64,000 bases of DNA, taken from contig OY776215.1 in the NCBI GenBank assembly GCA_963675495.1, forward strand, positions 1,472,001 to 1,536,000. Direction: 5' to 3'. A program made the translations under genes and the position numbers. This document shows positions 1-64,000 of this stretch, piece after piece. Numbering within the stretch: position 1 is the stretch's first letter; each line of letters begins with the position of its first letter. The stretch is from an uncultured Methanolobus sp. Its GTDB lineage: Archaea; Halobacteriota; Methanosarcinia; Methanosarcinales; Methanosarcinaceae. A model generated the notes under the pieces. It did not search any database. It was not told the DNA's origin and worked only from the letters and a program-made list of their open reading frames with translations.

Positions 1-228
1 ACAATAAAAGGAATACTGACACGAGTAGAGCTCAGGAAGGAGAACGTCGTTGTCATCAGCAGGCATAAAAAGACCAGGCGGGATGATGATGGCGGCGTAC
101 AGACACACGTCGGTTTTCTGATAGAACACAACAATGTGAAAGAGAAAGCTTACATCGCATTCATACCATCCTTCGGGAAGAAGATATTCAATAACCTGAG
201 AGATCTTGGGTACAATGTTGTTGATTAA
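1..228 (+). CDS. 3' end of a hypothetical protein (truncated by window start)
   Basis: Frame 1 open from base 1 to TAA at 226-228 (TIKGILTRVELRKENVVV...LRDLGYNVVD), followed by T-rich tract. Confidence 0.7.
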   Translation, partial: TIKGILTRVELRKENVVVISRHKKTRRDDDGGVQTHVGFLIEHNNVKEKAYIAFIPSFGKKIFNNLRDLGYNVVD

Positions 229-319
229 GTAGGGTAGATCGGGGGCATATTTTTACTTTTTATTGATGTTCTTCACACGCATCAATTCCATATCATAATC
301 ATTGATCTTCCTGCTGCAT

Positions 320-359
320 GAAAAAAAGCAAATATCCACGTTGTTCAGGATATTTGCTT
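320..359 (-). terminator. Hairpin + U-tract terminator of the aldo/keto reductase gene
   Basis: AAGCAAATATCC...GGATATTTGCTT inverted repeat followed by poly-T on the minus strand. Confidence 0.6.
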
Positions 360-378
360 ATACTTGAATCCAAAAATC

Positions 379-1590
379 TCAGACATCCTTGTTCGCCAGG
401 AACATCTTTGCCATCCCGATCCTTTCTTCAAGGTCAGGTCCCTCAAAATCCTCTACCACGGATTCGAGAAGAGTTGGGATATCAAGATGCTGAGGACATT
501 TGTCTACACATTCCCCACACTGTATACATTGGGATGCAAATGAAGGTTCATCGCCTGTCATTAGACCGCTCATCCCTGATGCATATATGAACTTTGCCAT
601 GTCTGCATCGTCAAACATGTGCAGATTGTTATAAAGTTCAAAACAGTAAGGAATATTCACACCTTCCGGGCAGGGCATACAATAAGCACAACCAGTACAG
701 CCAGCTTTCATAAGCTCACGGTACTTCTTCTCGGATCTCTTGACAAGCTCAAGCTCGGTTTCGGTAAGAGAATCTGCGAGAGCTTCCCCTGCGATCTTCA
801 GGTTCTCCTCCACATGTTCTTCCTCGTTCATACCCGAAAGTACAACCGTAACTTCGGGATGGTTCCAGACCCAGCGAAGTCCCCATTCTGCAGCTGTTCT
901 CTTAACAGGAGCCTCGTTCCATATTTCCTCTACAGCAGCCGGAACTTTACCTGCAAGACTTCCTCCACGCAGAGGTTCCATGATGATAACTCCAATGTCT
1001 TTTGAGGCTGCATACTCCAGTCCTTTGGTTCCTGCCTGGTTCTTTTCATCCAGGAAGTTGTACTGTATCTGGCAGAAGTCCCAATCATAGGCATCCACGA
1101 TTCGGTTAAAGTCCTCAGGTGCACCGTGGTAGGAAAAACCGGCATTGATTATGCGGCCATCAGATTTTGCTTTGTCAAGGAATTCAAGGACTCCCAGTGG
1201 TTCCACTTTATCCCATAATTCACCTTGCAGAGCGTGAACGAGGTAGTAATCGATGTGATCGGTGTTGAGTTTCTCAAGCTGTGCGTTCAGGAACTTGTCC
1301 ATGTCCTCAAGACTGTCGATCATCCAGGTAGGGAGTTTTGTTGCAAGCTTTACTTTTTCCCTGTAACCATCGGAAAGTGCACGACCGATGAATGGCTCGC
1401 TCTGCCCCATATGGTATGGCCAGGCGGTATCCACATAATTCACACCCTGGTCAATAGCGTAGCGAATCTGTTTTGTAGCTCTTTCCTCATCGATGCTTCC
1501 ATCTTCATTCATAGGAAGACGCATAGCCCCGAATCCAAGTATTGAGAGCTCGTCACCGTTCTTTGGCATTGTTCTGTATAACATTCCCAT
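379..1590 (-). CDS. Aldo/keto reductase with C-terminal 4Fe-4S dicluster domain
   Basis: LGFGAMRLP, YVDTAWPYH, LATKLP, IDYYLVH AKR motifs; CTGCAYCMPCP and CIQCGECVDKCPQ ferredoxin motifs. Confidence 0.9.
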   Translation of the reverse strand: MGMLYRTMPKNGDELSILGFGAMRLPMNEDGSIDEERATKQIRYAIDQGVNYVDTAWPYHMGQSEPFIGRALSDGYREKVKLATKLPTWMIDSLEDMDKFLNAQLEKLNTDHIDYYLVHALQGELWDKVEPLGVLEFLDKAKSDGRIINAGFSYHGAPEDFNRIVDAYDWDFCQIQYNFLDEKNQAGTKGLEYAASKDIGVIIMEPLRGGSLAGKVPAAVEEIWNEAPVKRTAAEWGLRWVWNHPEVTVVLSGMNEEEHVEENLKIAGEALADSLTETELELVKRSEKKYRELMKAGCTGCAYCMPCPEGVNIPYCFELYNNLHMFDDADMAKFIYASGMSGLMTGDEPSFASQCIQCGECVDKCPQHLDIPTLLESVVEDFEGPDLEERIGMAKMFLANKDV

Positions 1591-1634
1591 TCTCCTTGTA
1601 TCTCTTATTCTAATGAAAATTGATAGTATTAATT

Positions 1635-1648
1635 TGATTGACTGGTCA
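1635..1648. promoter_or_regulatory. Candidate TetR operator upstream of AKR gene
   Basis: TGATTGACTGGTCA, 11/14 match to the reverse complement of the palindrome at 2264-2277. Confidence 0.5.
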
Positions 1649-1668
1649 CTTATAGTACATTCAAAAAA

Positions 1669-2241
1669 TTATATATTTGCCATGCCCTTCCATAACATCC
1701 GGAATCCATCCTCGATGATCTCATCCATATTTTCCTGAAAACCTGTATTCAGAATAAGCTCAACCACTGCCCTGCTGGATTGGTAAAATATCGCCATGCT
1801 CAGTTCCATTGAGTAAGCTTTATCTTTTCCGAAAATATTCTCCACCAGATCAAGCATGAATTCATTTTCCTTCATGGTTTCTTCACGGGTGAACTTTGTG
1901 ATATAAGGGGAAGAACTGAACTGTGCTACAAAAAGAAACTCTTCAGGTTTGTTTACACCACATCTGATGAAACTCACCCATAGTTGCTTTATCTGTTCCT
2001 CAGAAGATGCTTCAGGATCAAGTCCTCCTTTTACACAGGTGCTCAACCTGCTTTTAACCTCAAAATAGAGGCTGTTTATAAGCTCCTCCTTGGTGGCGAA
2101 GTAGTTGAAAAGACTACCTGTGGATACACCTGCCTCCTTTGAGATAAGTGCGGTGGACGTACCGTGAAAACCTCTTTCTGTAAAGAGTTTCAGGGCGGCA
2201 TTCATTATTGCGGTTTTCTTATCCTTGACCTGATTATTCAT
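1669..2241 (-). CDS. TetR/AcrR family transcriptional regulator
   Basis: IMNAALKLFTERGFHGTSTALISKEAGVSTGSLFNYFATKEEL HTH signature. Confidence 0.93.
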   Translation of the reverse strand: MNNQVKDKKTAIMNAALKLFTERGFHGTSTALISKEAGVSTGSLFNYFATKEELINSLYFEVKSRLSTCVKGGLDPEASSEEQIKQLWVSFIRCGVNKPEEFLFVAQFSSSPYITKFTREETMKENEFMLDLVENIFGKDKAYSMELSMAIFYQSSRAVVELILNTGFQENMDEIIEDGFRMLWKGMANI

Positions 2242-2263
2242 GTTTTTACTCTCGTGGTTATAG

Positions 2264-2277
2264 TGACTAATCAGTCA
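2264..2277. promoter_or_regulatory. Candidate TetR autoregulatory operator
   Basis: TGACT-AATC-AGTCA palindrome between tetR start and a TATA-like element at ~2289-2296. Confidence 0.55.
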
Positions 2278-2525
2278 TCAGTGTTATTGATATAAAAACT
2301 TTGCTAAAAAGAGATGAAAAACCAAGACAAATGAATCTATACAAGGAACACATAAACCAGACAGCTACTGTGTTATTTTTTAAAAATGTTTGATTAAGTT
2401 CCCATTAGAGAACTATCATTTTATTTTGCATAGGACGTACCTATAAGATTTTTGAGTGCCTTATTTTACGAAGATGCTCGTATTTTGCTCTTTACTTCTA
2501 CATCAACCTGATAACAAAAAAATAA

Positions 2526-3125
2526 TCACAGATTTTTTGTGATGAGATCCACAAAATCAACAAATCTGTGCCCATCCTTGTTCGAGAAGTGCTCAAATAT
2601 CGCTGCATCGTCTTTTATTTCTCCAAGTGTCCTTTTCAATGTTGCCACATATTCCAAATTAGTAGCATCTGAATTTACAAATATTATCTCGGATTCTGCT
2701 ATTTGATTAATTACGATATTCGGGATGAGTTCGGCCTTACTTTCCAGATTCCTTACATCAAATACGTGGACCATTGGTGCAATGGACATGCCAGGGAATT
2801 TGAGATTAGATACACCTGTCTTTATTTCAGTTGGCAACGCATTGAAAGGTATCTCGAGAATTATAGAATCAAATGCGTCCTCTTCGTAAATTTTCTGCAA
2901 CTCATTCGTCAGATCGAAAATAAAACTACAGGGGACACAACTGCTGAGTATTTCCTTTACAACCACTTCTGGATTTGTCTTGACCGGTTTTCCCGTCTTC
3001 TTCCCCAGATGGTCAGTGATCACGACAACGACTTTTTTATCTATTGAACTGATCTCATTCCCGACAGAAAAGAGTGTATTCTTCTTTTCTATTCCAGTGA
3101 AGCCGCTTATCATTATTATTTGCAT
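2526..3125 (-). CDS. CobW/HypB/UreG-like (G3E) protein with degenerate GTPase motifs
   Basis: N-terminal IIMISGF, EILSSCVPCS CxxC, NQIAESEIIFVN resemble the CobW family; P-loop GKT absent. Confidence 0.6.
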   Translation of the reverse strand: MQIIMISGFTGIEKKNTLFSVGNEISSIDKKVVVVITDHLGKKTGKPVKTNPEVVVKEILSSCVPCSFIFDLTNELQKIYEEDAFDSIILEIPFNALPTEIKTGVSNLKFPGMSIAPMVHVFDVRNLESKAELIPNIVINQIAESEIIFVNSDATNLEYVATLKRTLGEIKDDAAIFEHFSNKDGHRFVDFVDLITKNL

Positions 3126-3862
3126 TTAATCTCCCCACAATTGAATTTGGATACATGGTTTATAAGATTATCACAGGACAAAGATAAATCATCTTGTTAT
3201 GCTAACCGGATCAATCATTCCATTCTCGTAGTTCATTGTGATTTCAACGAAGACCTTTTACTAGTTTGACAGTGTTCTCTCTTTTCTGAATATAATGTCT
3301 ACTCTTTCAACCAAATTTTTCATCTTTTTGCCGGGGTAATCTATTTGGCAGTTCGTGCATTTTCATGGCACATGCTACTATTTCACCCATTTTTGACTTA
3401 AAATCAGTGTATTTACGGTATCAAAACTTCCGGAGATGGAATAAAATGTTTTCTCCCTGAAAGCTTGTAAGCTTGGAAAGGACAGAACTTATCTTAAGTT
3501 TTAAATTTCTACACGGTTGTTGTCAATTGTTTCACTGTCAACAGAATCTTGCTTGATAAGAGCTGCATTCTTCTGCAGCATATCTGTGAAAAATAGCCTT
3601 CGTTAATCAAGTCTTTCACATTTCCTGAACACAAACAGCTAGTAAAAATAATCTGAAGTGGCATAAACAAATTCAAACTATGAATTATTCAGGAAACTCA
3701 CTAAATCAGTGAAAAAATCCACCACAAACATTCTTATGACATAAAATCAAGAAAATAAGCAATTCCACTGCAATTGTAAATTGCCGCTTTGCTCCGTAAA
3801 CATCATTAAGAGTGGAACATTAGTTTATTCAAAAACCTGAGATTCAATTCAGAGGCGATAAT

Positions 3863-4456
3863 ATGGAAAAGACAATCACATACTTTGACGATGTTGGAAA
3901 AGCAAACACAGAAGAAGTAATGAAATTATCTGCAAAAAGAGCAGCAGAGCTTGGAATCAAGCACGTCGTGCTTTCAAGTACAAGCGGGGAGACTGCACTC
4001 ATAGCTGCAGAGGCATTCAAGGACTTGGACGTAAAAATCATTGCCATAACCCACCAGTATGGACTTAAGGAAAGCGGCAAGTGGGAAGTTGATGAGGACA
4101 AACTTGAGAAACTAAACGAACTTGGCGTTGTAATGACCACACAATCCCATATGTTCTCAGGTGTTGAGCGTGCGATCTCAAAGCGCATAGGTGGTGCCAG
4201 CCGTGCAGATGTGATATCTGACACATTACGCGCTGTTTTTGGAAAGGGTTTCAAGGTAGCTATTGAATGCGCAATGATGGCAGCAGACTCAGGCCACATA
4301 CCGGTATCTCTGGATACAGAGATAATAGCCATCGGGGGAACAAGATGGGGTGCTGATGTCTCTGTTGTTGTCAGACCTGCACATTCATTTGACTTCTTCA
4401 GCCTTCAGGTAAGAGAAATAATAGCAATGCCAAGGGCAAAAGAAGAGCCAAAGTAA
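3863..4456 (+). CDS. Pyruvate kinase C-terminal-like alpha/beta domain protein (MTH1675/DUF1867-like)
   Basis: ITYF..G..NT, VVLSSTSGETA, GKGFKVAIECAMMAADSG, AIGGTRWGAD motifs. Confidence 0.8.
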   Translation: MEKTITYFDDVGKANTEEVMKLSAKRAAELGIKHVVLSSTSGETALIAAEAFKDLDVKIIAITHQYGLKESGKWEVDEDKLEKLNELGVVMTTQSHMFSGVERAISKRIGGASRADVISDTLRAVFGKGFKVAIECAMMAADSGHIPVSLDTEIIAIGGTRWGADVSVVVRPAHSFDFFSLQVREIIAMPRAKEEPK

Positions 4457-4479
4457 CTATAATATTTTTTGATTTTTAG

Positions 4480-4507
4480 TGGGAACTAATTCCCATCGTC
4501 TTTTTTT
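4480..4507 (+). terminator. Hairpin + T-tract terminator
   Basis: TGGGAA-CTAA-TTCCCA then TTTTTTT. Confidence 0.5.
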
Positions 4508-4662
4508 GTAGCACTATTATCTTTGTCATCGATCTCATTCTTCAATTTAGCTTTGCTTGCTTCTTTATTCATGTACAATGTAGATTTAATGAAATAGGCC
4601 GTTAAAAGAACGAAGATAACAAAAGCTGCTGCAGCAATTAAGATAACAGTAAGAGCATCCAT
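4486..4662 (-). CDS. Small single-pass membrane protein (58 aa; below ORF-track cutoff)
   Basis: Hand translation MDALTVILIAAAAFVIFVLLTAYFIKSTLYMNKEASKAKLKNEIDDKDNSATKKDDGN-TAG; fills the gap between mtd and the convergent gene. Confidence 0.65.
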   Translation of the reverse strand: MDALTVILIAAAAFVIFVLLTAYFIKSTLYMNKEASKAKLKNEIDDKDNSATKKDDGN

Positions 4663-4695
4663 AAAAAAGAGAAAAGAAGTACCTTAAAGGTACTT
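4663..4695 (-). terminator. mtd terminator
   Basis: AAGTACCT-TAA-AGGTACTT hairpin followed by CTTTTCTCTTTTTT on minus strand. Confidence 0.6.
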
Positions 4696-5515
4696 ACTGT
4701 GGCTTCTCATAGAGAGCTGTCTTGGTCATCAGGTGGCCCTTCTTAGCGTGTGGCTGCCTGAATACACTGTCGTTTGATTTTTCGATCTCTCTTGCATCGA
4801 TTGCCAGCTGAGCTGCTGCGCGCATCATCTCATGACCTGCTGCTGTTGTGAGAGTGACCTGCTCGATCTCCTTCATCATGAAGCATGCTGGGAAGTTGAT
4901 CTTTGCGACCATATCAGCCATGTGAAGAGCTGCGAGAGCCTTTGCCTTTGCGTATGGGTTGTTAAATCCTGCTCTTGCGATACATTTCTCTGGCTTTGCG
5001 AGAATGTGTGGAAGTTCGAGTGCCTTACCTTCGTCTGCCTGTGCGGCAACTTTGTCGAGCTCTTCCTGAATAAGCCTTACAACACCACATGTTGAAAGTA
5101 CTTTCATTGCATCTGAATTAAATGAAGCCATCTCTACAGCGTCAAGGAATTCGGTCTTTGCGCCGATGAGTGGATCAACGGTCATGATAATATAACCAAA
5201 GCCTGCTTCCTCAAGTGCTGCACGGTCGTCCTTCTTTGTTGGACCGTCTGAGATAATGATGCATGGAACGTCCTTGTATATCTCACGAGCTGCTGTTGGA
5301 CCTGGTGCGCTTGAGTTGGGGCTGATCATTACGTAGAAATCAGCATCGAATTTTTTGAGTTCTTCTGTTGCTGCTGCTTCGTCTTTGCCCATTTTAGGAC
5401 CGGTTCCGAAAGAACGGATAGTAATTCCTTCTCTTGCTGCGATCTCATCCTGAACGAGGTCTATTACCTGGCTCATTCCTAAGTTACCTAGTTTAATAAA
5501 TCCAATCTTTGCCAT
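4694..5515 (-). CDS. mtd: F420-dependent methylene-H4MPT dehydrogenase
   Basis: KIGFIKLGNLG, ISPN...PGP, DPLIGAKTEFLDAVEMASFNSD, NPYAKAKALAA, AAGHEMMR. Confidence 0.95.
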   Translation of the reverse strand: MAKIGFIKLGNLGMSQVIDLVQDEIAAREGITIRSFGTGPKMGKDEAAATEELKKFDADFYVMISPNSSAPGPTAAREIYKDVPCIIISDGPTKKDDRAALEEAGFGYIIMTVDPLIGAKTEFLDAVEMASFNSDAMKVLSTCGVVRLIQEELDKVAAQADEGKALELPHILAKPEKCIARAGFNNPYAKAKALAALHMADMVAKINFPACFMMKEIEQVTLTTAAGHEMMRAAAQLAIDAREIEKSNDSVFRQPHAKKGHLMTKTALYEKPQ

Positions 5516-5714
5516 GTAAAATCACAGTAGTGCAATGGGCAGTGTAGCATATATTAGTTTTGGAATGGAACTAATGGAATGCATCATCCTGAAAAAATGA
5601 TTATTCATATAGTGATTCTGCCCGAAAACCTTAAAAGCAATGTAGCGTATTTCAGAATAATCTCGGCACTTAAATACTGTTTCAATGCGGGATTGAAATT
5701 CCAGGTTTGATGAA

Positions 5715-6413
5715 GTGAGTCGTACCAGCAATAATTCTCATAGGATAAAGTTAGTAGTTTTTGATATGGACAGCACCCTTATTGATGCTGAGACCATTGA
5801 CGAACTCGCACATGCGGCAGGAGTGGGAGACGAAGTCGCTTCCATAACAGAAAAAGCAATGCGTGGAGAACTTGATTTTTCCCATGCACTTTTTGAGAGA
5901 GTAAGACTACTAAAAGGACTTTCGCTCAATAATGCTCATGATGCGCTTGACAAAATGCCTTTCATGCCCGGTGCGAAAATACTCGTTGATTACCTGAAAT
6001 CCCAAGGATATAAAACTGCAATGATATCCGGTGGATTTACCATAGCTGCAGAGCGTGTTGGTAAAACACTTGGAATGGATCATGTCGTTTCAAATGAACT
6101 ACTGGTAGACGAAGGATGTCTGACAGGAGAGGTAAAGGGACCCCTTACAGGACAATGTTCCAAGGAACATGTTCTTGAAGAAATTTCCCGGAAATATGGA
6201 GTAGAACCTGAAAATTGTATAGTGGTTGGTGACGGCGCCAATGACATATGCATATTTAAAAGAGCAAAATATGCCATAGCTTTTAATTCCAAACCAATCC
6301 TCCATGAGCATGCTGATATTGTCATAACAGAAAAGAACCTTGAAGCAGTTATACCGGTAATCCAATTACTGGAATCGGAAAAAGGCCAAGTATCGTGCAT
6401 TAGAGATGCATGA
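5715..6413 (+). CDS. serB: Phosphoserine phosphatase (HAD family)
   Basis: FDMDSTL, ITEKAMRGELDF, ISGGF, GDGAND. Confidence 0.93.
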   Translation: MSRTSNNSHRIKLVVFDMDSTLIDAETIDELAHAAGVGDEVASITEKAMRGELDFSHALFERVRLLKGLSLNNAHDALDKMPFMPGAKILVDYLKSQGYKTAMISGGFTIAAERVGKTLGMDHVVSNELLVDEGCLTGEVKGPLTGQCSKEHVLEEISRKYGVEPENCIVVGDGANDICIFKRAKYAIAFNSKPILHEHADIVITEKNLEAVIPVIQLLESEKGQVSCIRDA

Positions 6414-6453
6414 AATGCCAGCTCTTTTGCTGGATCGGGAGGATACATAAGAA

Positions 6454-7314
6454 ATGATAAAAGAACTGAACGACAAGAAGACTGAGCTTAGAACCCAGTC
6501 CGAAGAATATAAAGAGAAACGTAACGGGCTTAACGCAGAGGCAAGCACACTTGCATCAAAGCGAAATGAGCTGAACAAAAAGACCAAGGACCTTATCAAC
6601 GAAGCACAGGAATACAAGGTACTCCGTGACGAGAACAACGAGAAGGTAAAGGAAAACAAAGTACTCCGCGATGAGGTCAACAACAAGGCAAACGAAGTAT
6701 TTGCTAAGATAGACCAGATACGCAATGAGAACAACCTTGGCGGCCCTTCGATCAAAGATATCCGCAAGGAAATCGACAGGCTCGAGTTTGCACAGCAGAC
6801 AGAAGTCCTCACAACCAACAAGGAAAGAGAACTGGTCAACAAGATCACTGAACTCCAGAAGCAGTATGTTGTAAAGAAACAGCAACTTGAAGGAAATGAA
6901 GAACTCAAGACACTGTTGACAGAAGCACAGGAGATCAGGGACGAAGCTTCAAATCATCACGCTACACTTTCAGAGTATGCACAGAAGGCACAGGAATATC
7001 ATGACAAGATGATCACTACCTTCAAAGAAGCCGACAAGATTCGCGCAGAATCTGATGCTGCTCACAAAGAATTCGTTCAATTCCAGGAAAAAGCTGACGA
7101 ACAGCACAAGCTCTTCATTGCAGCACAGAAAGAGATCCGCGATATAGACAAGGAACTCCGCAAGATGAAGAAAGGAGATTTCGATGGAAAGAGAGAAGCT
7201 GCCAGAGCAGATGCACGCAAGGATGCAGAAGACATCTTTGATAAGTTCAAGTCTGGTGAGAAGCTTACCATGGAAAACCTTATGGCACTCCAGAGATCTG
7301 GCTTCCTGAAATAA
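6454..7314 (+). CDS. Archaeal coiled-coil protein (COG1340-like)
   Basis: Heptad-rich K/E sequence, LEFAQQTEVL, FKSGEKLT C-terminus. Confidence 0.8.
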   Translation: MIKELNDKKTELRTQSEEYKEKRNGLNAEASTLASKRNELNKKTKDLINEAQEYKVLRDENNEKVKENKVLRDEVNNKANEVFAKIDQIRNENNLGGPSIKDIRKEIDRLEFAQQTEVLTTNKERELVNKITELQKQYVVKKQQLEGNEELKTLLTEAQEIRDEASNHHATLSEYAQKAQEYHDKMITTFKEADKIRAESDAAHKEFVQFQEKADEQHKLFIAAQKEIRDIDKELRKMKKGDFDGKREAARADARKDAEDIFDKFKSGEKLTMENLMALQRSGFLK

Positions 7315-7324
7315 TCAAACTTAA

Positions 7325-7360
7325 GAGGGTGAACTTCACCCTCGTTCAACTGTTTTTTAT
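7325..7360 (+). terminator. Hairpin terminator between convergent genes
   Basis: GAGGGTGAA-C-TTCACCCTC followed by T-tract. Confidence 0.55.
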
Positions 7361-7382
7361 TGAAAAATGTTTTTTTAATAAA

Positions 7383-8528
7383 TTATTGCTCTAGTCCAAG
7401 GTGGACTTTTCTAAACTCAGAATCCCTCATAAGACAGGGACCTGAAGTGAAAACAGGGTCTTTGTATATCTTTTTCCATATCGATGCTAAAGATTCATCG
7501 TGAATATTACCATATGGTTTCGGCATACATGCACACGGAAGTACATCGCCTTCAGGAGTTACATGAAGCCATTTCCTGCCTGCAAAACATCCCATTTTTC
7601 TTATGATCTGAGGAATAGGGAAAACGCGTGGTCCTTCAGCGTAAGATGTACGTTCTACAAAATCATCGAACTTTTTCAGGCCTTCGGGTGAAAGGACTTC
7701 ATTCCCATGGTCCAGCCACCTTCCAGTAGGAACTATCTCATAGAAAGAGAGTTCATGCACACCCAGCTCTTTTGCAAGCTCATAAAAATCGTCAAGCTCA
7801 TCAACATTTCTTGGCGAAAGAACAACATACATGCCAACTAAAAGACCGGCATCCAGACCGTTCTTTATGGCATTTACGGCATCATTGAATACACCAGGCC
7901 TTCCACGCATAAAATCATGTCCTTCTTCGTTTGCACTGTCAAAACTCACGCTTAGCATGGAAAGACCAGCATCCTTAAGGCTTGATGCACGCTGCGGAGT
8001 CATCCCCACACCAGATGTGAACAGACCCGCAATTGCGCGTGAACTATCTACATAGCTGATGAGCTCTTCAAGACCGTCATATAACAAAGGCTCGCCACCA
8101 TCGAATATAATGAGAGTGGTGCCCATATTCTGAGTCTGGTCGATGATACTCTTAACAACATCAGGACTGAGCCTTGCTTTGTTTTTAGTATCCGGGAGAG
8201 CACAGTGAATGCATCTGTTTGGACACTCTTCTGTAATTGAGATAGTGATCTGTTCCGGAATGAATTTGCCCCTCATTGCACTCATCTGGCTTGAAACAAG
8301 CCGGTCAAATGCCTTGCTGGGTATAGGAGGCATCCAGGTGGAGTATATTAACTGATCATTTTCCACTTTTGAGGGTTTTGTATCCTCAAATATCTCCATC
8401 ATCTCTGAAACATAAGAACCCATTATGGATGAAGCAATGCCGGAGGTCTTCATTTTCACCCGATCATTCTCTATCTGGGCATATACTTTGAAAAATGGAT
8501 TTTTGTAAAAGTAATATTTGTTCTTCAT
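7383..8528 (-). CDS. Radical SAM protein with SPASM/Twitch-type C-terminus
   Basis: CPNRCIHC, GGEP, CFAG...TPEGDVLPC. Confidence 0.9.
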   Translation of the reverse strand: MKNKYYFYKNPFFKVYAQIENDRVKMKTSGIASSIMGSYVSEMMEIFEDTKPSKVENDQLIYSTWMPPIPSKAFDRLVSSQMSAMRGKFIPEQITISITEECPNRCIHCALPDTKNKARLSPDVVKSIIDQTQNMGTTLIIFDGGEPLLYDGLEELISYVDSSRAIAGLFTSGVGMTPQRASSLKDAGLSMLSVSFDSANEEGHDFMRGRPGVFNDAVNAIKNGLDAGLLVGMYVVLSPRNVDELDDFYELAKELGVHELSFYEIVPTGRWLDHGNEVLSPEGLKKFDDFVERTSYAEGPRVFPIPQIIRKMGCFAGRKWLHVTPEGDVLPCACMPKPYGNIHDESLASIWKKIYKDPVFTSGPCLMRDSEFRKVHLGLEQ

Positions 8529-8531
8529 AGT

Positions 8532-9707
8532 TCACTTCGTCCTGAAGATAGCCCTGTACGAAAGTATTGAAGAGGGATTGTTTTTCAGTATCATCTTTGA
8601 CACCTGCAATGCCTGATTAAAAGGACTACCTCCAAGTACCTTCAAGTCCTCTCCTTCAAAGACCTTCATCATTTCGTCGATCTCCTTGTCGGTCATTTTC
8701 CTGAGAGTCTCCATGGCAAATCTTCCAAGGTAGTACTCTGTCCTGTATTCAGCATTCCATTTTCTTCTGTATTCAGAAAGGAAGCTCTTTGAAGTATCGC
8801 CTTTTGCAATTGCATCAGCTGCAACATCACCGCACATCTGCCCTGCATGCATACCATACCCGATGCCCGACTGGGCAGCAGAACCACCCACCACCATTAC
8901 ACCATCAGTGACTATATCACCGGGAATTGCAACAATTGGGTCACCACCTACAGATTTGCTGATTATCTTTACTTCATCAAGACCCTTTAATTCCTTGAAC
9001 TTTGCAAGCCAGTCATCAAAGAAATCAGAGACATCACGTCCGTGCCTTCGGACATACATTCCAAGGGTCGCCCTGTTACCACCACATGGTGAATAGGTGG
9101 ATTTCCACCCAGGAGCATGATTACCAACATAGTATTCGAACAGGTCTGGTTCACCAATGCCTTCTGCTTCGATCTCTGCTTCAAGGGACCAGGCTATGTC
9201 CTGTGGATATTTGATAGGTTTCATTCCAAGAAGGGCACTTATCCGTGAGTTTATCCCATCTGAAACAATAACGAGTTTGCACTTGATCTTACCCTTTGAT
9301 GTGCTTACTACAAATCCCCCATCAGCCCTTAGAACATTAAGTACCTCAATTCCGAAGCGAACATCTGCACCTGCTTCCTCAGCCTGATGAATGTAGAATT
9401 CATCGAATTTCTTACGGTCAAGGAAGTAAGCATCACCTTCAAAGATGACATTCTTACCAGAAGGTGATATTATGTAGGCACCTTTCAGGTTTTTGATGAC
9501 ATAACTCTGGTCTACTTCTTCACCTGTGCGGTCAAACATTCCTTTGAAAAATGTGTTTGCCGGATGAGGAGGTACACCTACTGCTTCCTTTTTATCGAGA
9601 AGGATAACTTTACAGCCTTTGGCTGATGCATTCCTTGCTGCCATGACTCCGGCAGGGGAAGCCCCTATTACAATGATATCTGCATCCATTTTGAACCTCT
9701 GGAACAA
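8532..9707 (-). CDS. Geranylgeranyl reductase-family flavoprotein (atypical)
   Basis: DIIVIGASPAG FAD loop, LDRKKFD, VSDGINS; motifs diverge from canonical DGGGPL reductase. Confidence 0.8.
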   Translation of the reverse strand: MFQRFKMDADIIVIGASPAGVMAARNASAKGCKVILLDKKEAVGVPPHPANTFFKGMFDRTGEEVDQSYVIKNLKGAYIISPSGKNVIFEGDAYFLDRKKFDEFYIHQAEEAGADVRFGIEVLNVLRADGGFVVSTSKGKIKCKLVIVSDGINSRISALLGMKPIKYPQDIAWSLEAEIEAEGIGEPDLFEYYVGNHAPGWKSTYSPCGGNRATLGMYVRRHGRDVSDFFDDWLAKFKELKGLDEVKIISKSVGGDPIVAIPGDIVTDGVMVVGGSAAQSGIGYGMHAGQMCGDVAADAIAKGDTSKSFLSEYRRKWNAEYRTEYYLGRFAMETLRKMTDKEIDEMMKVFEGEDLKVLGGSPFNQALQVSKMILKNNPSSILSYRAIFRTK

Positions 9708-9714
9708 CTAATTA

Positions 9715-10674
9715 TTACCATAATATACCGGAATATGCCGGAACAAGTATGCAAAGTATTACATCAAGTATAAGAGAACCAAACATGATACCCCTGTATC
9801 TGGAGCCCTGGAGAAACAGCCTGCCTCCACGCTCTTGTGTAGGGTTCTTAATAAAATCAAATGACTGTGTGAGCATCCACCCACCTGCAAGCAGTGCGCC
9901 TGCAAAATATATAGGTCCGATCTTTGCTGTAAGTCCGATGGCAATTGACGCTATGACACCTACAACCCACATTAGAGTTACGAACTTTGAGGTTGCAGGA
10001 ACACCAAAAGTAACCGGAAATGTCGGAGCACCCCGGGCCCTGTCGCCCTCTACATCCCTGGCAACACCAGAAAGAGTGAAACCCCAATCGGTGAAACACA
10101 TCATCAAGCCAAGGAATATAGCAGGAAGAGGGAGTATGGATCCATAATCGGGGCTCTTTAGAATACCGGCTGGATCAAACGCCAGCCAGATACCTATAGG
10201 CACGAGCCCGTAAGCTATCCCCACAGGCACAAAACTAAGAAATGTCATTCTTTTTGCAAGTTTTGAGTATACACTTATAGTAACGACTGCTATCACCAAA
10301 ACCACAAATGATTCAGGATTCAGGTAGAGGGCTGCTATGCTTGCAATTAAGAACAGCACACCTGCATACTTCATAGCTTGCTTACGGCTGAGTTTATTAG
10401 ATACAAGAGGACGATTCGGAAGGTTGATCGTGTCTATATCAACATCACAACAATCATTGTACACATAGGAACTTGTGATTGCGGCATAACCTCCTATAAC
10501 AGCTATAATAAAGAGCATTAGTTCCGGAAACGCACCTGTTGCAAGATAAGAAGCAAGTAAAGCACTTGCAGCAGGGAGGGCAAAATCCATGTCCGCTATT
10601 TCCGGCCTTAACATTTCAAGATAAGGATTTCGTGTTTTAGAGCCTGAAGTCGAAACCAAGTATATCATCACCAA
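9715..10674 (-). CDS. UbiA-family prenyltransferase
   Basis: NDCCDVDIDTINLPNRP and RDVEGDRARG Asp-rich motifs; multiple TM segments; true start may lie ~15 nt downstream. Confidence 0.9.
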   Translation of the reverse strand: MVMIYLVSTSGSKTRNPYLEMLRPEIADMDFALPAASALLASYLATGAFPELMLFIIAVIGGYAAITSSYVYNDCCDVDIDTINLPNRPLVSNKLSRKQAMKYAGVLFLIASIAALYLNPESFVVLVIAVVTISVYSKLAKRMTFLSFVPVGIAYGLVPIGIWLAFDPAGILKSPDYGSILPLPAIFLGLMMCFTDWGFTLSGVARDVEGDRARGAPTFPVTFGVPATSKFVTLMWVVGVIASIAIGLTAKIGPIYFAGALLAGGWMLTQSFDFIKNPTQERGGRLFLQGSRYRGIMFGSLILDVILCILVPAYSGILW

Positions 10675-10824
10675 TAGATTATAGGTTCTAATCTTCGGTA
10701 TTGTATATTAGTATTAGGGTAGTGTGGATTAAAAAATAGGATTGTGCTTAAGAGGAAAAATGGCAAATATCTGAATATCCACAGCATAAATTAAAGATAT
10801 TCAGATGTGTTCTCAAAATAGAGA

Positions 10825-12294
10825 TTACTCACTCTTCGGAGGAACAATTGTAAAGTTATCAAATTCTGCAAGTTTCTCCACCAGAGGATGATCGAACCTG
10901 TCATTCATAAGGAAAGTGAAGGTTGCCTTAGGGTTCAGTTCCACAAGCTTGATGGTATTCTGATAGGCAGTTTCAAGTGATTCATAGTCAGGGGTCCTTA
11001 CAACTTCTGCGTTAAGCGGATAGACCTCTGCAAGCTCCTGCGGATAAGAACCGAATGGTGGTTTGAACATCATGACATTGTCATAGTCACTGTCCTTCTT
11101 TGTTGGGTATGCCCTTATGAGCACAGAACCTTCTATGGTAAGTCTTTCAAGCTGCTTGCCAAAACGCAGAACTTCAGGACGCCTGGCAGACTCCGGACCA
11201 CAGTAGAATAGTGTGGATTTGGTTGAAGGGTCACATTCTTCCAGCCACGAGGAATAAGTGTACATCTGCTTAAGTGCTTCAAGCATTCTTGGATGAGCCC
11301 TGCACCTCTGCTCCACAAGTTCAAGGAGGTTGCCTTCCCATATGGCTTGCTTGACCTCGCGTACCTCTTCAAAAGTTACGTAAAGATTGTGTCTTGCAAG
11401 AAGTTCAGTACAGTTGTGAGCCTTTTTCAGGTCTTCCGCGCTGTGAGCTATACATACAGGACATGAACATGGCAGATACTTGAGCTGGTCTACATGATAG
11501 GTTCCTCTGGAAGTGATGTAACGCCTGTCCTTTGCATACAGGGCATACGCTGCTGAATCAAACAGGTCACATCCAAGAGCAACAGCAAGTGCGAACATCA
11601 TCGGATGTCCTGCACCAAACAGGTGGACAGGTGCTGTTGGGTCAAGTCCTTTCTTGGCTGAAGCAATTACATCAACAAGATCAGAATAACGGTAAGATTC
11701 CATCAGCGGGACCACAGCTCCAAATGGATAGACATCAAAGCCTACTTCTGAAAGTTCCCGGGCACACTCTTCACGGAGATCCTTGTAAATAGCACCCTGC
11801 ACCGGACCTGCCAGGAGCATATCACCTTTTACGAGTTCCCTTGCCTCCTTGAGACGCTGTATTGTGATATCCATATCTTCCTTTGCCTTTTCATAAGACA
11901 CATCAGGGTGTGTGGGAATATCCAGAGGAACGCCAATGTCAGTTCCGATCTTCTGCTGGAAATCGATTATCATCTCATTTGTGACCTCGACCTCACCATA
12001 AACTGACAACTGAAATGAGCCGGAGTCGGTCATTAGAGGACCATCAAAGTCAAGCAATGCGTGCAAACCGTCTTTCAATGCTTTTTCCCTTAATTCGTCC
12101 TTACGGTAAATGATGTATGAATTCGTGATAAGTATCTCAGCACCGAACTCCCTCATTTCAGAGGGTTTTACTGTCTGGATATTAGGATTGATAACAGGCA
12201 TTACAGTAGGGGTTTCAACCACTCCGTGTGGAGTTGTGAGCTTACCGATACGCCCTGCTGCATCCTTATGGATAATATCAAATTTTGATGACAT
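10825..12294 (-). CDS. tgtA: Archaeosine tRNA-guanine(15) transglycosylase (no C-terminal PUA domain)
   Basis: ETPTVMPVINP, TDSGSFQL, HLFGAGHP, DLFDSAAY, CSCPVC zinc site. Confidence 0.93.
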   Translation of the reverse strand: MSSKFDIIHKDAAGRIGKLTTPHGVVETPTVMPVINPNIQTVKPSEMREFGAEILITNSYIIYRKDELREKALKDGLHALLDFDGPLMTDSGSFQLSVYGEVEVTNEMIIDFQQKIGTDIGVPLDIPTHPDVSYEKAKEDMDITIQRLKEARELVKGDMLLAGPVQGAIYKDLREECARELSEVGFDVYPFGAVVPLMESYRYSDLVDVIASAKKGLDPTAPVHLFGAGHPMMFALAVALGCDLFDSAAYALYAKDRRYITSRGTYHVDQLKYLPCSCPVCIAHSAEDLKKAHNCTELLARHNLYVTFEEVREVKQAIWEGNLLELVEQRCRAHPRMLEALKQMYTYSSWLEECDPSTKSTLFYCGPESARRPEVLRFGKQLERLTIEGSVLIRAYPTKKDSDYDNVMMFKPPFGSYPQELAEVYPLNAEVVRTPDYESLETAYQNTIKLVELNPKATFTFLMNDRFDHPLVEKLAEFDNFTIVPPKSE

Positions 12295-12409
12295 GAGCTT
12301 TTAGATGATAGTTAAGATATATTTAAGCTTCCTTTCAAGAGCTTAAACTATGAATAGACATTTCCAAAATGAATAGAAGTCTCCGGGATATTCCATGATA
12401 TAATTTATA

Positions 12410-13891
12410 ATGCAGCAACCATCATTATATATTATGTACGAACTGCACACGCCTGTTAATCACAAAGCTGTAGTTAAGTACATCGGATATTATCTAATAG
12501 CTTTTACATTTGTATTGGTTGTTCCAACAATTGCTGCGCTGATACTTGGAAATGTAGCAGCGGCCATCGACTATGGAAGCACTGCTGTTGCGGTGTTCAT
12601 CATAGGCTCTATGATATATCGAGCTCTTCCGGACTATGAGCTTGAAACAAAGGAAGCGCTCATCATCGTTGCACTGGTTTTCCCAATATCTGCACTCCTT
12701 AGTGCAATCCCAATGTCACTTACAACAGGAATGCCTTTTATCGATGCTTATTTTGAAAGTGTGTCAGCTGTTACGACAACAGGGCTGAGCGTTGCACCGG
12801 CAGATGTCGGACCAGTGTTCCTTTTTGCACGTTCCTGGGGGCAGTGGGTAGGAGGGATAGGAATAATACTTGTGGTGCTCTCAGTCCTGATAAGACCGGG
12901 AACTACTGCATCAAGGATATACAAGGCAAACTATGGAGATATGAAGATAAAACCAACTGTTATATCCACTACCAGAACACTTGGAAAAGTCTACATCATA
13001 ATAACATTAATCTCCATGCTGCTGCTTCTGATGAGTGGTATGTCTCTATTCGATTCTATATGCCATGCTTTCTGTTGTGTATCTACAGGCGGATTCTCAA
13101 CACGTGCTGAAAGTATAGGAGCATATCAGGGAAGCCTGATACCCACTGCAATAAGTATATCGTGCCTTCTGGGAGCAGTCAGTTTTGTACTTTACCCACA
13201 TCTGTTCAAGAAACCTGAAAAGTTTTTCAGGAACCTGGAACTTAAATATTTTCTGAGCCTGGCAGCCATAGGAGCAATATTATTTGCTTTTACGCTTTCA
13301 AGAAACAATATTGATTACAAGCCTATTCAGGACAATCTTTTCCATATAATCTCAGCTCTCACTACTGCAGGATTTTCTACAATAGACCTTTCCATTATAT
13401 CTGATGCTTCAAGAGCCGTGTTGATATTTATGATGTGGATAGGAGGTAATATGGGATCTACAGCAGGCGGTATTAAAGTATTCAGAATACTGTTGCTCAT
13501 TAAAGTGGGCCATAATGTATTGTTGCGATTGTTCCTCCCAAGAGAGACCATTACACCGATAAAGATAGAGGACCACATTATAGAGAGTGATGAGATATAC
13601 AATCTTGTGACCTTTATGCTGCTTTACACATTAATACTGGTTGCATCATCTTTCGTTTTTATGACCTATGGAGTTGACACTAACAGTTCTGTTTTTGAAG
13701 TATCAAGTGCCTTAAGTACTGTGGGGCTTTCCGCAGGAGTGACAAGTGCTGCAATGCCTGTGGGTCTTAAGTTAGTACTGATAATTGACATGTTATTTGG
13801 AAGGATAGAGATAATACCATTGATATTGCTTTTCATGCCTGGAACATGGATCAAAAGAAAAAGAACCAATAGAAGGAATGTGAAAATATGA
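12410..13891 (+). CDS. trkH: TrkH potassium uptake membrane subunit
   Basis: Four pore loops TTTG/STGG/TTAG/STVG; GSTAGGIK; GRIE. Confidence 0.92.
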   Translation: MQQPSLYIMYELHTPVNHKAVVKYIGYYLIAFTFVLVVPTIAALILGNVAAAIDYGSTAVAVFIIGSMIYRALPDYELETKEALIIVALVFPISALLSAIPMSLTTGMPFIDAYFESVSAVTTTGLSVAPADVGPVFLFARSWGQWVGGIGIILVVLSVLIRPGTTASRIYKANYGDMKIKPTVISTTRTLGKVYIIITLISMLLLLMSGMSLFDSICHAFCCVSTGGFSTRAESIGAYQGSLIPTAISISCLLGAVSFVLYPHLFKKPEKFFRNLELKYFLSLAAIGAILFAFTLSRNNIDYKPIQDNLFHIISALTTAGFSTIDLSIISDASRAVLIFMMWIGGNMGSTAGGIKVFRILLLIKVGHNVLLRLFLPRETITPIKIEDHIIESDEIYNLVTFMLLYTLILVASSFVFMTYGVDTNSSVFEVSSALSTVGLSAGVTSAAMPVGLKLVLIIDMLFGRIEIIPLILLFMPGTWIKRKRTNRRNVKI

Positions 13892-14547
13892 GAGTAATTG
13901 TAGTCGGGGCCGGTTCACTTGGAATAAATCTCACGAAGAATATGATCCAGCAGGGTAAAGAGGTCATACTGATAGAGAAAGATGAATCAGTAGCCAAAGA
14001 ACTGGCAGAGACCCTGGATTGTACGGTCATAAATGCCGAAGGCACAAGACCGGATATCCTTGAAAAAGCCGATCTAGTCAATGCAGATGCAATTGTTGCC
14101 TGCACGAGCAACGATCAGAATAACATCCTCATAGGGTTAATAGCCAGAGATGCAAAAGTTGAAAAAGTAATCCTCATGATAGATGACAAACAATTCATGG
14201 ATGTTGCAAATAAGCTTGGTTTCTATTATATGATCAACCCATCCAGCATCTCTTCCAGATATATATCGGATGTTCTTAGAGGAATAAATACGATCGAACT
14301 CAGCAACCTGGTCCGCTATGATGTGCGTTTTATGGGCGTCATGGCTACAGATAAAATAATTGATATGAAAATGTCTGAGATCTCGTTGCCTGATGGGAGT
14401 GCATTCATTGGTGTATATCGTAAAGATGAATTCATTCTCGCAGAAAAAGATCCAAAATTACATGAAAAGGATGAACTGATTCTCGTCACCAGAGCGGATC
14501 AGATTCAAAATATAAATGAAGTATTGGGCAGAAATATGAAAGAATAG
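13888..14547 (+). CDS. trkA: TrkA potassium uptake RCK subunit
   Basis: VVGAGSLG NAD-binding; ATGA overlap with trkH. Confidence 0.9.
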   Translation: MRVIVVGAGSLGINLTKNMIQQGKEVILIEKDESVAKELAETLDCTVINAEGTRPDILEKADLVNADAIVACTSNDQNNILIGLIARDAKVEKVILMIDDKQFMDVANKLGFYYMINPSSISSRYISDVLRGINTIELSNLVRYDVRFMGVMATDKIIDMKMSEISLPDGSAFIGVYRKDEFILAEKDPKLHEKDELILVTRADQIQNINEVLGRNMKE

Positions 14548-14618
14548 AAAGTGTGAGATGTTTAGAGCATGTCATAACTTTCTTAATTATAGAGTAATCC
14601 TTCCAGTTGTAACAACGT

Positions 14619-15758
14619 CTAGTTATCTGAAACGTTCATTAAAGCCGCAAGTTCTAGGCCTTCACTACCAATGTCAGATAGCTGTTTGAACACCTCTGCT
14701 CTTGAGATGTATTTTTCTGTTCTTGTTTCGTCCGGTCGTTCTATTTTTATGGTGATCTCTTCCTTATTATAACCCTTATCGATACATTCTTTGATCAAAT
14801 CACCATAGTCTGCAGCGATTATTTTGAGACAATCGAATACCATGTTGCCATCTATTGCATCTTTTCCATCTATGAGCACGCGTGTGAGCACACGGGATTG
14901 AACAGCTACAGAAAAATACTGTTTCATTTTTTTCACCAGGAGTTGAATTTCTTCCTCTTCGAGGGATTCTGCTAGTACCTCATCAATAGTTATGTCATGA
15001 TCATTGTGGAATATCATAAAGGTGTTCTCATCAGCTATTATCTTGAATACATGATCAGAGTCATCATCTTTGAGAACTGCTTCGATGTGCTCATCCCCAT
15101 CATATTCCATTGATACGATATAATGGTCAGACAGGTCTATTTTTTTCACCTTATCTTCACGATGCAGTAAACCACCTGGTACCCACACCGGTAGCATTAA
15201 TTTTTTATAAATATCGTCTATTTTAAGTTCTTTGCTATTGAACTTTAGTTCAAACCAATACTCCATGTTTTCAGCAGAACAAATCTGCTTACCGCTGATA
15301 ATCTCATTTTCTTGTAAAAATGAATAGGTATCTATCGAATTATAGATAGATTCTTCAAAAAATGGATTAAGAAGAGATATTATCTTAGAGTTAAGTTGAT
15401 CTAGTTCAAAATCAGCAGTTTTCACATTCTCTTCGAGTTGCTTGCCTAAATCAATTCGTTTTTTGGAAGAAACGGAGACCATTGCTGCACTAATTTCATC
15501 CTTCATGTCTGTGATACCCAAAGATTCAATATTTGTAGCCAGATTCTGAACTGCCGCTGCAATACCTGTTTCAAATTCGTCTATACCCTTAATTTGAGAC
15601 TCAGTTGAAATGGTGTTCTTTTTCTTTTTTTCATTAAGTAGCCGTGCTGCTTTTTCAATAGGAATTGTTTCCTGCGATAATTTGATGAAATCCTGCAGGT
15701 CTTTAATAAAATCTCGCTGCACTGGCAATTCTGTTGAATCCTGAAATGTATATTTCAT
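14619..15758 (-). CDS. Hypothetical acidic protein
   Basis: 379-aa ORF with own start region; no motif recognised. Confidence 0.75.
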   Translation of the reverse strand: MKYTFQDSTELPVQRDFIKDLQDFIKLSQETIPIEKAARLLNEKKKKNTISTESQIKGIDEFETGIAAAVQNLATNIESLGITDMKDEISAAMVSVSSKKRIDLGKQLEENVKTADFELDQLNSKIISLLNPFFEESIYNSIDTYSFLQENEIISGKQICSAENMEYWFELKFNSKELKIDDIYKKLMLPVWVPGGLLHREDKVKKIDLSDHYIVSMEYDGDEHIEAVLKDDDSDHVFKIIADENTFMIFHNDHDITIDEVLAESLEEEEIQLLVKKMKQYFSVAVQSRVLTRVLIDGKDAIDGNMVFDCLKIIAADYGDLIKECIDKGYNKEEITIKIERPDETRTEKYISRAEVFKQLSDIGSEGLELAALMNVSDN

Positions 15759-16020
15759 TCAATAAACCCCGTCCTAGTATGTTGTTTACGAATAAATACT
15801 ATTGTAATAAAAAGCTACAACCTGAATCATTTGAAAATACGAAAAATAAGGAAAGCATATTCAGCCAATGTCAGAATCAATAAGAATTATCGTCACAAGC
15901 ATGCATACTCAAAACAATATTAGTTTAGATAACAAAAATCAATAATACCATAAAAAAAAATAGATTAGTTCAAGTTAAAATCATTGTAGAAAAAGAAAGC
16001 TAATAGTTAGTGTTGAGTGA

Positions 16021-16141
16021 GTTGGCAGCGATCCAGAGTTCCCGAAGACTCTCATACTTCAGTACAGTAAGGAACGCTGGCAGGCTTATCTTCTGTGTTC
16101 GGGATGGGTACAGGAATTGCCCCGCCGCTATGGCCGCCAAT
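16021..16141 (-). rRNA. rrf: 5S rRNA
   Basis: TTGGCGGCCATAGCGGCGGGG...CCCATCCCGAACACAGAAGATAAGCC...GCTGCCAAC; ends approximate. Confidence 0.95.
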
Positions 16142-16169
16142 CTCTCTCATGATGAATTGTAAATGGTAA

Positions 16170-16241
16170 AGCCAAGGTCCGGATTCGAACCGGAATGGAA
16201 TCGCTCTGCAGGCGATTGCGTAGCCGCTCCGCCACCTTGGC
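16170..16241 (-). tRNA. tRNA-Cys (GCA)
   Basis: GCCAAGG acceptor stem, AATCGC-CT-GCA-GA-GCGATT anticodon arm, GGTTCGAATCC, U discriminator. Confidence 0.96.
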
Positions 16242-16304
16242 AATGAGCGATTCATGATTGAATCCATTGAATTTATACTTTACCATAAGATTGCGTATAT
16301 TAAA

Positions 16305-16336
16305 CATGCACATATCAGATTTCGCCTGGACAAAGC
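16305..16336 (-). other. 3' strand of the 23S processing stem with bulge-helix-bulge (pairs with 19272-19303)
   Basis: Minus strand CTTTGTCCA-GGCG-AAA-TCTGA pairs with TCAGA-CGCT-CAC-TGGACAAAG. Confidence 0.8.
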
Positions 16337-16341
16337 AAGAC

Positions 16342-19255
<2,914 letters not shown>

Positions 19256-19387
19256 TACCAGAGTCCATCTCACTTTGTCCAGTGAGCGTCTGATATATGC
19301 ATGCATATACACGATCTCATTGCAGCTGTCGTTGCTTCAGCCACTTCATCCTTCCCCGAAGAAATTACTCTTCAGGTGCACTAATAA

Positions 19388-19460
19388 TGGACTTGTTGGG
19401 ATTCGAACCCAAGGCCTCCGCCTTGCAAAGGCGGCGATCTTCCAACTGATCTACAAGCCC
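19388..19460 (-). tRNA. tRNA-Ala (TGC), 16S-23S spacer
   Basis: GGGCTTG...CCGCC-TT-TGC-AA-GGCGG...GGTTCGAATCC...CAAGTCCA. Confidence 0.96.
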
Positions 19461-19564
19461 CTCTTGGACCCCTTTTACAGTGAATCCATGTAATTTTTCT
19501 CGGATCTGACAGTTTTTCGATTTCTGACCGGTTAGTGGTGATGGACTTTGTGTCCATCTTGCTT

Positions 19565-21039
<1,475 letters not shown>

Positions 21040-21173
21040 TGTTGATCTCACACAAAAGTTTAATGCATTTTGGAAGTCATTTAAGGAATTTTTAGGAAAG
21101 AACTCTCACTAGAGAATTTCTTTACTTTGCACATTAGTTGATTAATTCCTTATATGGTAGTATATTATACACT

Positions 21174-21204
21174 ACCGGCCAGAATTAATCGAACTGCCAA
21201 ATCC
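21174..21204 (-). other. 5' strand of the 16S processing stem with bulge-helix-bulge (pairs with 19502-19532)
   Basis: GGATTTGGCAGT-TCGA-(3-nt bulge)-TTCTGGCCGGT pairs with ACCGGTCAGAA..TCGA-AAA-ACTGTCAGATCC. Confidence 0.8.
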
Positions 21205-21299
21205 AACGTCAGACAAGAAAGAACTCTTGCCTCCACTTAATAAAAGGCGGTGATTGTAAGTGTTTTCGCGCATTCACGCGGACTCCTTCAAAGGATACC

Positions 21300-21320
21300 A
21301 TCATATATATACCTTTCGAA
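21300..21320 (-). promoter_or_regulatory. BRE/TATA promoter of the rRNA operon
   Basis: Minus strand CGAAAGG-TATATATATG upstream of the 16S leader. Confidence 0.65.
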
Positions 21321-21763
21321 CCATGAGATTCGAAGGCAAAGAAGGAACCTTTGATGAATATATGATTATCCACCACCCACTCGGATTACAACATTATATT
21401 TTAATCGTATATGGGGTTAACGGTAGATGTAATTTCACACCGATCAAACAGACAGCTTACCTAAGCAAGTATCCACCCGCATCGGAGGGATTTCATAGAT
21501 ACACACCATAAGATATAAACGTAACGTATTTAATTAATTTTGTTTTTATTTAAACTACTAGCTCACCAATTTGAAAGTATAAACCAAAACACAAGCAGAG
21601 ATACGCAAACTTTAACAATATAAGTGACATAGCAGTACTCTATTATATAAAAAGAACAAGGTGTCTGCCTGCACCCAAAATAAGAAGGACGATGCTATAA
21701 TATATCCACCTACAGGTAAAATCTAGGGACTTTAAAGAATACCTGAAAGGATAAACAGGAAAC

Positions 21764-22549
21764 ATGAAAAAAGAAGTAACCAAAAAAGTGAAGCGTATAG
21801 ACACAGATGTCGACAAACTACGCATGAAGCGCAAGGACACAGATACGCTCAAAGTAACAGACAATGTATTTGATGATCCCACCCTGAAAACTCTTTACAC
21901 CTTATCTAATAAAGGAATAATCAGGGCTCTGGGCGGCCCTATTAGCACTGGAAAAGAGGCAAATGTATTCCTTGCAGAAGGAGAAGAAAAAAACGTTGCA
22001 ATTAAAATTTATAGAATATCATCAAGCACTTTCAACTCAATGGAAGACTACATTTTAGGAGACCCACGTTTCAGGAACGTGAGACATTCCAAACGTGACA
22101 TTATTTTTGCATGGACAAAAAAAGAGCAAAGAAATCTCATACGTGCTAAAGAAGCAGGCATTCGAGTCCCCGAACCAATAATTGCTGAACGTAATGTCCT
22201 CGTAATGGAATTTATGGGAAAAGACGAAAAACCATACCCTCAGCTAAAAGACGTCCGTCTTGAAAAAGAAATGGCAAGGACAATATTTGATTCAATCGTA
22301 CATTACATAGACCTCCTGTACAACGAAGCAAATCTTGTGCATGGAGACCTGAGCGAATACAACATATTAATAATTCCAGAAACAGGCGAAACTGTGTTCA
22401 TAGATATGGGACAATCAGTAACCAGTGAACACCCCCGTTCAAGAGAATTCCTGTTAAGAGACATAGAGAACATCATACGCTACTTTAAAAAATACAGCAT
22501 CGATGAAGATTCACAACAATTATATTCATCGATCCGGAACAAAGAATAA
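21764..22549 (+). CDS. rio1: RIO1 serine/threonine kinase
   Basis: ISTGKEANVF, AIKIY, LVHGDLSEYNIL, IDMGQ. Confidence 0.93.
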   Translation: MKKEVTKKVKRIDTDVDKLRMKRKDTDTLKVTDNVFDDPTLKTLYTLSNKGIIRALGGPISTGKEANVFLAEGEEKNVAIKIYRISSSTFNSMEDYILGDPRFRNVRHSKRDIIFAWTKKEQRNLIRAKEAGIRVPEPIIAERNVLVMEFMGKDEKPYPQLKDVRLEKEMARTIFDSIVHYIDLLYNEANLVHGDLSEYNILIIPETGETVFIDMGQSVTSEHPRSREFLLRDIENIIRYFKKYSIDEDSQQLYSSIRNKE

Positions 22550-22592
22550 AAAATACGAATTATTGATTTATAATTATCAAAGGTAGATTTAT

Positions 22593-23129
22593 ATGACACA
22601 CATTAAAATTCCTAAAGAGCGAGTTGGCGCCATAATTGGACCAAAAGGCCGCGTCAAGCAGATAATAGAAAGCAAATCAACAGCTAAACTGGACATAGAC
22701 AGTGATAGCGGAGTTGTAGAGATTATCCCCGGAGATGATCCAGTTGGCGCAATGAAAGCTGCAGACGTAGTCAACGCCATTGCCAGAGGCTTCAATCCGG
22801 ACAAGACATTTACAATGTTCGATGATGACATGCTAATGCTCGAAGTGATTGACATTTCAAAACATGCAAATACACAAAAAGACCTGCTTCGCCTCAAAGG
22901 AAGGATAATAGGAAAAGGCGGAAAGACAAGGGAAATAACTGAGAGACTGATAGGCATAAAGATGTCGGTCTATGGAAAGACCGTAAGTGTAATCGGAACA
23001 CCCGAACAGAACCAAATAGCAAGAACATCCATTGAAATGCTCATAGAAGGAGCAAACCATGGAAGCGTATACAGCTATCTTGAGAAAAAGAGACAGGATT
23101 TGATTCAGTCCCAGCTTGACTCCTACTAA
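22593..23129 (+). CDS. KH-domain RNA-binding protein (Dim2/Pno1-like)
   Basis: VGAIIGPKG and GRIIGKGG KH GxxG loops; downstream of rio1. Confidence 0.9.
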   Translation: MTHIKIPKERVGAIIGPKGRVKQIIESKSTAKLDIDSDSGVVEIIPGDDPVGAMKAADVVNAIARGFNPDKTFTMFDDDMLMLEVIDISKHANTQKDLLRLKGRIIGKGGKTREITERLIGIKMSVYGKTVSVIGTPEQNQIARTSIEMLIEGANHGSVYSYLEKKRQDLIQSQLDSY

Positions 23130-23202
23130 GAGATATGACACAGTAGTATGTCTCCCAGAAAATATTAATACTTCTTAATCATAATTTATTAGAGGCACAC
23201 AG

Positions 23203-23898
23203 ATGAGAGGATATACTAATAGTTCCGAAATAAGAACCTATGCAGCGTTCATGCTAATATTGCTCCCTACGGCAGCACTTTGCTACAAAGGACAGCTATC
23301 TATCGGAACTATTGGCTCTACACCACTTATTATACTTATTTTCACAATGATCAGTGGATCTGTAATAGAGATACCAATAACAACAATACGCTCTAAAAAA
23401 CCGGAGCAGCTTTTCAAATACGCACCTATTCTTGAAGATATTTACTCGGTCCCAATAGTGAAAGAACTAAGCATTGGAAAACAGAGAGTTTTTGATACAA
23501 CACTAACCATAAACGTAGGAGGGGCAATTGTACCAGCCCTTGCATCAATATACCTGTTGCTAACGCAACCTAACAACACAGCTCTTGAAATTATGCTCAT
23601 TGTGCTAGTTTCAGTTATCCTGCTATCAGGACCAATAGCCGGAGTTGGAACAATAATACCCGAATACATCGGGCTAATAGCACTCCCATTTGCACTCATA
23701 ATCGCACCGGAAAATGCAGCATCAATAACATTCATTGCAGGAGTTGGAGGCATAATTATTGGCAATATAATATCAGTTGTTACGTTCAATAAAGAAAAAA
23801 CAGGTAGTGCTTTTATAAGCATTGGAGGAGTCGGGGCTTTCAAACCCATATACATTACAACAATAATTGCCAGTTTGATATCATATTTCATCTATTGA
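23203..23898 (+). CDS. DUF1614-like membrane protein
   Basis: INVGGAIVP and SIGGVGAF motifs, hydrophobic. Confidence 0.7.
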   Translation: MRGYTNSSEIRTYAAFMLILLPTAALCYKGQLSIGTIGSTPLIILIFTMISGSVIEIPITTIRSKKPEQLFKYAPILEDIYSVPIVKELSIGKQRVFDTTLTINVGGAIVPALASIYLLLTQPNNTALEIMLIVLVSVILLSGPIAGVGTIIPEYIGLIALPFALIIAPENAASITFIAGVGGIIIGNIISVVTFNKEKTGSAFISIGGVGAFKPIYITTIIASLISYFIY

Positions 23899-24789
23899 CA
23901 TGCCCAGCCTCTCTGCCCGACGCTTTTCAATTCTATCCTGTAAGACCTTAGAAGGGATATTAAGAGCTCTGTATTTAGCTATGCCATTGTTTGTAAAGCG
24001 GAATGGCTGAGGAGTATGATCCACACGAGTTGCCCTCATTTTCTGAACTGCCATTACAGGCATAGGAGTCGTGTCAATATCATTTGTCTGAATGAAGTCA
24101 AGGAAGATGACACCATCACCCAGAAAATCAAAATCATCATATTGTTTTGTTTCAATACCATAAGCCTTTTCAGTTACAAGAATCGCAGTGGTCATATTCT
24201 TTTTAAGCAATCTGTGAAGACCACGCCATGAAGTAGAGGTCCTAAAATCACCGGGCGCAGTAAGGACATTCATAGAATCAAAAACTACCCGATCAGGTTT
24301 ATGCGAATCAAGTATTTCCATCATTTCTTCAGAAGTAAGCATAGATATCCCGAATATCTCAAGATAACCATCATCAATATACTTGCCAACATCCCATCCA
24401 AATCGTGCAAAATGTTGGACAAGCTGTTGTGCCCTTTCTTCGAATGAAAAGAAAATACACCTTTCACCGTTTTTGGCGCCTTCCATTAAATACTGCATGG
24501 ACAGAGTAGTCTTACCAGTGCCAGGAGGACCAGTTATAACTACAGAAAATCCTTTAGGAAAGCCCCCCTCCAGAAAATCATCCATCCCAGGGACACCAGT
24601 AGTCACCCTTTTGATCAAACGATCGATATTCTGAGTATCAAGCTTTGCTTTGAAACGTGTAGAATCAAGATTAAGAAGTGCTTTTTCAAGTACTACATTT
24701 TTTGCGCCAAGTTCCTTCTCATATCTCTCAAGGACTTTTATTGCATCTGCGCTCAATGTAGTATGGATTGGGAATTTGGTTTTCATCAC
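23881..24789 (-). CDS. KaiC/RAD55-like ATPase with N-terminal extension
   Basis: TGVPGMD..GG, GPPGTGKT, SFEE, VVFDS, KMR. Confidence 0.88.
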   Translation of the reverse strand: MMKTKFPIHTTLSADAIKVLERYEKELGAKNVVLEKALLNLDSTRFKAKLDTQNIDRLIKRVTTGVPGMDDFLEGGFPKGFSVVITGPPGTGKTTLSMQYLMEGAKNGERCIFFSFEERAQQLVQHFARFGWDVGKYIDDGYLEIFGISMLTSEEMMEILDSHKPDRVVFDSMNVLTAPGDFRTSTSWRGLHRLLKKNMTTAILVTEKAYGIETKQYDDFDFLGDGVIFLDFIQTNDIDTTPMPVMAVQKMRATRVDHTPQPFRFTNNGIAKYRALNIPSKVLQDRIEKRRAERLGMSIDEI

Positions 24790-24869
24790 ACCACCATATG
24801 CACATAATACGCCATTATATATTTAAAGTGTTATGGTAATGTGAACATACATAAATTATTATGAACACA

Positions 24870-26231
24870 TCAGTCTGAGATAAAACCTTCACCAGGAAGG
24901 AAATTTCCGCGGCCTCTTGATGCTATTAACTCCCCATCCCATACCACCTCACCTCGCGCTATCGTGAATTCTGGGAAAATACCATCCATACCTTCATAGG
25001 GCGTCCATCCAGCTTTACTATGAAGATCATCACCTTTTATTTCAGTGACATTCCCCGGGTCAACTACTATAATATCAGCATCAGAGCCTTCGGCAAAAAC
25101 GCCCTTAGAATATCGATCAAGACCGAATATCCTTGCAGGATTCCTGCTGGTCACTTCTATCATGCGCCCCAGAGGAATAAGGTTCCTTTTGACCGCAACA
25201 AGCATCAGAGGCATTAATGTTTCAACGCCCGGGACACCAGAAGGAGCAGTTTTGATATCCTGATCCTTTTCAGCTTCTGTGTGCGGCGCATGGTCAGAAG
25301 CCACTACATCTATAGTGCCATCATTAAGAGAATTCAGAAGCATTTTGACACTCCTGCGGTCCCTGAGAGGAGGATTCATCCTGCCAAATGAGCCCAGTCT
25401 TTCCCAATCCTTAGTTGAAAGGAACAGGTGATGCGGCGCAGCTTCACTTGTAATAGTAGGAGATATACCACTTTTAGTAGCAAAATATCGTTCTTTGCGC
25501 AAAAGTCCAGTGGATTCAAAAGCACTTATGTGACAAAAATGAGCCTTAGCACCATTCTTCTTAATCAACTGTATAGCTTTTTCAACAGCAAAAGCCTCAC
25601 AGTGATTAGGGCGCGCCCTTGAGTGAGAGTCGGGCGACATGTCATTTTTCAGGAAAGCCTCACATTCAAGCCTTATCTTATCATCTTCAGCATGAATACA
25701 GGCAAGTGCATCAAGCTGCTTAAGTACAGCCAGTGCTTCATCAAGACATTTCTCATCTATATTCAAAGCGCCTGTGGATTCGGCCATAAATATTTCTCCA
25801 AAGGCACTTGCCCCAAGCTCCCAAAGCTCAGGAAGTTTTTCAATGTTACCCGTAACTCCCCCATAAATACCGAAATCCACAACTGAATTACGATTTGCAA
25901 TCTTCAGTTTTTCCTTGAAAGATTTTCTGTCGATGGTCGGAGGAATGGTATTTGGGTGATCAATAACCGTCGTTATTCCACCTGCTGCTGCCGAACACGA
26001 ACCAGTGTACCAGTCTTCTTTTTCAGTCAGGCCAGGGTCCCTGAAATGAACATGGACATCTATCCCCGCAGGTAATGTCAATGAACCTTTTGCATCAATT
26101 GTCTGGTTCAACCTCTGGGCATCTATCTTTTTAGATATTTGAATGATCTTGCCATCTTCAATCAGGACTTCGGCTGGCTGAAGATAATTATTGAAAAATA
26201 CTTTTGTGTTCTTGATCAGAATATCAGGCAT
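24870..26231 (-). CDS. pyrC: Dihydroorotase
   Basis: IDVHVHFRDPG, PNTIP, NPPLR, SDHAPH, GVPGVET. Confidence 0.88.
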   Translation of the reverse strand: MPDILIKNTKVFFNNYLQPAEVLIEDGKIIQISKKIDAQRLNQTIDAKGSLTLPAGIDVHVHFRDPGLTEKEDWYTGSCSAAAGGITTVIDHPNTIPPTIDRKSFKEKLKIANRNSVVDFGIYGGVTGNIEKLPELWELGASAFGEIFMAESTGALNIDEKCLDEALAVLKQLDALACIHAEDDKIRLECEAFLKNDMSPDSHSRARPNHCEAFAVEKAIQLIKKNGAKAHFCHISAFESTGLLRKERYFATKSGISPTITSEAAPHHLFLSTKDWERLGSFGRMNPPLRDRRSVKMLLNSLNDGTIDVVASDHAPHTEAEKDQDIKTAPSGVPGVETLMPLMLVAVKRNLIPLGRMIEVTSRNPARIFGLDRYSKGVFAEGSDADIIVVDPGNVTEIKGDDLHSKAGWTPYEGMDGIFPEFTIARGEVVWDGELIASRGRGNFLPGEGFISD

Positions 26232-26301
26232 AGTGTCCTATATCCTATTGGAAGTATATGCCCTTTATGATAGTAACCAACAAGACAAATTAGTGACAGT
26301 A

Positions 26302-26330
26302 ATATATAGATATATAGCGACTATATATAC
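26302..26330. promoter_or_regulatory. Candidate phosphate-regulon operator upstream of pstS
   Basis: ATATATAG x2 then inverted CTATATAT; ACTATATATAC also at 30875. Confidence 0.4.
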
Positions 26331-26444
26331 ATACCATTCAAACATAGATTCTGTATGCATATATATTGTACAGACATAACCCTTATGTATCGATTTTGTT
26401 ATGATTCACTGACAAGTTAAATTAACGAAATGGTGAACTAGAAT

Positions 26445-27341
26445 ATGATATCTGGAAAATTATTAAAGAACATTACAATTTGTTCTATGGTACTGTTAAT
26501 TATTGCAACTGCATTCATTGGAATCGGTTGTGTCGACCAGGAAGAAACAAGCGCAGGCGAAACAGAGGATGTTGCATCAGAACCTGCAAGTATGATCATA
26601 AAGGGTTCAGACACTGTGCTCCCACTTTCCCAGGCAGAAGCTGAAGAATTCATGTACGCTAACCCCGACACAAGTATCACAGTTATCGGTGGTGGCTCTG
26701 GAGTAGGAATTGCTGCACTTATCGATGGTGAGATAGAGGTTGCAATGGCTTCAAGACAGATCAAGGACTCCGAGATGGAAAATGCACAGGCAAATGGAAT
26801 TAACCCTGTAGAACATGTTATTGCATGGGATGGAATCGCAGTCGTAGTAAACCCTGAGAATCCAGTAACAGAACTCACATTCGAACAGCTCAAGAGCATT
26901 TATGACGGAAGTGTAAGCAACTGGGCAGACGTAGGTGGTGAGGATCTTGCAATCACAGTAATCACACGTGACAGCAGTTCAGGAACCTACGGATACTTCC
27001 AGGAAGAAGTACTTCTTGATGAAGAATATCGTCAGGATGCACTTGTACAGCCAGCTACCGGTGCGATCGTACAGGAAGTTGCACAGAACACAGGAGCCAT
27101 AGGATACATCGGCTACGCATACCTTGATGAAAGTGTCGCAGCACTCGCACTTGATGGTGGAGAAGGTTTTGTAGAAGCTACCCCTGAGAACATTATGAGC
27201 GGTGACTACCCACTTGCAAGACCACTTCACTACTACACTAACGGTGAACCAGCAGGACTTGCAAAGGAATACCTTGACTACGTATTAAGTTCCACAGGAC
27301 AGGACATAGTTTCTGATGTTGGATACTTCCCGGTGAATTAA
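26445..27341 (+). CDS. pstS: Phosphate ABC transporter substrate-binding lipoprotein
   Basis: Lipobox GIGC, GSDTV, GGGSGVG, RDSSSGT. Confidence 0.93.
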   Translation: MISGKLLKNITICSMVLLIIATAFIGIGCVDQEETSAGETEDVASEPASMIIKGSDTVLPLSQAEAEEFMYANPDTSITVIGGGSGVGIAALIDGEIEVAMASRQIKDSEMENAQANGINPVEHVIAWDGIAVVVNPENPVTELTFEQLKSIYDGSVSNWADVGGEDLAITVITRDSSSGTYGYFQEEVLLDEEYRQDALVQPATGAIVQEVAQNTGAIGYIGYAYLDESVAALALDGGEGFVEATPENIMSGDYPLARPLHYYTNGEPAGLAKEYLDYVLSSTGQDIVSDVGYFPVN

Positions 27342-27365
27342 AATCATCCGGTATCAGAGGAATAG

Positions 27366-28253
27366 ATGTCGAATAGATACCTTAAGGAAAAGGGCATTGA
27401 GTCATTGCTCTTTGCATCAGGAGCGGTGGCAGTAGTTGCCCTTTTCCTCCTTTGTATATTTTTATTCCGCGATGGATTACTCCTATTTGAAGAATATCCA
27501 TTCAGTAGTTTTTTAACTGATACAAAGTGGTTCCCTACATCAGATCCCGAACATTTCGGGCTTTTACCACTATTTTTGGGATCCCTGATAGTAACTGTAG
27601 GAGCAATACTATTTTCAGTACCACTGGGAATAGCAGCAGCAATATACATATCAGAACTTGCTAACCCGAAAGTTGCCAGTTTTTTAAAACCAATTACCGA
27701 AATACTTGCAGGCATACCATCTGTGGTTTATGGATTCTTTGGCCTTGTAGTACTGGTCCCTGTTGTCCAGAAAACACTGCAAATACCAACCGGACAAACA
27801 GCCCTGACCGGATCTATAATGCTTGGAATAATGGCATTACCCACAATAATATCCATATCAGAAGATGCCATCAGCTCAGTTCCAAGAGCAATAAAAGAAG
27901 GATCACTTGCGCTTGGATCCACAAAATGGCAGACAATATACAAAGTAACAGTACCTGCAGCGCTTTCAGGAATATCAGCAGCTGTCATGCTTGGAATTGG
28001 AAGAGCTATCGGCGAAACAATGACAGTGATGATGGTAACAGGAAATTCAGCCGTAATCCCGGGATTCCCCTCTGGACTGTTTGCACCTGTTAGAACCATG
28101 ACAGCTACCATTGCACTGGAAATGGGAGAAGTGCCCCAGGGAAGTGATCACTTTCATGCACTTTTTGCAATCGGTTCTGTACTTTTCATAACTACATTCA
28201 TAATCAACATCATAGCCAACTACATAAAAAGGAGATATAGGTTCGACCTGTGA
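27366..28253 (+). CDS. pstC: Phosphate ABC transporter permease
   Basis: LAGIPSVVYG, RAIGETM. Confidence 0.93.
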   Translation: MSNRYLKEKGIESLLFASGAVAVVALFLLCIFLFRDGLLLFEEYPFSSFLTDTKWFPTSDPEHFGLLPLFLGSLIVTVGAILFSVPLGIAAAIYISELANPKVASFLKPITEILAGIPSVVYGFFGLVVLVPVVQKTLQIPTGQTALTGSIMLGIMALPTIISISEDAISSVPRAIKEGSLALGSTKWQTIYKVTVPAALSGISAAVMLGIGRAIGETMTVMMVTGNSAVIPGFPSGLFAPVRTMTATIALEMGEVPQGSDHFHALFAIGSVLFITTFIINIIANYIKRRYRFDL

Positions 28254-29116
28254 TAACCATGTTCTCCAATGCAAAACTCAATGAAAAAATAGCCTTTACG
28301 CTATTAAAAATCGCAACTGGAATGGTTGTTGCATTTGTACTGGTAATCCTGTATTATATCATATCCAATGGATACAGTGCCCTCAGTTTCGAATTTATAA
28401 CCAGCATGCCCAAAAACAGAATGACAGAGGGCGGCATTTACCCGGCAATAGTAGGAACCATGTACCTGATAGCAGGTTCAATGGCAGTTGCCCTGCCACT
28501 AGGAATGCTAGCTGCCATTTATCTTACAGAGTACGCAAAGCCCGGAAAAACCACATGGGCAATTGAAATGGCAATCAGTAACCTTGCAGGAACACCTTCT
28601 GTAGTCTTCGGGCTGTTTGGTCTTGCAATGTTTGTGAAATATCTGGACCTTGGAGCCTCCATACTTTCTGCCTCTTTAACACTCGCACTGTTGATCCTGC
28701 CCGTAATAATAAGAGCAAGTCAGGAAGCCCTCCTGACCGTTCCCAAAGAATATAGGGAAGCTTCACTTGCGCTTGGGGTCACTAAGTGGGAAACCATCAG
28801 AAGAGTAGTTCTGCCTGCTGCAATTCCCGGAATGATAACCGGTGCAATACTTAGTATTGGAAGAGTTGCAGGAGAAACTGCACCAATATTGCTTACAGGA
28901 GCAGCCTACTTCCTCCCAAGACTGCCAAATTCTGTGTATTCACAATTCATGGCATTACCATACCATCTGTATGTACTTGCTACCTCAGGCACAAGCATTG
29001 CGCAGACAAGACCAATACAATACGGCACAGCACTCATACTGCTTATAATCGTACTTTGTGTGAACGTTGTTGCAGTAAGTCTAAGATCACACTACAGGAA
29101 AAAATTACAGAGATAA
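28250..29116 (+). CDS. pstA: Phosphate ABC transporter permease
   Basis: LAGTPSVVFGLFG, REASLALG, GETAP. Confidence 0.93.
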   Translation: MITMFSNAKLNEKIAFTLLKIATGMVVAFVLVILYYIISNGYSALSFEFITSMPKNRMTEGGIYPAIVGTMYLIAGSMAVALPLGMLAAIYLTEYAKPGKTTWAIEMAISNLAGTPSVVFGLFGLAMFVKYLDLGASILSASLTLALLILPVIIRASQEALLTVPKEYREASLALGVTKWETIRRVVLPAAIPGMITGAILSIGRVAGETAPILLTGAAYFLPRLPNSVYSQFMALPYHLYVLATSGTSIAQTRPIQYGTALILLIIVLCVNVVAVSLRSHYRKKLQR

Positions 29117-29162
29117 TTCCAGTCAACTCCCAATTTTACATAAAGATCAAAGAGGATAATAC

Positions 29163-29933
29163 ATGCCAGAAACTTACGAAAACGGTACAGAAATAGAGGT
29201 CAAAGACCTTAACCTCTGGTACGGAGATAACCATGCTCTCCACGACATATCAATAGATATTCCAAAAAATAGCGTCACTGCATTTATTGGCCCATCAGGA
29301 TGTGGAAAATCCACATTCCTAAGGTGTCTGAACAGGATGAACGATCTAATTCCAACTTGCCGTATAGAAGGCCAGGTAAACATTAGTGATGAGGACATAT
29401 ATACTAAAGAAATGGATGTCGTTGACCTCAGAAAAAGAGTAGGCATGGTATTCCAGAAACCAAATCCATTTCCAATGTCCATTTTCGATAATATTGCATA
29501 CGGTCCTCGTATCCATGGAATGGATAAAAAGAAGATGGGAAAAATTGTGGAGAATGCACTTGAATCAGGTGCACTTTTTGATGAAGTATCTGACAGGTTG
29601 AATGTTTCAGCGCTGGACCTAAGTGGTGGTCAGCAACAGAGATTATGCATTGCAAGAACACTCGCAGTAAAACCTGAGGTCATACTTTTTGATGAACCGT
29701 GCAGCGCACTGGACCCCATATCCACCAGTAAAATTGAAGATCTTATATTAGAGCTTAAAAAAGAGTATACAATTGTTATTGTAACACATAATATGCAACA
29801 AGCTGCCAGGATATCTGACTATACAGCATTCTTCCTGCTGGGCGATCTTATAGAATTCGGAAAGACAAACCAAATATTTGAAAATCCACAGATGAAAGAA
29901 ACGGAAGATTATATCACCGGCAGATTCGGGTGA
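29163..29933 (+). CDS. pstB: Phosphate ABC transporter ATPase
   Basis: [29 protein letters not shown]. Confidence 0.95.
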
Positions 29934-29939
29934 ACTAAA

Positions 29940-30590
29940 ATGACACGCACATTGTTTCAGCAAAACCTAGAAAGCCTTAAAGGATACATCAGTAAAATGG
30001 GAGAACTATCCCATGAAGCACTCGTTAATTCAGTACAAGCCCTTAGTACACATGATTTGGAACTTGGAGAAAAGGTCATTCAAGGCGACGAAATAATTGA
30101 TGAGTACGAATTAAAGATTGAAAAATGTGTCACACAATTGATCTCACGCCAGAATCCAACAGCAGGAGATATGAGACTTGTGATTTCCTGCTTCAAAATA
30201 GCAATCGATCTCGAAAGAATGAGTGACCTTGCTGTGGATATTGCCAGCATTACCAAGTGCATAAAACAAGAAAACACAGAACCATTAGACAATATATTAA
30301 AAATGGCTGAACTGTGTGATGAAATATTGAAACAGACACTCAAAGCATTTGAGATACTTGATAAAGAACTGGCACGTGCAACTGCCTTAAAAGATGACGA
30401 GATTGACAAGCTATTTTATGGAACACAGACAAAACTCATTGAAATGATGCGTGAAGACAAAGCAATGATCAGCAATGCATCTTACCTTCTACTGATACTC
30501 CGCTACCTTGAAAGATTCGGAGATCACGCATGTAATATATGTGAAAGTATTTTCTATATTACGGAAGGTCAGAGAGTAGATCTCAATTAA
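29940..30590 (+). CDS. phoU: Phosphate signalling protein PhoU (copy 1)
   Basis: QNPTAGDMR, DLERMSD, LERFGDHACNICE. Confidence 0.92.
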   Translation: MTRTLFQQNLESLKGYISKMGELSHEALVNSVQALSTHDLELGEKVIQGDEIIDEYELKIEKCVTQLISRQNPTAGDMRLVISCFKIAIDLERMSDLAVDIASITKCIKQENTEPLDNILKMAELCDEILKQTLKAFEILDKELARATALKDDEIDKLFYGTQTKLIEMMREDKAMISNASYLLLILRYLERFGDHACNICESIFYITEGQRVDLN

Positions 30591-30601
30591 GTTCAGAGCA
30601 A

Positions 30602-30657
30602 ATTGTAGATAGCACTCATAAAAGTCCGGCAGGAAATAGAGACCTGCTATCTACAAT
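30602..30657 (+). terminator. 13-bp stem after the pst operon
   Basis: ATTGTAGATAGCA...TGCTATCTACAAT followed by T-tracts. Confidence 0.5.
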
Positions 30658-30959
30658 AAACGACCATTTTACTTTCTTTTTTATAAAAATATGGGAAAGA
30701 ATCCCAAACATTCTGGAATTAAACTTCCTTTAAATTAATACTGTTTATGGCATTTGCCATATAACCATCAGCTCGTTTCATAAATGCCCCTGAAGAGTAA
30801 ATCCAGATACTCACAAATAATATTGTTGCGTGAATATTAATATGGAAAATGATATATACAAAGCAAATAAATAAACTATATATACCTATATATGACTAAA
30901 TAAAATAAATATGGCAGACCAATGCAAATCAAAATAATAAGAAAGATTCAGGTGAAAAA

Positions 30960-31610
30960 ATGACACGTACAAAATATCATGAAACACTCGATGTTTTAAA
31001 AAATGACGTAACAAATATGGGCAATCTCGCACATGCTGCCATAAATAACTCCATTATATCTTTGAAAGAACTAGACATTGATCTTGCAGAAAGCGTTATT
31101 GAAGGAGATCAGGAAATTGACGATTATGAAATGAAAATCGAGAAAGCCATTTCCCAGATCATAGCACTTCAAAGTCCTACTGCAGGAGACATGAGACTGG
31201 TTACATCATGCCTTAAAATAGCAATTGACATCGAAAGGATGAGTGATCTCGCAGTAAATATCGCAAAGATAACTGAGGAAATCGAAGGAGAACATGTCAA
31301 GCCTCTTGTAGACATACCAAAAATGGCAGAATCCGCCAATATCATGCTTGAGCAGGCAATGAAAGCTTTTGCAAATAATGATATGGAACTGGCAGAGTCA
31401 ACTGCAAAAAGAGATGATGAGATCGATAGAACATTCTATGCAATAGAAAAAGATTTAATTGAGATGATGATAAAAGATGACAGCATAATAACCAATGCAT
31501 CGCACCTTCTGTTCGTACTCCGCTATATTGAAAGGATAGGTGACCACGCCTGCAACATTTGTGAAAGTGTGGTATATAGCGCATCTGGAAAAAGATTAGA
31601 TCTGAATTAA
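30960..31610 (+). CDS. phoU: Phosphate signalling protein PhoU (copy 2)
   Basis: QSPTAGDMR, DIERMSD, IERIGDHACNICE. Confidence 0.92.
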   Translation: MTRTKYHETLDVLKNDVTNMGNLAHAAINNSIISLKELDIDLAESVIEGDQEIDDYEMKIEKAISQIIALQSPTAGDMRLVTSCLKIAIDIERMSDLAVNIAKITEEIEGEHVKPLVDIPKMAESANIMLEQAMKAFANNDMELAESTAKRDDEIDRTFYAIEKDLIEMMIKDDSIITNASHLLFVLRYIERIGDHACNICESVVYSASGKRLDLN

Positions 31611-34327
31611 AAGTCGAACAGAGAACTCTGGGACTTTTTATCTTCAGATAAATTCGGAGCTTGTGCCTCCACTTCTTTTTTGTTAATACGCTTGATAGAA
31701 GAATCTTGAGGTTTTTCTGAAAAATCGAACAGGCCTTTTTGCTTGGAATCATAGTCAAGGTTTGCCATATCGACACCAAATACACCAAGTATCCGCTCCA
31801 CCGGAGGCAGTAGCTGCTTCTTTATGTAGTAGTCCACATCAATAGGAATATTGTTCTCCCTGACGTATTCAGGATCCTCAGCACGATCCACAAACAGACC
31901 CTTTCCTGCCACAATTACAAATGGTATTCGTTCCCCCACAGGAGGAGGAGAGCCAGTCCTGCGCTCAATTTTTTCTGCAACTGTCAGATGAGGCTGTTTG
32001 TTCTTATAGCTCGTAGCTTTTTTAGAGAACATACGAGTCATGGTCAGGTCTTCGATAATATCAGAATCATTCTTTACATCGATATTTCTCACACCATCAA
32101 CAACACTACGCACATGATGTACAGCACCATCTATATTGCCTTCCTTAAGGACCATTTCAAGAACTTTGTTCAATGTCTTCGAAGTAAGACCGCACCAGTC
32201 CCTGCGAACTGTTTCCATTCCCTTGACCTTTATGCCATCTTTCCATTCATCACCAGAGCGTTCAAACACCCATATAGCATAACGTTTCTTAGCGATGAAC
32301 AATGCACGTTTTGCAATTGATTCAAACTCGAGCTCCATGGGGTCTGGAAGTGAAGCAGAAACTGTTGCTGCAATCCTGCTACCTACAAGCCCGGCATCAT
32401 CAAGAGAGACTTCCGTTTTAGAGCTGCACTGAACAAATACACTGTCAGTATCACCATAAACCACTGAAAGGGATACAATATTATCATCGTTGTTGATGGA
32501 AGAGAGCTCTTCAGTGAAATATGCAGAGCCATCCCTCAGTATAACCTTACTGATAGTGCCATTGATTAGGGCACGAGTATTGAGAATGTTATTCCTTCCA
32601 AAGCTTGTTACAGCATTTGCAAGAGCGAGGCTGTATAATCGTGCCCTTGTATAACCAGAATAACCATAAAAACTGTTGAGCAATATCTTCAAAGCAAGCT
32701 GAGTGGCATCAAGAACACGATATTCCGAATCATTTGATGCATTTTTCATCTTCACCTTGGTCTCTACTCTTTGCTGCAGTAATCTTTCAAGAATGGAAGG
32801 CATTATGCCTTTTGAGACTTCGGCGGACACAAACTCTCCACCAGAAGGAGGTTTTACAGTTTCCCCATCCGGCCGGTCATGCTCCACAACTGTGGTATAA
32901 CAGAGATTATGCGCCATCATAATAGTTGGATAAAGTGATTTGTAATCGAGAATTACAACGTTTTCAAGAAGACCGCGTTTTGGCTCAAGGACTGCACCAC
33001 CTTTGAGACCTTCACTGCTGCGATTTCTCAGGAAAACAAGGTCATCATTCGGTTTTGGAGGGATTACCCTATCCTGCTTACCATATTCCCTTAGAAGCAA
33101 GTTATCCACCATAGATGTCTGTCCGCCATCCACTACCTCCTGAACTAAAGAACCACTTACCTGAGCTATAGCAATGTGCTTATCAAGAAGTTGAAGCTTC
33201 AGTAGCAGTTCCATGGCAAGCTCAGAATCCCTGCGTGCATAATCTATGAATTTAAGCACTTTTTCCCCGGAGTCATTCCAGTATTCTTCCATCTCAGATG
33301 GTGCCACATCGAGTTTCTCTTTATCAAGAAGCTCCTTAGCGACGTTCCTTAGAGTGTAGCGTTTAAGGCTGTACTGGCTCCGTATCAATGGAAGCGTATC
33401 CACCACAACTCTCCCGGGAATAGAGACCATGGTACGATTGCCTATCTTACGATAATTGAGGATTCTCCCATCACGACCAACAGTTGATCTTACATTGTCA
33501 CCTGAACCCGCAAGCATAGTCACCCTGTCTGCAATGTAAGGAATATCGAATCCATTGATATTGTAGCCAGATATAACATCGGCATCGTATTGCTGAAATA
33601 TCTCAAAAAAGCGATTCAACATTAAAGTTTCCGAATCGAAGCATTCAACGTCATCACTTACGCCTTCAACCTTTTTTGCAACCAGAACAATAGTATCATT
33701 ACCCTTGAATGCAGGGCTGAATGACATGCTTACCATTATCACAGGAGAGGATTCCGGAACAGGCATGGAACCCCCTATAGGAAGGCACTCAATATCAAAT
33801 GCCAGATACTTAAGAGGAGCAATTGATAGTTTTTCTATTTCCTCAATTGAAGAAGCAGTGAAAACTGAATCACAGTATATTTTATCGTTGGAAAAAGGAC
33901 TCTCAGAAACCGATTCTGCTGTAACCCAGCCCATCCCATGCAAGTCCCGATCTATTAGAAAACGATTTCTGAAAAGTATATCGGTCTCATATACCTCTTT
34001 TACACCTGGAAGTGTAAGTACATCATCACGTATTTCAGGAACATTGCGTGGTTCCATTGTAGTTACCCTAAGCATGGGTTTTTTAGAGACCTGGAATCCA
34101 ATTGGTTCGAACTTAGGGATAATATCTACCTTTTTGATCACGTCGAACCGTTCTTTAAGCATAGTGGAGAGTTTATCGAGCTCCCCTTCAGCATTGATAT
34201 AGAAGTACGGTTTAAATCCGGGTACAAAACAGCAGACGCTTTTACCGTCTTCGGCTCTTCCGAAAAGACGTATCACAGGACCGCTTTCATGTCCTATGTA
34301 ATCAGCATCCAGTATCTGGAAGTTCAT
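31607..34327 (-). CDS. polB: Family B DNA polymerase
   Basis: FDIE exonuclease, DYKSLYPT, KILLNSFYGY, YGDTDS, C-terminal PIP-like QSSLFDF. Confidence 0.96.
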   Translation of the reverse strand: MNFQILDADYIGHESGPVIRLFGRAEDGKSVCCFVPGFKPYFYINAEGELDKLSTMLKERFDVIKKVDIIPKFEPIGFQVSKKPMLRVTTMEPRNVPEIRDDVLTLPGVKEVYETDILFRNRFLIDRDLHGMGWVTAESVSESPFSNDKIYCDSVFTASSIEEIEKLSIAPLKYLAFDIECLPIGGSMPVPESSPVIMVSMSFSPAFKGNDTIVLVAKKVEGVSDDVECFDSETLMLNRFFEIFQQYDADVISGYNINGFDIPYIADRVTMLAGSGDNVRSTVGRDGRILNYRKIGNRTMVSIPGRVVVDTLPLIRSQYSLKRYTLRNVAKELLDKEKLDVAPSEMEEYWNDSGEKVLKFIDYARRDSELAMELLLKLQLLDKHIAIAQVSGSLVQEVVDGGQTSMVDNLLLREYGKQDRVIPPKPNDDLVFLRNRSSEGLKGGAVLEPKRGLLENVVILDYKSLYPTIMMAHNLCYTTVVEHDRPDGETVKPPSGGEFVSAEVSKGIMPSILERLLQQRVETKVKMKNASNDSEYRVLDATQLALKILLNSFYGYSGYTRARLYSLALANAVTSFGRNNILNTRALINGTISKVILRDGSAYFTEELSSINNDDNIVSLSVVYGDTDSVFVQCSSKTEVSLDDAGLVGSRIAATVSASLPDPMELEFESIAKRALFIAKKRYAIWVFERSGDEWKDGIKVKGMETVRRDWCGLTSKTLNKVLEMVLKEGNIDGAVHHVRSVVDGVRNIDVKNDSDIIEDLTMTRMFSKKATSYKNKQPHLTVAEKIERRTGSPPPVGERIPFVIVAGKGLFVDRAEDPEYVRENNIPIDVDYYIKKQLLPPVERILGVFGVDMANLDYDSKQKGLFDFSEKPQDSSIKRINKKEVEAQAPNLSEDKKSQSSLFDF

Positions 34328-34393
34328 GAACTACCTTACAGGTTTGCAGCATATATGCTTTGCGTTGAAATCTAAAAAGATAAAAAAGTTGAA

Positions 34394-34504
34394 TGCCCGG
34401 AGCGTGACTCGAACACGCGACCTCCAGATATCTCAGGAGATTTTGGACGCACGGAATTTTATTCCCTATGAGTCTGGCGCCCCAACCAACTAGGCTACCC
34501 GGGC
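34394..34504 (-). tRNA. Elongator tRNA-Met (CAT) with 37-nt intron (34430-34466) at position 37/38
   Basis: CCAGA-CT-CAT-A[intron]A-TCTGG; BHB with CTCA/TGAG central helix. Confidence 0.92.
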
Positions 34505-34593
34505 AGTGCAGCATGTAAAAGGACAAAGTCATATTAAAGCATATCGATTGAAAGAGCCAACTGTTCACAGAAATATCAAAAAAATGGCACGGG

Positions 34594-35166
34594 TTAATAT
34601 CCCGTTGCTTCAGCCAACTCACTCAGAACAACATAATCATCTGTTGCGCCACCTACAACAAAGACAAACCTGTCATTGCTCCAGATGTAAGTGTATCGAG
34701 GAATATTGGCCTTATCAATTGTAACATATTCAAGTATTCTTTCAGTAGAATGACCATTGATGGATTCTTCTGTAAAGCGTGATCCTGAAGACAATTCTCT
34801 GAACCCTGCCTTGTACTGAACTATAAACTCTTCAGCTGAAGACGAGCTGTTCATTTCTATAACATCTATATAGATATCTGTGGAATTCAGATACATATAA
34901 AGACCTTCGGAACCAGCTTCGATGCCTTCTACTGAAACATATTCCTCTTCCACCTTTTCAGCAGACAGGTCACGGGAACCAAGGAACTCGTAGTTTTCGG
35001 GCAGATCATCAACAGGCATAAGACTCTGGCTACTGGTATCCTCTGAGATAGTATTTGAGACAATATCAGAATCTACAGGAATTTCTTCAACAACCTCATC
35101 CGTGCAACCGGAGATTGATAACATTAAAATACTGATTATTAGAACCAAAAAGACTTTTTTAAGCAT
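34594..35166 (-). CDS. Acidic lipoprotein downstream of the S-layer gene
   Basis: MLKK + hydrophobic stretch + ISGC lipobox. Confidence 0.8.
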   Translation of the reverse strand: MLKKVFLVLIISILMLSISGCTDEVVEEIPVDSDIVSNTISEDTSSQSLMPVDDLPENYEFLGSRDLSAEKVEEEYVSVEGIEAGSEGLYMYLNSTDIYIDVIEMNSSSSAEEFIVQYKAGFRELSSGSRFTEESINGHSTERILEYVTIDKANIPRYTYIWSNDRFVFVVGGATDDYVVLSELAEATGY

Positions 35167-35195
35167 GGTTACACCTCTTTAAAAAAACCAATCAT

Positions 35196-35230
35196 AAAAA
35201 AAAGGTTAAAAGAAGGGATTAACCCTTCTT
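35196..35230 (-). terminator. S-layer gene terminator
   Basis: AAGAAGGG-N5-CCCTTCTT hairpin followed by T-tracts on minus strand. Confidence 0.65.
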
Positions 35231-35241
35231 CAGTTTAGATT

Positions 35242-37245
35242 TTAGTTTCTTCTAACAAGGTATGCTACTGCGAGAAGACCAGCTACTGCGAAGATTGCTT
35301 CAAATCCTGGAGCCTGATCAGCAGGTACTTCAGTTTCTTCTTCTTCTTCTTCGTCTTCTACAGGCATCTCTTCTTCTTCAACAGGGGTTTCTTCTACTTC
35401 TTCACCCTCTTCGACTTCTTCTTCCTCTACAGGCATTTCGATTTCATCGTCATCGCCTGCTTCGGCATCATCTACTACAGGACCTTCACCGATTGTTCTC
35501 TCGACGAATGGATAGTATCTGAGTGTTGTTGAGTCTGCGGTCTTGAGCATGATGCCTTCTGCAAGATCGATTTCCTTGTCTGCGGACAATGAAATTGAAC
35601 CGGAGTTGAACATTGAGATGGTGCTGGATACAGCATTGACTTCAAGTTCTCCGAATTCATCAGATGATTCGATCTCAAGAATGTTGTCGTAGTCAAGGAG
35701 CCAGAGACCTTCGACAACAGCGAGGCTGTCTACCTGACCCTGGAATACATCGGTAATGAGTACTCTGAAGACAAGTACATCATCCTGGTCTCCAACATCT
35801 ACATCGTAGTCCCAGGTTGCTTCGCCGCTAGTTACATCGATAACTTCATCCTCTACGAATTCTCCGTCCTTGGAGAGCTCCATCCAGACCTTGTCACCTT
35901 CTACATCGATCTGCTTTGCAGTAAGCTCATAGCCTTCTGCGAGTTCGAGTGCGGAACCGGTTCTGAGTGTGTACTTGTCATCTGTGTCGAGCAGAAGTTT
36001 TACAAGTTCACCTGCATCAAGATCATCTGTTGCAACATATTCCTGTGCAAAGAGTCCGATGATTGGGAAGGTGTCGTTGTTGGTGCTTACATCCTCATCA
36101 GCGAAGTCTCCTGTGTATGCTGTCTGTACAATAGTTGTGTTGTACCAGAGAGATTCATCAGCAACTGTTTTGCCGCTTACTGGGATATAAAGTGATTCTG
36201 AACTTTCATCGTCATCAAGATCATACCAGAAACCTGCAAATTCGTTTGCTGTCCATGTAGTTGTGCCTGTTGTTGCGATGTTACCTCTGATCTCGTATGT
36301 TCCTGCGCCGGTGTATTCCTTTACAAGAGCAAATCTAAGGTCACTGTCATCTGCTGTCTTGAGCATCATTCCTTCTGCAAGGTCGATCTCTTTGTCAGCT
36401 GAAAGTGTAAGTGTACCGGAGTTGAACATGGAGATTACGTCAGATACTGCATCGACTTCAAGTTCTCCGAATTCATCAGAAGATTCAACTTCAAGAATGT
36501 TCTCATAGTCTACAAGCCAGAGACCTTCGACAACAGCGAGGCTGTCTACCTGACCCTGGAATACGTCTGTAATGAGTACTCTGAAGACAATTACATCATC
36601 CTGGTCTCCGACATCTACATCGTAGTCCCAGGTTGCGTCGCCAGCAGTTACATCGATAACTTCATCCTCAACGAATTCCCCGTCCTTGGAGAGTTCCATC
36701 CAGACCTTGTCACCTTCTACATCGATCTGCTTTGCAGTAAGCTCATAGCCTTCTGCGAGTTCGAGTGCGGAGCCAGTTCTGAGTGTGTACTTGTCATCTG
36801 TGTCGAGCAGAAGCTTTACAAGCTCACCTGCATCATCATCATCTGTAGGCACATATTTGTCTGCAAAGAGTCCAATAAGTGGGAATGTGTCGTTGTCGGT
36901 GGTTACAGCCTCATCAGCAAAAGCACCTGAGTAGTCAGACTGGACTATTGTTGCGTAGTACCAGAGACCTTTCTCATCGATTGCATTTCCGCTTACAAAA
37001 GCAGAGTCGTTTACGATTGTGAGATTTTCACTTGCAAGGTTGTCATCAATGTCATACCAGAAACCTGCAAAGTTTGTAGTGTCGATTAATATGTCTCCAC
37101 TCTCTTGAGTGAATATGTCAGCAAAGTCTGTACCGTTGAAAACTTCACTGCGCACTTCAACAGTTGCATCTACAGCACTTGCAGGCACGATTAATGCTGC
37201 AAGAGCAATAAGAGCAACTAATGCGATAGTTGTAAATCTTTTCAT
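35242..37245 (-). CDS. Major S-layer protein (two DUF1608-type repeats, PGF-CTERM anchor)
   Basis: Signal peptide; duplicated FAGFWYD...LTAKQIDVEGDKVWMELSKDG domains; acidic linker; PGF + TM + RRN archaeosortase signal. Confidence 0.93.
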   Translation of the reverse strand: MKRFTTIALVALIALAALIVPASAVDATVEVRSEVFNGTDFADIFTQESGDILIDTTNFAGFWYDIDDNLASENLTIVNDSAFVSGNAIDEKGLWYYATIVQSDYSGAFADEAVTTDNDTFPLIGLFADKYVPTDDDDAGELVKLLLDTDDKYTLRTGSALELAEGYELTAKQIDVEGDKVWMELSKDGEFVEDEVIDVTAGDATWDYDVDVGDQDDVIVFRVLITDVFQGQVDSLAVVEGLWLVDYENILEVESSDEFGELEVDAVSDVISMFNSGTLTLSADKEIDLAEGMMLKTADDSDLRFALVKEYTGAGTYEIRGNIATTGTTTWTANEFAGFWYDLDDDESSESLYIPVSGKTVADESLWYNTTIVQTAYTGDFADEDVSTNNDTFPIIGLFAQEYVATDDLDAGELVKLLLDTDDKYTLRTGSALELAEGYELTAKQIDVEGDKVWMELSKDGEFVEDEVIDVTSGEATWDYDVDVGDQDDVLVFRVLITDVFQGQVDSLAVVEGLWLLDYDNILEIESSDEFGELEVNAVSSTISMFNSGSISLSADKEIDLAEGIMLKTADSTTLRYYPFVERTIGEGPVVDDAEAGDDDEIEMPVEEEEVEEGEEVEETPVEEEEMPVEDEEEEEETEVPADQAPGFEAIFAVAGLLAVAYLVRRN
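35701..36835. repeat. Internal direct repeat of the S-layer gene (35701-36019 vs 36517-36835, 816-nt period)
   Basis: About 15 mismatches in 319 nt by hand count. Confidence 0.9.
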
Positions 37246-37733
37246 TATTTTCCTCCGTATTTATTCTATGATATAAGAGTGAGAATCAGAAATAAAGCGT
37301 ATTATCGCCATATTAGCTTCAGACAAAGAAACAAACACAAAGATTCGTTCATTGCCGAAGGAGACTTCATCACCCTCCTAATCCCGTCATATTGGATTAC
37401 AAGTGTTCTATTAAACGATTGCCGTATTAAATCTTTTGTGGTCCAATATGAAACAATTATCGCATTGCATTGGCAAACATCGATGCAATTGACGGTAAAT
37501 GTCGAAGTTGTCAGACAAAATATGGAGAAAAGACGAAGAACACACAACTAATGTTCACAGATTGCCATATAGTTTTTTAAGAAAGAAAGCTATATTCACG
37601 GCCACTACAATAATCATAATTCAACATATTTATATATATGATAACATAAAATGAACATAAAATAAAAGTAATATATGTATAAGCTTTTCAATTCACTTTA
37701 TCACGCAATTATCACAAGGAGCGAAATAATAAG

Positions 37734-38513
37734 ATGTACGATGGCGCAGTTTCTGAAGAAATATCAATGGAAGATGAGGCAAATCGTGTCAAAACGGGCA
37801 TACCAGGGTTCGATGAGTTATGCGGCGGAGGACTTATCAGGGACAGGACATACCTTATATCAGGCACATCAGGTGCTGGTAAAACTAATTTTTCTATACA
37901 ATTCATCTACAATGGAATTACCAAATATGGCGAGAACGGGATAATCGTTGCAACTGAAGAAAGACCGGAACAAATTCGGGAGAACGTTCTCAAATTAGGC
38001 TGGGACCTGCAAGCACTTGAAGACGAGAATAAACTTGTCATCATCGACGCCTGTTCCACGAAGATAGGCATACCCTCACAAGAAAAGTACGTGGATGTAC
38101 GACCATTTGAAATAAGGTCCATGATGGACCAGATCATAGCCACCCAGGAGGAAATAAATGCCAAACGTGCACTTATTGATTCAACGACATCTGTTAGTTT
38201 CTACCTCCAGGATCCGGCAAAAATAAGGATTGAACTCCTAAAACTCAGCACGACACTTGAAGTCATTGGCCTGACATCGATGATGACATGTGAACTTATA
38301 GATGAATCAAAACCATCCAGGTTCGGAGTTGAGAATTTTGTCACAGATGGTACTATAGTACTCTACTACAAAAGACATGAGAACGTAAGAATGAGAAGTA
38401 TGGAGATATACAAAATGAGAGGGTCGGACCACAGTAAGAAGATCCACCCCTATGATATAACCCCTAGTGGATTTGTAATCCATCCACACGAGGAAGTATA
38501 TTCAATGTTCTAA
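37734..38513 (+). CDS. Single-domain KaiC/RAD55-like ATPase
   Basis: TGIPGFD, GTSGAGKT, ATEE, LIDS, KMRGSDH. Confidence 0.9.
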   Translation: MYDGAVSEEISMEDEANRVKTGIPGFDELCGGGLIRDRTYLISGTSGAGKTNFSIQFIYNGITKYGENGIIVATEERPEQIRENVLKLGWDLQALEDENKLVIIDACSTKIGIPSQEKYVDVRPFEIRSMMDQIIATQEEINAKRALIDSTTSVSFYLQDPAKIRIELLKLSTTLEVIGLTSMMTCELIDESKPSRFGVENFVTDGTIVLYYKRHENVRMRSMEIYKMRGSDHSKKIHPYDITPSGFVIHPHEEVYSMF

Positions 38514-38749
38514 ATATCCGGATACGTTTCTTCATGGCCGCATTCCACACATTTATAAATTACAAGTGTGCGGCCAAAATGGTCATGCCTTTTAAGCACA
38601 GGATATCTCCAACGATTCAGTTTTCCTTCACAAAGCGGACATCTGTAGTTCATATTGTTCACCAACAGTTAATTATATAAAAGTATATATTAAATTAACG
38701 AATAGAAAAATGATCAAAACAATAGAACCAAAATCAGAAAGAAGATAGA

Positions 38750-40126
38750 ATGGACGAGCTAAAAAGTATATCATGTGGCATCAAAGGGCTTGATGAAATA
38801 TTAGGTGGAATGATGTCACCCTCCACAATCCTGGTAGCAGGGACAGCAGGAGTAGGCAAAACGATCATGTCACTACAGATGCTTTCAAATGCTTCCAGAA
38901 AAGGAGAGAAAGCACTCTATATACCTATTACAACGGAAAGTGCTGAAAAACTGAAGATGTACAATTCAACACTTGATTTTTTTGACAACTCCTTTGAAGT
39001 ACATCCAATGAACAGGCAACTTGCGGAAAAAGATCCTCTAACAACTTTGATCGAGATTGGAAACATAATAGAATCAGTTAAACCTGACAGACTGGTAATT
39101 GACCCTATTACTCCACTTGGTTTTGGATTTATCGAACAGGAAAAAAGAAGATTTTTCTATACACTTGACTCCATGCTACAGGAAAGAAATATGCTCACAT
39201 TCCTTGTTGGAGAACTTTTAAAGTCAGAATTACATAATTCCGTAGTCAGCCACCTCTCAGACGGTATTATTTACCTTACAAGAAAGGACAGTAACTCCAG
39301 AGCGGACCATCGAATGGAATTCATCAAAATGAGAGGCCTTGATCCAGGAATACGCTCAGAGATAACTTCCCGTAAATACCTGTATAACATCAATTCAACA
39401 GGTTTTGCCGTGTACCCACACCTGAAACCGGAAAGAAAGGTAGCGTTGGATGATACCAGGATTGAAACGGGGATACCCGGACTGGATGGTATGTTCGATG
39501 GAGGACTTTTAAAATACAACAGCCTCCTTGTAGCCGGAACCCCTGGAACCGGAAAGAAAATATTCGGATTGCAGTTCATATTGCAGGGGCTTAAAAACAA
39601 CGAACCGGGAATAGTAGTTACGTTCGAAGACACACCGCACCAGATGATACTTGATGCTAAAAGAATGGGCTGGAACCTGAAAAAATATATTGATGACGGA
39701 CTTTTGTATTTTATTTGCAACAATCCAAGTGATATATACCCCGGAGAACATGCTGCAAACATAAAAGAAAATGTTGAAACGAATAATATTAGCAGGGTAT
39801 TCTTTGACGGAACCAATCACCTTGAATTGTCAATGCCCGATAGCTTAGAACTTAGAGGCTACCTTTATTCAATGACAAGTTACCTGAAAAGCCGGAACAT
39901 TACATCTTTATTTGCAACAGATACTGCACCCTCGGAATGTCCAGGTAATGAGAAGATAGATGCGGCATCCATCATGGATTCAGTGCTCGTTTTGCATAAT
40001 TCCCGAGCAAGGGATCGAAGATATATGTGTGTCACCAAATCAAGAGGTACAAAACACAAACGATCAATAAAAGAATATGCAATTACAGAAAGCGGGATAA
40101 AACTCAGAACTGACACTTTAATTTAA
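38750..40126 (+). CDS. Double-domain KaiC-like ATPase
   Basis: GTAGVGKT/KMRG and GTPGTGKK/KSRG domains. Confidence 0.88.
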   Translation: MDELKSISCGIKGLDEILGGMMSPSTILVAGTAGVGKTIMSLQMLSNASRKGEKALYIPITTESAEKLKMYNSTLDFFDNSFEVHPMNRQLAEKDPLTTLIEIGNIIESVKPDRLVIDPITPLGFGFIEQEKRRFFYTLDSMLQERNMLTFLVGELLKSELHNSVVSHLSDGIIYLTRKDSNSRADHRMEFIKMRGLDPGIRSEITSRKYLYNINSTGFAVYPHLKPERKVALDDTRIETGIPGLDGMFDGGLLKYNSLLVAGTPGTGKKIFGLQFILQGLKNNEPGIVVTFEDTPHQMILDAKRMGWNLKKYIDDGLLYFICNNPSDIYPGEHAANIKENVETNNISRVFFDGTNHLELSMPDSLELRGYLYSMTSYLKSRNITSLFATDTAPSECPGNEKIDAASIMDSVLVLHNSRARDRRYMCVTKSRGTKHKRSIKEYAITESGIKLRTDTLI

Positions 40127-40136
40127 AAAAAAATAA

Positions 40137-40376
40137 TTAGATATTATGGACTTTGCGCTCCAAAGTTTCCCCCAGTTCAGTAAGCTTATATACATCGCAC
40201 TCTTGCTCGATTAACTCTTTATCAATGAGCTCTTCTACGATCTTATCGACGGAAGGACGAGCTATATGCATATTCTTTGCCAATTTGCCAGCATCCAGCT
40301 GATGCTTGGAACCCAACAAAGCAAGTAATTTCTGACGATTTTTGTTACCAGTTACAAATCCTATTAATTCTTCCAT
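40137..40376 (-). CDS. Small winged-helix DNA-binding protein
   Basis: RQKLLALL...LAKNMHIARPSVDKIVEELIDKELI...YKLTELG; GGAGG SD before ATG at 40376. Confidence 0.8.
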   Translation of the reverse strand: MEELIGFVTGNKNRQKLLALLGSKHQLDAGKLAKNMHIARPSVDKIVEELIDKELIEQECDVYKLTELGETLERKVHNI

Positions 40377-40510
40377 ATCCATCCTCCTATACATTATTGA
40401 GTTGCATGATATAATTACTTTTACATAATTTATCACTCTTGCAAACATAAACATTTTTTACCACATGCCAGTACAAAGGATACTTTTATTACATGTAATG
40501 CATATGTAAG

Positions 40511-40829
40511 GGTGGCAGGCTAGTCTGGGTAGGCCGGCGTTACCTGTAACCCGAAATCGCCGATATGCGGGAGACGAAGCCTGAAGAAGATGTTTGGACC
40601 ATTTTCAAACCTGTGATTTCAACTGAGAAACCCCGTCCTGCTTGGATGACGTTGGTATATGTGCTTGTTGGAGAACTTGTTCGTATACCTTAACCGTGAG
40701 AACCAGTCCAGGCCCGGAAGGGAGCAGACCAACCGCAGACAATTATCGCTTGGAGGGTTGCGGGGTGGAGAAGAGATTGCAGATCACCTGAAAGTGGAAA
40801 AAATAGCGACTTTGGGCGTGCCTGTCACT
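40511..40829 (+). ncRNA. ffs: Archaeal SRP (7S) RNA
   Basis: Helix-8 CAGGCCCGGAAGGGAGCA; paired termini GGTGGCAGG/CCTGTCACT; ~320 nt. Confidence 0.93.
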
Positions 40830-40884
40830 TGATCCTAGAAAGCGTTAAATACCAGAATTGCGTTTAGGAACGAACACTGACTGT

Positions 40885-40969
40885 GACGAGATAGCCAAGC
40901 CCGGTATGGCGCAGGATTGCTAATCCTGTGATGCTTTGCGTCTCGGGGGTTCGAATCCCCCTCTCGTCG
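40885..40969 (+). tRNA. tRNA-Ser (GCT)
   Basis: GACGAGA stem, CAGGA-TT-GCT-AA-TCCTG, long variable arm, GGTTCGAATCC. Confidence 0.95.
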
Positions 40970-41044
40970 TACTTTTTTTTAGCAATTATAAATGTACCCA
41001 TATTGATAAAGAAACTAATAATACAAAGGGCAAAGAGCATAATA

Positions 41045-41275
41045 ATGTCTGAAAAAACTATTATCCCGGTATTAAATATTCAGGAATCCGATAACCAAAG
41101 TGAGAGTGCATGCACATCCTGCGGAGCTGGAGGCTGCTGCGGTGGTTTTGGCATAAAGGCAGGTTCTGAGAAAGACGTTGTTTTCAGGAACATATTCATG
41201 TATATGACAATGGGAATCATAATATTCACCGTTGCATACCTGACAATGAAGGTTATGACCCTGATCAACGGATAA
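41045..41275 (+). CDS. Small Cys-rich tail-anchored membrane protein (76 aa)
   Basis: MSEKTIIPV...CTSCGAGGCCGG...C-terminal TM; ORF-track start 40928 lies inside tRNA-Ser. Confidence 0.7.
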   Translation: MSEKTIIPVLNIQESDNQSESACTSCGAGGCCGGFGIKAGSEKDVVFRNIFMYMTMGIIIFTVAYLTMKVMTLING

Positions 41276-41602
41276 TCATTTTGATTTTATACATTTAAAG
41301 GGATATCTTTTTACCCCGCCGCATTTAAGGCATGTGATAATAATAGTGCCATCTTTAAGGCGGCGTCTTGAATTTTGACCCGTTACAAGCAGTGAACCAC
41401 ATTGCTTGCAGAAATTACGTTTAAGTTCTGCAGGAATGCTTACACGATGACGCATCCCTATTTTTCTTGCTAGCGAAACATAACGTTCGCTCTTTTCAGG
41501 GTTTACGCAAAGCTCATTTTTAGCGAGTTCAAAGAGATACTGAATACGCTCTTGTGCAACATTTTTGGATATTGCTTTGTTTTTCTTTCTTGATCTTGCC
41601 AT
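41276..41602 (-). CDS. rnp4: RNase P protein component 4 (Rpp21)
   Basis: AQERI..LF, RYV.LARKI, FCKQC, CLKCG..KRYP. Confidence 0.93.
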   Translation of the reverse strand: MARSRKKNKAISKNVAQERIQYLFELAKNELCVNPEKSERYVSLARKIGMRHRVSIPAELKRNFCKQCGSLLVTGQNSRRRLKDGTIIITCLKCGGVKRYPFKCIKSK

Positions 41603-41623
41603 TTTACGACACCTGCCCAGAAA

Positions 41624-42280
41624 TCAAAGAATCAATACTTTTGTAGAAGGGGACTTTTGTGTGACCATATCTATGAATTCATCAGGGCTTGAGCCATCAA
41701 AAACATCCGGATCATAAACCATTGGCACCACATTCTTCGGAGAAAGCAGTGATAATGCATTAGCCGCCTTAACTTCATCCATAACATCATGACCACTAAT
41801 TGGCAAAAATGCAATATCAGGACTAGTTTGTTCCATTTCTGGAACCGCACATGTATGTCCTGCATGATATATCTTCAAACCTGCGAATACAAAGAAGTAG
41901 CCAACGCCATCCCCGGAAGAACTGCTTCCATCACAGGATTCATATGCAGGGACAACCTCGATGTCCACACCCTTAATATTTAGTTCCCCGACAAGGGAAT
42001 CGCCCCCAATGACCCTTCTTGCATCCCCCCTGAACTGTAAACTCATTTTCTCAGGAATTAAAGTGGTGCAGTCGAATTTACGGACGTTACGAATAGATTC
42101 CGGATCACAATGCCCGAAGTGTTCATGCGTGATAAGGAGTAAATCTGCCATATCTTCTTCAGGAACTCTCGCGGATATATTAGTCGGATCTATGTAAACA
42201 ACCATATCATTCCCTTTTATCATAAAACCAGAGTTACCCAACCATTTGATTAAAACGCCATCAATTATTATACTATTCAA
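41624..42280 (-). CDS. MBL-fold protein (UlaG-like, degenerate metal site)
   Basis: YIDP, ITHEHFGH, YHAGHT, LPISG; TTG start after GAGGTG. Confidence 0.78.
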   Translation of the reverse strand: MNSIIIDGVLIKWLGNSGFMIKGNDMVVYIDPTNISARVPEEDMADLLLITHEHFGHCDPESIRNVRKFDCTTLIPEKMSLQFRGDARRVIGGDSLVGELNIKGVDIEVVPAYESCDGSSSSGDGVGYFFVFAGLKIYHAGHTCAVPEMEQTSPDIAFLPISGHDVMDEVKAANALSLLSPKNVVPMVYDPDVFDGSSPDEFIDMVTQKSPSTKVLIL

Positions 42281-42458
42281 AATATCACACCTCAAATTAG
42301 TAAGCTAATACCTGAAATCTCATTTCTAAATACCAGATGACAACATAATAGGCATTAAAACTACTGAAAGAAACAAGAATACAAAGACAGGAAAAAGTAG
42401 TAGATATATAGAGGAATGGGAAAATGGAAAGTACACCAGAAAATCAGATGATGAGAAC

Positions 42459-43862
42459 ATGACAGATAAAAAGATCAATATACTTTGCTCAATTGTAGAC
42501 AGAGCCAGCCAGAATATAAAGGAGCATTTGCTTCTGAACGAACAATGGAAACAAGTCGATGAACTCCCTGATAATTGGGAAAATCTTGAATCCGTATATG
42601 AAAATCCAAATTATAGAATCATAGATATTAAAGAACATCATATCTATCAGGATAGAATCGATGAAAAAATGAAATCTTTTGGGTTTGAGACCGACTTAAT
42701 AATAGTAGCCTCAAAGCATAAGAGCAACGATGGAAGGTCAGTACTTACAGCGCATTTCACAGGAAACCCAAATGATGCAGATTTCGGAGGGAGGCCACGG
42801 GAACTGTCAATTCCTGCACCTCAAATTATGCGATCCATACTAAATAACATGGAACAAATGGCAAAAAGCACACATTATTCTATCAACATGGAGTCAACCC
42901 ATCATGGTCCAACTGATATAAGAACGCCAATGGTATACGCAGAGATCGGCAGCGCAGAAGAACAATGGGCAGACCCTGTTGCAGGAGATATTGCCGCAAA
43001 AGCCATACTAAAAGCACGCCCCGAAGAAGTACCTGTTGCCATTGGCCTTGGAGGAGGACACTATGCTTCAAGACAAACAGAGCTCATACTGGAAACAGAA
43101 GTAACATTCGGACATAATTTTCCAGATTACCAATTACCCTATGTAGACAAAAATATGCTTTTGCAAGCCTATGAAAAATCAAAAGCAAATTTCGTTTATT
43201 TTGACAGGAAATCAATGAGTTCCAAGGAAAGAGAAAGACTTTACGAAATCGTAGAAGAACTTGGATACATACACCTAAGAGAAAGTGAAATCAGAGAAAT
43301 AAAAAGGACTCCATGGAAACTTTTCATTAAGATTAAAAAAGTGTGCGATGAATTATGCCCGGAAGGAAAAATGAAGATCAATGGGCCCTCCAGAGAAGCA
43401 TTTGAAAACATATATGTATCCATCGAAAATGAGGAGGATGTAGAACTAGCCACATGTATGATCAATGAAGGACTTCTCAAGGAAAGCATGAATGCCGACA
43501 GGGATAAAACAATATTTGCGTTTGATCAATATGCCCCCATATATATTGAGAGGAAGAACGGGACGATATCAAATTACATACTGGGAATAGGCGAAGATAC
43601 TAAAACTGCTATGCAGAACGTCACAAATGAATGCATTAAAATACTAAAAGAGCATTATGAAATTAAATATATTCTTGATGAGAATATACTATACATAATA
43701 AGTAATAAATTCGATCCAAAAGCAGCAAAAGAATTTGGTATCTCTCCAGGACCACTGATGGGAGAACTGGCAAAAGGGAAATCTATTGTTGTGGAAGGAA
43801 GGACGATCGAGCCAGAAATGGTACACAAAAGGAAAATTAAGAAGATCCTACTGTCCAATTAG
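42459..43862 (+). CDS. dtdA: D-aminoacyl-tRNA deacylase (DTD2/GEK1) with long C-terminal extension
   Basis: ASKH, LTAHFTGN, ESTHHGPT, EIGS, GGGHYA. Confidence 0.9.
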   Translation: MTDKKINILCSIVDRASQNIKEHLLLNEQWKQVDELPDNWENLESVYENPNYRIIDIKEHHIYQDRIDEKMKSFGFETDLIIVASKHKSNDGRSVLTAHFTGNPNDADFGGRPRELSIPAPQIMRSILNNMEQMAKSTHYSINMESTHHGPTDIRTPMVYAEIGSAEEQWADPVAGDIAAKAILKARPEEVPVAIGLGGGHYASRQTELILETEVTFGHNFPDYQLPYVDKNMLLQAYEKSKANFVYFDRKSMSSKERERLYEIVEELGYIHLRESEIREIKRTPWKLFIKIKKVCDELCPEGKMKINGPSREAFENIYVSIENEEDVELATCMINEGLLKESMNADRDKTIFAFDQYAPIYIERKNGTISNYILGIGEDTKTAMQNVTNECIKILKEHYEIKYILDENILYIISNKFDPKAAKEFGISPGPLMGELAKGKSIVVEGRTIEPEMVHKRKIKKILLSN

Positions 43863-43919
43863 ATGTAAATGATCATACCTGTAATCCAATATACGATTTT
43901 CATTTGAGGGAGAAAAAGA

Positions 43920-45029
43920 ATGAGATCCATAGTAGAAGAGGCACTGGCAAGATCTGAACAGGAAGCACGCGTTCGCAGTTCAGACACTAACCCAATGCAA
44001 AAAGACATAGATGCAGAATTAGAGGAGATGTTACGCCAATTACACACCAATATAAAAGTAATTGGTTGTGGCGGTGGCGGTTCAAATAGTGCACAAAGAA
44101 TGGTAGAAGAAGGAATAAAGGGTGCAGAATTCATTGCTGTAAATACAGACGCACAACACCTCCTGACCATAAGAACAGACCAGAAGATCCTCATTGGCAA
44201 GAAAAAGACAAGAGGTCTTGGAGCAGGCAGTCTTCCTCAGATAGGAGAAGATGCAGCTCTTGAAAGTGTGGATGAGATTGCTGCAGTAGTCAGTGGTAGC
44301 GATATGGTATTCATTACATGCGGTCTTGGCGGAGGAACCGGGACTGGTTCAGCCCCAATTGTAGCCGAAGCTGCAAGAGATGCAGGAGCACTTACCATTG
44401 CAGTGGTGACTTTGCCATTCAGCGTCGAAGGACAGGTAAGAAGAACAAATGCAGAAGCAGGTCTTGAAAGATTAAGAGAGGTAGCGGATACCGTTATAGT
44501 CGTTCCAAATGACAAGCTTCTCGAAGTAGTTCCAAGACTTCCACTGGCGGCAGCTTTTAAAGTATCAGATGAAGTTCTGATGCGAGCAGTTAAAGGAATA
44601 ACCGAGCTCATCACAAAACCAGGACTTGTAAACCTTGACTTTGCAGATGTAAGAACTGTCATGCAGAATGGTGGTGTTGCCATGATAGGCCTTGGAGAAG
44701 CAGAGGGTGAACTAAAGGCTGTTGAATCCGTACAGAAGGCACTTCGTAGTCCACTTCTGGACGTAGACATATCAGGAGCAACATCCGCACTTGTCAATGT
44801 GATCGGAGGGCCTGACATGACAATTGCCGAAGCAGAGAGTGTTGTACAGGAAGTATATAGCAGAATTGATCCGGAAGCAAGGCTCATATGGGGAGCACAG
44901 GTCAATGACGAACTCGAGCATACCGTGCGCACCATGATTGTTGTGACAGGTGTCAAATCCCCCCAGATATATGGACACGGTGGAGCTAAAACAGTAACGA
45001 GAAAATACGGAATCGATTTCGTAAAATAG
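43920..45029 (+). CDS. ftsZ: Cell division protein FtsZ
   Basis: [29 protein letters not shown]. Confidence 0.97.
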
Positions 45030-45208
45030 AATTCTTTTTTTTAACAAATGCCTTTTGATCGGATTACATATTAGTACAATCCAATCGAAAGGTATTTTAT
45101 TAAAGACGTAGTGTAAATGGCGCTACATATAGCAGACAATAAGTTCTGATATAGTTAACATGAAATATACACAGGCATATTATCGATCATAACCGGTTGT
45201 GAAGAACT

Positions 45209-45421
45209 TTGGCAGAAGATTCATTTGATCTAAGTAAAATCAATAGCACTAGCATAAACCAATCCTTGAAAACATATTTAAGGGTCCTCAAACTTACAAA
45301 GAAACCATCCAGAGAGGAATTTCTAACCATAGCTAAGGTTGCTGGGCTTGGAATTCTTGCAATTGGGGTTGTCGGGTTCCTTATATATGTGTTATTGGTA
45401 GAGATGCCGCAATGGGTGTAA
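45209..45421 (+). CDS. secE: Protein translocase SecE/Sec61-gamma
   Basis: RVLKLTKKPSREEF + TM. Confidence 0.93.
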   Translation: MAEDSFDLSKINSTSINQSLKTYLRVLKLTKKPSREEFLTIAKVAGLGILAIGVVGFLIYVLLVEMPQWV

Positions 45422-45423
45422 TC

Positions 45424-45891
45424 ATGACCACTGAGTCTGTGATATTCGTAGTAAAGACAACTGCGAATCAGGAACGTTCGGTCGCAAATATGATAACACA
45501 GGTTGCAAGGAAAGAACACCTGGACATCAGAGCAATCCTTGCCCCTGATGAACTGAAAGGATATGTGCTTATAGAGGGAACTAACCCTGGAGATGTCGAG
45601 CAGGCCATACAGACTGTACCCCATGCCAGGGCATTAGTAAAAGGACAATCCTCTATAGAAGAAATATCACATTTCCTTACACCAAAACCAACGGTGACCG
45701 GAATATCAGAAGGTGCGATAATCGAGATCACGTCAGGCCCATTCAAGGGTGAAAAAGCTCGCGTGAAGAGGGTCGACGAAGGTCATGAGGAAATAACTGT
45801 AGAGTTGTTCGATGCAGTTGTACCGATACCTATAACTATTCGCGGAGATACTGTAAGAGTCCTCAGGAAAGATGAAGAAAGAAATTCCTGA
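45424..45891 (+). CDS. spt5: Transcription elongation factor Spt5
   Basis: KTTANQE, KGYVLIE, KOW GPFKGE. Confidence 0.95.
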   Translation: MTTESVIFVVKTTANQERSVANMITQVARKEHLDIRAILAPDELKGYVLIEGTNPGDVEQAIQTVPHARALVKGQSSIEEISHFLTPKPTVTGISEGAIIEITSGPFKGEKARVKRVDEGHEEITVELFDAVVPIPITIRGDTVRVLRKDEERNS

Positions 45892-45926
45892 TATTAATAT
45901 TTATTCAATTCAATGGTGATATTCAA

Positions 45927-46412
45927 ATGGCAAATGTTGTTGAAGCATTGGTCCCAGGAGGAAAAGCAAACCCAGGACCTCCACTTGGTCCAGCCTTGGG
46001 TCCTCTTGGAATTAACATAAAAGACGTGATCGACAAGATCAACGAGAAGACAAAAGATTACAATGGGATGCAAGTCCCTGTAAAAGTAATAGTTGCAGAC
46101 GATAAGAGTTTTGAGATAGAAGTCGGAACTCCGCCAACGTCAGCACTTATACTCCAGGAAGTCGGAATCCAAAAAGGATCAGGAGAACCAAACACAGTGA
46201 TCGTAGGAGATCTTACGATTCCCCAGGCAGCAAAAGTTGCTCGCATGAAAAAGGATGATATCCTTTCATACGACTTGAAAGCTGCTGTGAAAGAAGTGCT
46301 TGGATCCTGCGTCCCAATGGGAATTACAGCTGAAGGTATGCCTCCAAAGGAATGCCAGAAAGCTATCGACGATGGGAAATATGACGATGTGCTGGCACAG
46401 GAAGCATGGTAA
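45927..46412 (+). CDS. rpl11: 50S ribosomal protein L11 (uL11)
   Basis: GGKANPGPPLGPALGPLG. Confidence 0.96.
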   Translation: MANVVEALVPGGKANPGPPLGPALGPLGINIKDVIDKINEKTKDYNGMQVPVKVIVADDKSFEIEVGTPPTSALILQEVGIQKGSGEPNTVIVGDLTIPQAAKVARMKKDDILSYDLKAAVKEVLGSCVPMGITAEGMPPKECQKAIDDGKYDDVLAQEAW

Positions 46413-46515
46413 ATTCCATGCTTTAACCAATAAGTTTAAAATAAATATATAATATTGGTGTGCCCACTATCAGAGAAAGAGTAAAGATCCCTAAGATCTA
46501 AGACTCTAAACACAG

Positions 46516-46570
46516 CCGTAGTAGACCGAAGCGGTCCTGCCTGAACATTATGTTCGACACTACGGGAGGT
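46516..46570 (+). promoter_or_regulatory. rpl1 5' leader structure, candidate L1 translational operator
   Basis: CCGTAGT/ACTACGG closing stem next to SD, two internal hairpins; mimics 23S at 17040-17096. Confidence 0.7.
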
Positions 46571-46575
46571 AAAGA

Positions 46576-47217
46576 ATGGCAGATGAAAGCGTAATAGAAG
46601 CTATAGAAAAGTTATTAGCGGAGTCACCTGAGAGAAAATTCTCAGAAAGTATTGATTTGGCTATAAACTTAAAGAATCTGGACATGAGTCAGCCTAAAAA
46701 CCGTGTTGATGAAGAAATATTACTTCCACACGGTCTTGGAAAAGACCTTAAGATCGCAGTCTTTGCGAAAGGTGAGGTTGGACTCCAGGCTAAAGAAGCT
46801 GGCGCAGAATATGTCTTTTCCGAAGAAGAACTCGCTGAGATCGGAGGAGACAAATCACGTGCAAGAACACTTGCAAACGAATGTGATTTTTTCGTTGCAG
46901 AAGTCCAGTACATGGCACAGATCGGTAAAAATCTTGGTGCAATTTTAGGTCCAAGAGGAAAGATGCCAACTCCATTGCCACCAGGAAAGAACGTGGCAGA
47001 TCTTATCAACAGTGCAAGAAGCTCAATAAGAGTAAGATCAAAGGATAAGCTCACATTCCACGTATCTGTTGGCCGCAGGGACATGGAAATCCAGAAACTA
47101 GCAGGTAACATTGAAACAGTTCTTTCAAGAGTTGAACATTCACTCGAAAAAGGCAAGCATAATATTAAAGCTATTTATGTTACATCCACAATGGGTAAAT
47201 CAGTGAGGGTGCTATAA
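46576..47217 (+). CDS. rpl1: 50S ribosomal protein L1 (uL1)
   Basis: RKFSESIDLAINLK, LGPRGKMP, STMG. Confidence 0.96.
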   Translation: MADESVIEAIEKLLAESPERKFSESIDLAINLKNLDMSQPKNRVDEEILLPHGLGKDLKIAVFAKGEVGLQAKEAGAEYVFSEEELAEIGGDKSRARTLANECDFFVAEVQYMAQIGKNLGAILGPRGKMPTPLPPGKNVADLINSARSSIRVRSKDKLTFHVSVGRRDMEIQKLAGNIETVLSRVEHSLEKGKHNIKAIYVTSTMGKSVRVL

Positions 47218-48239
47218 TGGAAGAAGACCACCATACAAGCCACATCCCACAGTGGAAGAAAGATGAAGTTGAGGAAATAAAGAAACTCATCAAACAATAC
47301 CCGATATTTGGTGTCGTAGGTATTGGAGGAATTCCTGCAAAGCAACTTCAAAAAATGAGAAGGGACCTTAAAGACAGTGCTGTTTTGAAAGTCTCCAGGA
47401 ACACCCTGATCAGAAGAGCACTCGAAGAGTCCGGTGAAGTAAAGGAAATGGATCAGTACGTTGATGTACAGACCGCCCTCATATTTACCGAACAGAACCC
47501 TTTCAAGTTATACAAATCACTTGAAAAGAGCAAAAGCCCTTCCCCTATCAAAGCAGGTGCAATTGCACCACGCGATATCATCGTCGAAAAGGGACCAACA
47601 TCATTCCCACCTGGCCCAATCCTTGGAGAGATGCAGGCTGCAGGAATACCTGCGGCGATCGACAAGGGTTCAGTTGTAATAAAAGAAACAAAAACCGTTG
47701 CAAAGGAAGGAGAAGCAGTTTCTCAGAAACTTGCATCAATGCTTACAAGACTTGAGATCTACCCAACGGAAGTAGGCCTTGACTTGAGGGCAGTTCTTGA
47801 AAACGGTTTGTCTTTTACACCAGATGTACTGGCTATTGACGAAGATAAATACTTCTCAGATATCGTGCTGGCAACACAGCAGGCATTCAACATGTCAGTG
47901 TTCGCAGCATACCCAACTTCAGACAACATAAAGACACTCATTGCAAAGGCAGCAACAGAGTCACGCAACCTCGGTGTCAATGCAGTTGTTCTGGAACCAG
48001 GAGTAATCGACGCATTGCTTGGAAAAGCGCAGTCACAAATGCTTTCAGTTGCATCAGCAGCTTCTGCTAATAATGAAGAAGCAATGGATGATGAACTGAA
48101 GGAAGCACTTGGTGCAGCCGCATCAGCAGCAGTAGTCACAACAGCACCTGAAGAGGAAGTTGTTGAAGAGAAGGAAGAGGAAGAAGAAGAGGCAGCAGAA
48201 GAGGACGGCATGGCCGGTCTTGGAGCACTTTTCGGATGA
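47217..48239 (+). CDS. rpl10: 50S ribosomal protein L10 (P0, uL10)
   Basis: IPQWK, SRNTL, GPTSFPPGP, C-terminal GLGALFG. Confidence 0.96.
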   Translation: MEEDHHTSHIPQWKKDEVEEIKKLIKQYPIFGVVGIGGIPAKQLQKMRRDLKDSAVLKVSRNTLIRRALEESGEVKEMDQYVDVQTALIFTEQNPFKLYKSLEKSKSPSPIKAGAIAPRDIIVEKGPTSFPPGPILGEMQAAGIPAAIDKGSVVIKETKTVAKEGEAVSQKLASMLTRLEIYPTEVGLDLRAVLENGLSFTPDVLAIDEDKYFSDIVLATQQAFNMSVFAAYPTSDNIKTLIAKAATESRNLGVNAVVLEPGVIDALLGKAQSQMLSVASAASANNEEAMDDELKEALGAAASAAVVTTAPEEEVVEEKEEEEEEAAEEDGMAGLGALFG

Positions 48240-48293
48240 TCAGGATTTACAAACTACAATATTTACATTTGATAAAATAAAAGGTGATATTAC

Positions 48294-48602
48294 ATGGAAT
48301 ACATATATGCAGCACTTTTACTGTTTAAAGCAGGTAAAGACGTAACAGAAGAAGCAGTTACTGCCGTACTTCAGGCAGCAGGCGTAGAAGTCAATGATGC
48401 ACGTGCAAAAGCACTTGTCGCAGCTCTGGATGGCGTAGACATCGAAGAAGCAATGGCAACCGCAGCAGTCGCAGCAGCACCAGCAGCAAGTGCAGCACCA
48501 GCAGCAGCAGCAGCTCCTGCAGAAGAAGAAGCTCCTGCAGAAGAAGAAGCAGAAGAAGCAGAAGAGAGCGGCATGGCCGGTCTTGGAGCACTTTTCGGAT
48601 AA
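48294..48602 (+). CDS. rpl12: Stalk protein L12 (aP1)
   Basis: [10 protein letters not shown], Ala-rich hinge, GLGALFG. Confidence 0.96.
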
Positions 48603-48612
48603 ATATAGATAT

Positions 48613-48646
48613 TGTCCGCCACCTAGGCGGACACACCTTCTTTTTT
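48613..48646 (+). terminator. Ribosomal protein operon terminator
   Basis: TGTCCGCC-ACCTA-GGCGGACA then CTTCTTTTTT. Confidence 0.7.
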
Positions 48647-49283
48647 AATCAGCTTTTTTGAAAAGCTGGCACTTAACATAAGATTTTAAGTAAACCTCTT
48701 TTTCAAGAAGAAGCTTGTTATCCCCACAAATATCAGGGTAATGATTATTCCAGCTATCAGCATTTTCCTTGAACATAAAAAAAGGAAGCATCATTACAGT
48801 ATCCACCCCAACAAGCGGTTTTGCGCAATCCACAATTGCAAAATGGGCATTGTTCTTCAATACACGAGATACTTCCTTGATTGCACCCTTACGTACATCA
48901 GCAGTAGTTTCACAAAAAGCCACTGAAGTCACAACGATGTCAAATACTTCGTTTGTAAATGGCAGCATATCCATAGAACCTTTATAGAGATTCAGAGGTA
49001 CACCTGCGTTCTCCGCTTTATCAATTGCATACCCTAACTGCACACTGGAAAGATCCAGACCATGCACTTCTATATCCCCATCCATAAGCTGTGAGATTGC
49101 AATACCCACGGACTCCGTCCCACACCCTAGATCAAGTACAGAAATTCCCTTCTTCAGAGGAAGAGCAGATGCTACCTGCTCATAATAAGAGTGTCCAAAA
49201 CCAAGAATTGTAGCAAAAAAATCGTAGTGTTTTCCCCCAAAGAACCAACCGAAATTATTTCCTTTTTTATGATTGATCTCCAA
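48645..49283 (-). CDS. Class I SAM-dependent methyltransferase (UbiE/Coq5-like)
   Basis: VLDLGCGT, GLDLS, LPF.NEVFDIV, EVSRVLK. Confidence 0.85.
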   Translation of the reverse strand: MEINHKKGNNFGWFFGGKHYDFFATILGFGHSYYEQVASALPLKKGISVLDLGCGTESVGIAISQLMDGDIEVHGLDLSSVQLGYAIDKAENAGVPLNLYKGSMDMLPFTNEVFDIVVTSVAFCETTADVRKGAIKEVSRVLKNNAHFAIVDCAKPLVGVDTVMMLPFFMFKENADSWNNHYPDICGDNKLLLEKEVYLKSYVKCQLFKKAD

Positions 49284-49382
49284 ACCCCCCGGTTTAAGAC
49301 ATTAGTAGATTCAGCATACTTATTTTACGAAAATGGCTGTCAATAATAATTTTTTAATTAACAAATTACCATTAAACGCATT

Positions 49383-51014
49383 CTAAGACCTCTTCAGGAA
49401 CATCACCCCGAAGAGAAAGATTGCACTGGTGAAACCTAAAACACCCATCGTTGGCAGATAACCTTCACCATTTACAGCCAGATATGAAGACGATATAAGG
49501 ATAGACAGCAGGAAAACGTACTTCGTGATAGAATCTATGGTCCTGTACTTTCTTATATCATCTGTCTTCTTTTCAAACCTTTCTATCCGGTAACCCCTGA
49601 TAGTTTCAATAACATCATTTACACCCTCAGGAAGATTCTTCACTATCTCCAGATACCTGTCTCCTTCAAGTTGTAAGTATTCGAATGCCTCGAAAGGTGA
49701 ATAACGCTTGATCAAAACCCTGGTGATAACTGGTTTTGCATTTTCAAGCAGATTGAATCTGGGATCGAGTTCAAGACAGTTAGCCTCTATAAGAATCAAG
49801 GCCCTTTCAAGCGTTGAGAACTCACTTGGAAGAGACAAATTATAGTTCAATGCCAGAGTCGCGTAATTATCACTCTGTCTTTCACCGGCCGAGTAGTTCT
49901 GTTTTGATATTATATCATCAAGGTCTATCTTAAAGCGACGGACATCGATGTCTTCCTTATTGATACCGGTTATTTTCAAAAATGACTCGAAAACAACATC
50001 AACCCTTTTCTTGTAAATGCCATAGAAAAGATTCAGCATGTTACGACGCAATGCATCATCGATATTACCTACTGCTCCAAAGTCTATGTAGGCAATACCA
50101 TCTTCCTGAATTATTATATTGGAACTATGAGGATCGGCATGGTAGAAACCATCAAGGTAGACCTGTTTCAGATAACTGGTACTAATTATCTTTGCATACC
50201 ACATTTTCTTATCGGCAGATACCTCTGAAAGCTTTCTGATGGTGACACCTTCCATGTAATCCATGACCAGAACATTCTCACTGGAATAATCATCATAGAC
50301 ATTCGGGACATGCACCTCTTTTACATCTGCAAAGTTCTCCTGGAAACGTTTGATGTTCCTTGCTTCATTGCTAAGGTCAAGCTCACGATTCAGCAGGTCC
50401 CTGAATTCATAAAGGAACGCATCTATATCGAAATTACTCCCAAGACCAATGGCCTTTACGATAATAGATTTCAGGTCATTGAGTATAGCAAGGTCAAGGT
50501 TGATAGTGTCTATCAGATTTGGTCTCGTTATCTTTACAGCAACTTTCTTTCCGTCAAGCACAGCTTCATAGACCTGGGCAATTGAAGCACATGCCAGTGG
50601 TTCGGTGTTGAATTCATCGAATATCTCAAGTATATCGAAGTCTGATTTTTCAAGACCTTCAGATGATTCATTCTCCCCAATACTACAGCTGAACCCTTCG
50701 AATGCCACTTTCATCACATCAAATTCTAGTGGATTAACATTGTCCTGAAGGTTTCCAAGCTCCTCAATATAGATGCCAGGAACGATATCCGGTCTTTTGC
50801 TCAATATCTGTCCGAGTTTTATGAATGTAGGTCCGAGCTCTTCCAGGGCTTTCCTGAGTTTCACTGCTTTTTCCCTGTTTTTAATATCCACACCGCAAGG
50901 AGTTCTCCTGTTAGAAACATAATATTTATTGACCTCACTGTATAGAAGACTGAATAGGTTATACTTTGAAAATACCCTGAAAATAGTAATGTATCTGTGG
51001 ATTTTCCTGAACAT
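49383..51014 (-). CDS. ABC1/UbiB/AarF atypical kinase
   Basis: LGPTFIKLGQ (KxGQ), ACASIAQV, VAVK, HADPH, IDFG, two C-terminal TMs. Confidence 0.92.
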   Translation of the reverse strand: MFRKIHRYITIFRVFSKYNLFSLLYSEVNKYYVSNRRTPCGVDIKNREKAVKLRKALEELGPTFIKLGQILSKRPDIVPGIYIEELGNLQDNVNPLEFDVMKVAFEGFSCSIGENESSEGLEKSDFDILEIFDEFNTEPLACASIAQVYEAVLDGKKVAVKITRPNLIDTINLDLAILNDLKSIIVKAIGLGSNFDIDAFLYEFRDLLNRELDLSNEARNIKRFQENFADVKEVHVPNVYDDYSSENVLVMDYMEGVTIRKLSEVSADKKMWYAKIISTSYLKQVYLDGFYHADPHSSNIIIQEDGIAYIDFGAVGNIDDALRRNMLNLFYGIYKKRVDVVFESFLKITGINKEDIDVRRFKIDLDDIISKQNYSAGERQSDNYATLALNYNLSLPSEFSTLERALILIEANCLELDPRFNLLENAKPVITRVLIKRYSPFEAFEYLQLEGDRYLEIVKNLPEGVNDVIETIRGYRIERFEKKTDDIRKYRTIDSITKYVFLLSILISSSYLAVNGEGYLPTMGVLGFTSAIFLFGVMFLKRS

Positions 51015-51252
51015 CAGTACTATGTTTGTCCTGTTAGTAGATATAGATTGGTGTCATTCTAATAATTCTTCTTTTCATGTAGTAGCAAGATGATTTATTA
51101 TTCCAAAAAATCAACAAATCCCGTGAAATAAAAAAATATGCAAGTTTGGTAACACTAAACAAGTATTTATAACAGGATTCTTATGTAGAATGAAAACTTT
51201 CCCTGTCAAAAACAGGCTTTTTGGCCGGTTGTAAAATCAGCGTGTGACTATA

Positions 51253-52098
51253 ATGACTGAAAAACCTATCGTCCAGCTAAAAGGAGTATCCTATTTCTAC
51301 GCAAGCAGCAAGACAAAAGCTCTTAATGACATTGATCTTGATATTTATCCCGGAAAAAAGATAGCCATCCTTGGAGCAAACGGAGCAGGCAAATCAACAA
51401 TTTTCAAACATCTCAATGGCATACTCAAGCCTACATCCGGTGAGGTGCTTGTGAAAGGAGAGCCCATTTCGAAGAAAAACATTAGAAGCGTCCGTCAGAC
51501 TGTAGGAATCGTATTTCAGAACCCCGATGACCAGATACTTGCACCTACCATTGAGCAGGACGTGGCATTCGGCCCCATAAACATGGGACTTGACGAAGAA
51601 GAGGTTGAAAGAAGAGTAAAGAAAGCACTTGAACTTGTAAACCTTTCCGGGTTCGAAGAACGTTCACCACACCATCTCAGCGGAGGACAGAAAAAACTCG
51701 TCGCCATTGCAGGAGTACTGGCAATGCAGCCGGAAGTGGTCGTACTGGATGAGCCAACCGCCGGATTAGACCCTTTAAGCGCTGAGAATATAATGAAAAT
51801 CATAGACGGCATGAATAAGAAATTCGGGATAACAGTCATCCTTTCAACCCATGACGTTGACATAGTTCCTCTTTTTGCAGATATCGTATACATCATGCAC
51901 CACGGAAGAATAGAAGCCAGTGGTACTGCCAGGGAAATATTCAAAAACCATGAAGTACTCGAAAATGCGCACTTAAGGATGCCAAGAATAGCAGAAGTAT
52001 TCGAACTATTGCAGGAATCCGGGCTGGACGCAGACATAAAGATAACACCCCGGGATGCCAGGGATGAGATCATACGACTGGTAGAAAATAATAACTAG
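51253..52098 (+). CDS. cbiO: ECF transporter ATPase (CbiO/NikO)
   Basis: GANGAGKST, FQNPDDQ, LSGGQKK, LDEPT. Confidence 0.9.
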   Translation: MTEKPIVQLKGVSYFYASSKTKALNDIDLDIYPGKKIAILGANGAGKSTIFKHLNGILKPTSGEVLVKGEPISKKNIRSVRQTVGIVFQNPDDQILAPTIEQDVAFGPINMGLDEEEVERRVKKALELVNLSGFEERSPHHLSGGQKKLVAIAGVLAMQPEVVVLDEPTAGLDPLSAENIMKIIDGMNKKFGITVILSTHDVDIVPLFADIVYIMHHGRIEASGTAREIFKNHEVLENAHLRMPRIAEVFELLQESGLDADIKITPRDARDEIIRLVENNN

Positions 52099-52110
52099 AA
52101 AGGTCCACCC

Positions 52111-52917
52111 ATGGAGATCACACTTACTGATATTGAAAGGGAAGCATACAAGGACAGTCCAGTCCACAGGCTTGATGGAAGAATAAAGATACTTGCAATC
52201 ATTGCAATTATCGTTTTTGCAGTCAGCCTGCCGCGTATGGACGAAGCAAATTTCATGAAACTTGCGATTCTTGAGCTTTACCTGATCTTACTCATAGTAA
52301 TTGCAAGACTTAATCCTTTGTATACTATTATGAGATTCCTTTCCATATTGCCTTTTGGACTTGCTATTGTAATTATACAGCCATTTGTAAGGCAGCCATT
52401 CATTGAAACATTTACAGTATATCCAATGGATCTGCCACTTGGAATTACCCTGACATATGAAGGGATATTTTTTGGTGCGATTCTCCTTGCAAAGTACATT
52501 GTTTGTATAACGTCCATTGTACTCATGTCCTCTACTATGAAAATGAATGATATGGTAAGTTCTGCAAGAAGGCTTGGAATGCCTGCGGAATTCACCCTGA
52601 TCCTTTCAATGATGGTAAGGTACCTTTTCGTATTCTGGATAATACTCAAACGTATACGAGTTGCACAGAAAACACGTCTGTTCCACATATGGAACAAGAA
52701 CGTGCCCCATAAATGGATCCTTGAGCAGGTCGCATACACCATAAGCTCACTTTTCATCCGCTCCTATGAACAGGGAGAGAGAACGTACATAAGCATGCTC
52801 TGCAGAGGATATTCCAGTGTAAACAAAGTATATGTACATAAGAAAAAGATAAAAACTACAGATGTTCTATTCCTTGTAATGACCATAGGAACATTATTAC
52901 TGGCTTTTGTAGCCTGA
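52111..52917 (+). CDS. cbiQ: ECF transporter T component (CbiQ/NikQ)
   Basis: SPVHRLDGRIK, RYL, LFIRSYEQGER..SMLCRGY. Confidence 0.9.
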   Translation: MEITLTDIEREAYKDSPVHRLDGRIKILAIIAIIVFAVSLPRMDEANFMKLAILELYLILLIVIARLNPLYTIMRFLSILPFGLAIVIIQPFVRQPFIETFTVYPMDLPLGITLTYEGIFFGAILLAKYIVCITSIVLMSSTMKMNDMVSSARRLGMPAEFTLILSMMVRYLFVFWIILKRIRVAQKTRLFHIWNKNVPHKWILEQVAYTISSLFIRSYEQGERTYISMLCRGYSSVNKVYVHKKKIKTTDVLFLVMTIGTLLLAFVA

Positions 52918-52946
52918 AGAAAAAATCGGAAAAAAGGAAGAAGAAT

Positions 52947-53258
52947 TTATTTTTTTGCAACTTTTCCAAGTGCAAAGCTGATTCCCAGCACAAGAAGAGT
53001 GCCTATCACAACAGCAAGCACTTCTCCCATTTTACCCTGACCTTCGATTGCATAGTCAGGCATTGGGGATTCTACAAAAGGTGCAGATTCTTCCATCTCT
53101 GAGAATGTTGCCTCATCAATAATATTTCCTGCAGCACTTTCCAGACCATCCGGATCAGGGGATGCTAAAAAGGGAGCAAGGACAGATATAAGCAAAGCAA
53201 TTGCAATTCCTGCATAAAGGAATTTCATATTCAGACCTTTGCTGACACTCATATTCAT
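52947..53258 (-). CDS. PDGLE-domain ECF accessory subunit (NikN-type)
   Basis: ASPDPDGLE, PMPDY, two TMs. Confidence 0.88.
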   Translation of the reverse strand: MNMSVSKGLNMKFLYAGIAIALLISVLAPFLASPDPDGLESAAGNIIDEATFSEMEESAPFVESPMPDYAIEGQGKMGEVLAVVIGTLLVLGISFALGKVAKK

Positions 53259-53905
53259 ACCCCCACCCCATTGGTGCCTGTAATGGACGAATCCAGTAGA
53301 TCTGGTCTTGATTTTTCAATGGCCGTGATGACTATAGCAGTAATAAGACCTTCACCTACAAGCCCTATTATCAAGTGAAAAGTTCCCATTGCTGCAAGTC
53401 CTGCCACCAGAGGAAAAGTACCTGCAACAGAGAGTTGAACCGCACATACAATTGCAGACATAAACAATCCGAACCATGCACCGATAAAGGATGCACCTTT
53501 TATTCCTGCTTTATTCTTTAAAGCCACGAAAGTATAGTATCCCACAAACCCTGAAACAACTCCCATGTTCACGATATTTGCACCCATTGTTGTTATTCCA
53601 CCGTCTCCAAAGACAAAACCCTGAACCAGCAGTACAAGTGTAAGTACCAGCACACCGGCCATGGGACTTCCAAATATAATGGCAACAAGGGTAGCTCCAA
53701 CCATGTGACCGCTGGTTCCCATGCCTATTGGAATATTGAGTGCCTGTATGGCAAAAATTCCTGCAGCAAGCGCTGCCAGGATTGGTACTTTCATGTCATC
53801 AAGTTCTTTTCTTGCCCATTTCAGGGACATAAATATGAAAGGCAAAGCGATCACCCAGTAGATGAGCGCTTGTCCCATGGGTATAAACGAATCAGGTATA
53901 TGCAT
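53255..53905 (-). CDS. cbiM: ECF S component CbiM/NikM
   Basis: MHIPD N-terminus, GTSGH, GDGG, GEGLIT. Confidence 0.9.
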   Translation of the reverse strand: MHIPDSFIPMGQALIYWVIALPFIFMSLKWARKELDDMKVPILAALAAGIFAIQALNIPIGMGTSGHMVGATLVAIIFGSPMAGVLVLTLVLLVQGFVFGDGGITTMGANIVNMGVVSGFVGYYTFVALKNKAGIKGASFIGAWFGLFMSAIVCAVQLSVAGTFPLVAGLAAMGTFHLIIGLVGEGLITAIVITAIEKSRPDLLDSSITGTNGVGV

Positions 53906-53934
53906 TTTAAGTCCTCATAATGTTATAAATTGTG

Positions 53935-53962
53935 ATATGAAAATTATTGAATTTCGTAACAC
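53935..53962. promoter_or_regulatory. Candidate NikR-type operator upstream of nikM/cbiM
   Basis: ATATGA-N16-TAACAC. Confidence 0.45.
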
Positions 53963-54098
53963 TAATGGATACGTAATAAGAGCTATATATACTTAATGAA
54001 CTAATATCCAGAAAAATAGTATTACACAACTATAGATCTACAAAACCAAGATATATAAAATAGAAAGTGATAAGGCAAGTAAAACGGATGATAACATC

Positions 54099-55073
54099 AT
54101 GACCAAATACTCACCTCTTATTGCTGCAAAGGCTGTCTGGCAGATGCGGATAAGAAAACGTCCTTTCGTATTGTCCCACGCCATCAATTCCAGATGCAAC
54201 ATGAAATGCTCTTTTTGCGAATACTGGAAAACTGAAGGAGAAGAAATGAAACTTGAGGATATATTCAAGCTTCTTGAAGATGCGAGGGCTTTTGGAATAC
54301 TTGTTTATAACGCATGGACAGTAGAGCCCCTGTTAAGAAAGGAACTGCCGGAAATATTGGCTCATGCAAAACAATTGGGAATGGTAACCTCACTCATTAC
54401 TAATGGACTTTTACTTGAAAAAAGAGTCCATGAGCTGAAAGACCTTGATTACCTATCGGTATCCGTGGATGGGACTACAAGTTATAAGGAAATAAGAGGA
54501 GTAAACCTTGACAGGATCATGCCAGGAATTATAAAAGCAAAAAGTGTCATCAAAAACCCTCTTCTAATGAATTGTGTCATAAGTGGAAAGAATCTGGATG
54601 ACATAGAAGAACTTATAACCATGGCAAAGGACCTGGATGTGAAGATATCATTTGAGCCTATGTATGAATTTGGAGGGATAGAAGATGGTACATGGGACGA
54701 GGTAGGAATAAGGGAGATGGACAAATATCGCAGGACAGTGGACAGGATAATGGAAATGAAAAAGGAGGGGTATCCGATTATCAATTCCTATACATATCTC
54801 AAGATGGTACGGGACCTGCGGACAGAATTTGTTTGCCATGCAAACGAGATAATACTTAATGTTACAGCTGACGGAAGCATTGAAAATTGCAGAGTTCATC
54901 ACAGCCCCATCGGCCACATAAGCGAAGGTATTGGAAATGTATGGGAAAATACAAGAAAGCTCAGAAAAGATACTGCACGCAATTGCCAGAAATGTCTTTT
55001 TTTCGGATACGTTGAGAACAGCTTGATGTATAATTTCAATCTGGAAGTGGCACGACATTACGAGTGGATGTAA
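54099..55073 (+). CDS. Radical SAM protein of unknown function
   Basis: CNMKCSFC; C-terminal C...C...CQKC auxiliary-cluster pattern. Confidence 0.88.
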   Translation: MTKYSPLIAAKAVWQMRIRKRPFVLSHAINSRCNMKCSFCEYWKTEGEEMKLEDIFKLLEDARAFGILVYNAWTVEPLLRKELPEILAHAKQLGMVTSLITNGLLLEKRVHELKDLDYLSVSVDGTTSYKEIRGVNLDRIMPGIIKAKSVIKNPLLMNCVISGKNLDDIEELITMAKDLDVKISFEPMYEFGGIEDGTWDEVGIREMDKYRRTVDRIMEMKKEGYPIINSYTYLKMVRDLRTEFVCHANEIILNVTADGSIENCRVHHSPIGHISEGIGNVWENTRKLRKDTARNCQKCLFFGYVENSLMYNFNLEVARHYEWM

Positions 55074-55150
55074 CATTTGAATGAATTAAATTTACAAACA
55101 ATCATTTTAATATAATAACACTACATATAATAATAGATAGGTGTTGTACC

Positions 55151-55777
55151 ATGTCATGTAACAAGAACTGCAGGATATTTACAACTATTTCTTTATTAGT
55201 GTTGATTATCGTTTACTTCACAGGATTTACAAGTGCTGAAATAATTGTTGGGCTTTCACCTGCCCACATAATTGTTGATGAAAATGAGAATTTCACACTT
55301 GCAATGATCATAGAACCCGATGCCAAAGTCTCAGGTGCGGAGTTAGAAATCTCATATGATGTGTCACTTCTCAATATAACATCCATCACTGAAGGAGATT
55401 TTTTCAAGCAGGGAGGAAAGAATACAATATTCTCAAAAGGGAGTATTGATAATGAACTTGGAACTGTTACCGGCATATATTCCGTTGTAATGGGAGATGA
55501 CATACTTCCTGAATCAGGAACTTTTTTGAACATCACCCTAACCTCAAAAGACAATTCCGGAATTGCAGCTATAGAGATAAATAACGTCATGATCACCAAT
55601 TCTGCCGGAGACAAACTGAAAGTTAGTGTTGACAATGCAAAGGTGAACGTTGGTGATGTGAGAGTTGAGGATTCTACTGAAGAAACGGCTAAGAGTCAAC
55701 AATCTGGACAGAACATGTTAATACCTCTTGTATGTGCAATAATGTGCCTCTATTTTATAAATAGAAAAGAAAAATAA
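55151..55777 (+). CDS. Secreted cohesin-like domain protein with C-terminal membrane anchor
   Basis: Signal peptide; ISYD..LL.ITSITEGDFF and GTFLNITL cohesin-like pattern; TM + RKEK tail. Confidence 0.7.
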   Translation: MSCNKNCRIFTTISLLVLIIVYFTGFTSAEIIVGLSPAHIIVDENENFTLAMIIEPDAKVSGAELEISYDVSLLNITSITEGDFFKQGGKNTIFSKGSIDNELGTVTGIYSVVMGDDILPESGTFLNITLTSKDNSGIAAIEINNVMITNSAGDKLKVSVDNAKVNVGDVRVEDSTEETAKSQQSGQNMLIPLVCAIMCLYFINRKEK

Positions 55778-55805
55778 ATTCCGGGATAATGGAAGTTCAC
55801 AGAGA

Positions 55806-56585
55806 TCAGAGGCTTCCAATTAACCCTATCCTTATCTCATTCCCATTGTTCAAATGCAGTAATTTAGAAGCACTTCCCTGATTTACTGCAATCTCGAAAA
55901 ATCCGTGACTTCCTGTAAGCGATAGAATCCTTCCTTTTGGCACCTCAGCATAGGTACTCAAAAATGGCATCTTTCGTCCCGAAATCGAGAGAATGGTTCC
56001 ATGAGGTATATTCTTATGAATCTCTTCCCCCGGAATGTTAGTGACAATATTGCCAAATTTATCGACATATATCACTTTTGCCTCAATGAAATCCTTCTGT
56101 ATCGCATAGCCTGAGAAATCAAGATCAACATATTCATCTGTTCTCTGAGCAATGTCCTGAAGGTCCATTCCTCGGGAGATATGTGCGGCCGCCGGAGCAA
56201 AAATATCCCTGCCGTGGAAAGTAGAAGAAACATCCCCCAGAACCCCTTGATTCTTAATTTCAAAGACCTCCATATCTCCAAGCAAAGATGCAGCAGGAAT
56301 AAGAACACCATTGTCCGGACCTATAAAATAATGACCACCAGAACGTACAACTATAGCTTTTCTTTCAGTACCGACACCAGGGTCGATAACAGCAACATGA
56401 ATGGTTCCAAGCGGGAAATGCCGGACAACGGAATACAGGGCAAATGCACCCGCCCTGATATCAACAGAGGGTATTGAGTGAGTAATATCAACTATTGTTA
56501 CATCAGGATCTATACTGAGTATAACACCTTTCATGGATGCAGGATACAGAGATCCAAAGTCAGTTGTAAGCGTAATTACTGCCAT
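55806..56585 (-). CDS. SAM hydroxide adenosyltransferase (DUF62 family)
   Basis: TLTTDFG, VIDPGVGT.R, GPDNG, STFHGRDIF, DKFGN. Confidence 0.9.
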   Translation of the reverse strand: MAVITLTTDFGSLYPASMKGVILSIDPDVTIVDITHSIPSVDIRAGAFALYSVVRHFPLGTIHVAVIDPGVGTERKAIVVRSGGHYFIGPDNGVLIPAASLLGDMEVFEIKNQGVLGDVSSTFHGRDIFAPAAAHISRGMDLQDIAQRTDEYVDLDFSGYAIQKDFIEAKVIYVDKFGNIVTNIPGEEIHKNIPHGTILSISGRKMPFLSTYAEVPKGRILSLTGSHGFFEIAVNQGSASKLLHLNNGNEIRIGLIGSL

Positions 56586-56683
56586 AAGATTATTTTTGTA
56601 AGCTTAGATATAAATAGATACGCCGGAGATCCTGACCAAACTTTTTTTTATTTTTGAGAACTGCAGGTTGCTGTCAATTCCCA

Positions 56684-57838
56684 TTATACAGGATTTTTGT
56701 ATTGCCCATGATAGAAAACCAGCTCGAATCGAGCTCCTTTACCCGATATACCAGTCTCCCTGATACCAATGCCAGTTATAGACAGAATCTCTTTGGAAAG
56801 GAAAAGTCCGTATCCAGAGTTAGAATTACCTTTCTTGAACAATTTGCTCTTATCTTCAATACCAATACCGTCATCCTGGAATACAACCAAAAGGTGATCT
56901 TCTTCCTCCACAGTGGTGATGAGTAGATTACTGGCATTGCTGTGCTTGATGACATTGTTGGCTAGATTATAGAAAACTTTCCTTATCATTGGATCAGTGA
57001 AAATCAAATAATCCCTTACATCTATATGGAAATTCACCAATGCTTTATCCAGTGGGACCATAGCTTCACTCAGAACATCCTGAAGATTGACCCACTCAGG
57101 AGCTTGAATGCCAATCTCCTGATAATCTTTAGTAAACATAATATGCCTGTCAATAGACCTCACGCTCCCTTCCATCCTCTGCAACAGCATGAGCTCTTCA
57201 GGATCATATACCTGTTCCATAGCCAAATGCAGGTATCCTTCCAGGACCATTACCTGATTCATTATATCATGGCGTGTGATTGAGCTAAGTAGATTCAGTT
57301 TGTTGTTTGCCTGCTTGAGAGCTTCCGTCCTCTTCTCTTTCTCGGTTATATCTTCAACGACGCCGTCTATGAAAATGATGTTGCCTTTGGCATCGTACTG
57401 TGCAGAAAGAGTGAGCGAGCATAAGATGGTTGTTCCGTCCCTGGCCTTGAACATCAGCTTGCGGTCCTTTATCCTACCAGTCCGCCTCAACTCCCTCAGT
57501 AACTCAAAGCGGTCCTCTGGATGAAGATAGACATCTGTGGCAGATATATTCAAAAGATCTTTTTCATTATTGAAGCCCAGCATCTTACAAAAAGCTGGAT
57601 TTGCCTGAACTATATGGCCGCTTTCCCATGGTTCACTCCTGATAATACCGATATTGACGTTCTCTATCAAAGTGCGATACTTATTCTCACTTTCCTGCAA
57701 TGCATGCATGGCCAGATTCAGCTCACTTATCTGCTCCTTTAGTTGAGGATAATAACTCTTCCGATGAGATGTTTCACCTAATCCGATTATCTTCTTTCGA
57801 AGAAGATCCATTCTTATTTCGTTTTCAGAGCGCTTCAT
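56684..57838 (-). CDS. PAS-domain sensor histidine kinase
   Basis: PAS (LIENVNIGI...DGVVEDIT), H-box RHDIMNQ, N-box NLANNVIKH, DDGIG, GYGL. Confidence 0.9.
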   Translation of the reverse strand: MKRSENEIRMDLLRKKIIGLGETSHRKSYYPQLKEQISELNLAMHALQESENKYRTLIENVNIGIIRSEPWESGHIVQANPAFCKMLGFNNEKDLLNISATDVYLHPEDRFELLRELRRTGRIKDRKLMFKARDGTTILCSLTLSAQYDAKGNIIFIDGVVEDITEKEKRTEALKQANNKLNLLSSITRHDIMNQVMVLEGYLHLAMEQVYDPEELMLLQRMEGSVRSIDRHIMFTKDYQEIGIQAPEWVNLQDVLSEAMVPLDKALVNFHIDVRDYLIFTDPMIRKVFYNLANNVIKHSNASNLLITTVEEEDHLLVVFQDDGIGIEDKSKLFKKGNSNSGYGLFLSKEILSITGIGIRETGISGKGARFELVFYHGQYKNPV

Positions 57839-59015
57839 GGTAAAGTCTCTCTATGTCCTTTATCGTGACAGGACGAGGGTTGGTGGCCAGACAAGGATCC
57901 AGGAATGCATTCTCACTAAGACGCTTGATATCCTCCTCTTTTACCCCCATGTTTGATAGACCGGACTTTATCCCCAGCTGGTTAGCCATGTTTCGTAGTT
58001 CGTAGGCCAAGCCGTCAGGTCCACTATCCTTTGACGTCTTCTTTCCGGTCATAGCAGCCTCAAGATCTCTGTATTTTTCTGGTTCCCAGGAATAATTAAA
58101 GGCAACGACATGTTCCAGAAGCTGGGCATTGCTTTCACCGTGAGAAGAATCCAGATAACCTCCCAGACTATGCGCCATGGCATGCACTAAACCCAGGCTG
58201 GCGTTGGAAAATGCCAGACCTGCATACATGCTTCCAAGCATGACCTTGCCCCTGACAATGATATTTTCAGGATCACTATATGCTTTTGGCAGGTATTCCG
58301 CTAATAGTTTAGTAGCCTCTAAAGCAAACATATCGGTCATGGAAGAGGAGGCATTCGAAACATATGACTCAAAAGCATGACAAAGAGCATCCATGCCAGT
58401 CATTGCAGTCTGTTCGAGGCTCATGGTAATGGTTGTCTCAGGATCTACCAGTGCAAGGTCTGGCAACATGGTCTTACTGATTATGGCGAACTTGCGTTTC
58501 TTCTGTTCATCGGTAATTATAGCAAATTGAGACACATCGGCAGAGGAACCGGCTGTAGTAGGAATACATATGATTGGAGGAGCAGGCATAGCCACTTCAT
58601 CCACCCCTTCCAACTCCAGAACGTTGCACCTGTTAGATACTACCGCACCTATCACCTTGCCACAGTCCATGGAACTACCACCGCCCACGACCACTATCAG
58701 ATCACAATTTTTCTCCATATAAAGAGCCGCACCTCGCATGACCTCCGTAGATCGAGGATTTGGGGAAATTTTGTCATAGATCACAACATTTATGCCTATA
58801 TCCCTCAGATTATCCGCTACTTCCCCGGTCCAGCCAGCTTTAAAGATGCCGGGGTCGCTTACCAAAAATACATTTTTGCCAGAAAGACTGAGAACATACT
58901 GGCCTATAAGATTTCGGGAGCCATCACCGAAAATAATCTCAGGTGCTAAGAATTTCCTAATTGGAAGTATTCCATTAGCTTTGTTGTCCACTTCTTTGGT
59001 ATTTGCCCCGATCAT
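57825..59015 (-). CDS. Iron-containing alcohol dehydrogenase, ErcA-like
   Basis: IRKFLAPEIIFG, GGGSSMD, PTTAGS, DALCHAFE, HAMAH, HG. Confidence 0.88.
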   Translation of the reverse strand: MIGANTKEVDNKANGILPIRKFLAPEIIFGDGSRNLIGQYVLSLSGKNVFLVSDPGIFKAGWTGEVADNLRDIGINVVIYDKISPNPRSTEVMRGAALYMEKNCDLIVVVGGGSSMDCGKVIGAVVSNRCNVLELEGVDEVAMPAPPIICIPTTAGSSADVSQFAIITDEQKKRKFAIISKTMLPDLALVDPETTITMSLEQTAMTGMDALCHAFESYVSNASSSMTDMFALEATKLLAEYLPKAYSDPENIIVRGKVMLGSMYAGLAFSNASLGLVHAMAHSLGGYLDSSHGESNAQLLEHVVAFNYSWEPEKYRDLEAAMTGKKTSKDSGPDGLAYELRNMANQLGIKSGLSNMGVKEEDIKRLSENAFLDPCLATNPRPVTIKDIERLYHEAL

Positions 59016-59399
59016 GCTGACACATCTCCCTGCTTAAGTAATTTCCCGGCATTTCCCAGTGTGTCAGGAATCCTTTGTGCATGTCAAAAATATAATATCC
59101 CCGTAAAATACTGTGACATATAAGTATAAAAGTATTGTCTTGCCAAAGCTATGCTTTTTTAAAAATACAGTGTGGACATATTTTATTCTAAAAGAAAGAA
59201 TCAAAGGTGATTAACACTACATAACAAATTAATTACCAAATTCAAGGGAGAGAAAAGTGGCTGTGAGAGCTTCAGAAAAATAAGGTTGATTATTAGAAGA
59301 TATTCCAAATTATAAAAGAAAGCATACCACTTACAAATTATATGTAACACTTATATCAAAAAAGTAAAAAAATGAAAAAACGAAGTAATGCCAGAGGCA

Positions 59400-60686
59400 T
59401 TACTTGCAAAGGTCGTAACTCTGGTTTACGATTTTAAGAGCGCAGAAATCACCGCACATTGTACATGCATCTTCGTCTGCTGATGCTCTCTCAGTTCTTA
59501 CCTTTCTTGCGAGTTCTGGATCGAGTGCAAGCTTGAACTGTGCCTCCCAGTCAAGTTTTGCGCGTGCTCTACCCATTGCAAGATCAACATCACGAGTTTC
59601 TGGGAACTTGACAGTGTCACCAACGTGAGCTGCGATCTTTGATGTCTTGACACCTTCAATAACATCTTCAAGGTTTGGAAGTGCAAGGTGTTCTGCTGGT
59701 GTTACATAGCAAAGGAAGTCACAGCCTGCTGCTGCAGAAGCTGATGCACCGATAGCTGTTACGATGTGGTCACGACCGGCACCGATATCAGATACAAGAG
59801 GACCGAGCATATAGAATGGTTTTCCATCACTCATTGCTTTCATGAGCTTGACATTTGTTTCTACCTGGTCAAGTGGTACGTGACCTGGACCTTCTACGAT
59901 AACCTGAAGATCGTATTCGTCATGTGCTTTCTGTGCACATTCAGAGTTGATGATGAGTTCCTGAACCTGTGCCCTGTCGGTTGCGTCGGCGATTGCACCT
60001 GCACGCATTCCGTTACCTGTTGAAAGGGTAACTTCGTGTTCCTTGAGGATCTCACAGAGATAATCAAAGTCCTGGTAAAGTGGGTTTTCCTTCTCATTGT
60101 GAAGCATCCATGTGCTCATGAATGCACCACCACGGGAACAGAGACCACCGTATCTACCGTGTGCCTTCAGTCTGTCAAGGACAATGTTGTTGACACCTGT
60201 GTGAATAGCCATAAAGTTTGTTCCGAGCTTTGCCTGCTCCTCGGTTGCATGCCAAAGGTCGTCCTCTGTCATGTGAACAATAGAACCATCTCTCCTTGAT
60301 GCGGTAATGAATGCCTGGTAGAGTGGTACTGAACCAACTGAAAGGGAAATTGAATCACAGACCTGTTTCCTGATACCAAGGAAATCTCCACCGGTACCGA
60401 GCTCCATAAGTGTATCAGCACCTGCTGCCTCTGCTGCCTGTGCCTTTTTGATTTCCATATCGACATCAACGATATCTGATGATGCACCGATGGATGCATT
60501 GACCTTTGTCTTGAGTCCTTCACCGATACCACAGAGTTTGATGTCCCTGTATGGGGTCATAGGGATTACAATTCTACCTGAAGCAATTCCACGTCTGATG
60601 AATTCAGGGTCTTTGCCTTCTACTTCAGCAACGATCTTCATCTCTTCTGTGATCTTACCATTTTTTGCATCTGTTACTATTGTCAT
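59400..60686 (-). CDS. thiC: Phosphomethylpyrimidine synthase ThiC family
   Basis: KVNASIG, SRGG, EGPGHVP, YVTPAEHL.LP, CTMCGDFC. Confidence 0.9.
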   Translation of the reverse strand: MTIVTDAKNGKITEEMKIVAEVEGKDPEFIRRGIASGRIVIPMTPYRDIKLCGIGEGLKTKVNASIGASSDIVDVDMEIKKAQAAEAAGADTLMELGTGGDFLGIRKQVCDSISLSVGSVPLYQAFITASRRDGSIVHMTEDDLWHATEEQAKLGTNFMAIHTGVNNIVLDRLKAHGRYGGLCSRGGAFMSTWMLHNEKENPLYQDFDYLCEILKEHEVTLSTGNGMRAGAIADATDRAQVQELIINSECAQKAHDEYDLQVIVEGPGHVPLDQVETNVKLMKAMSDGKPFYMLGPLVSDIGAGRDHIVTAIGASASAAAGCDFLCYVTPAEHLALPNLEDVIEGVKTSKIAAHVGDTVKFPETRDVDLAMGRARAKLDWEAQFKLALDPELARKVRTERASADEDACTMCGDFCALKIVNQSYDLCK

Positions 60687-61024
60687 GATTTATACCTCAG
60701 AGTTTGATGTACCCTAGTAGAACCAAATCGTATATAATAGTTGTCGAAAAATTAACTTTCAATAAAATCAAGTTAACTTTATCACTATCTGAATTGCATT
60801 TAAATGTGCGTCAGCACTTAGCACAATAAATGGTTCAAAACACATACAATAGACATATCACTAACGATAAGCACATACTATGAGAAAATTCGTGTTAATT
60901 TAAAACAAATACAATTGTTTTGTTTTACACTTATTTTGATTTGTTTTTTGCTGCAAGAACAAGAGTTTATAGATCACGTACAAATTGAAAATATGAAATA
61001 AGAAAAACATAAACTAAACAACAA

Positions 61025-61945
61025 TTATTTCTTTTTATCTTCACTCAGCATCCTAAGCATACGCATGTTTTCCCTGTGAAGAGTTACCACAAGGTCACTT
61101 AACATTCCAAAAACGAACATCTGGAAACCTGCAATAATAAGCAGAGTAGTAAGAATCGTCATTGGAATACGCGTAACTCCCTGGAACCACTCAATGACAA
61201 CATAAGTACCGGCAAATACCCCGGAAAGAATAAAAATCCCACCAATTATGCCAAAATAGAACATCGGATTGTGAAGCTTTGCCATTTTATAAATGGTAGA
61301 ACCAATCCTGAAACCATCTTTAAGAGGATTCAACTTGGTGGCACCCTCGGTGTGTCTTGCAAGGTAAGTAGTTGGAACTTCTAATATCCTCAGATCTTTC
61401 TTAACACTCTCGATAGTAATCTCAGATTCGATCTCAAATCCTAATTTTTTCAATTCAAATGATTTGATGGCCTTTTTATTAAAAGCCCTGTATCCAGTAA
61501 GAATATCTTCAAGCCATACTCCATATGCCAGCCCGAACATCTTGTTGATTATTTTGTTGCCGAATAGGTTGAGCCTGGTAAATGCCCCTTTCTCATAGTC
61601 CACTAATCTGTTGCCCATGACATGGTCAGCTTTCCCTTCAAGGATAGGGTCGAGTACCGTATGGACATCTTTTGCAAGATTGGTACCATCACCATCTGCC
61701 ATAACGATGTATTCTTCATCTATAAGTTCAAAAGCCTGTTTTAGTGCCTGACCTTTACCCTTACCAGTTTGAATTACGACCCGGGCACCTTCAGCTTCTG
61801 AGATCTCACGTGTCCTGTCTTTGCTGTTACCATCTATAACAAGTATATTGTCAAAGCCTTCTAAGCGGAAATCTTTGATGACCTGGCCGATGGTAGCCTC
61901 TTCGTTGAGGGCAGGCAATAAAATACAGACGTTCTCGTTTGTCAT
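61025..61945 (-). CDS. aglJ: GT2 dolichol-phosphate glycosyltransferase, AglJ-like
   Basis: LLPALNEE, DGNSKD, GKGKG, DGDGT, two C-terminal TMs. Confidence 0.75.
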   Translation of the reverse strand: MTNENVCILLPALNEEATIGQVIKDFRLEGFDNILVIDGNSKDRTREISEAEGARVVIQTGKGKGQALKQAFELIDEEYIVMADGDGTNLAKDVHTVLDPILEGKADHVMGNRLVDYEKGAFTRLNLFGNKIINKMFGLAYGVWLEDILTGYRAFNKKAIKSFELKKLGFEIESEITIESVKKDLRILEVPTTYLARHTEGATKLNPLKDGFRIGSTIYKMAKLHNPMFYFGIIGGIFILSGVFAGTYVVIEWFQGVTRIPMTILTTLLIIAGFQMFVFGMLSDLVVTLHRENMRMLRMLSEDKKK

Positions 61946-61968
61946 TTTAAGAGAAAAAATAGGAGGTC

Positions 61969-62520
61969 TTAGAGCAGACCCATGCTGTCAAGCTGCTGCC
62001 TTACGACTTCAACACCCTGTTCACAATTCTCAGGAGATTTGCCACCGGTAACCACAAGCTTTCCAGAACTGAAAATAAGTACTACGACCTTAGGATCGTC
62101 TATGCGATAAACAAGACCCGGGAACTGTTCAGGTTCATATTCAATGTTCTCAAGACCAAGACCGATAGCAATAGCATTAAGATTTAGCACTGCCTTAAGA
62201 TCTGCAGATGCTACAATATTCTGAACAGTGATTTCAGGGTCCTCTATGGTCTTTATTCCAATTCCATTGAGTTTTTTTGCCATGTTGCCTATGACAGTGT
62301 GAACATCAGCCACATTCTTTGCACCGGTACATACTACCTTGCCGGAAGTGAATACCAAAAATGCAGCTTTTGGGTCAGTTACACGGTAAACAAGACCAGG
62401 AAACTTCTGTTTGTTATATTCAGCACCCTCGAATTCAGCTTCTATCTTTATAAGATCAAATTCTTCTGCAAGCTTGGTAGATGCGACCACATTTTCAATT
62501 TTGATGTTATAATCTGACAT
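61969..62520 (-). CDS. tbp: TATA-box-binding protein
   Basis: Two NVVAS/NIVAS...FPGLVYR...F.SGK repeats. Confidence 0.97.
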
Positions 62521-62669
62521 AGTATAATCCTCATATTTAAAGCATTTAAAGCGGGTTGGTTATATTCAGCAATTCAATATATAAAGTTATACCCTTGTGT
62601 TTATATAAGTATTTAAAGAAAACATAAAAGTGACATTTTTGAAAGGTTTTTACAAGAAACTGCTTATTT

Positions 62670-63776
62670 TTAACTGTCCTCGAATTTTTTAAGTCCATCT
62701 ATAACAGCATCATATTTGCTACAGACCCTTTCCAGCAAGCTGCCATCCATGGCTTTGTGAGTCGGCACAAGAATCTCGGCACCTTCTGAAACTTCAATAC
62801 CATCTGTTGATGTTTCATAATCAGGAGCTATTATAATCCCGGTAGATGATACACCCAGGCGCAAGTCACCGACAATACGCGCAACCATCTCGGTTGCAGG
62901 CTGGACTTTCTTGCTTATAACAAGTGCCTTTGAAGTATAACGCTCTTTGAGGTCACTTATTGATTCAATACTTGATCTTGACCTCTCAGGGTCAGCCACA
63001 TTCTCAAGGAGGTTGATAGAATCAATAATATCATCAAAAGTGGTCGAACTAACCTCAATTATTTCTCCGTCATAATATTTACTCACTTTTTCAAGGTAAC
63101 CTTTGGAGATAATCAATTTATATACATCTTCAAGCTCATCCAACTCATCTTCTGTAGGATCATAGGCGTTGATAACCTTGTACTCTCTTATACCACACAT
63201 TTCCATCAGGGACTCATACATAGGAGTAACGCCAATGAATCGCCTCCCAAGCCACTTGTTAAGACCACTCTGTCCGCTTTGAAGGCGGGAAAGTTCAACG
63301 ATCTTCTTTTTAACAAGTTCGGGATCGTTAGATTCGAGACCGAAATAGTCAGCAAATAAAGAAGTGGTACGAAGGATCTTCGTCCTCCCATGCGGCACAG
63401 CCTCAACAAAACCCCTTTCCTTAAGTTCCCTTATGTGGTCATAAGCAGAATTTCCCCTCATATCCACAAGCTCTGACTGGATAAGTGGCTGATGATATGC
63501 TATCATGGAAAGTGTGCGCAACATGGGCGCACTCAATTCTTTTGGAGCAAGTGGTCTTACCACATCAGTATATTTTGGTTTGACCTGCATAACGTAGCGC
63601 TCACCAAGGTCAATTACCTCAATACCAGTTTCCCTGGAAGAATATTCCTTCACAAGATCAAGTGCGATAGGGATAACATGTTTCTTTGGCTTGCCTATCA
63701 GTTTTCCAAGGGTTGCCGCATCAAGTGCCCCTCCGGCAGCAAAAAGAGCTGCTTCCATAACTTCCCGGTCACTCAT
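62670..63776 (-). CDS. scpB: SMC-associated ScpB with C-terminal extension
   Basis: EAALF, LRTLSMIAYHQP, RG, TT..F..YFGL. Confidence 0.9.
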   Translation of the reverse strand: MSDREVMEAALFAAGGALDAATLGKLIGKPKKHVIPIALDLVKEYSSRETGIEVIDLGERYVMQVKPKYTDVVRPLAPKELSAPMLRTLSMIAYHQPLIQSELVDMRGNSAYDHIRELKERGFVEAVPHGRTKILRTTSLFADYFGLESNDPELVKKKIVELSRLQSGQSGLNKWLGRRFIGVTPMYESLMEMCGIREYKVINAYDPTEDELDELEDVYKLIISKGYLEKVSKYYDGEIIEVSSTTFDDIIDSINLLENVADPERSRSSIESISDLKERYTSKALVISKKVQPATEMVARIVGDLRLGVSSTGIIIAPDYETSTDGIEVSEGAEILVPTHKAMDGSLLERVCSKYDAVIDGLKKFEDS

Positions 63777-63793
63777 AACTGTAAACACACCCC

Positions 63794-64000
63794 TTAGACA
63801 GCCTCATAATTTGCCCTGGCTGGATAAACGTACAATTCACCGAAGAGTTCTTCCTGTGTCAACCAAATCTGCTTTTCAGTTGCAAGGAAAAGAAGCGAAA
63901 CATATGTCATGATATTCTCAGACCTGTCATCGGTCATCAGGTCCGAAAGCTGGACAAACTCGTGTTCAGTAAATGATTCCTTTAACATTGCAGCCATATC
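63794..64000 (-). CDS. scpA: 3' end of kleisin ScpA (truncated by window end)
   Basis: TYVSLLFLA...WLTQEELFGELYV winged-helix tail, directly upstream of scpB. Confidence 0.85.
   Translation of the reverse strand, partial: DMAAMLKESFTEHEFVQLSDLMTDDRSENIMTYVSLLFLATEKQIWLTQEELFGELYVYPARANYEAV

Follow-up and report, generated by a model that had tools for sequence, protein, structure and literature searches.

A UbiA, flavoprotein and radical SAM operon in Methanolobus as a candidate module for methanophenazine biosynthesis

Which genes make methanophenazine (MP), and does a compact operon of three genes in a Methanolobus genome belong to them? MP is the membrane electron carrier in Methanosarcina-type energy metabolism, and probably also in marine methane-oxidising archaea, and its structure has long been known. 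Its biosynthesis is called unknown or unresolved in the relevant sections of papers dating from 2015 to November 2026 (PMC4683180, PMC13748539). The sole enzyme tied to MP by experiment in the pertinent parts of PMC3017947 and PMC9478090 is geranylfarnesyl diphosphate synthase (GFPS; Ogawa et al. 2010), and genome studies, as described there, use the side-chain synthase alone as an MP indicator (PMC9478090). Since marker genes for MP are lacking, such studies are unable to decide if a given uncultured archaeon uses it. A defined gene set would give a marker for uncultured archaea, direct genetic and enzymatic tests in tractable Methanosarcina strains and possible targets for the control of methane formation, and might reveal new O2-free radical chemistry for phenazine synthesis. 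We analyzed a window of 64,000 nucleotides from the complete 2.87-Mb genome of an uncultured Methanolobus sp., in which a first-pass annotation had proposed an MP operon; our literature search found no paper that assigns these genes. We estimate a probability of about 0.6 that the three genes form a dedicated MP biosynthesis module.

The ORF list revealed three co-oriented genes on the minus strand, encoding a UbiA-superfamily membrane prenyltransferase (P0001; 9715..10674, 319 aa, TTG start), then a divergent GGR-like FAD flavoprotein (P0002; 8532..9707, 391 aa, TTG start) and then a radical SAM enzyme whose C-terminus is SPASM/twitch-like and whose N-terminus carries a conserved extension of ~90 residues (P0003, or rSAM-A; 7383..8528, 381 aa, ATG start). 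The gaps of 7 and 3 nt reported in the first-pass annotation hold for the ORFs as listed; however, the likely start of the flavoprotein is the ATG at 9689, where its orthologues open with MDAD..., so that the first gap is probably 25 nt. Orthologue lengths and alignments likewise place the probable start of UbiA at the ATG at 10668. The 150-nt intergenic region 5' of UbiA (10675..10824, minus strand) includes an AT-rich, TATA-like stretch (taatatac) ~40 nt ahead of the UbiA ATG, which makes it a possible promoter of the operon's own. A 39-aa ORF upstream of UbiA showed no conservation beyond the genus. The upstream neighbour, a tRNA-guanine transglycosylase gene (10825..12294, minus strand; PF01702, 322.5 bits), adjoins the operon in 10/10 Methanosarcinaceae loci and in none of those from other families, and its product is probably outside the pathway.

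P0001 is a member of the UbiA superfamily (PF01040, 150.1 bits against a cut-off of 34.2). The positions N71-D72-x-x-D75-x-D77-x-D79 and R204-D205-x-x-G208-D209 showed little or no variation in 12 aligned sequences, and the two Asp-rich motifs that they form, NDxxDxDxD and RDVEGD, did not vary across 11 P0001 orthologues. Scores against the DGGGP synthase equivalogs were far below the cut-offs (NF009521, 88.1 vs 296 bits; NF009522, 81.8 vs 353 bits), and the same was true of the NCBIfam equivalog and exception models for heme O synthase (78.9 vs 210.3 bits) and for the quinone prenyltransferases UbiA, MenA and MqnP, among them 4-HB octaprenyltransferase (78.3 vs 364 bits) and MqnP (54–70 bits against cut-offs of 375–430; best, 70.1 vs 430). 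The first-pass remark that the second motif, SGVARDVEGD, is without the REIxKDxED context of DGGGP synthase stands, also for the fuller REIxKDxEDxxGD context, since P0001 has a 7-residue deletion opposite REIVKDIEDIEGD of the genome's own DGGGP synthase (alignment A3). That canonical enzyme is encoded at genome positions 1301092-1301943 (NF009521, 373.7 bits, cut-off 296), and three ordinary GGR paralogues are also encoded outside the operon, so that the separate lipid enzymes expected by the first-pass annotation are indeed present. DGGGP synthase is also the nearest solved structure (6m31, E 3.1e-14); it shares the fold family and both Asp-rich motifs with P0001, and it forms an ether bond by O-prenylation, the chemistry that by analogy may be proposed for P0001. 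O-prenylation is carried out within the superfamily by chlorophyll synthase as well as by DGGGP synthase. P0001, however, is only 24% identical to the genome's own copy, carries the deletion at the second motif and has a restricted range, whereas DGGGP synthase is found in all archaea. In a quick tree the P0001 orthologues formed a tight clade, with paralogues on very long branches and an uninformative sister group, and matches in the protein atlas were to generic UbiA clusters only. Judged by its scores and motifs, P0001 is a distinct UbiA subfamily and not a DGGGP synthase.

The flavoprotein P0002 scored 127.2 bits against the GGR superfamily model TIGR02032, below the cut-off of 158.8, whereas the genome's three ordinary GGR paralogues scored 211–243 bits; its nearest solved structure is a lipid GGR (3oz2, E 1.8e-27), and its NCBIfam score against MenJ was 34.6 bits with a cut-off of 700. 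GGR function involves a conserved Cys near the flavin and an aromatic motif of the YxWxFP type. In alignment A2, the column occupied by Cys in the three ordinary GGRs was proline in all 13 P0002 orthologues, which also share GAS(P/T/A)(A/S)G, carry APGWK(S/T/A) instead of the aromatic motif and lack six residues following GG(A/S)(A/C)G(Q/E), the first G of which varies in one of the 13. Given the missing Cys and a score below the family cut-off, P0002 is possibly not the prenyl reductase that the earlier label made it; the motifs of ordinary GGRs are missing too. The Methanosarcina GGR of Ogawa et al. 2014 acts on the omega-terminal double bond, according to the relevant section of a review (PMC10821996).

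P0003 matched PF04055 (Radical_SAM) with 82 bits (cut-off, 29.5), and the cysteines of its CxxxCxxC motif (C102, C106 and C109) were invariant in 15 sequences. It also matched PF13186 (SPASM; 35.3 vs 21.5 bits), a subgroup in which about seven cysteines serve two auxiliary clusters; the invariant C-terminal cysteines of P0003 are C314, C332 and C365 only. The motif S63-x-W65-x-P67-P68-x-P70 was invariant in the alignment, and a search of Pfam with the N-terminal 95 residues matched no family. The nearest named relatives, AhbD/NirJ and the decarboxylase BlsE (7voc), share the CxxxCxxC motif and a C-terminal auxiliary-cluster domain; however, the best NCBIfam matches (AhbD, 124.2 bits; NirJ2, 122.9 bits) reached a quarter of the cut-offs of 500, and P0003 differs from AhbD/NirJ in its conserved N-terminal extension and three invariant C-terminal cysteines. 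A separate AhbD-like gene is located at genome positions 2384038-2385084. rSAM-A is one of three paralogues, the others being encoded at 2386658-2387902 and 2228822-2230024. The wider family is a large one, with 2434 representative clusters at E≤1e-30, and among the fusion partners of distant relatives were UbiE-type methyltransferase, NAD-binding and glycosyltransferase domains and radical SAM repeats; no UbiA, GGR or polyprenyl synthase domain was found among them. We also considered a precursor peptide as the substrate and saw no indication of one, since the 39-aa ORF is limited to the genus and the N-terminus has no Pfam match.

The distribution of the three genes was compared with that of the menaquinone pathway across 301 genomes of the class, one of them the window's own, grouped into families coded f1–f8. 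The source labels identify f2 as Candidatus Methanoperedens (7 of 8 genomes looked up), f3 as an ANME-2 cluster, f4 as Methanoperedenaceae, f7 as Methanothrix and f8 as Methermicoccus. UbiA orthologues (E≤1e-10) were present in f1 (133/133), f3 (12/12), f6 (11/12), f8 (3/3) and f7 (100/105, including G080, matched at paralogue level only), and in f2 (0/32), f4 (0/2) and f5 (0/1) there were weak paralogue matches or nothing. Orthologue-level radical SAM matches (E≤5e-69) occurred in every genome of f1 (133/133), f3 (12/12), f6 (12/12), f7 (105/105) and f8 (3/3), with best E values of only 4e-14 to 4e-33 in f2, f4 and f5. GGR-like matches at E≤1e-40 were found in f1 (133/133), f3 (12/12), f6 (12/12), f8 (3/3) and 91 of the 105 f7 genomes (three of the 14 without one are at least 94% complete), and in none of f2 (0/32), f4 (0/2) or f5 (0/1). 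PF02621 (MqnA/MqnD) gave the reverse picture: it was strong in f2 (32/32), f4 (2/2) and f5 (1/1) and elsewhere marginal in 3/133 f1 and 1/105 f7 genomes, with 0/12 in f3, 0/12 in f6 and 0/3 in f8, and the host genome yielded no menaquinone gene of the MqnA/MqnD type. Families without the futalosine pathway (Methanosarcinaceae, ANME-2-type families, Methermicoccus and Methanothrix) contain all three orthologues, the 35 genomes with the pathway (Candidatus Methanoperedens and relatives) yielded none of them, and within the class the three-gene set and the menaquinone pathway are mutually exclusive. In the relevant parts of the literature, Methanoperedens cultures are described as containing menaquinone and no MP (PMC4683180, PMC13748539), and ANME-2a/b/c/3 as lacking the futalosine pathway and thought to use MP (PMC9012536). 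The futalosine pathway (MqnA-D, with the radical SAM enzymes MqnC/MqnE, and MqnP), together with the GGR-type reductases of menaquinone, follows the same logic as that proposed for the operon, in that a UbiA-type prenyltransferase, radical SAM enzymes and an enzyme of the GGR family all work towards a membrane electron carrier; however, no operon protein is orthologous to a futalosine-pathway protein, and the operon product would be an ether-linked phenazine whereas menaquinone is a C-prenylated naphthoquinone.

Among 401 genomes of the phylum, UbiA orthologues were detected in f1 (52/52), f3 (2/2), f7 (12/12), f11 (3/4) and f34 (3/3) and in 0/327 genomes of about 30 other families, so that f11 and f34 are the only possessing families beyond the class; their representatives carry the radical SAM and GGR-like orthologues and lack PF02621. 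With exceptions, the genes were present where MP is known or assumed and absent where there is menaquinone or no membrane carrier. The operon thus tracks MP-type lineages and was not found in other methanogen or phylum families or in Methanoperedens, in agreement with the proposal of the first-pass annotation, which had suggested such a phylogenetic profile as a check. Because related genomes are not independent, this distribution comprises few independent events, namely one related group that lacks the genes (f2, f4 and f5) and two outlying families that possess them. f11 has the full set with McrA in 0/3 genomes, which indicates that the product is not bound to methanogenesis, and f34 genomes have several divergent McrA copies. 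A search for HdrE in f11 and f34 with a single Methanolobus query, run without a positive control, gave 0/5, and Pfam PF02665 barely detects even the host's own HdrE (21.6 bits). Genome-reduced gut Methanosarcinales retain only the Vht-MP-HdrDE chain, according to the relevant section of PMC11362671, and they keep the operon (locus L057).

Analysis of gene neighbourhoods revealed a linkage that is shuffled among families. The order UbiA-GGR-rSAM was seen in 10/10 Methanosarcinaceae loci, partial adjacency in f3 (UbiA-GGR), f8 (UbiA-rSAM) and f11 (GGR-rSAM), and all three genes together, in the order UbiA-rSAM-GGR, in f34. A paralogue of rSAM-A with 38.7% identity, rSAM-B, lies directly 3' of, or overlaps, a polyprenyl synthase gene whose Methanosarcina orthologues exceed the cut-off of the NCBIfam model GFPS_Meth (621.3 and 615.1 bits; cut-off, 600). 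This adjacency was found in 7/7 f1, 3/3 f7 and 4/4 f11 loci, and the pair has genes of heme synthesis, the CcmE gene and the ATPase operon as its neighbours. The GFPS gene, whose product is tied to MP by experiment, has an rSAM-A paralogue directly 3' in three families; it is not adjacent to the operon genes, lying outside the window ~0.9 Mb from the operon in the host genome, and no orthologue was found in the operon-bearing f3. All 12 f3 genomes have the three genes, but their polyprenyl synthase match is at paralogue level only (about 1e-30), from which we conclude that f3 lacks a GFPS orthologue.

Several other products could be considered for this module. That UbiA is a second DGGGP synthase, and the operon part of ordinary archaeol synthesis, can be practically discounted: the common superfamily and a GGR-family neighbour recall the lipid pathway, but the idea is contradicted by the equivalog scores, the motif deletion, the canonical enzyme encoded elsewhere and the distribution, as the gene was not found in the 327 genomes of other phylum families, all of which need DGGGP synthase. 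A module that makes or tailors another isoprenoid and not an electron carrier, for example an "extended" C25 archaeol, a polyprenol or some other regulator of the membrane, would accommodate the nearest structures (6m31 for UbiA and 3oz2 for the flavoprotein), could equally draw on GFPS for its C25 lipids and would agree with the set in f11 without McrA. We nevertheless consider it unlikely, since the distribution mirrors the menaquinone pathway and, to our knowledge, no lipid trait, the canonical lipid enzymes are encoded separately, and the neighbours are heme, cytochrome c maturation and ATP synthase genes and not lipid genes. Methanoperedens, moreover, is without the three genes, yet its core lipids (archaeol, hydroxyarchaeol and GDGTs) are those of its relatives, as given in the relevant part of PMC6581649.

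A further alternative is a module for an MP-related or second membrane redox carrier, with the real MP genes elsewhere. Its presence in f11 (no McrA) and f34 (divergent McrA copies), outside the lineages with measured MP, would fit such a carrier, as would the lack of a GFPS orthologue in f3, so that lineages may differ in product or chain length. For Methanosarcinaceae, however, MP itself is the simplest product in view of the GFPS link and the exact fit to lineages in which it is known or assumed, and this alternative is distinctly improbable. Modification of heme or another tetrapyrrole for cytochromes, giving a prenylated, heme O-like cofactor, appears very improbable. Several sources label UbiA orthologues "protoheme IX farnesyltransferase", the best NCBIfam matches of rSAM-A are heme enzymes, hemA, hemB, the AhbD-like gene and CcmE adjoin GFPS and rSAM-B, and in f3 rSAM-A is two genes away from a cytochrome c assembly gene; these nearby heme and cytochrome genes keep the heme explanation alive. 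Against it, the heme O synthase and AhbD scores are far below their cut-offs, the genome has the separate AhbD-like gene, and we know of no report of a prenylated heme in methanogens. Methanoperedens is cytochrome-rich, with many b- and c-type cytochromes described in the relevant part of PMC4683180, yet lacks these genes.

For MP as the product, we infer the substrate and reaction of every enzyme as follows. UbiA would transfer a C25 geranylfarnesyl chain, supplied by the GFPS encoded elsewhere in the genome, to the hydroxyl of 2-hydroxyphenazine or of an earlier phenolic precursor; the GGR-like flavoprotein would next take the prenylated compound as its substrate, the simplest reaction being saturation of the first isoprene unit; and rSAM-A and its two paralogues would perform oxygen-independent ring-making or tailoring steps. 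The ring steps are assigned to the radical SAM enzymes because no bacterial phz-type genes were found: searches of the complete host genome detected neither PhzF nor, in a search without a positive control, PhzA/B. The bacterial phz pathway makes the same ring system as MP, but the host differs from it in that no PhzF was found, and the relevant section of PMC5244752 reports PhzF in only some MP-containing methanogens. The operon genes are strong candidates for MP synthesis, and the first-pass proposal of an MP operon is supported in part, at the level of the pathway, by the exclusion of DGGGP synthase, the distribution and the GFPS link; it withstood each of the proposed checks that were run.

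A bolder and more doubtful reading, which we regard as tentative, extends the operon to the six-gene core of a wholly new O2-independent route to prenylated phenazines, made up of GFPS, the operon's UbiA, the GGR-like flavoprotein that lacks the Cys, and the three radical SAM paralogues with their unique N-terminal domain. Radical chemistry would then build the ring, perhaps on an already prenylated precursor, without phz-type enzymes, and archaea other than methanogens would use this carrier too, or one closely similar, in f11 (no McrA) and in f34 (several divergent McrA copies). A link of ring synthesis to ThiC was considered as well, as in f34 the GGR-like gene and a second UbiA gene have a gene of the ThiC family between them; this link was dropped because that gene and the window's ThiC copy both pass the ordinary ThiC model.

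The three minus-strand genes of the operon encode a UbiA-family protein (P0001, 319 aa, window 9715-10674; PF01040, 150 bits), a geranylgeranyl reductase (GGR)-superfamily flavoprotein (P0002, 391 aa, 8532-9707; TIGR02032, 127 bits, below the cut-off of 158.8) and a radical SAM (rSAM) enzyme with a SPASM-like C-terminus (P0003, 381 aa, 7383-8528). The tight, co-oriented packing described in the first-pass annotation was confirmed (intergenic gaps, 7 and 3 nt). Alignment with orthologues places the probable starts of UbiA (ATG 10668) and the flavoprotein (ATG 9689) a little further in, and the packing is tight with either set of starts. None of the three proteins reached the cut-off of a named NCBIfam equivalog, and, as judged by sequence, the enzymes form new subfamilies of known superfamilies. 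The closest protein relatives have Methanolobus names, and the genome is complete (single contig, 2.87 Mb). The flanking genes are unremarkable. Upstream, a TGT gene of the archaeosine type shares the strand of the operon; downstream come genes for a coiled-coil protein with DUF7121, a HAD-family phosphatase and Mtd.

Five UbiA genes and four GGR-family genes were found in this genome, and the canonical lipid genes, whose presence outside the operon had been a point to check, were located as one DGGGP synthase (DGGGPS) gene and three GGR paralogues. The separate UbiA gene at genome 1301092-1301943 passed the DGGGPS equivalog (373.7 bits vs 296) and carries REIVKDIEDIEGD, whereas P0001 scored only 88 bits against that model and has a 7-residue deletion at the REIVKDIEDIEGD motif, bearing out the earlier claim that its second UbiA motif departs from the DGGGPS context. 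The remaining three GGR paralogues all passed TIGR02032. In the GGR alignment (A2), the Cys column of three ordinary GGRs lacked Cys in 13/13 P0002 orthologues, which also had GAS(P/T/A)(A/S)G instead of GAGPxG (13/13), APGWK(S/T/A) instead of the aromatic motif (13/13) and a 6-residue deletion after GG(A/S)(A/C)G(Q/E) (13/13); the first G slot of the last motif varies, 1 of the 13 being recorded as 'G in place of first G'. The Cys and these motifs are relevant to GGR catalysis. On these sequence grounds, the operon does not belong to the lipid pathway. The fifth UbiA-family frame, outside the window (genome 1834088-1834899; L004/L006), most resembles DGGGPS-type models; a TGA interrupts it, which may reflect either gene breakage or a frameshift.

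We surveyed 301 genomes of the class (300 plus the window's own), with families as coded by the tool and named from source labels of exactly matching proteins; the cut-offs were E<=5e-69 for the rSAM orthologue and E<=1e-40 for the GGR-like protein, and MqnA/MqnD were scored by PF02621. UbiA, rSAM and GGR-like orthologues were each present in 133/133 genomes of Methanosarcinaceae (f1, in part Methanimicrococcus and Methanolapillus; PF02621 3/133, marginal), 12/12 of the ANME-2 cluster (f3; PF02621 0/12) and 3/3 of Methermicoccus (f8; PF02621 0/3). Family f6 had UbiA in 11/12, rSAM and GGR-like in 12/12 and PF02621 in 0/12, and Methanothrix (f7) had UbiA in 100/105 (one at paralogue level only), rSAM in 105/105, GGR-like in 91/105 and PF02621 in 1/105, marginal; three of the 14 Methanothrix genomes lacking a GGR-like match are at least 94% complete, and marginal PF02621 matches scored about 26 bits. 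None of the three orthologues was found in Candidatus Methanoperedens (f2, named from 7/8 genomes looked up; 0/32), Methanoperedenaceae (f4; 0/2) and f5 (0/1), which gave only paralogue-level matches or none (e.g. rSAM best E 4e-14 to 4e-33), and PF02621 was strong in all of these (32/32, 2/2 and 1/1). The operon genes were complementary to the menaquinone pathway across the class, in a presence/absence pattern that amounts to few independent events.

In the relevant passages of Arshad et al. 2015, Methanoperedens has the menaquinone pathway and other Methanosarcinales do not, no methanophenazine (MP) spectrum was seen in a Methanoperedens culture, and the MP pathway is called unknown (PMC4683180). 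Passages of a November 2026 paper on near-axenic Methanoperedens report menaquinone with MP undetectable and call the MP pathway unresolved (PMC13748539). For ANME-2a/b/c/3, use of MP is inferred by Chadwick et al. 2022, who place the futalosine pathway, among marine ANME, in ANME-1 only (PMC9012536). Gut Methanosarcinales have lost most energy complexes and kept the Vht-MP-HdrDE chain, according to part of Protasov et al. 2024 (PMC11362671); the operon is intact in their relatives in our sample (L057).

The phylogenetic profile proposed in the first-pass annotation likewise gave a confined distribution: among 401 genomes sampled from the phylum, only five families had UbiA orthologues at E<=1e-30 (f1 52/52, f3 2/2, f7 12/12, f11 3/4, f34 3/3), against 0/327 genomes of about 30 others. 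Representatives of f11 and f34 also had rSAM and GGR-like orthologues, and MqnA/D were not found in them. Family f11 belongs to a different class and carries every component: UbiA (66-69% identity), GGR-like protein, three rSAM paralogues and geranylfarnesyl diphosphate synthase (GFPS; L067, L076, L077, L097-L102). McrA was found in 0/3 f11 genomes (completeness 92-100%) and in several divergent copies in f34, and a single HdrE query gave no match in either family.

Gene order was shuffled between families, with linkage kept. Methanosarcinaceae had TGT-UbiA-GGR-rSAM at 10/10 loci from ten genera; UbiA-GGR were adjacent in f3, UbiA-rSAM in f8 and GGR-rSAM in f11, where the pair was followed by an iPGM-like metalloenzyme gene at both loci examined (two genomes). 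In f6 the operon genes were scattered, with UbiA after an ATPase subunit gene. In f34, UbiA-rSAM-GGR leads on to ThiC and then to a second, distant UbiA (L066 15357-16307, L079 563-1441), which forms the cluster end in both loci, is 28-32% identical to P0001 and scored best, though well under cut-off, against the NCBIfam models for DGGGPS and heme O synthase. The ThiC gene lies between the GGR-like gene and the second UbiA in both L066 and L079; the window has a ThiC gene at 59400-60686 (minus strand) that passes the ThiC equivalog, and a second paralogue lies at genome 708420-709685.

Two full-length paralogues of P0003 (rSAM-B and rSAM-C; 38-39% identity) are encoded in the window's genome, and all three proteins contain an N-terminal S-x-W-x-P-P-x-P motif and a putative small-molecule-like auxiliary site with only three invariant cysteines. 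The rSAM-B gene overlaps the end of a polyprenyl synthase gene, whose product has small residues before the first DDxxD, where the GGPP synthase of the same genome has Phe, and has GFPS_Meth as its best NCBIfam model; Methanosarcina orthologues, with rSAM-B likewise next, passed this model (621.3 and 615.1 bits, cut-off 600). GFPS and rSAM-B were adjacent at 7/7 f1, 3/3 f7 and 4/4 f11 loci, and f6 kept CcmE-GFPS alone (2/2 loci). The surrounding cluster (genome 2380075-2392000; L084) includes hemA, hemB, and genes for precorrin-2 dehydrogenase, an AhbD-like protein and CcmE, and the A-type ATPase operon, and the order CcmE-GFPS-rSAM-B-ATPase was found at 6/7 Methanosarcinaceae loci examined. 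In the ANME-2 cluster, 12/12 genomes had only a single, paralogue-level polyprenyl synthase match (~1e-30) and no GFPS orthologue; loci L058, L059, L074 and L075 have the UbiA, GGR-like and rSAM orthologues, and a separate GFPS was not found there. The wider rSAM family comprises 2434 representative clusters at E<=1e-30. Distant relatives of this family, P0379, P0409 and P0416 among them, include fusions to UbiE/COQ5-type methyltransferase domains, and others have NAD-binding reductase or glycosyltransferase fusions or tandem radical SAM repeats.

Catalysis by UbiA enzymes starts from an allylic diphosphate, whose ionisation gives a cation that an oxygen nucleophile can trap; DGGGPS is an example. 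An ether-forming step with UbiA, GFPP and a phenol would therefore be plausible. The first isoprene unit of the MP chain is saturated, and since this cannot be installed before transfer, a post-transfer reductase would be needed; the neighbouring GGR-like flavoprotein is the obvious candidate, though its active site is unlike that of ordinary GGRs. PhzF was not found in the complete genome, so the ring would need another route, for which the three rSAM paralogues are candidates. We infer these roles for UbiA, flavoprotein and radical SAM alike. In MP itself, an ether bond joins 2-hydroxyphenazine to a chain of 25 carbons (C25; PMC3017947, in part), and GFPS is cited as the enzyme tied to MP in passages of two papers (PMC3017947; PMC9478090).

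The best supported reading is that the operon is an MP biosynthesis module, to which we give a probability of about 0.6. Counting against it are the small number of independent events behind the distribution, the ANME-2 cluster without a GFPS orthologue, f11 without McrA, the lack of a match to the single HdrE query in f11 and f34, and the size of the wider rSAM family. The heme and cytochrome gene context, together with the likeness of the radical SAM proteins to AhbD/NirJ, keeps alive a role in heme modification, and a lipid product is spoken against by Methanoperedens, which produces archaeol, hydroxyarchaeol and GDGTs as its relatives do (PMC6581649). The literature search turned up no paper that assigns these genes: in two expression papers, a part in MP synthesis is a speculation about ubiA genes that are not named (PMC6315138; bioRxiv 10.1101/2022.07.20.500911; supplements outside the scope), and MP goes unmentioned in a review of GGR paralogues in archaea from 2024 (PMC10821996). 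Interest in the MP module is high because MP biosynthesis is an old question and a test in Methanosarcina is straightforward.

Elsewhere in the window, a 379-aa ORF (14619-15758, minus strand) had no Pfam match at E<=1e-5. A complete rRNA operon at 16020-21039 (minus strand; SSU 19565-21039, tRNA 19388-19460, LSU 16340-19266, tRNA 16170-16241, 5S 16020-16141) accounts for the rise in GC to 51% there, and an archaeal SRP RNA at 40513-40827 (plus strand) is followed by a tRNA at 40885-40969.

Follow-up and report, generated by a model that had tools for sequence, protein, structure and literature searches.

Two genes on the minus strand of the window, the 64,000-nucleotide stretch of an uncultured Methanolobus genome that was analysed, raise the question of why a methanogen should encode an iron alcohol dehydrogenase (ADH) in overlap with a signalling protein, and what that signalling protein senses. 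The open reading frame list gives an ADH gene (57825..59015, 396 aa) followed by the gene of a soluble PAS histidine kinase (56684..57838, 384 aa). As the original prediction had it, the two overlap by 14 nt (57825..57838; ATGAAGCGCTCTGA on the coding strand), the ADH codons H-E containing the kinase ATG and the stop of the ADH coming after it. This arrangement, which suggests translational coupling, is conserved: at 98 of 111 related loci, among the matches listed, a start codon falls within the ADH gene by 11-20 nt (offsets of -17 in 79, -11 in 11, -14 in 6 and -20 in 2). The AT-rich intergenic region 5' of the ADH gene (59016..59399, minus strand), with a T-run after the thiC stop and AT-rich boxes before the ADH start, is likely the unit's own promoter, to judge from its composition. 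No receiver domain is encoded in the window, and the nearest of 23 Response_reg matches genome-wide is about 79 kb from the kinase, which bears out the earlier remark that no response regulator is nearby.

The upstream protein was assigned to the group III Fe-ADHs by its Pfam matches (Fe-ADH, PF00465; ADH_Fe_C, PF25137) and its GGGS and D/H/H/H sites. Within NCBIfam it matched the ErcA family (NF041833, alcohol dehydrogenase-like regulatory protein) with 550.0 bits by hmmscan and 549.7 in the genome search, exactly borderline at the curated cut-off of 550 bits, with the second-best family at 320 bits; close Methanolobus homologues carry the NCBI name ErcA. The protein thus is ErcA-like, as had been proposed. 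Its AlphaFold2 (AF2) model is confident overall (pLDDT 93.4), falling below 50 at residues 1-11 and averaging 67 at residues 11-20. Behind this flexible tail, and before strand 1, lies a segment of the form [EL]LRKFxxPE (LPIRKFLAPEIIFG, L17-G30; 58926..58967, coordinates checked), which had been named as a hallmark of the ErcA-ErcS pair (RKFxxPExIFG). Alignment upheld this: all 71 aligned ADHs share R20, K21, P25, E26 and G30, and the segment is missing from 14 of 14 non-ErcA Fe-ADHs, its use as a family-defining feature being derived here. The GGGS motif (residues 111-114; 58674..58685, coordinates checked), which we take to bind NAD(P) as in other Fe-ADHs, is invariant in the alignment, as are D209, H213, H278 and H292 in 71 of 71 ADHs (58140..58391, coordinates checked); these four are presumed metal ligands from homology to FucO and Mdh, in part by alignment. 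The ADH thereby appears to keep its NAD(P) and metal site intact.

The downstream protein has the parts of a two-component histidine kinase, and its AF2 model (pLDDT 84.1) shows both DHp and catalytic folds. The PAS domain occupies residues 63-163 (57350..57652), with Pfam PAS_9 and PAS matches bounded at 53-166 and strands and helices in the model. This PAS could itself be the sensor, an observation that would weigh against an ADH receptor. The DHp helices (165-241; 57116..57346; AF2 helices 165-209 and 213-241) carry the phospho-acceptor H190 (57269-57271) in an LLSSITRHD H-box with its ITRHD core; Pfam finds here a weak SPOB_a match and no HisKA. The catalytic ATP-binding domain (248-375; 56714..57097) has the HATPase_c fold (Pfam 285-374) with N, G1 and G2 boxes (N295, DxGxG at 322 and GxGL at 342). 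No transmembrane segment was found in the kinase, the maximum 19-residue Kyte-Doolittle mean being 0.99. The order of PAS and H-box and the soluble character of the kinase were therefore correctly described at the outset; the label "hybrid" was technically wrong because the kinase lacks a REC domain, with no Response_reg match in Pfam. Of the two family searches that had been suggested, the one for ErcA succeeded, and that for ErcS gave the opposite result: NF041832, the NahK/ErcS family (a HisKA-HATPase-REC block, at least 400 bits), is not among the listed matches of the window kinase, whose best is AtoS at 65 bits. Two bacterial sensors score 442 (L056) and 419 bits (P0427) with this model, and two archaeal relatives (L045, L078) match no NCBIfam family at E<=1e-30. 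The DHp of the window kinase is of archaeal type, with nine paralogues in its own genome.

What links this kinase to ErcS lies in front of the PAS domain. The N-terminus reads MKRSENEIRMDL first and then LRKKIIGLGETSHRKSYYPQL (residues 13-33), so that the string originally quoted is present, though not at the very start of the protein. It contains a conserved motif, RKKIIGLGETSHRKSYYPQL (R14-L33; 57740..57799, minus strand), in which I18, G19, G21, K27, Y30, P31 and L33 are invariant across 77 sensors (the window kinase and 76 others), and continues into a long, coiled-coil-like helix that joins motif to PAS (AF2, residues 25-60; 57659..57766), for which Pfam offers only sub-threshold leucine-zipper look-alikes. 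No Pfam or NCBIfam model covers R14-L33. An HMM built for the element scores the window kinase at 58 bits as the sole copy in the 2.87-Mb genome (runner-up, 10 bits), and a profile search gathered 1,380 cluster representatives, the match beginning at residue 1 for almost every one of the 150 best. The window kinase, with its element starting from about residue 1, is accordingly placed among the ErcS-like partners of ErcA, a class defined here. NCBI-named ErcS-family proteins of Pseudomonas carry the same element as LLGLGSHS[SA]RK..YPEL. In the AF2 monomer residues 19-21 and 23-27 have a pLDDT under 50; the kinase's most conserved residues are those folded least confidently alone, and the N-terminal tail of the ADH is flexible as well.

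Whether element and ADH belong together was evaluated across genomes. A motif pattern scan returned at least 121 loci, with a genuine N-terminal element in 119 of these. Among the matches listed, 80 motif loci, from at least 17 phyla, have complete flanks, and 77 of them show an ErcA-type ADH directly upstream on the same strand; ErcA is the best NCBIfam match (515-639 bits) of all 70 complete ADHs among these 77, and at two of the 80 (L041 and L060) no ADH occurs within 3 kb upstream. A separate sample took in 401 genomes of the window's phylum; of their 75 Fe-ADH matches the analysis covered 70, and neighbours were scored with the element HMM, variants such as S.HKSYYP, IGMG and RKNYFP being known to occur. 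Here the element adjoins 56 of 56 ADHs with an LRKF..PE N-terminus versus 0 of 14 without it, which confirms GLGxxSxRKSxYP as the second of the proposed hallmarks, and the window ADH conforms: its gene lies directly 5' of, and overlaps, one whose signalling product has an IIGLGxxSxRKSYYPxL N-terminus. Conservation of the pairing across phyla, together with the single occurrence of the motif in the genome, points to more than chance. The module is carried by at least four methanogen lineages, and its hosts include organisms of very different substrates, such as hydrogenotrophic methanogens and sulfate reducers. The 2025 P. putida study, the sole experimental work on ADH-dependent kinases, describes the pair as confined to about 20 pseudomonads (PMC12551699). 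By the evidence of gene neighbourhoods, the pairing, until now described from Pseudomonas alone, is found in many bacteria and archaea.

The bodies behind the element are exchangeable. Among the matches listed, 79 proteins comprise 40 kinases, 29 hybrid kinases, four GGDEF-EAL and two GGDEF-HD proteins, two of SpoIIE/PP2C type, one STAS and one PAS-only protein. In 12 of the 69 partner kinases the DHp begins only 50-90 residues past the motif and neither PAS nor GAF was found, which leaves the ADH as sole candidate input for these twelve. Between ADH and peptide, mutual information with APC correction over 127 pairs gave as top pairs S273 with peptide position -1 (S/I in 87, I/L in 30) and E294 with position +8 (E/R in 75, R/H in 11), the top ADH positions flanking the metal ligands H278 and H292; this inter-protein covariation is only suggestive, since an independent-pairs test with two supported contrasts cannot reach significance.

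Within Methanolobus the pair behaves as a present-or-absent cassette at a site with thiC on one side and a SAM hydrolase gene on the other, both genes of the pair coming and going together. Kinases of the genus share 72-82% identity in the first 50 residues versus 28-33% overall, which indicates that the kinase body behind the peptide is swapped within the genus. The original prediction of a bacterial module grafted onto an archaeal kinase is sustained as to the graft, but not as to the bacterial source. A FastTree phylogeny took in 141 ADHs, with 14 archaeal non-ErcA paralogues as root; in it the 12 rows of the window's clade are sister to the remaining 115 ErcA rows (support 89), forming the deepest and most divergent ErcA branch rather than nesting in a bacterial group. 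This placement lends no support to a bacterial origin of the module, and no donor can be named from the tree because its backbone is weak and its outgroup archaeal only. The divergence of the branch and the borderline ErcA score of the window ADH count to some degree against reading it as a typical ErcA receptor. Overall, the earlier interpretation stands in part: ErcA identity, both hallmarks and the graft were retained and "hybrid" was dropped, while bacterial origin, peptide docking and a methanol ligand stay hypothetical.

Together these findings make it probable that the locus encodes a two-protein cytoplasmic alcohol/redox sensor like YiaY-YiaZ of P. putida, with the ADH as receptor and the kinase as output. 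In the P. putida study, both genes are required in cis, signalling is lost on truncation of 14 N-terminal amino acids of the ADH and likewise in an H281A mutant, YiaY and YiaZ co-sediment, and AlphaFold3 puts both N-termini together (PMC12551699); a review agrees with this account (PMC12997753). Conservation of the element and this published work suggest that the peptide docks on the ADH. The ErcA-type Fe-ADH, its NAD(P) and metal site intact, would serve as ligand-binding receptor subunit for a kinase lacking its own receptor for the signal, which would recruit the ADH through its first 45 or so residues, that is, through the motif R14-L33, disordered alone, and the coiled-coil-like helix after it. 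When the ADH binds or turns over a short-chain alcohol or an aldehyde, and/or NAD(H), it may undergo a change that passes through helix and PAS to the DHp and sets autophosphorylation of H190, from which the phosphate would go to a receiver encoded elsewhere. Translation coupled by the 14-nt overlap would fix the ratio of the two proteins.

An enzyme-only role for the ADH is unlikely, though it is the alternative most deserving of attention. Here the kinase PAS would sense the aldehyde or NADH produced, and the peptide would keep the ADH near; the model was drawn for P. putida, where H281A kills signalling and the authors propose aldehyde hand-over (PMC12551699). The invariant catalytic residues of the ADHs and the PAS of the window kinase are compatible with it. 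However, the 12 of 69 partner kinases, among the matches listed, that have neither PAS nor GAF leave no room for such a domain between motif and DHp, and the conserved part is the peptide, not the PAS.

It is improbable, in turn, that the pair reads the NAD(P)H/NAD(P)+ ratio through the ADH cofactor site rather than a particular alcohol. The invariant GGGS and the occurrence of the module in hosts of such different substrates would fit, and the review leaves redox coupling as an open possibility (PMC12997753), but invariance extends to the metal ligands, on which substrate chemistry depends, and in Pseudomonas the response is specific to alcohols and varies in degree with the type of alcohol (PMC12551699).

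Very little can be said for control in the reverse direction, in which kinase or peptide would regulate the activity of the ADH as a catabolic enzyme and not a sensor. Joint conservation of peptide and ADH, and covarying positions that flank the metal ligands, would be expected of it as well; however, the many partners without another input domain would have nothing to instruct them, GGDEF-EAL, PP2C and STAS outputs are sensible only downstream of a signal, and transcriptional induction is lost in Pseudomonas mutants (PMC12997753). That an ordinary catabolic Fe-ADH should by accident adjoin an unrelated orphan kinase is next to incredible, despite an ADH fold and active site like those of working enzymes and the absence of a nearby regulator, being contradicted by the comparative data: the pairing at 77 of 80 loci among the matches listed, the 56 of 56 against 0 of 14, the spread over bacteria and archaea, the conserved overlap and the joint presence or absence of the genes in Methanolobus.

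Beyond the receptor reading, the chances are about even that the element is an undescribed portable ErcA-docking module which, in the methyl-using branch (Methanolobus, a sister genus and Methanomassiliicoccales), would signal the presence of methanol or of a related C1/C2 alcohol. Such a module could consist of some 35-45 residues, [RK]xx[IL]IGLGxxSxRKSYYP[EQ]L and the coiled-coil helix, and could allow a catalytically intact Fe-ADH to serve in trans as the ligand-binding domain of output proteins of at least six kinds; the two-gene cassette may move, and the body behind the element may be exchanged freely, even within Methanolobus. In its boldest form, conserved Ser/Tyr hydroxyls of the peptide would sit in the active-site cleft of the ADH as a tethered pseudo-substrate, displaced by free alcohol. 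The module would give a named input to hundreds of orphan signalling proteins whose present annotation is just "PAS domain S-box protein", and would provide a simple search rule for them: an ErcA-type ADH N-terminus with an IIGLG..S.RKSYYP start on its neighbour. We know of no alcohol sensor of methylotrophic methanogens; the pair is a small, soluble, cytoplasmic candidate, and Methanolobus strains naturally with or without the cassette at one fixed locus offer a ready-made comparison.

Among known systems, the solved structures closest in sequence (E ~1e-82) are group III Fe-ADHs: the NAD-dependent methanol dehydrogenases (Mdh) of Bacillus methanolicus (8zrl, 8zwd), DhaT (3bfj), FucO (1rrm) and ZmADH2 (3owo). 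They share the fold of the window ADH (TM 0.90-0.92, with 0.92 for 8zrl; 33-38% identity) and its metal and GGGS motifs, but are catabolic, have no partner kinase and, to judge from where the alignments start, lack the LRKF segment. A ligand was also sought from these structures; enzymes of methanol, propanediol, lactaldehyde and ethanol all score 0.90-0.92, and values so alike for enzymes that differ in substrate do not single out a ligand. Closest in organisation are ErcA-ErcS of P. aeruginosa and YiaY-YiaZ of P. putida (PP_2682-PP_2683), which share with the window pair the NCBIfam ADH family, overlapping, co-cistronic genes, retained catalytic residues, the conserved N-terminal segment of the ADH and the N-terminal element of the sensor. 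In Pseudomonas, ErcA is defined genetically, by its regulatory part in alcohol utilisation. Unlike ErcS, the window kinase has no REC, HisKA match or NF041832 match and has an archaeal-type DHp; no ped/exa regulon or AgmR-like regulator lies near the pair, its host is an anaerobic methanogen, and its ADH stands on the family's deepest branch. That the experimental support for an ADH receptor comes from a bacterium so distant, with another kinase body, is a point against the receptor reading. A further parallel, drawn in the review, is NosP-NahK (ErcS'), in which a separate soluble sensor is likewise encoded beside the kinase that it modulates (PMC12997753). In that pair a haem NO-binding protein, instead of an ADH, acts as sensor; NahK and ErcS form one NCBI kinase family.

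The pair consists of an iron-containing alcohol dehydrogenase (Fe-ADH) ORF at 57825..59015 (minus strand, 396 aa) and a kinase ORF at 56684..57838 (minus strand, 384 aa), in a source genome that is a single contig of 2.87 Mb, of which the window covers 1,472,001-1,536,000; the closest relatives of the window proteins in the protein collection bear the name Methanolobus. As originally predicted, the two ORFs share 14 nt, with the kinase ATG lying within the ADH codons for His-Glu, 5 codons ahead of the ADH stop. Both Pfam halves of iron-containing alcohol dehydrogenase are present in the ADH, and its score against NCBIfam NF041833 ("alcohol dehydrogenase-like regulatory protein ErcA") is 550.0 bits, identical to the curated cut-off, with lactaldehyde reductase second best at 320 bits, which bears out the proposed ErcA-like identity. 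In the kinase, Pfam placed a PAS domain at residues 53-166 and HATPase_c at residues 285-374, gave only a weak SPOB_a-type match in the DHp region, and detected neither HisKA nor a receiver domain. The H-box is ITRHD with H190, the N, G1 and G2 boxes are present, and there is no hydrophobic segment. The original prediction was thus right about the PAS domain, the H-box and the lack of a transmembrane segment; its term "hybrid" was technically wrong, the receiver domain being absent. Nor is a response regulator nearby, again as predicted: among 23 receiver-domain matches in the genome, none lies inside the 64-kb window, and about 79 kb separate the kinase from the closest.

The kinase N-terminus (residues R14-L33) carries an element found far more widely. 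Searching with kinase residues 1-50 brought up 35 archaeal kinases (E <= 7e-10) that are 66-100% identical to it in this region, and weaker bacterial matches of other architectures having KIIGLGxxSxRKSYYPxL in common. A degenerate DNA pattern for I-G-[LF]-G-x2-S-x-R-K-S-x-Y-P, scanned across one genome per prokaryotic species, matched at least 121 loci; about 13 matches were expected by chance in the same collection (our estimate, for uniform base composition). An extended consensus, [RK]xx[IL]IGLGExSxRKSYYPELQx[RK][LI]xELE, stands close to the ORF start in 119 of the 121 loci listed, and these consensus-bearing loci among the matches listed represent at least 17 phyla (99 bacterial and 20 archaeal records). 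Two loci, L095 and L098, are without it near the ORF start and look like chance pattern matches. A profile built from the first 65 residues of 77 partner proteins, compared with a collection of 1.84 billion sequences, matched 1,380 cluster representatives with E <= 0.001 (1,046 with E <= 1e-10); of the 150 best among the 1,380, nearly all match from residue 1 onward. Pfam and NCBIfam hold no model for the element, and the motif string was not found in the literature searched. An HMM of the element found a single copy in the window's own genome.

Pairing of the element with ErcA-type ADHs is conserved when approached from either gene. Starting from the motif, an Fe-ADH lies immediately upstream on the same strand in 77 of the 80 listed loci with 3-kb flanks, the exceptions being L041 and L060, whose upstream 3 kb lacks an ADH, and L068, where the contig end limits the view. 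Where flanks were 300 nt only, the ADH C-terminus is visible in 36 of 41 listed loci, and the other five include the two chance matches and L122, which has 59 nt upstream only. ErcA is the best NCBIfam match for all 70 complete ADHs of the listed motif loci (515-639 bits; 66 reach the cut-off). Starting from the ADH, we ran NF041833 against 401 genomes of the phylum to which the window belongs and obtained 75 matches at E <= 1e-100; the window's own match and the four weakest aside, 70 were examined. An LRKF..PE N-terminus is present in 56 of these (455-627 bits), and every one has an element-HMM match alongside; the 14 ADHs without it score 456 bits or less, align with NF041833 only from position 9-12, and have the element beside none of them. 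Near 455 bits the N-terminal segment tells the two ADH groups of the phylum sample apart and bit score alone does not. A distinct non-ErcA Fe-ADH subfamily, L180-L192 and L177 of the sample, scores 423-456 bits on NF041833, starts YTYLNP... and lacks the partner motif; it is frequent both in the window's family (7 of 13 genomes in genus g4) and outside it. In the Nitrospira MAG locus L068, a 43-aa ORF (362-490) just upstream of the motif-bearing kinase matches ADH profile positions 3-29 only, the LRKF segment, with the contig end 531 nt upstream.

The gene overlap is likewise conserved. Partner start codons, which are unmapped predictions from sequence, fall 11-20 nt inside the ADH gene in 98 of 111 listed loci (-17 in 79, -11 in 11, -14, the window's type, in 6, and -20 in 2), and the first codon of the motif lies exactly 37 nt past the ADH stop in 49 of the 111, a type that includes the window. 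ADH and partner genes do not overlap in L173-L179 (archaeal family f27 of the phylum sample; ADH 455-480 bits); the partner starts about 100-300 nt downstream.

The peptide is portable. Pfam analysis of 79 partner proteins from the listed loci showed 69 kinases, 29 hybrid (with REC) and 40 non-hybrid, along with 4 GGDEF-EAL, 2 GGDEF-HD, 2 SpoIIE/PP2C phosphatase, 1 STAS and 1 PAS-only proteins. Kinase cores behind the peptide are of the HisKA, HisKA_2/HWE and HisKA_3 classes and of the archaeal type without a HisKA match, to which the window kinase belongs. Within Methanolobus itself two kinase types follow the same peptide, one of 384 aa (the window's) and one of 406-418 aa with HisKA, which are 72-82% identical in the first 50 residues and 28-33% overall. 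Judging from these architectures, the output module is exchangeable. Twelve of the 69 kinases have their DHp start 50-90 residues past the motif, with no PAS or GAF detected; the sole candidate input in these proteins is the ADH. A PocR sensory domain lies between PAS domains behind the peptide in L006, L014 and L071.

The catalytic motifs of the ADH are intact, with GGGS(111-114), D209, H213, H278 and H292 invariant across 71 ADHs, as are the family-specific N-terminal residues R20, K21, P25, E26 and G30. An AF2 model of the ADH (pLDDT 93.4, residues 1-11 being a disordered tail and 11-20 of intermediate confidence) superimposes on B. methanolicus methanol dehydrogenases, DhaT, FucO and Z. 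mobilis ADH2 at TM 0.90-0.92, and the protein looks like a working enzyme; these near-equal matches rule out assigning a ligand from the nearest structures. In the AF2 kinase model (pLDDT 84.1), residues 19-21 and 23-27, the best conserved, have the lowest confidence (<50), and a helix at 25-60 follows the low-confidence motif and runs into the PAS domain. Disorder at conserved residues is what a motif folding on its partner would look like, though not proof of it. Exploratory, phylogenetically underpowered covariation pointed to ADH positions 273 and 294, flanking metal ligands H278 and H292.

The ErcA clade has full support in a FastTree of 141 ADHs with 14 non-ErcA archaeal Fe-ADHs as the root. 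Within it, the window ADH joins 9 sequences from its own family plus 2 from Methanomassiliicoccales in a clade of 12 rows (support 100), whose sister is the set of 115 remaining rows (support 89). Further archaeal ErcAs, those of Methanoregulaceae and Methanocellaceae included, fall into clades of their own among the bacterial sequences. The tree, with its archaeal outgroup, shows no bacterial donor. That the clade unites two phyla of methyl-using methanogens is circumstantial evidence that its role may be tied to that lifestyle.

Within the genus, NF041833 matched in 8 of 14 genomes sampled, one (G079) N-terminally truncated. Six of 7 other Methanolobus genomes with the full pair have it at the same site, in the order ScpB-TBP-glycosyltransferase-ThiC-[ADH-kinase]-SAM hydrolase-cohesin protein-radical SAM-CbiMNQO; in all five pair-less genomes examined thiC adjoins the SAM hydrolase gene, with a gap of 104-285 nt. 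In the window, this SAM hydroxide adenosyltransferase/(R)-SAM hydrolase family gene (55806-56585, minus strand) lies immediately 3' of the kinase and probably has its own promoter, because an AT-rich TATA-like box stands ahead of its start. The small secreted or anchored cohesin-domain protein (55151-55777, plus strand; Pfam E 7.5e-8), with a hydrophobic C-terminal tail, is less well conserved within Methanolobus than its neighbors, at 39-62% identity, and a putative cobalt or nickel ECF transporter cluster of CbiO/CbiQ (plus) and CbiN/CbiM (minus) type occupies 51244-53905, as read from ORF translations alone. Variants of the pair include a degraded copy in Methanolobus sp. MAG AC3.18 (L080, about 2239-3092), whose partner ORF breaks off after 40 aa with several stops and whose ADH is alignable over residues 156-368 only; in Methanolobus profundi, alongside the normal pair L093, a further N-terminus with the motif (L094), with no ADH detected within 300 nt upstream, which may be an orphan partner sharing that organism's single ADH; and, in a sister genus of the family, two tandem ErcA-type ADHs about 2.6 kb apart with the motif after each (L200, G383:C8:137400-157200).

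On sequence grounds, the locus is a real, conserved two-gene candidate sensor of the ErcA/ErcS kind, with an archaeal non-hybrid kinase body and a methanogen host. We infer that the peptide would dock on the ADH, probably together with the ADH N-tail, that the ADH would serve as the receptor, and that a ligand- or cofactor-dependent change in it would be passed by the helix to the output. Candidates for the signal are methanol, ethanol, an aldehyde and the NAD(H) state. The locus exposes a general rule, that many output types carry a portable ErcA-partner peptide, for which no printed statement appears to exist in the literature searched.

In the Pseudomonas system as described in PMC12551699 and PMC12997753, overlapping, co-cistronic genes of P. 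putida encode YiaY and YiaZ, both needed in cis for alcohol-dependent induction; YiaY has 87% identity to P. aeruginosa ErcA, and YiaZ is the ErcS homologue. YiaY signaling is abolished by loss of its first 14 residues or by H281A, the two proteins co-sediment, and AlphaFold3 places their N-termini together. PMC12551699 also reports close homologues in 20 pseudomonad genomes only, which, if taken as a statement about the module, does not agree with the present data. Pseudomonas proteins named "NahK/ErcS family" by NCBI also contain the element (e.g., LLGLGSHSSRKNYYPEL), and the NCBIfam model behind that name spans the C-terminal kinase-receiver block only, a block that the window kinase does not have. 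The proposed ErcA/ErcS pairing thus stood for the ADH, a member of the ErcA family at its edge, and for the partner element of the kinase; the kinase itself lies outside the ErcS family.
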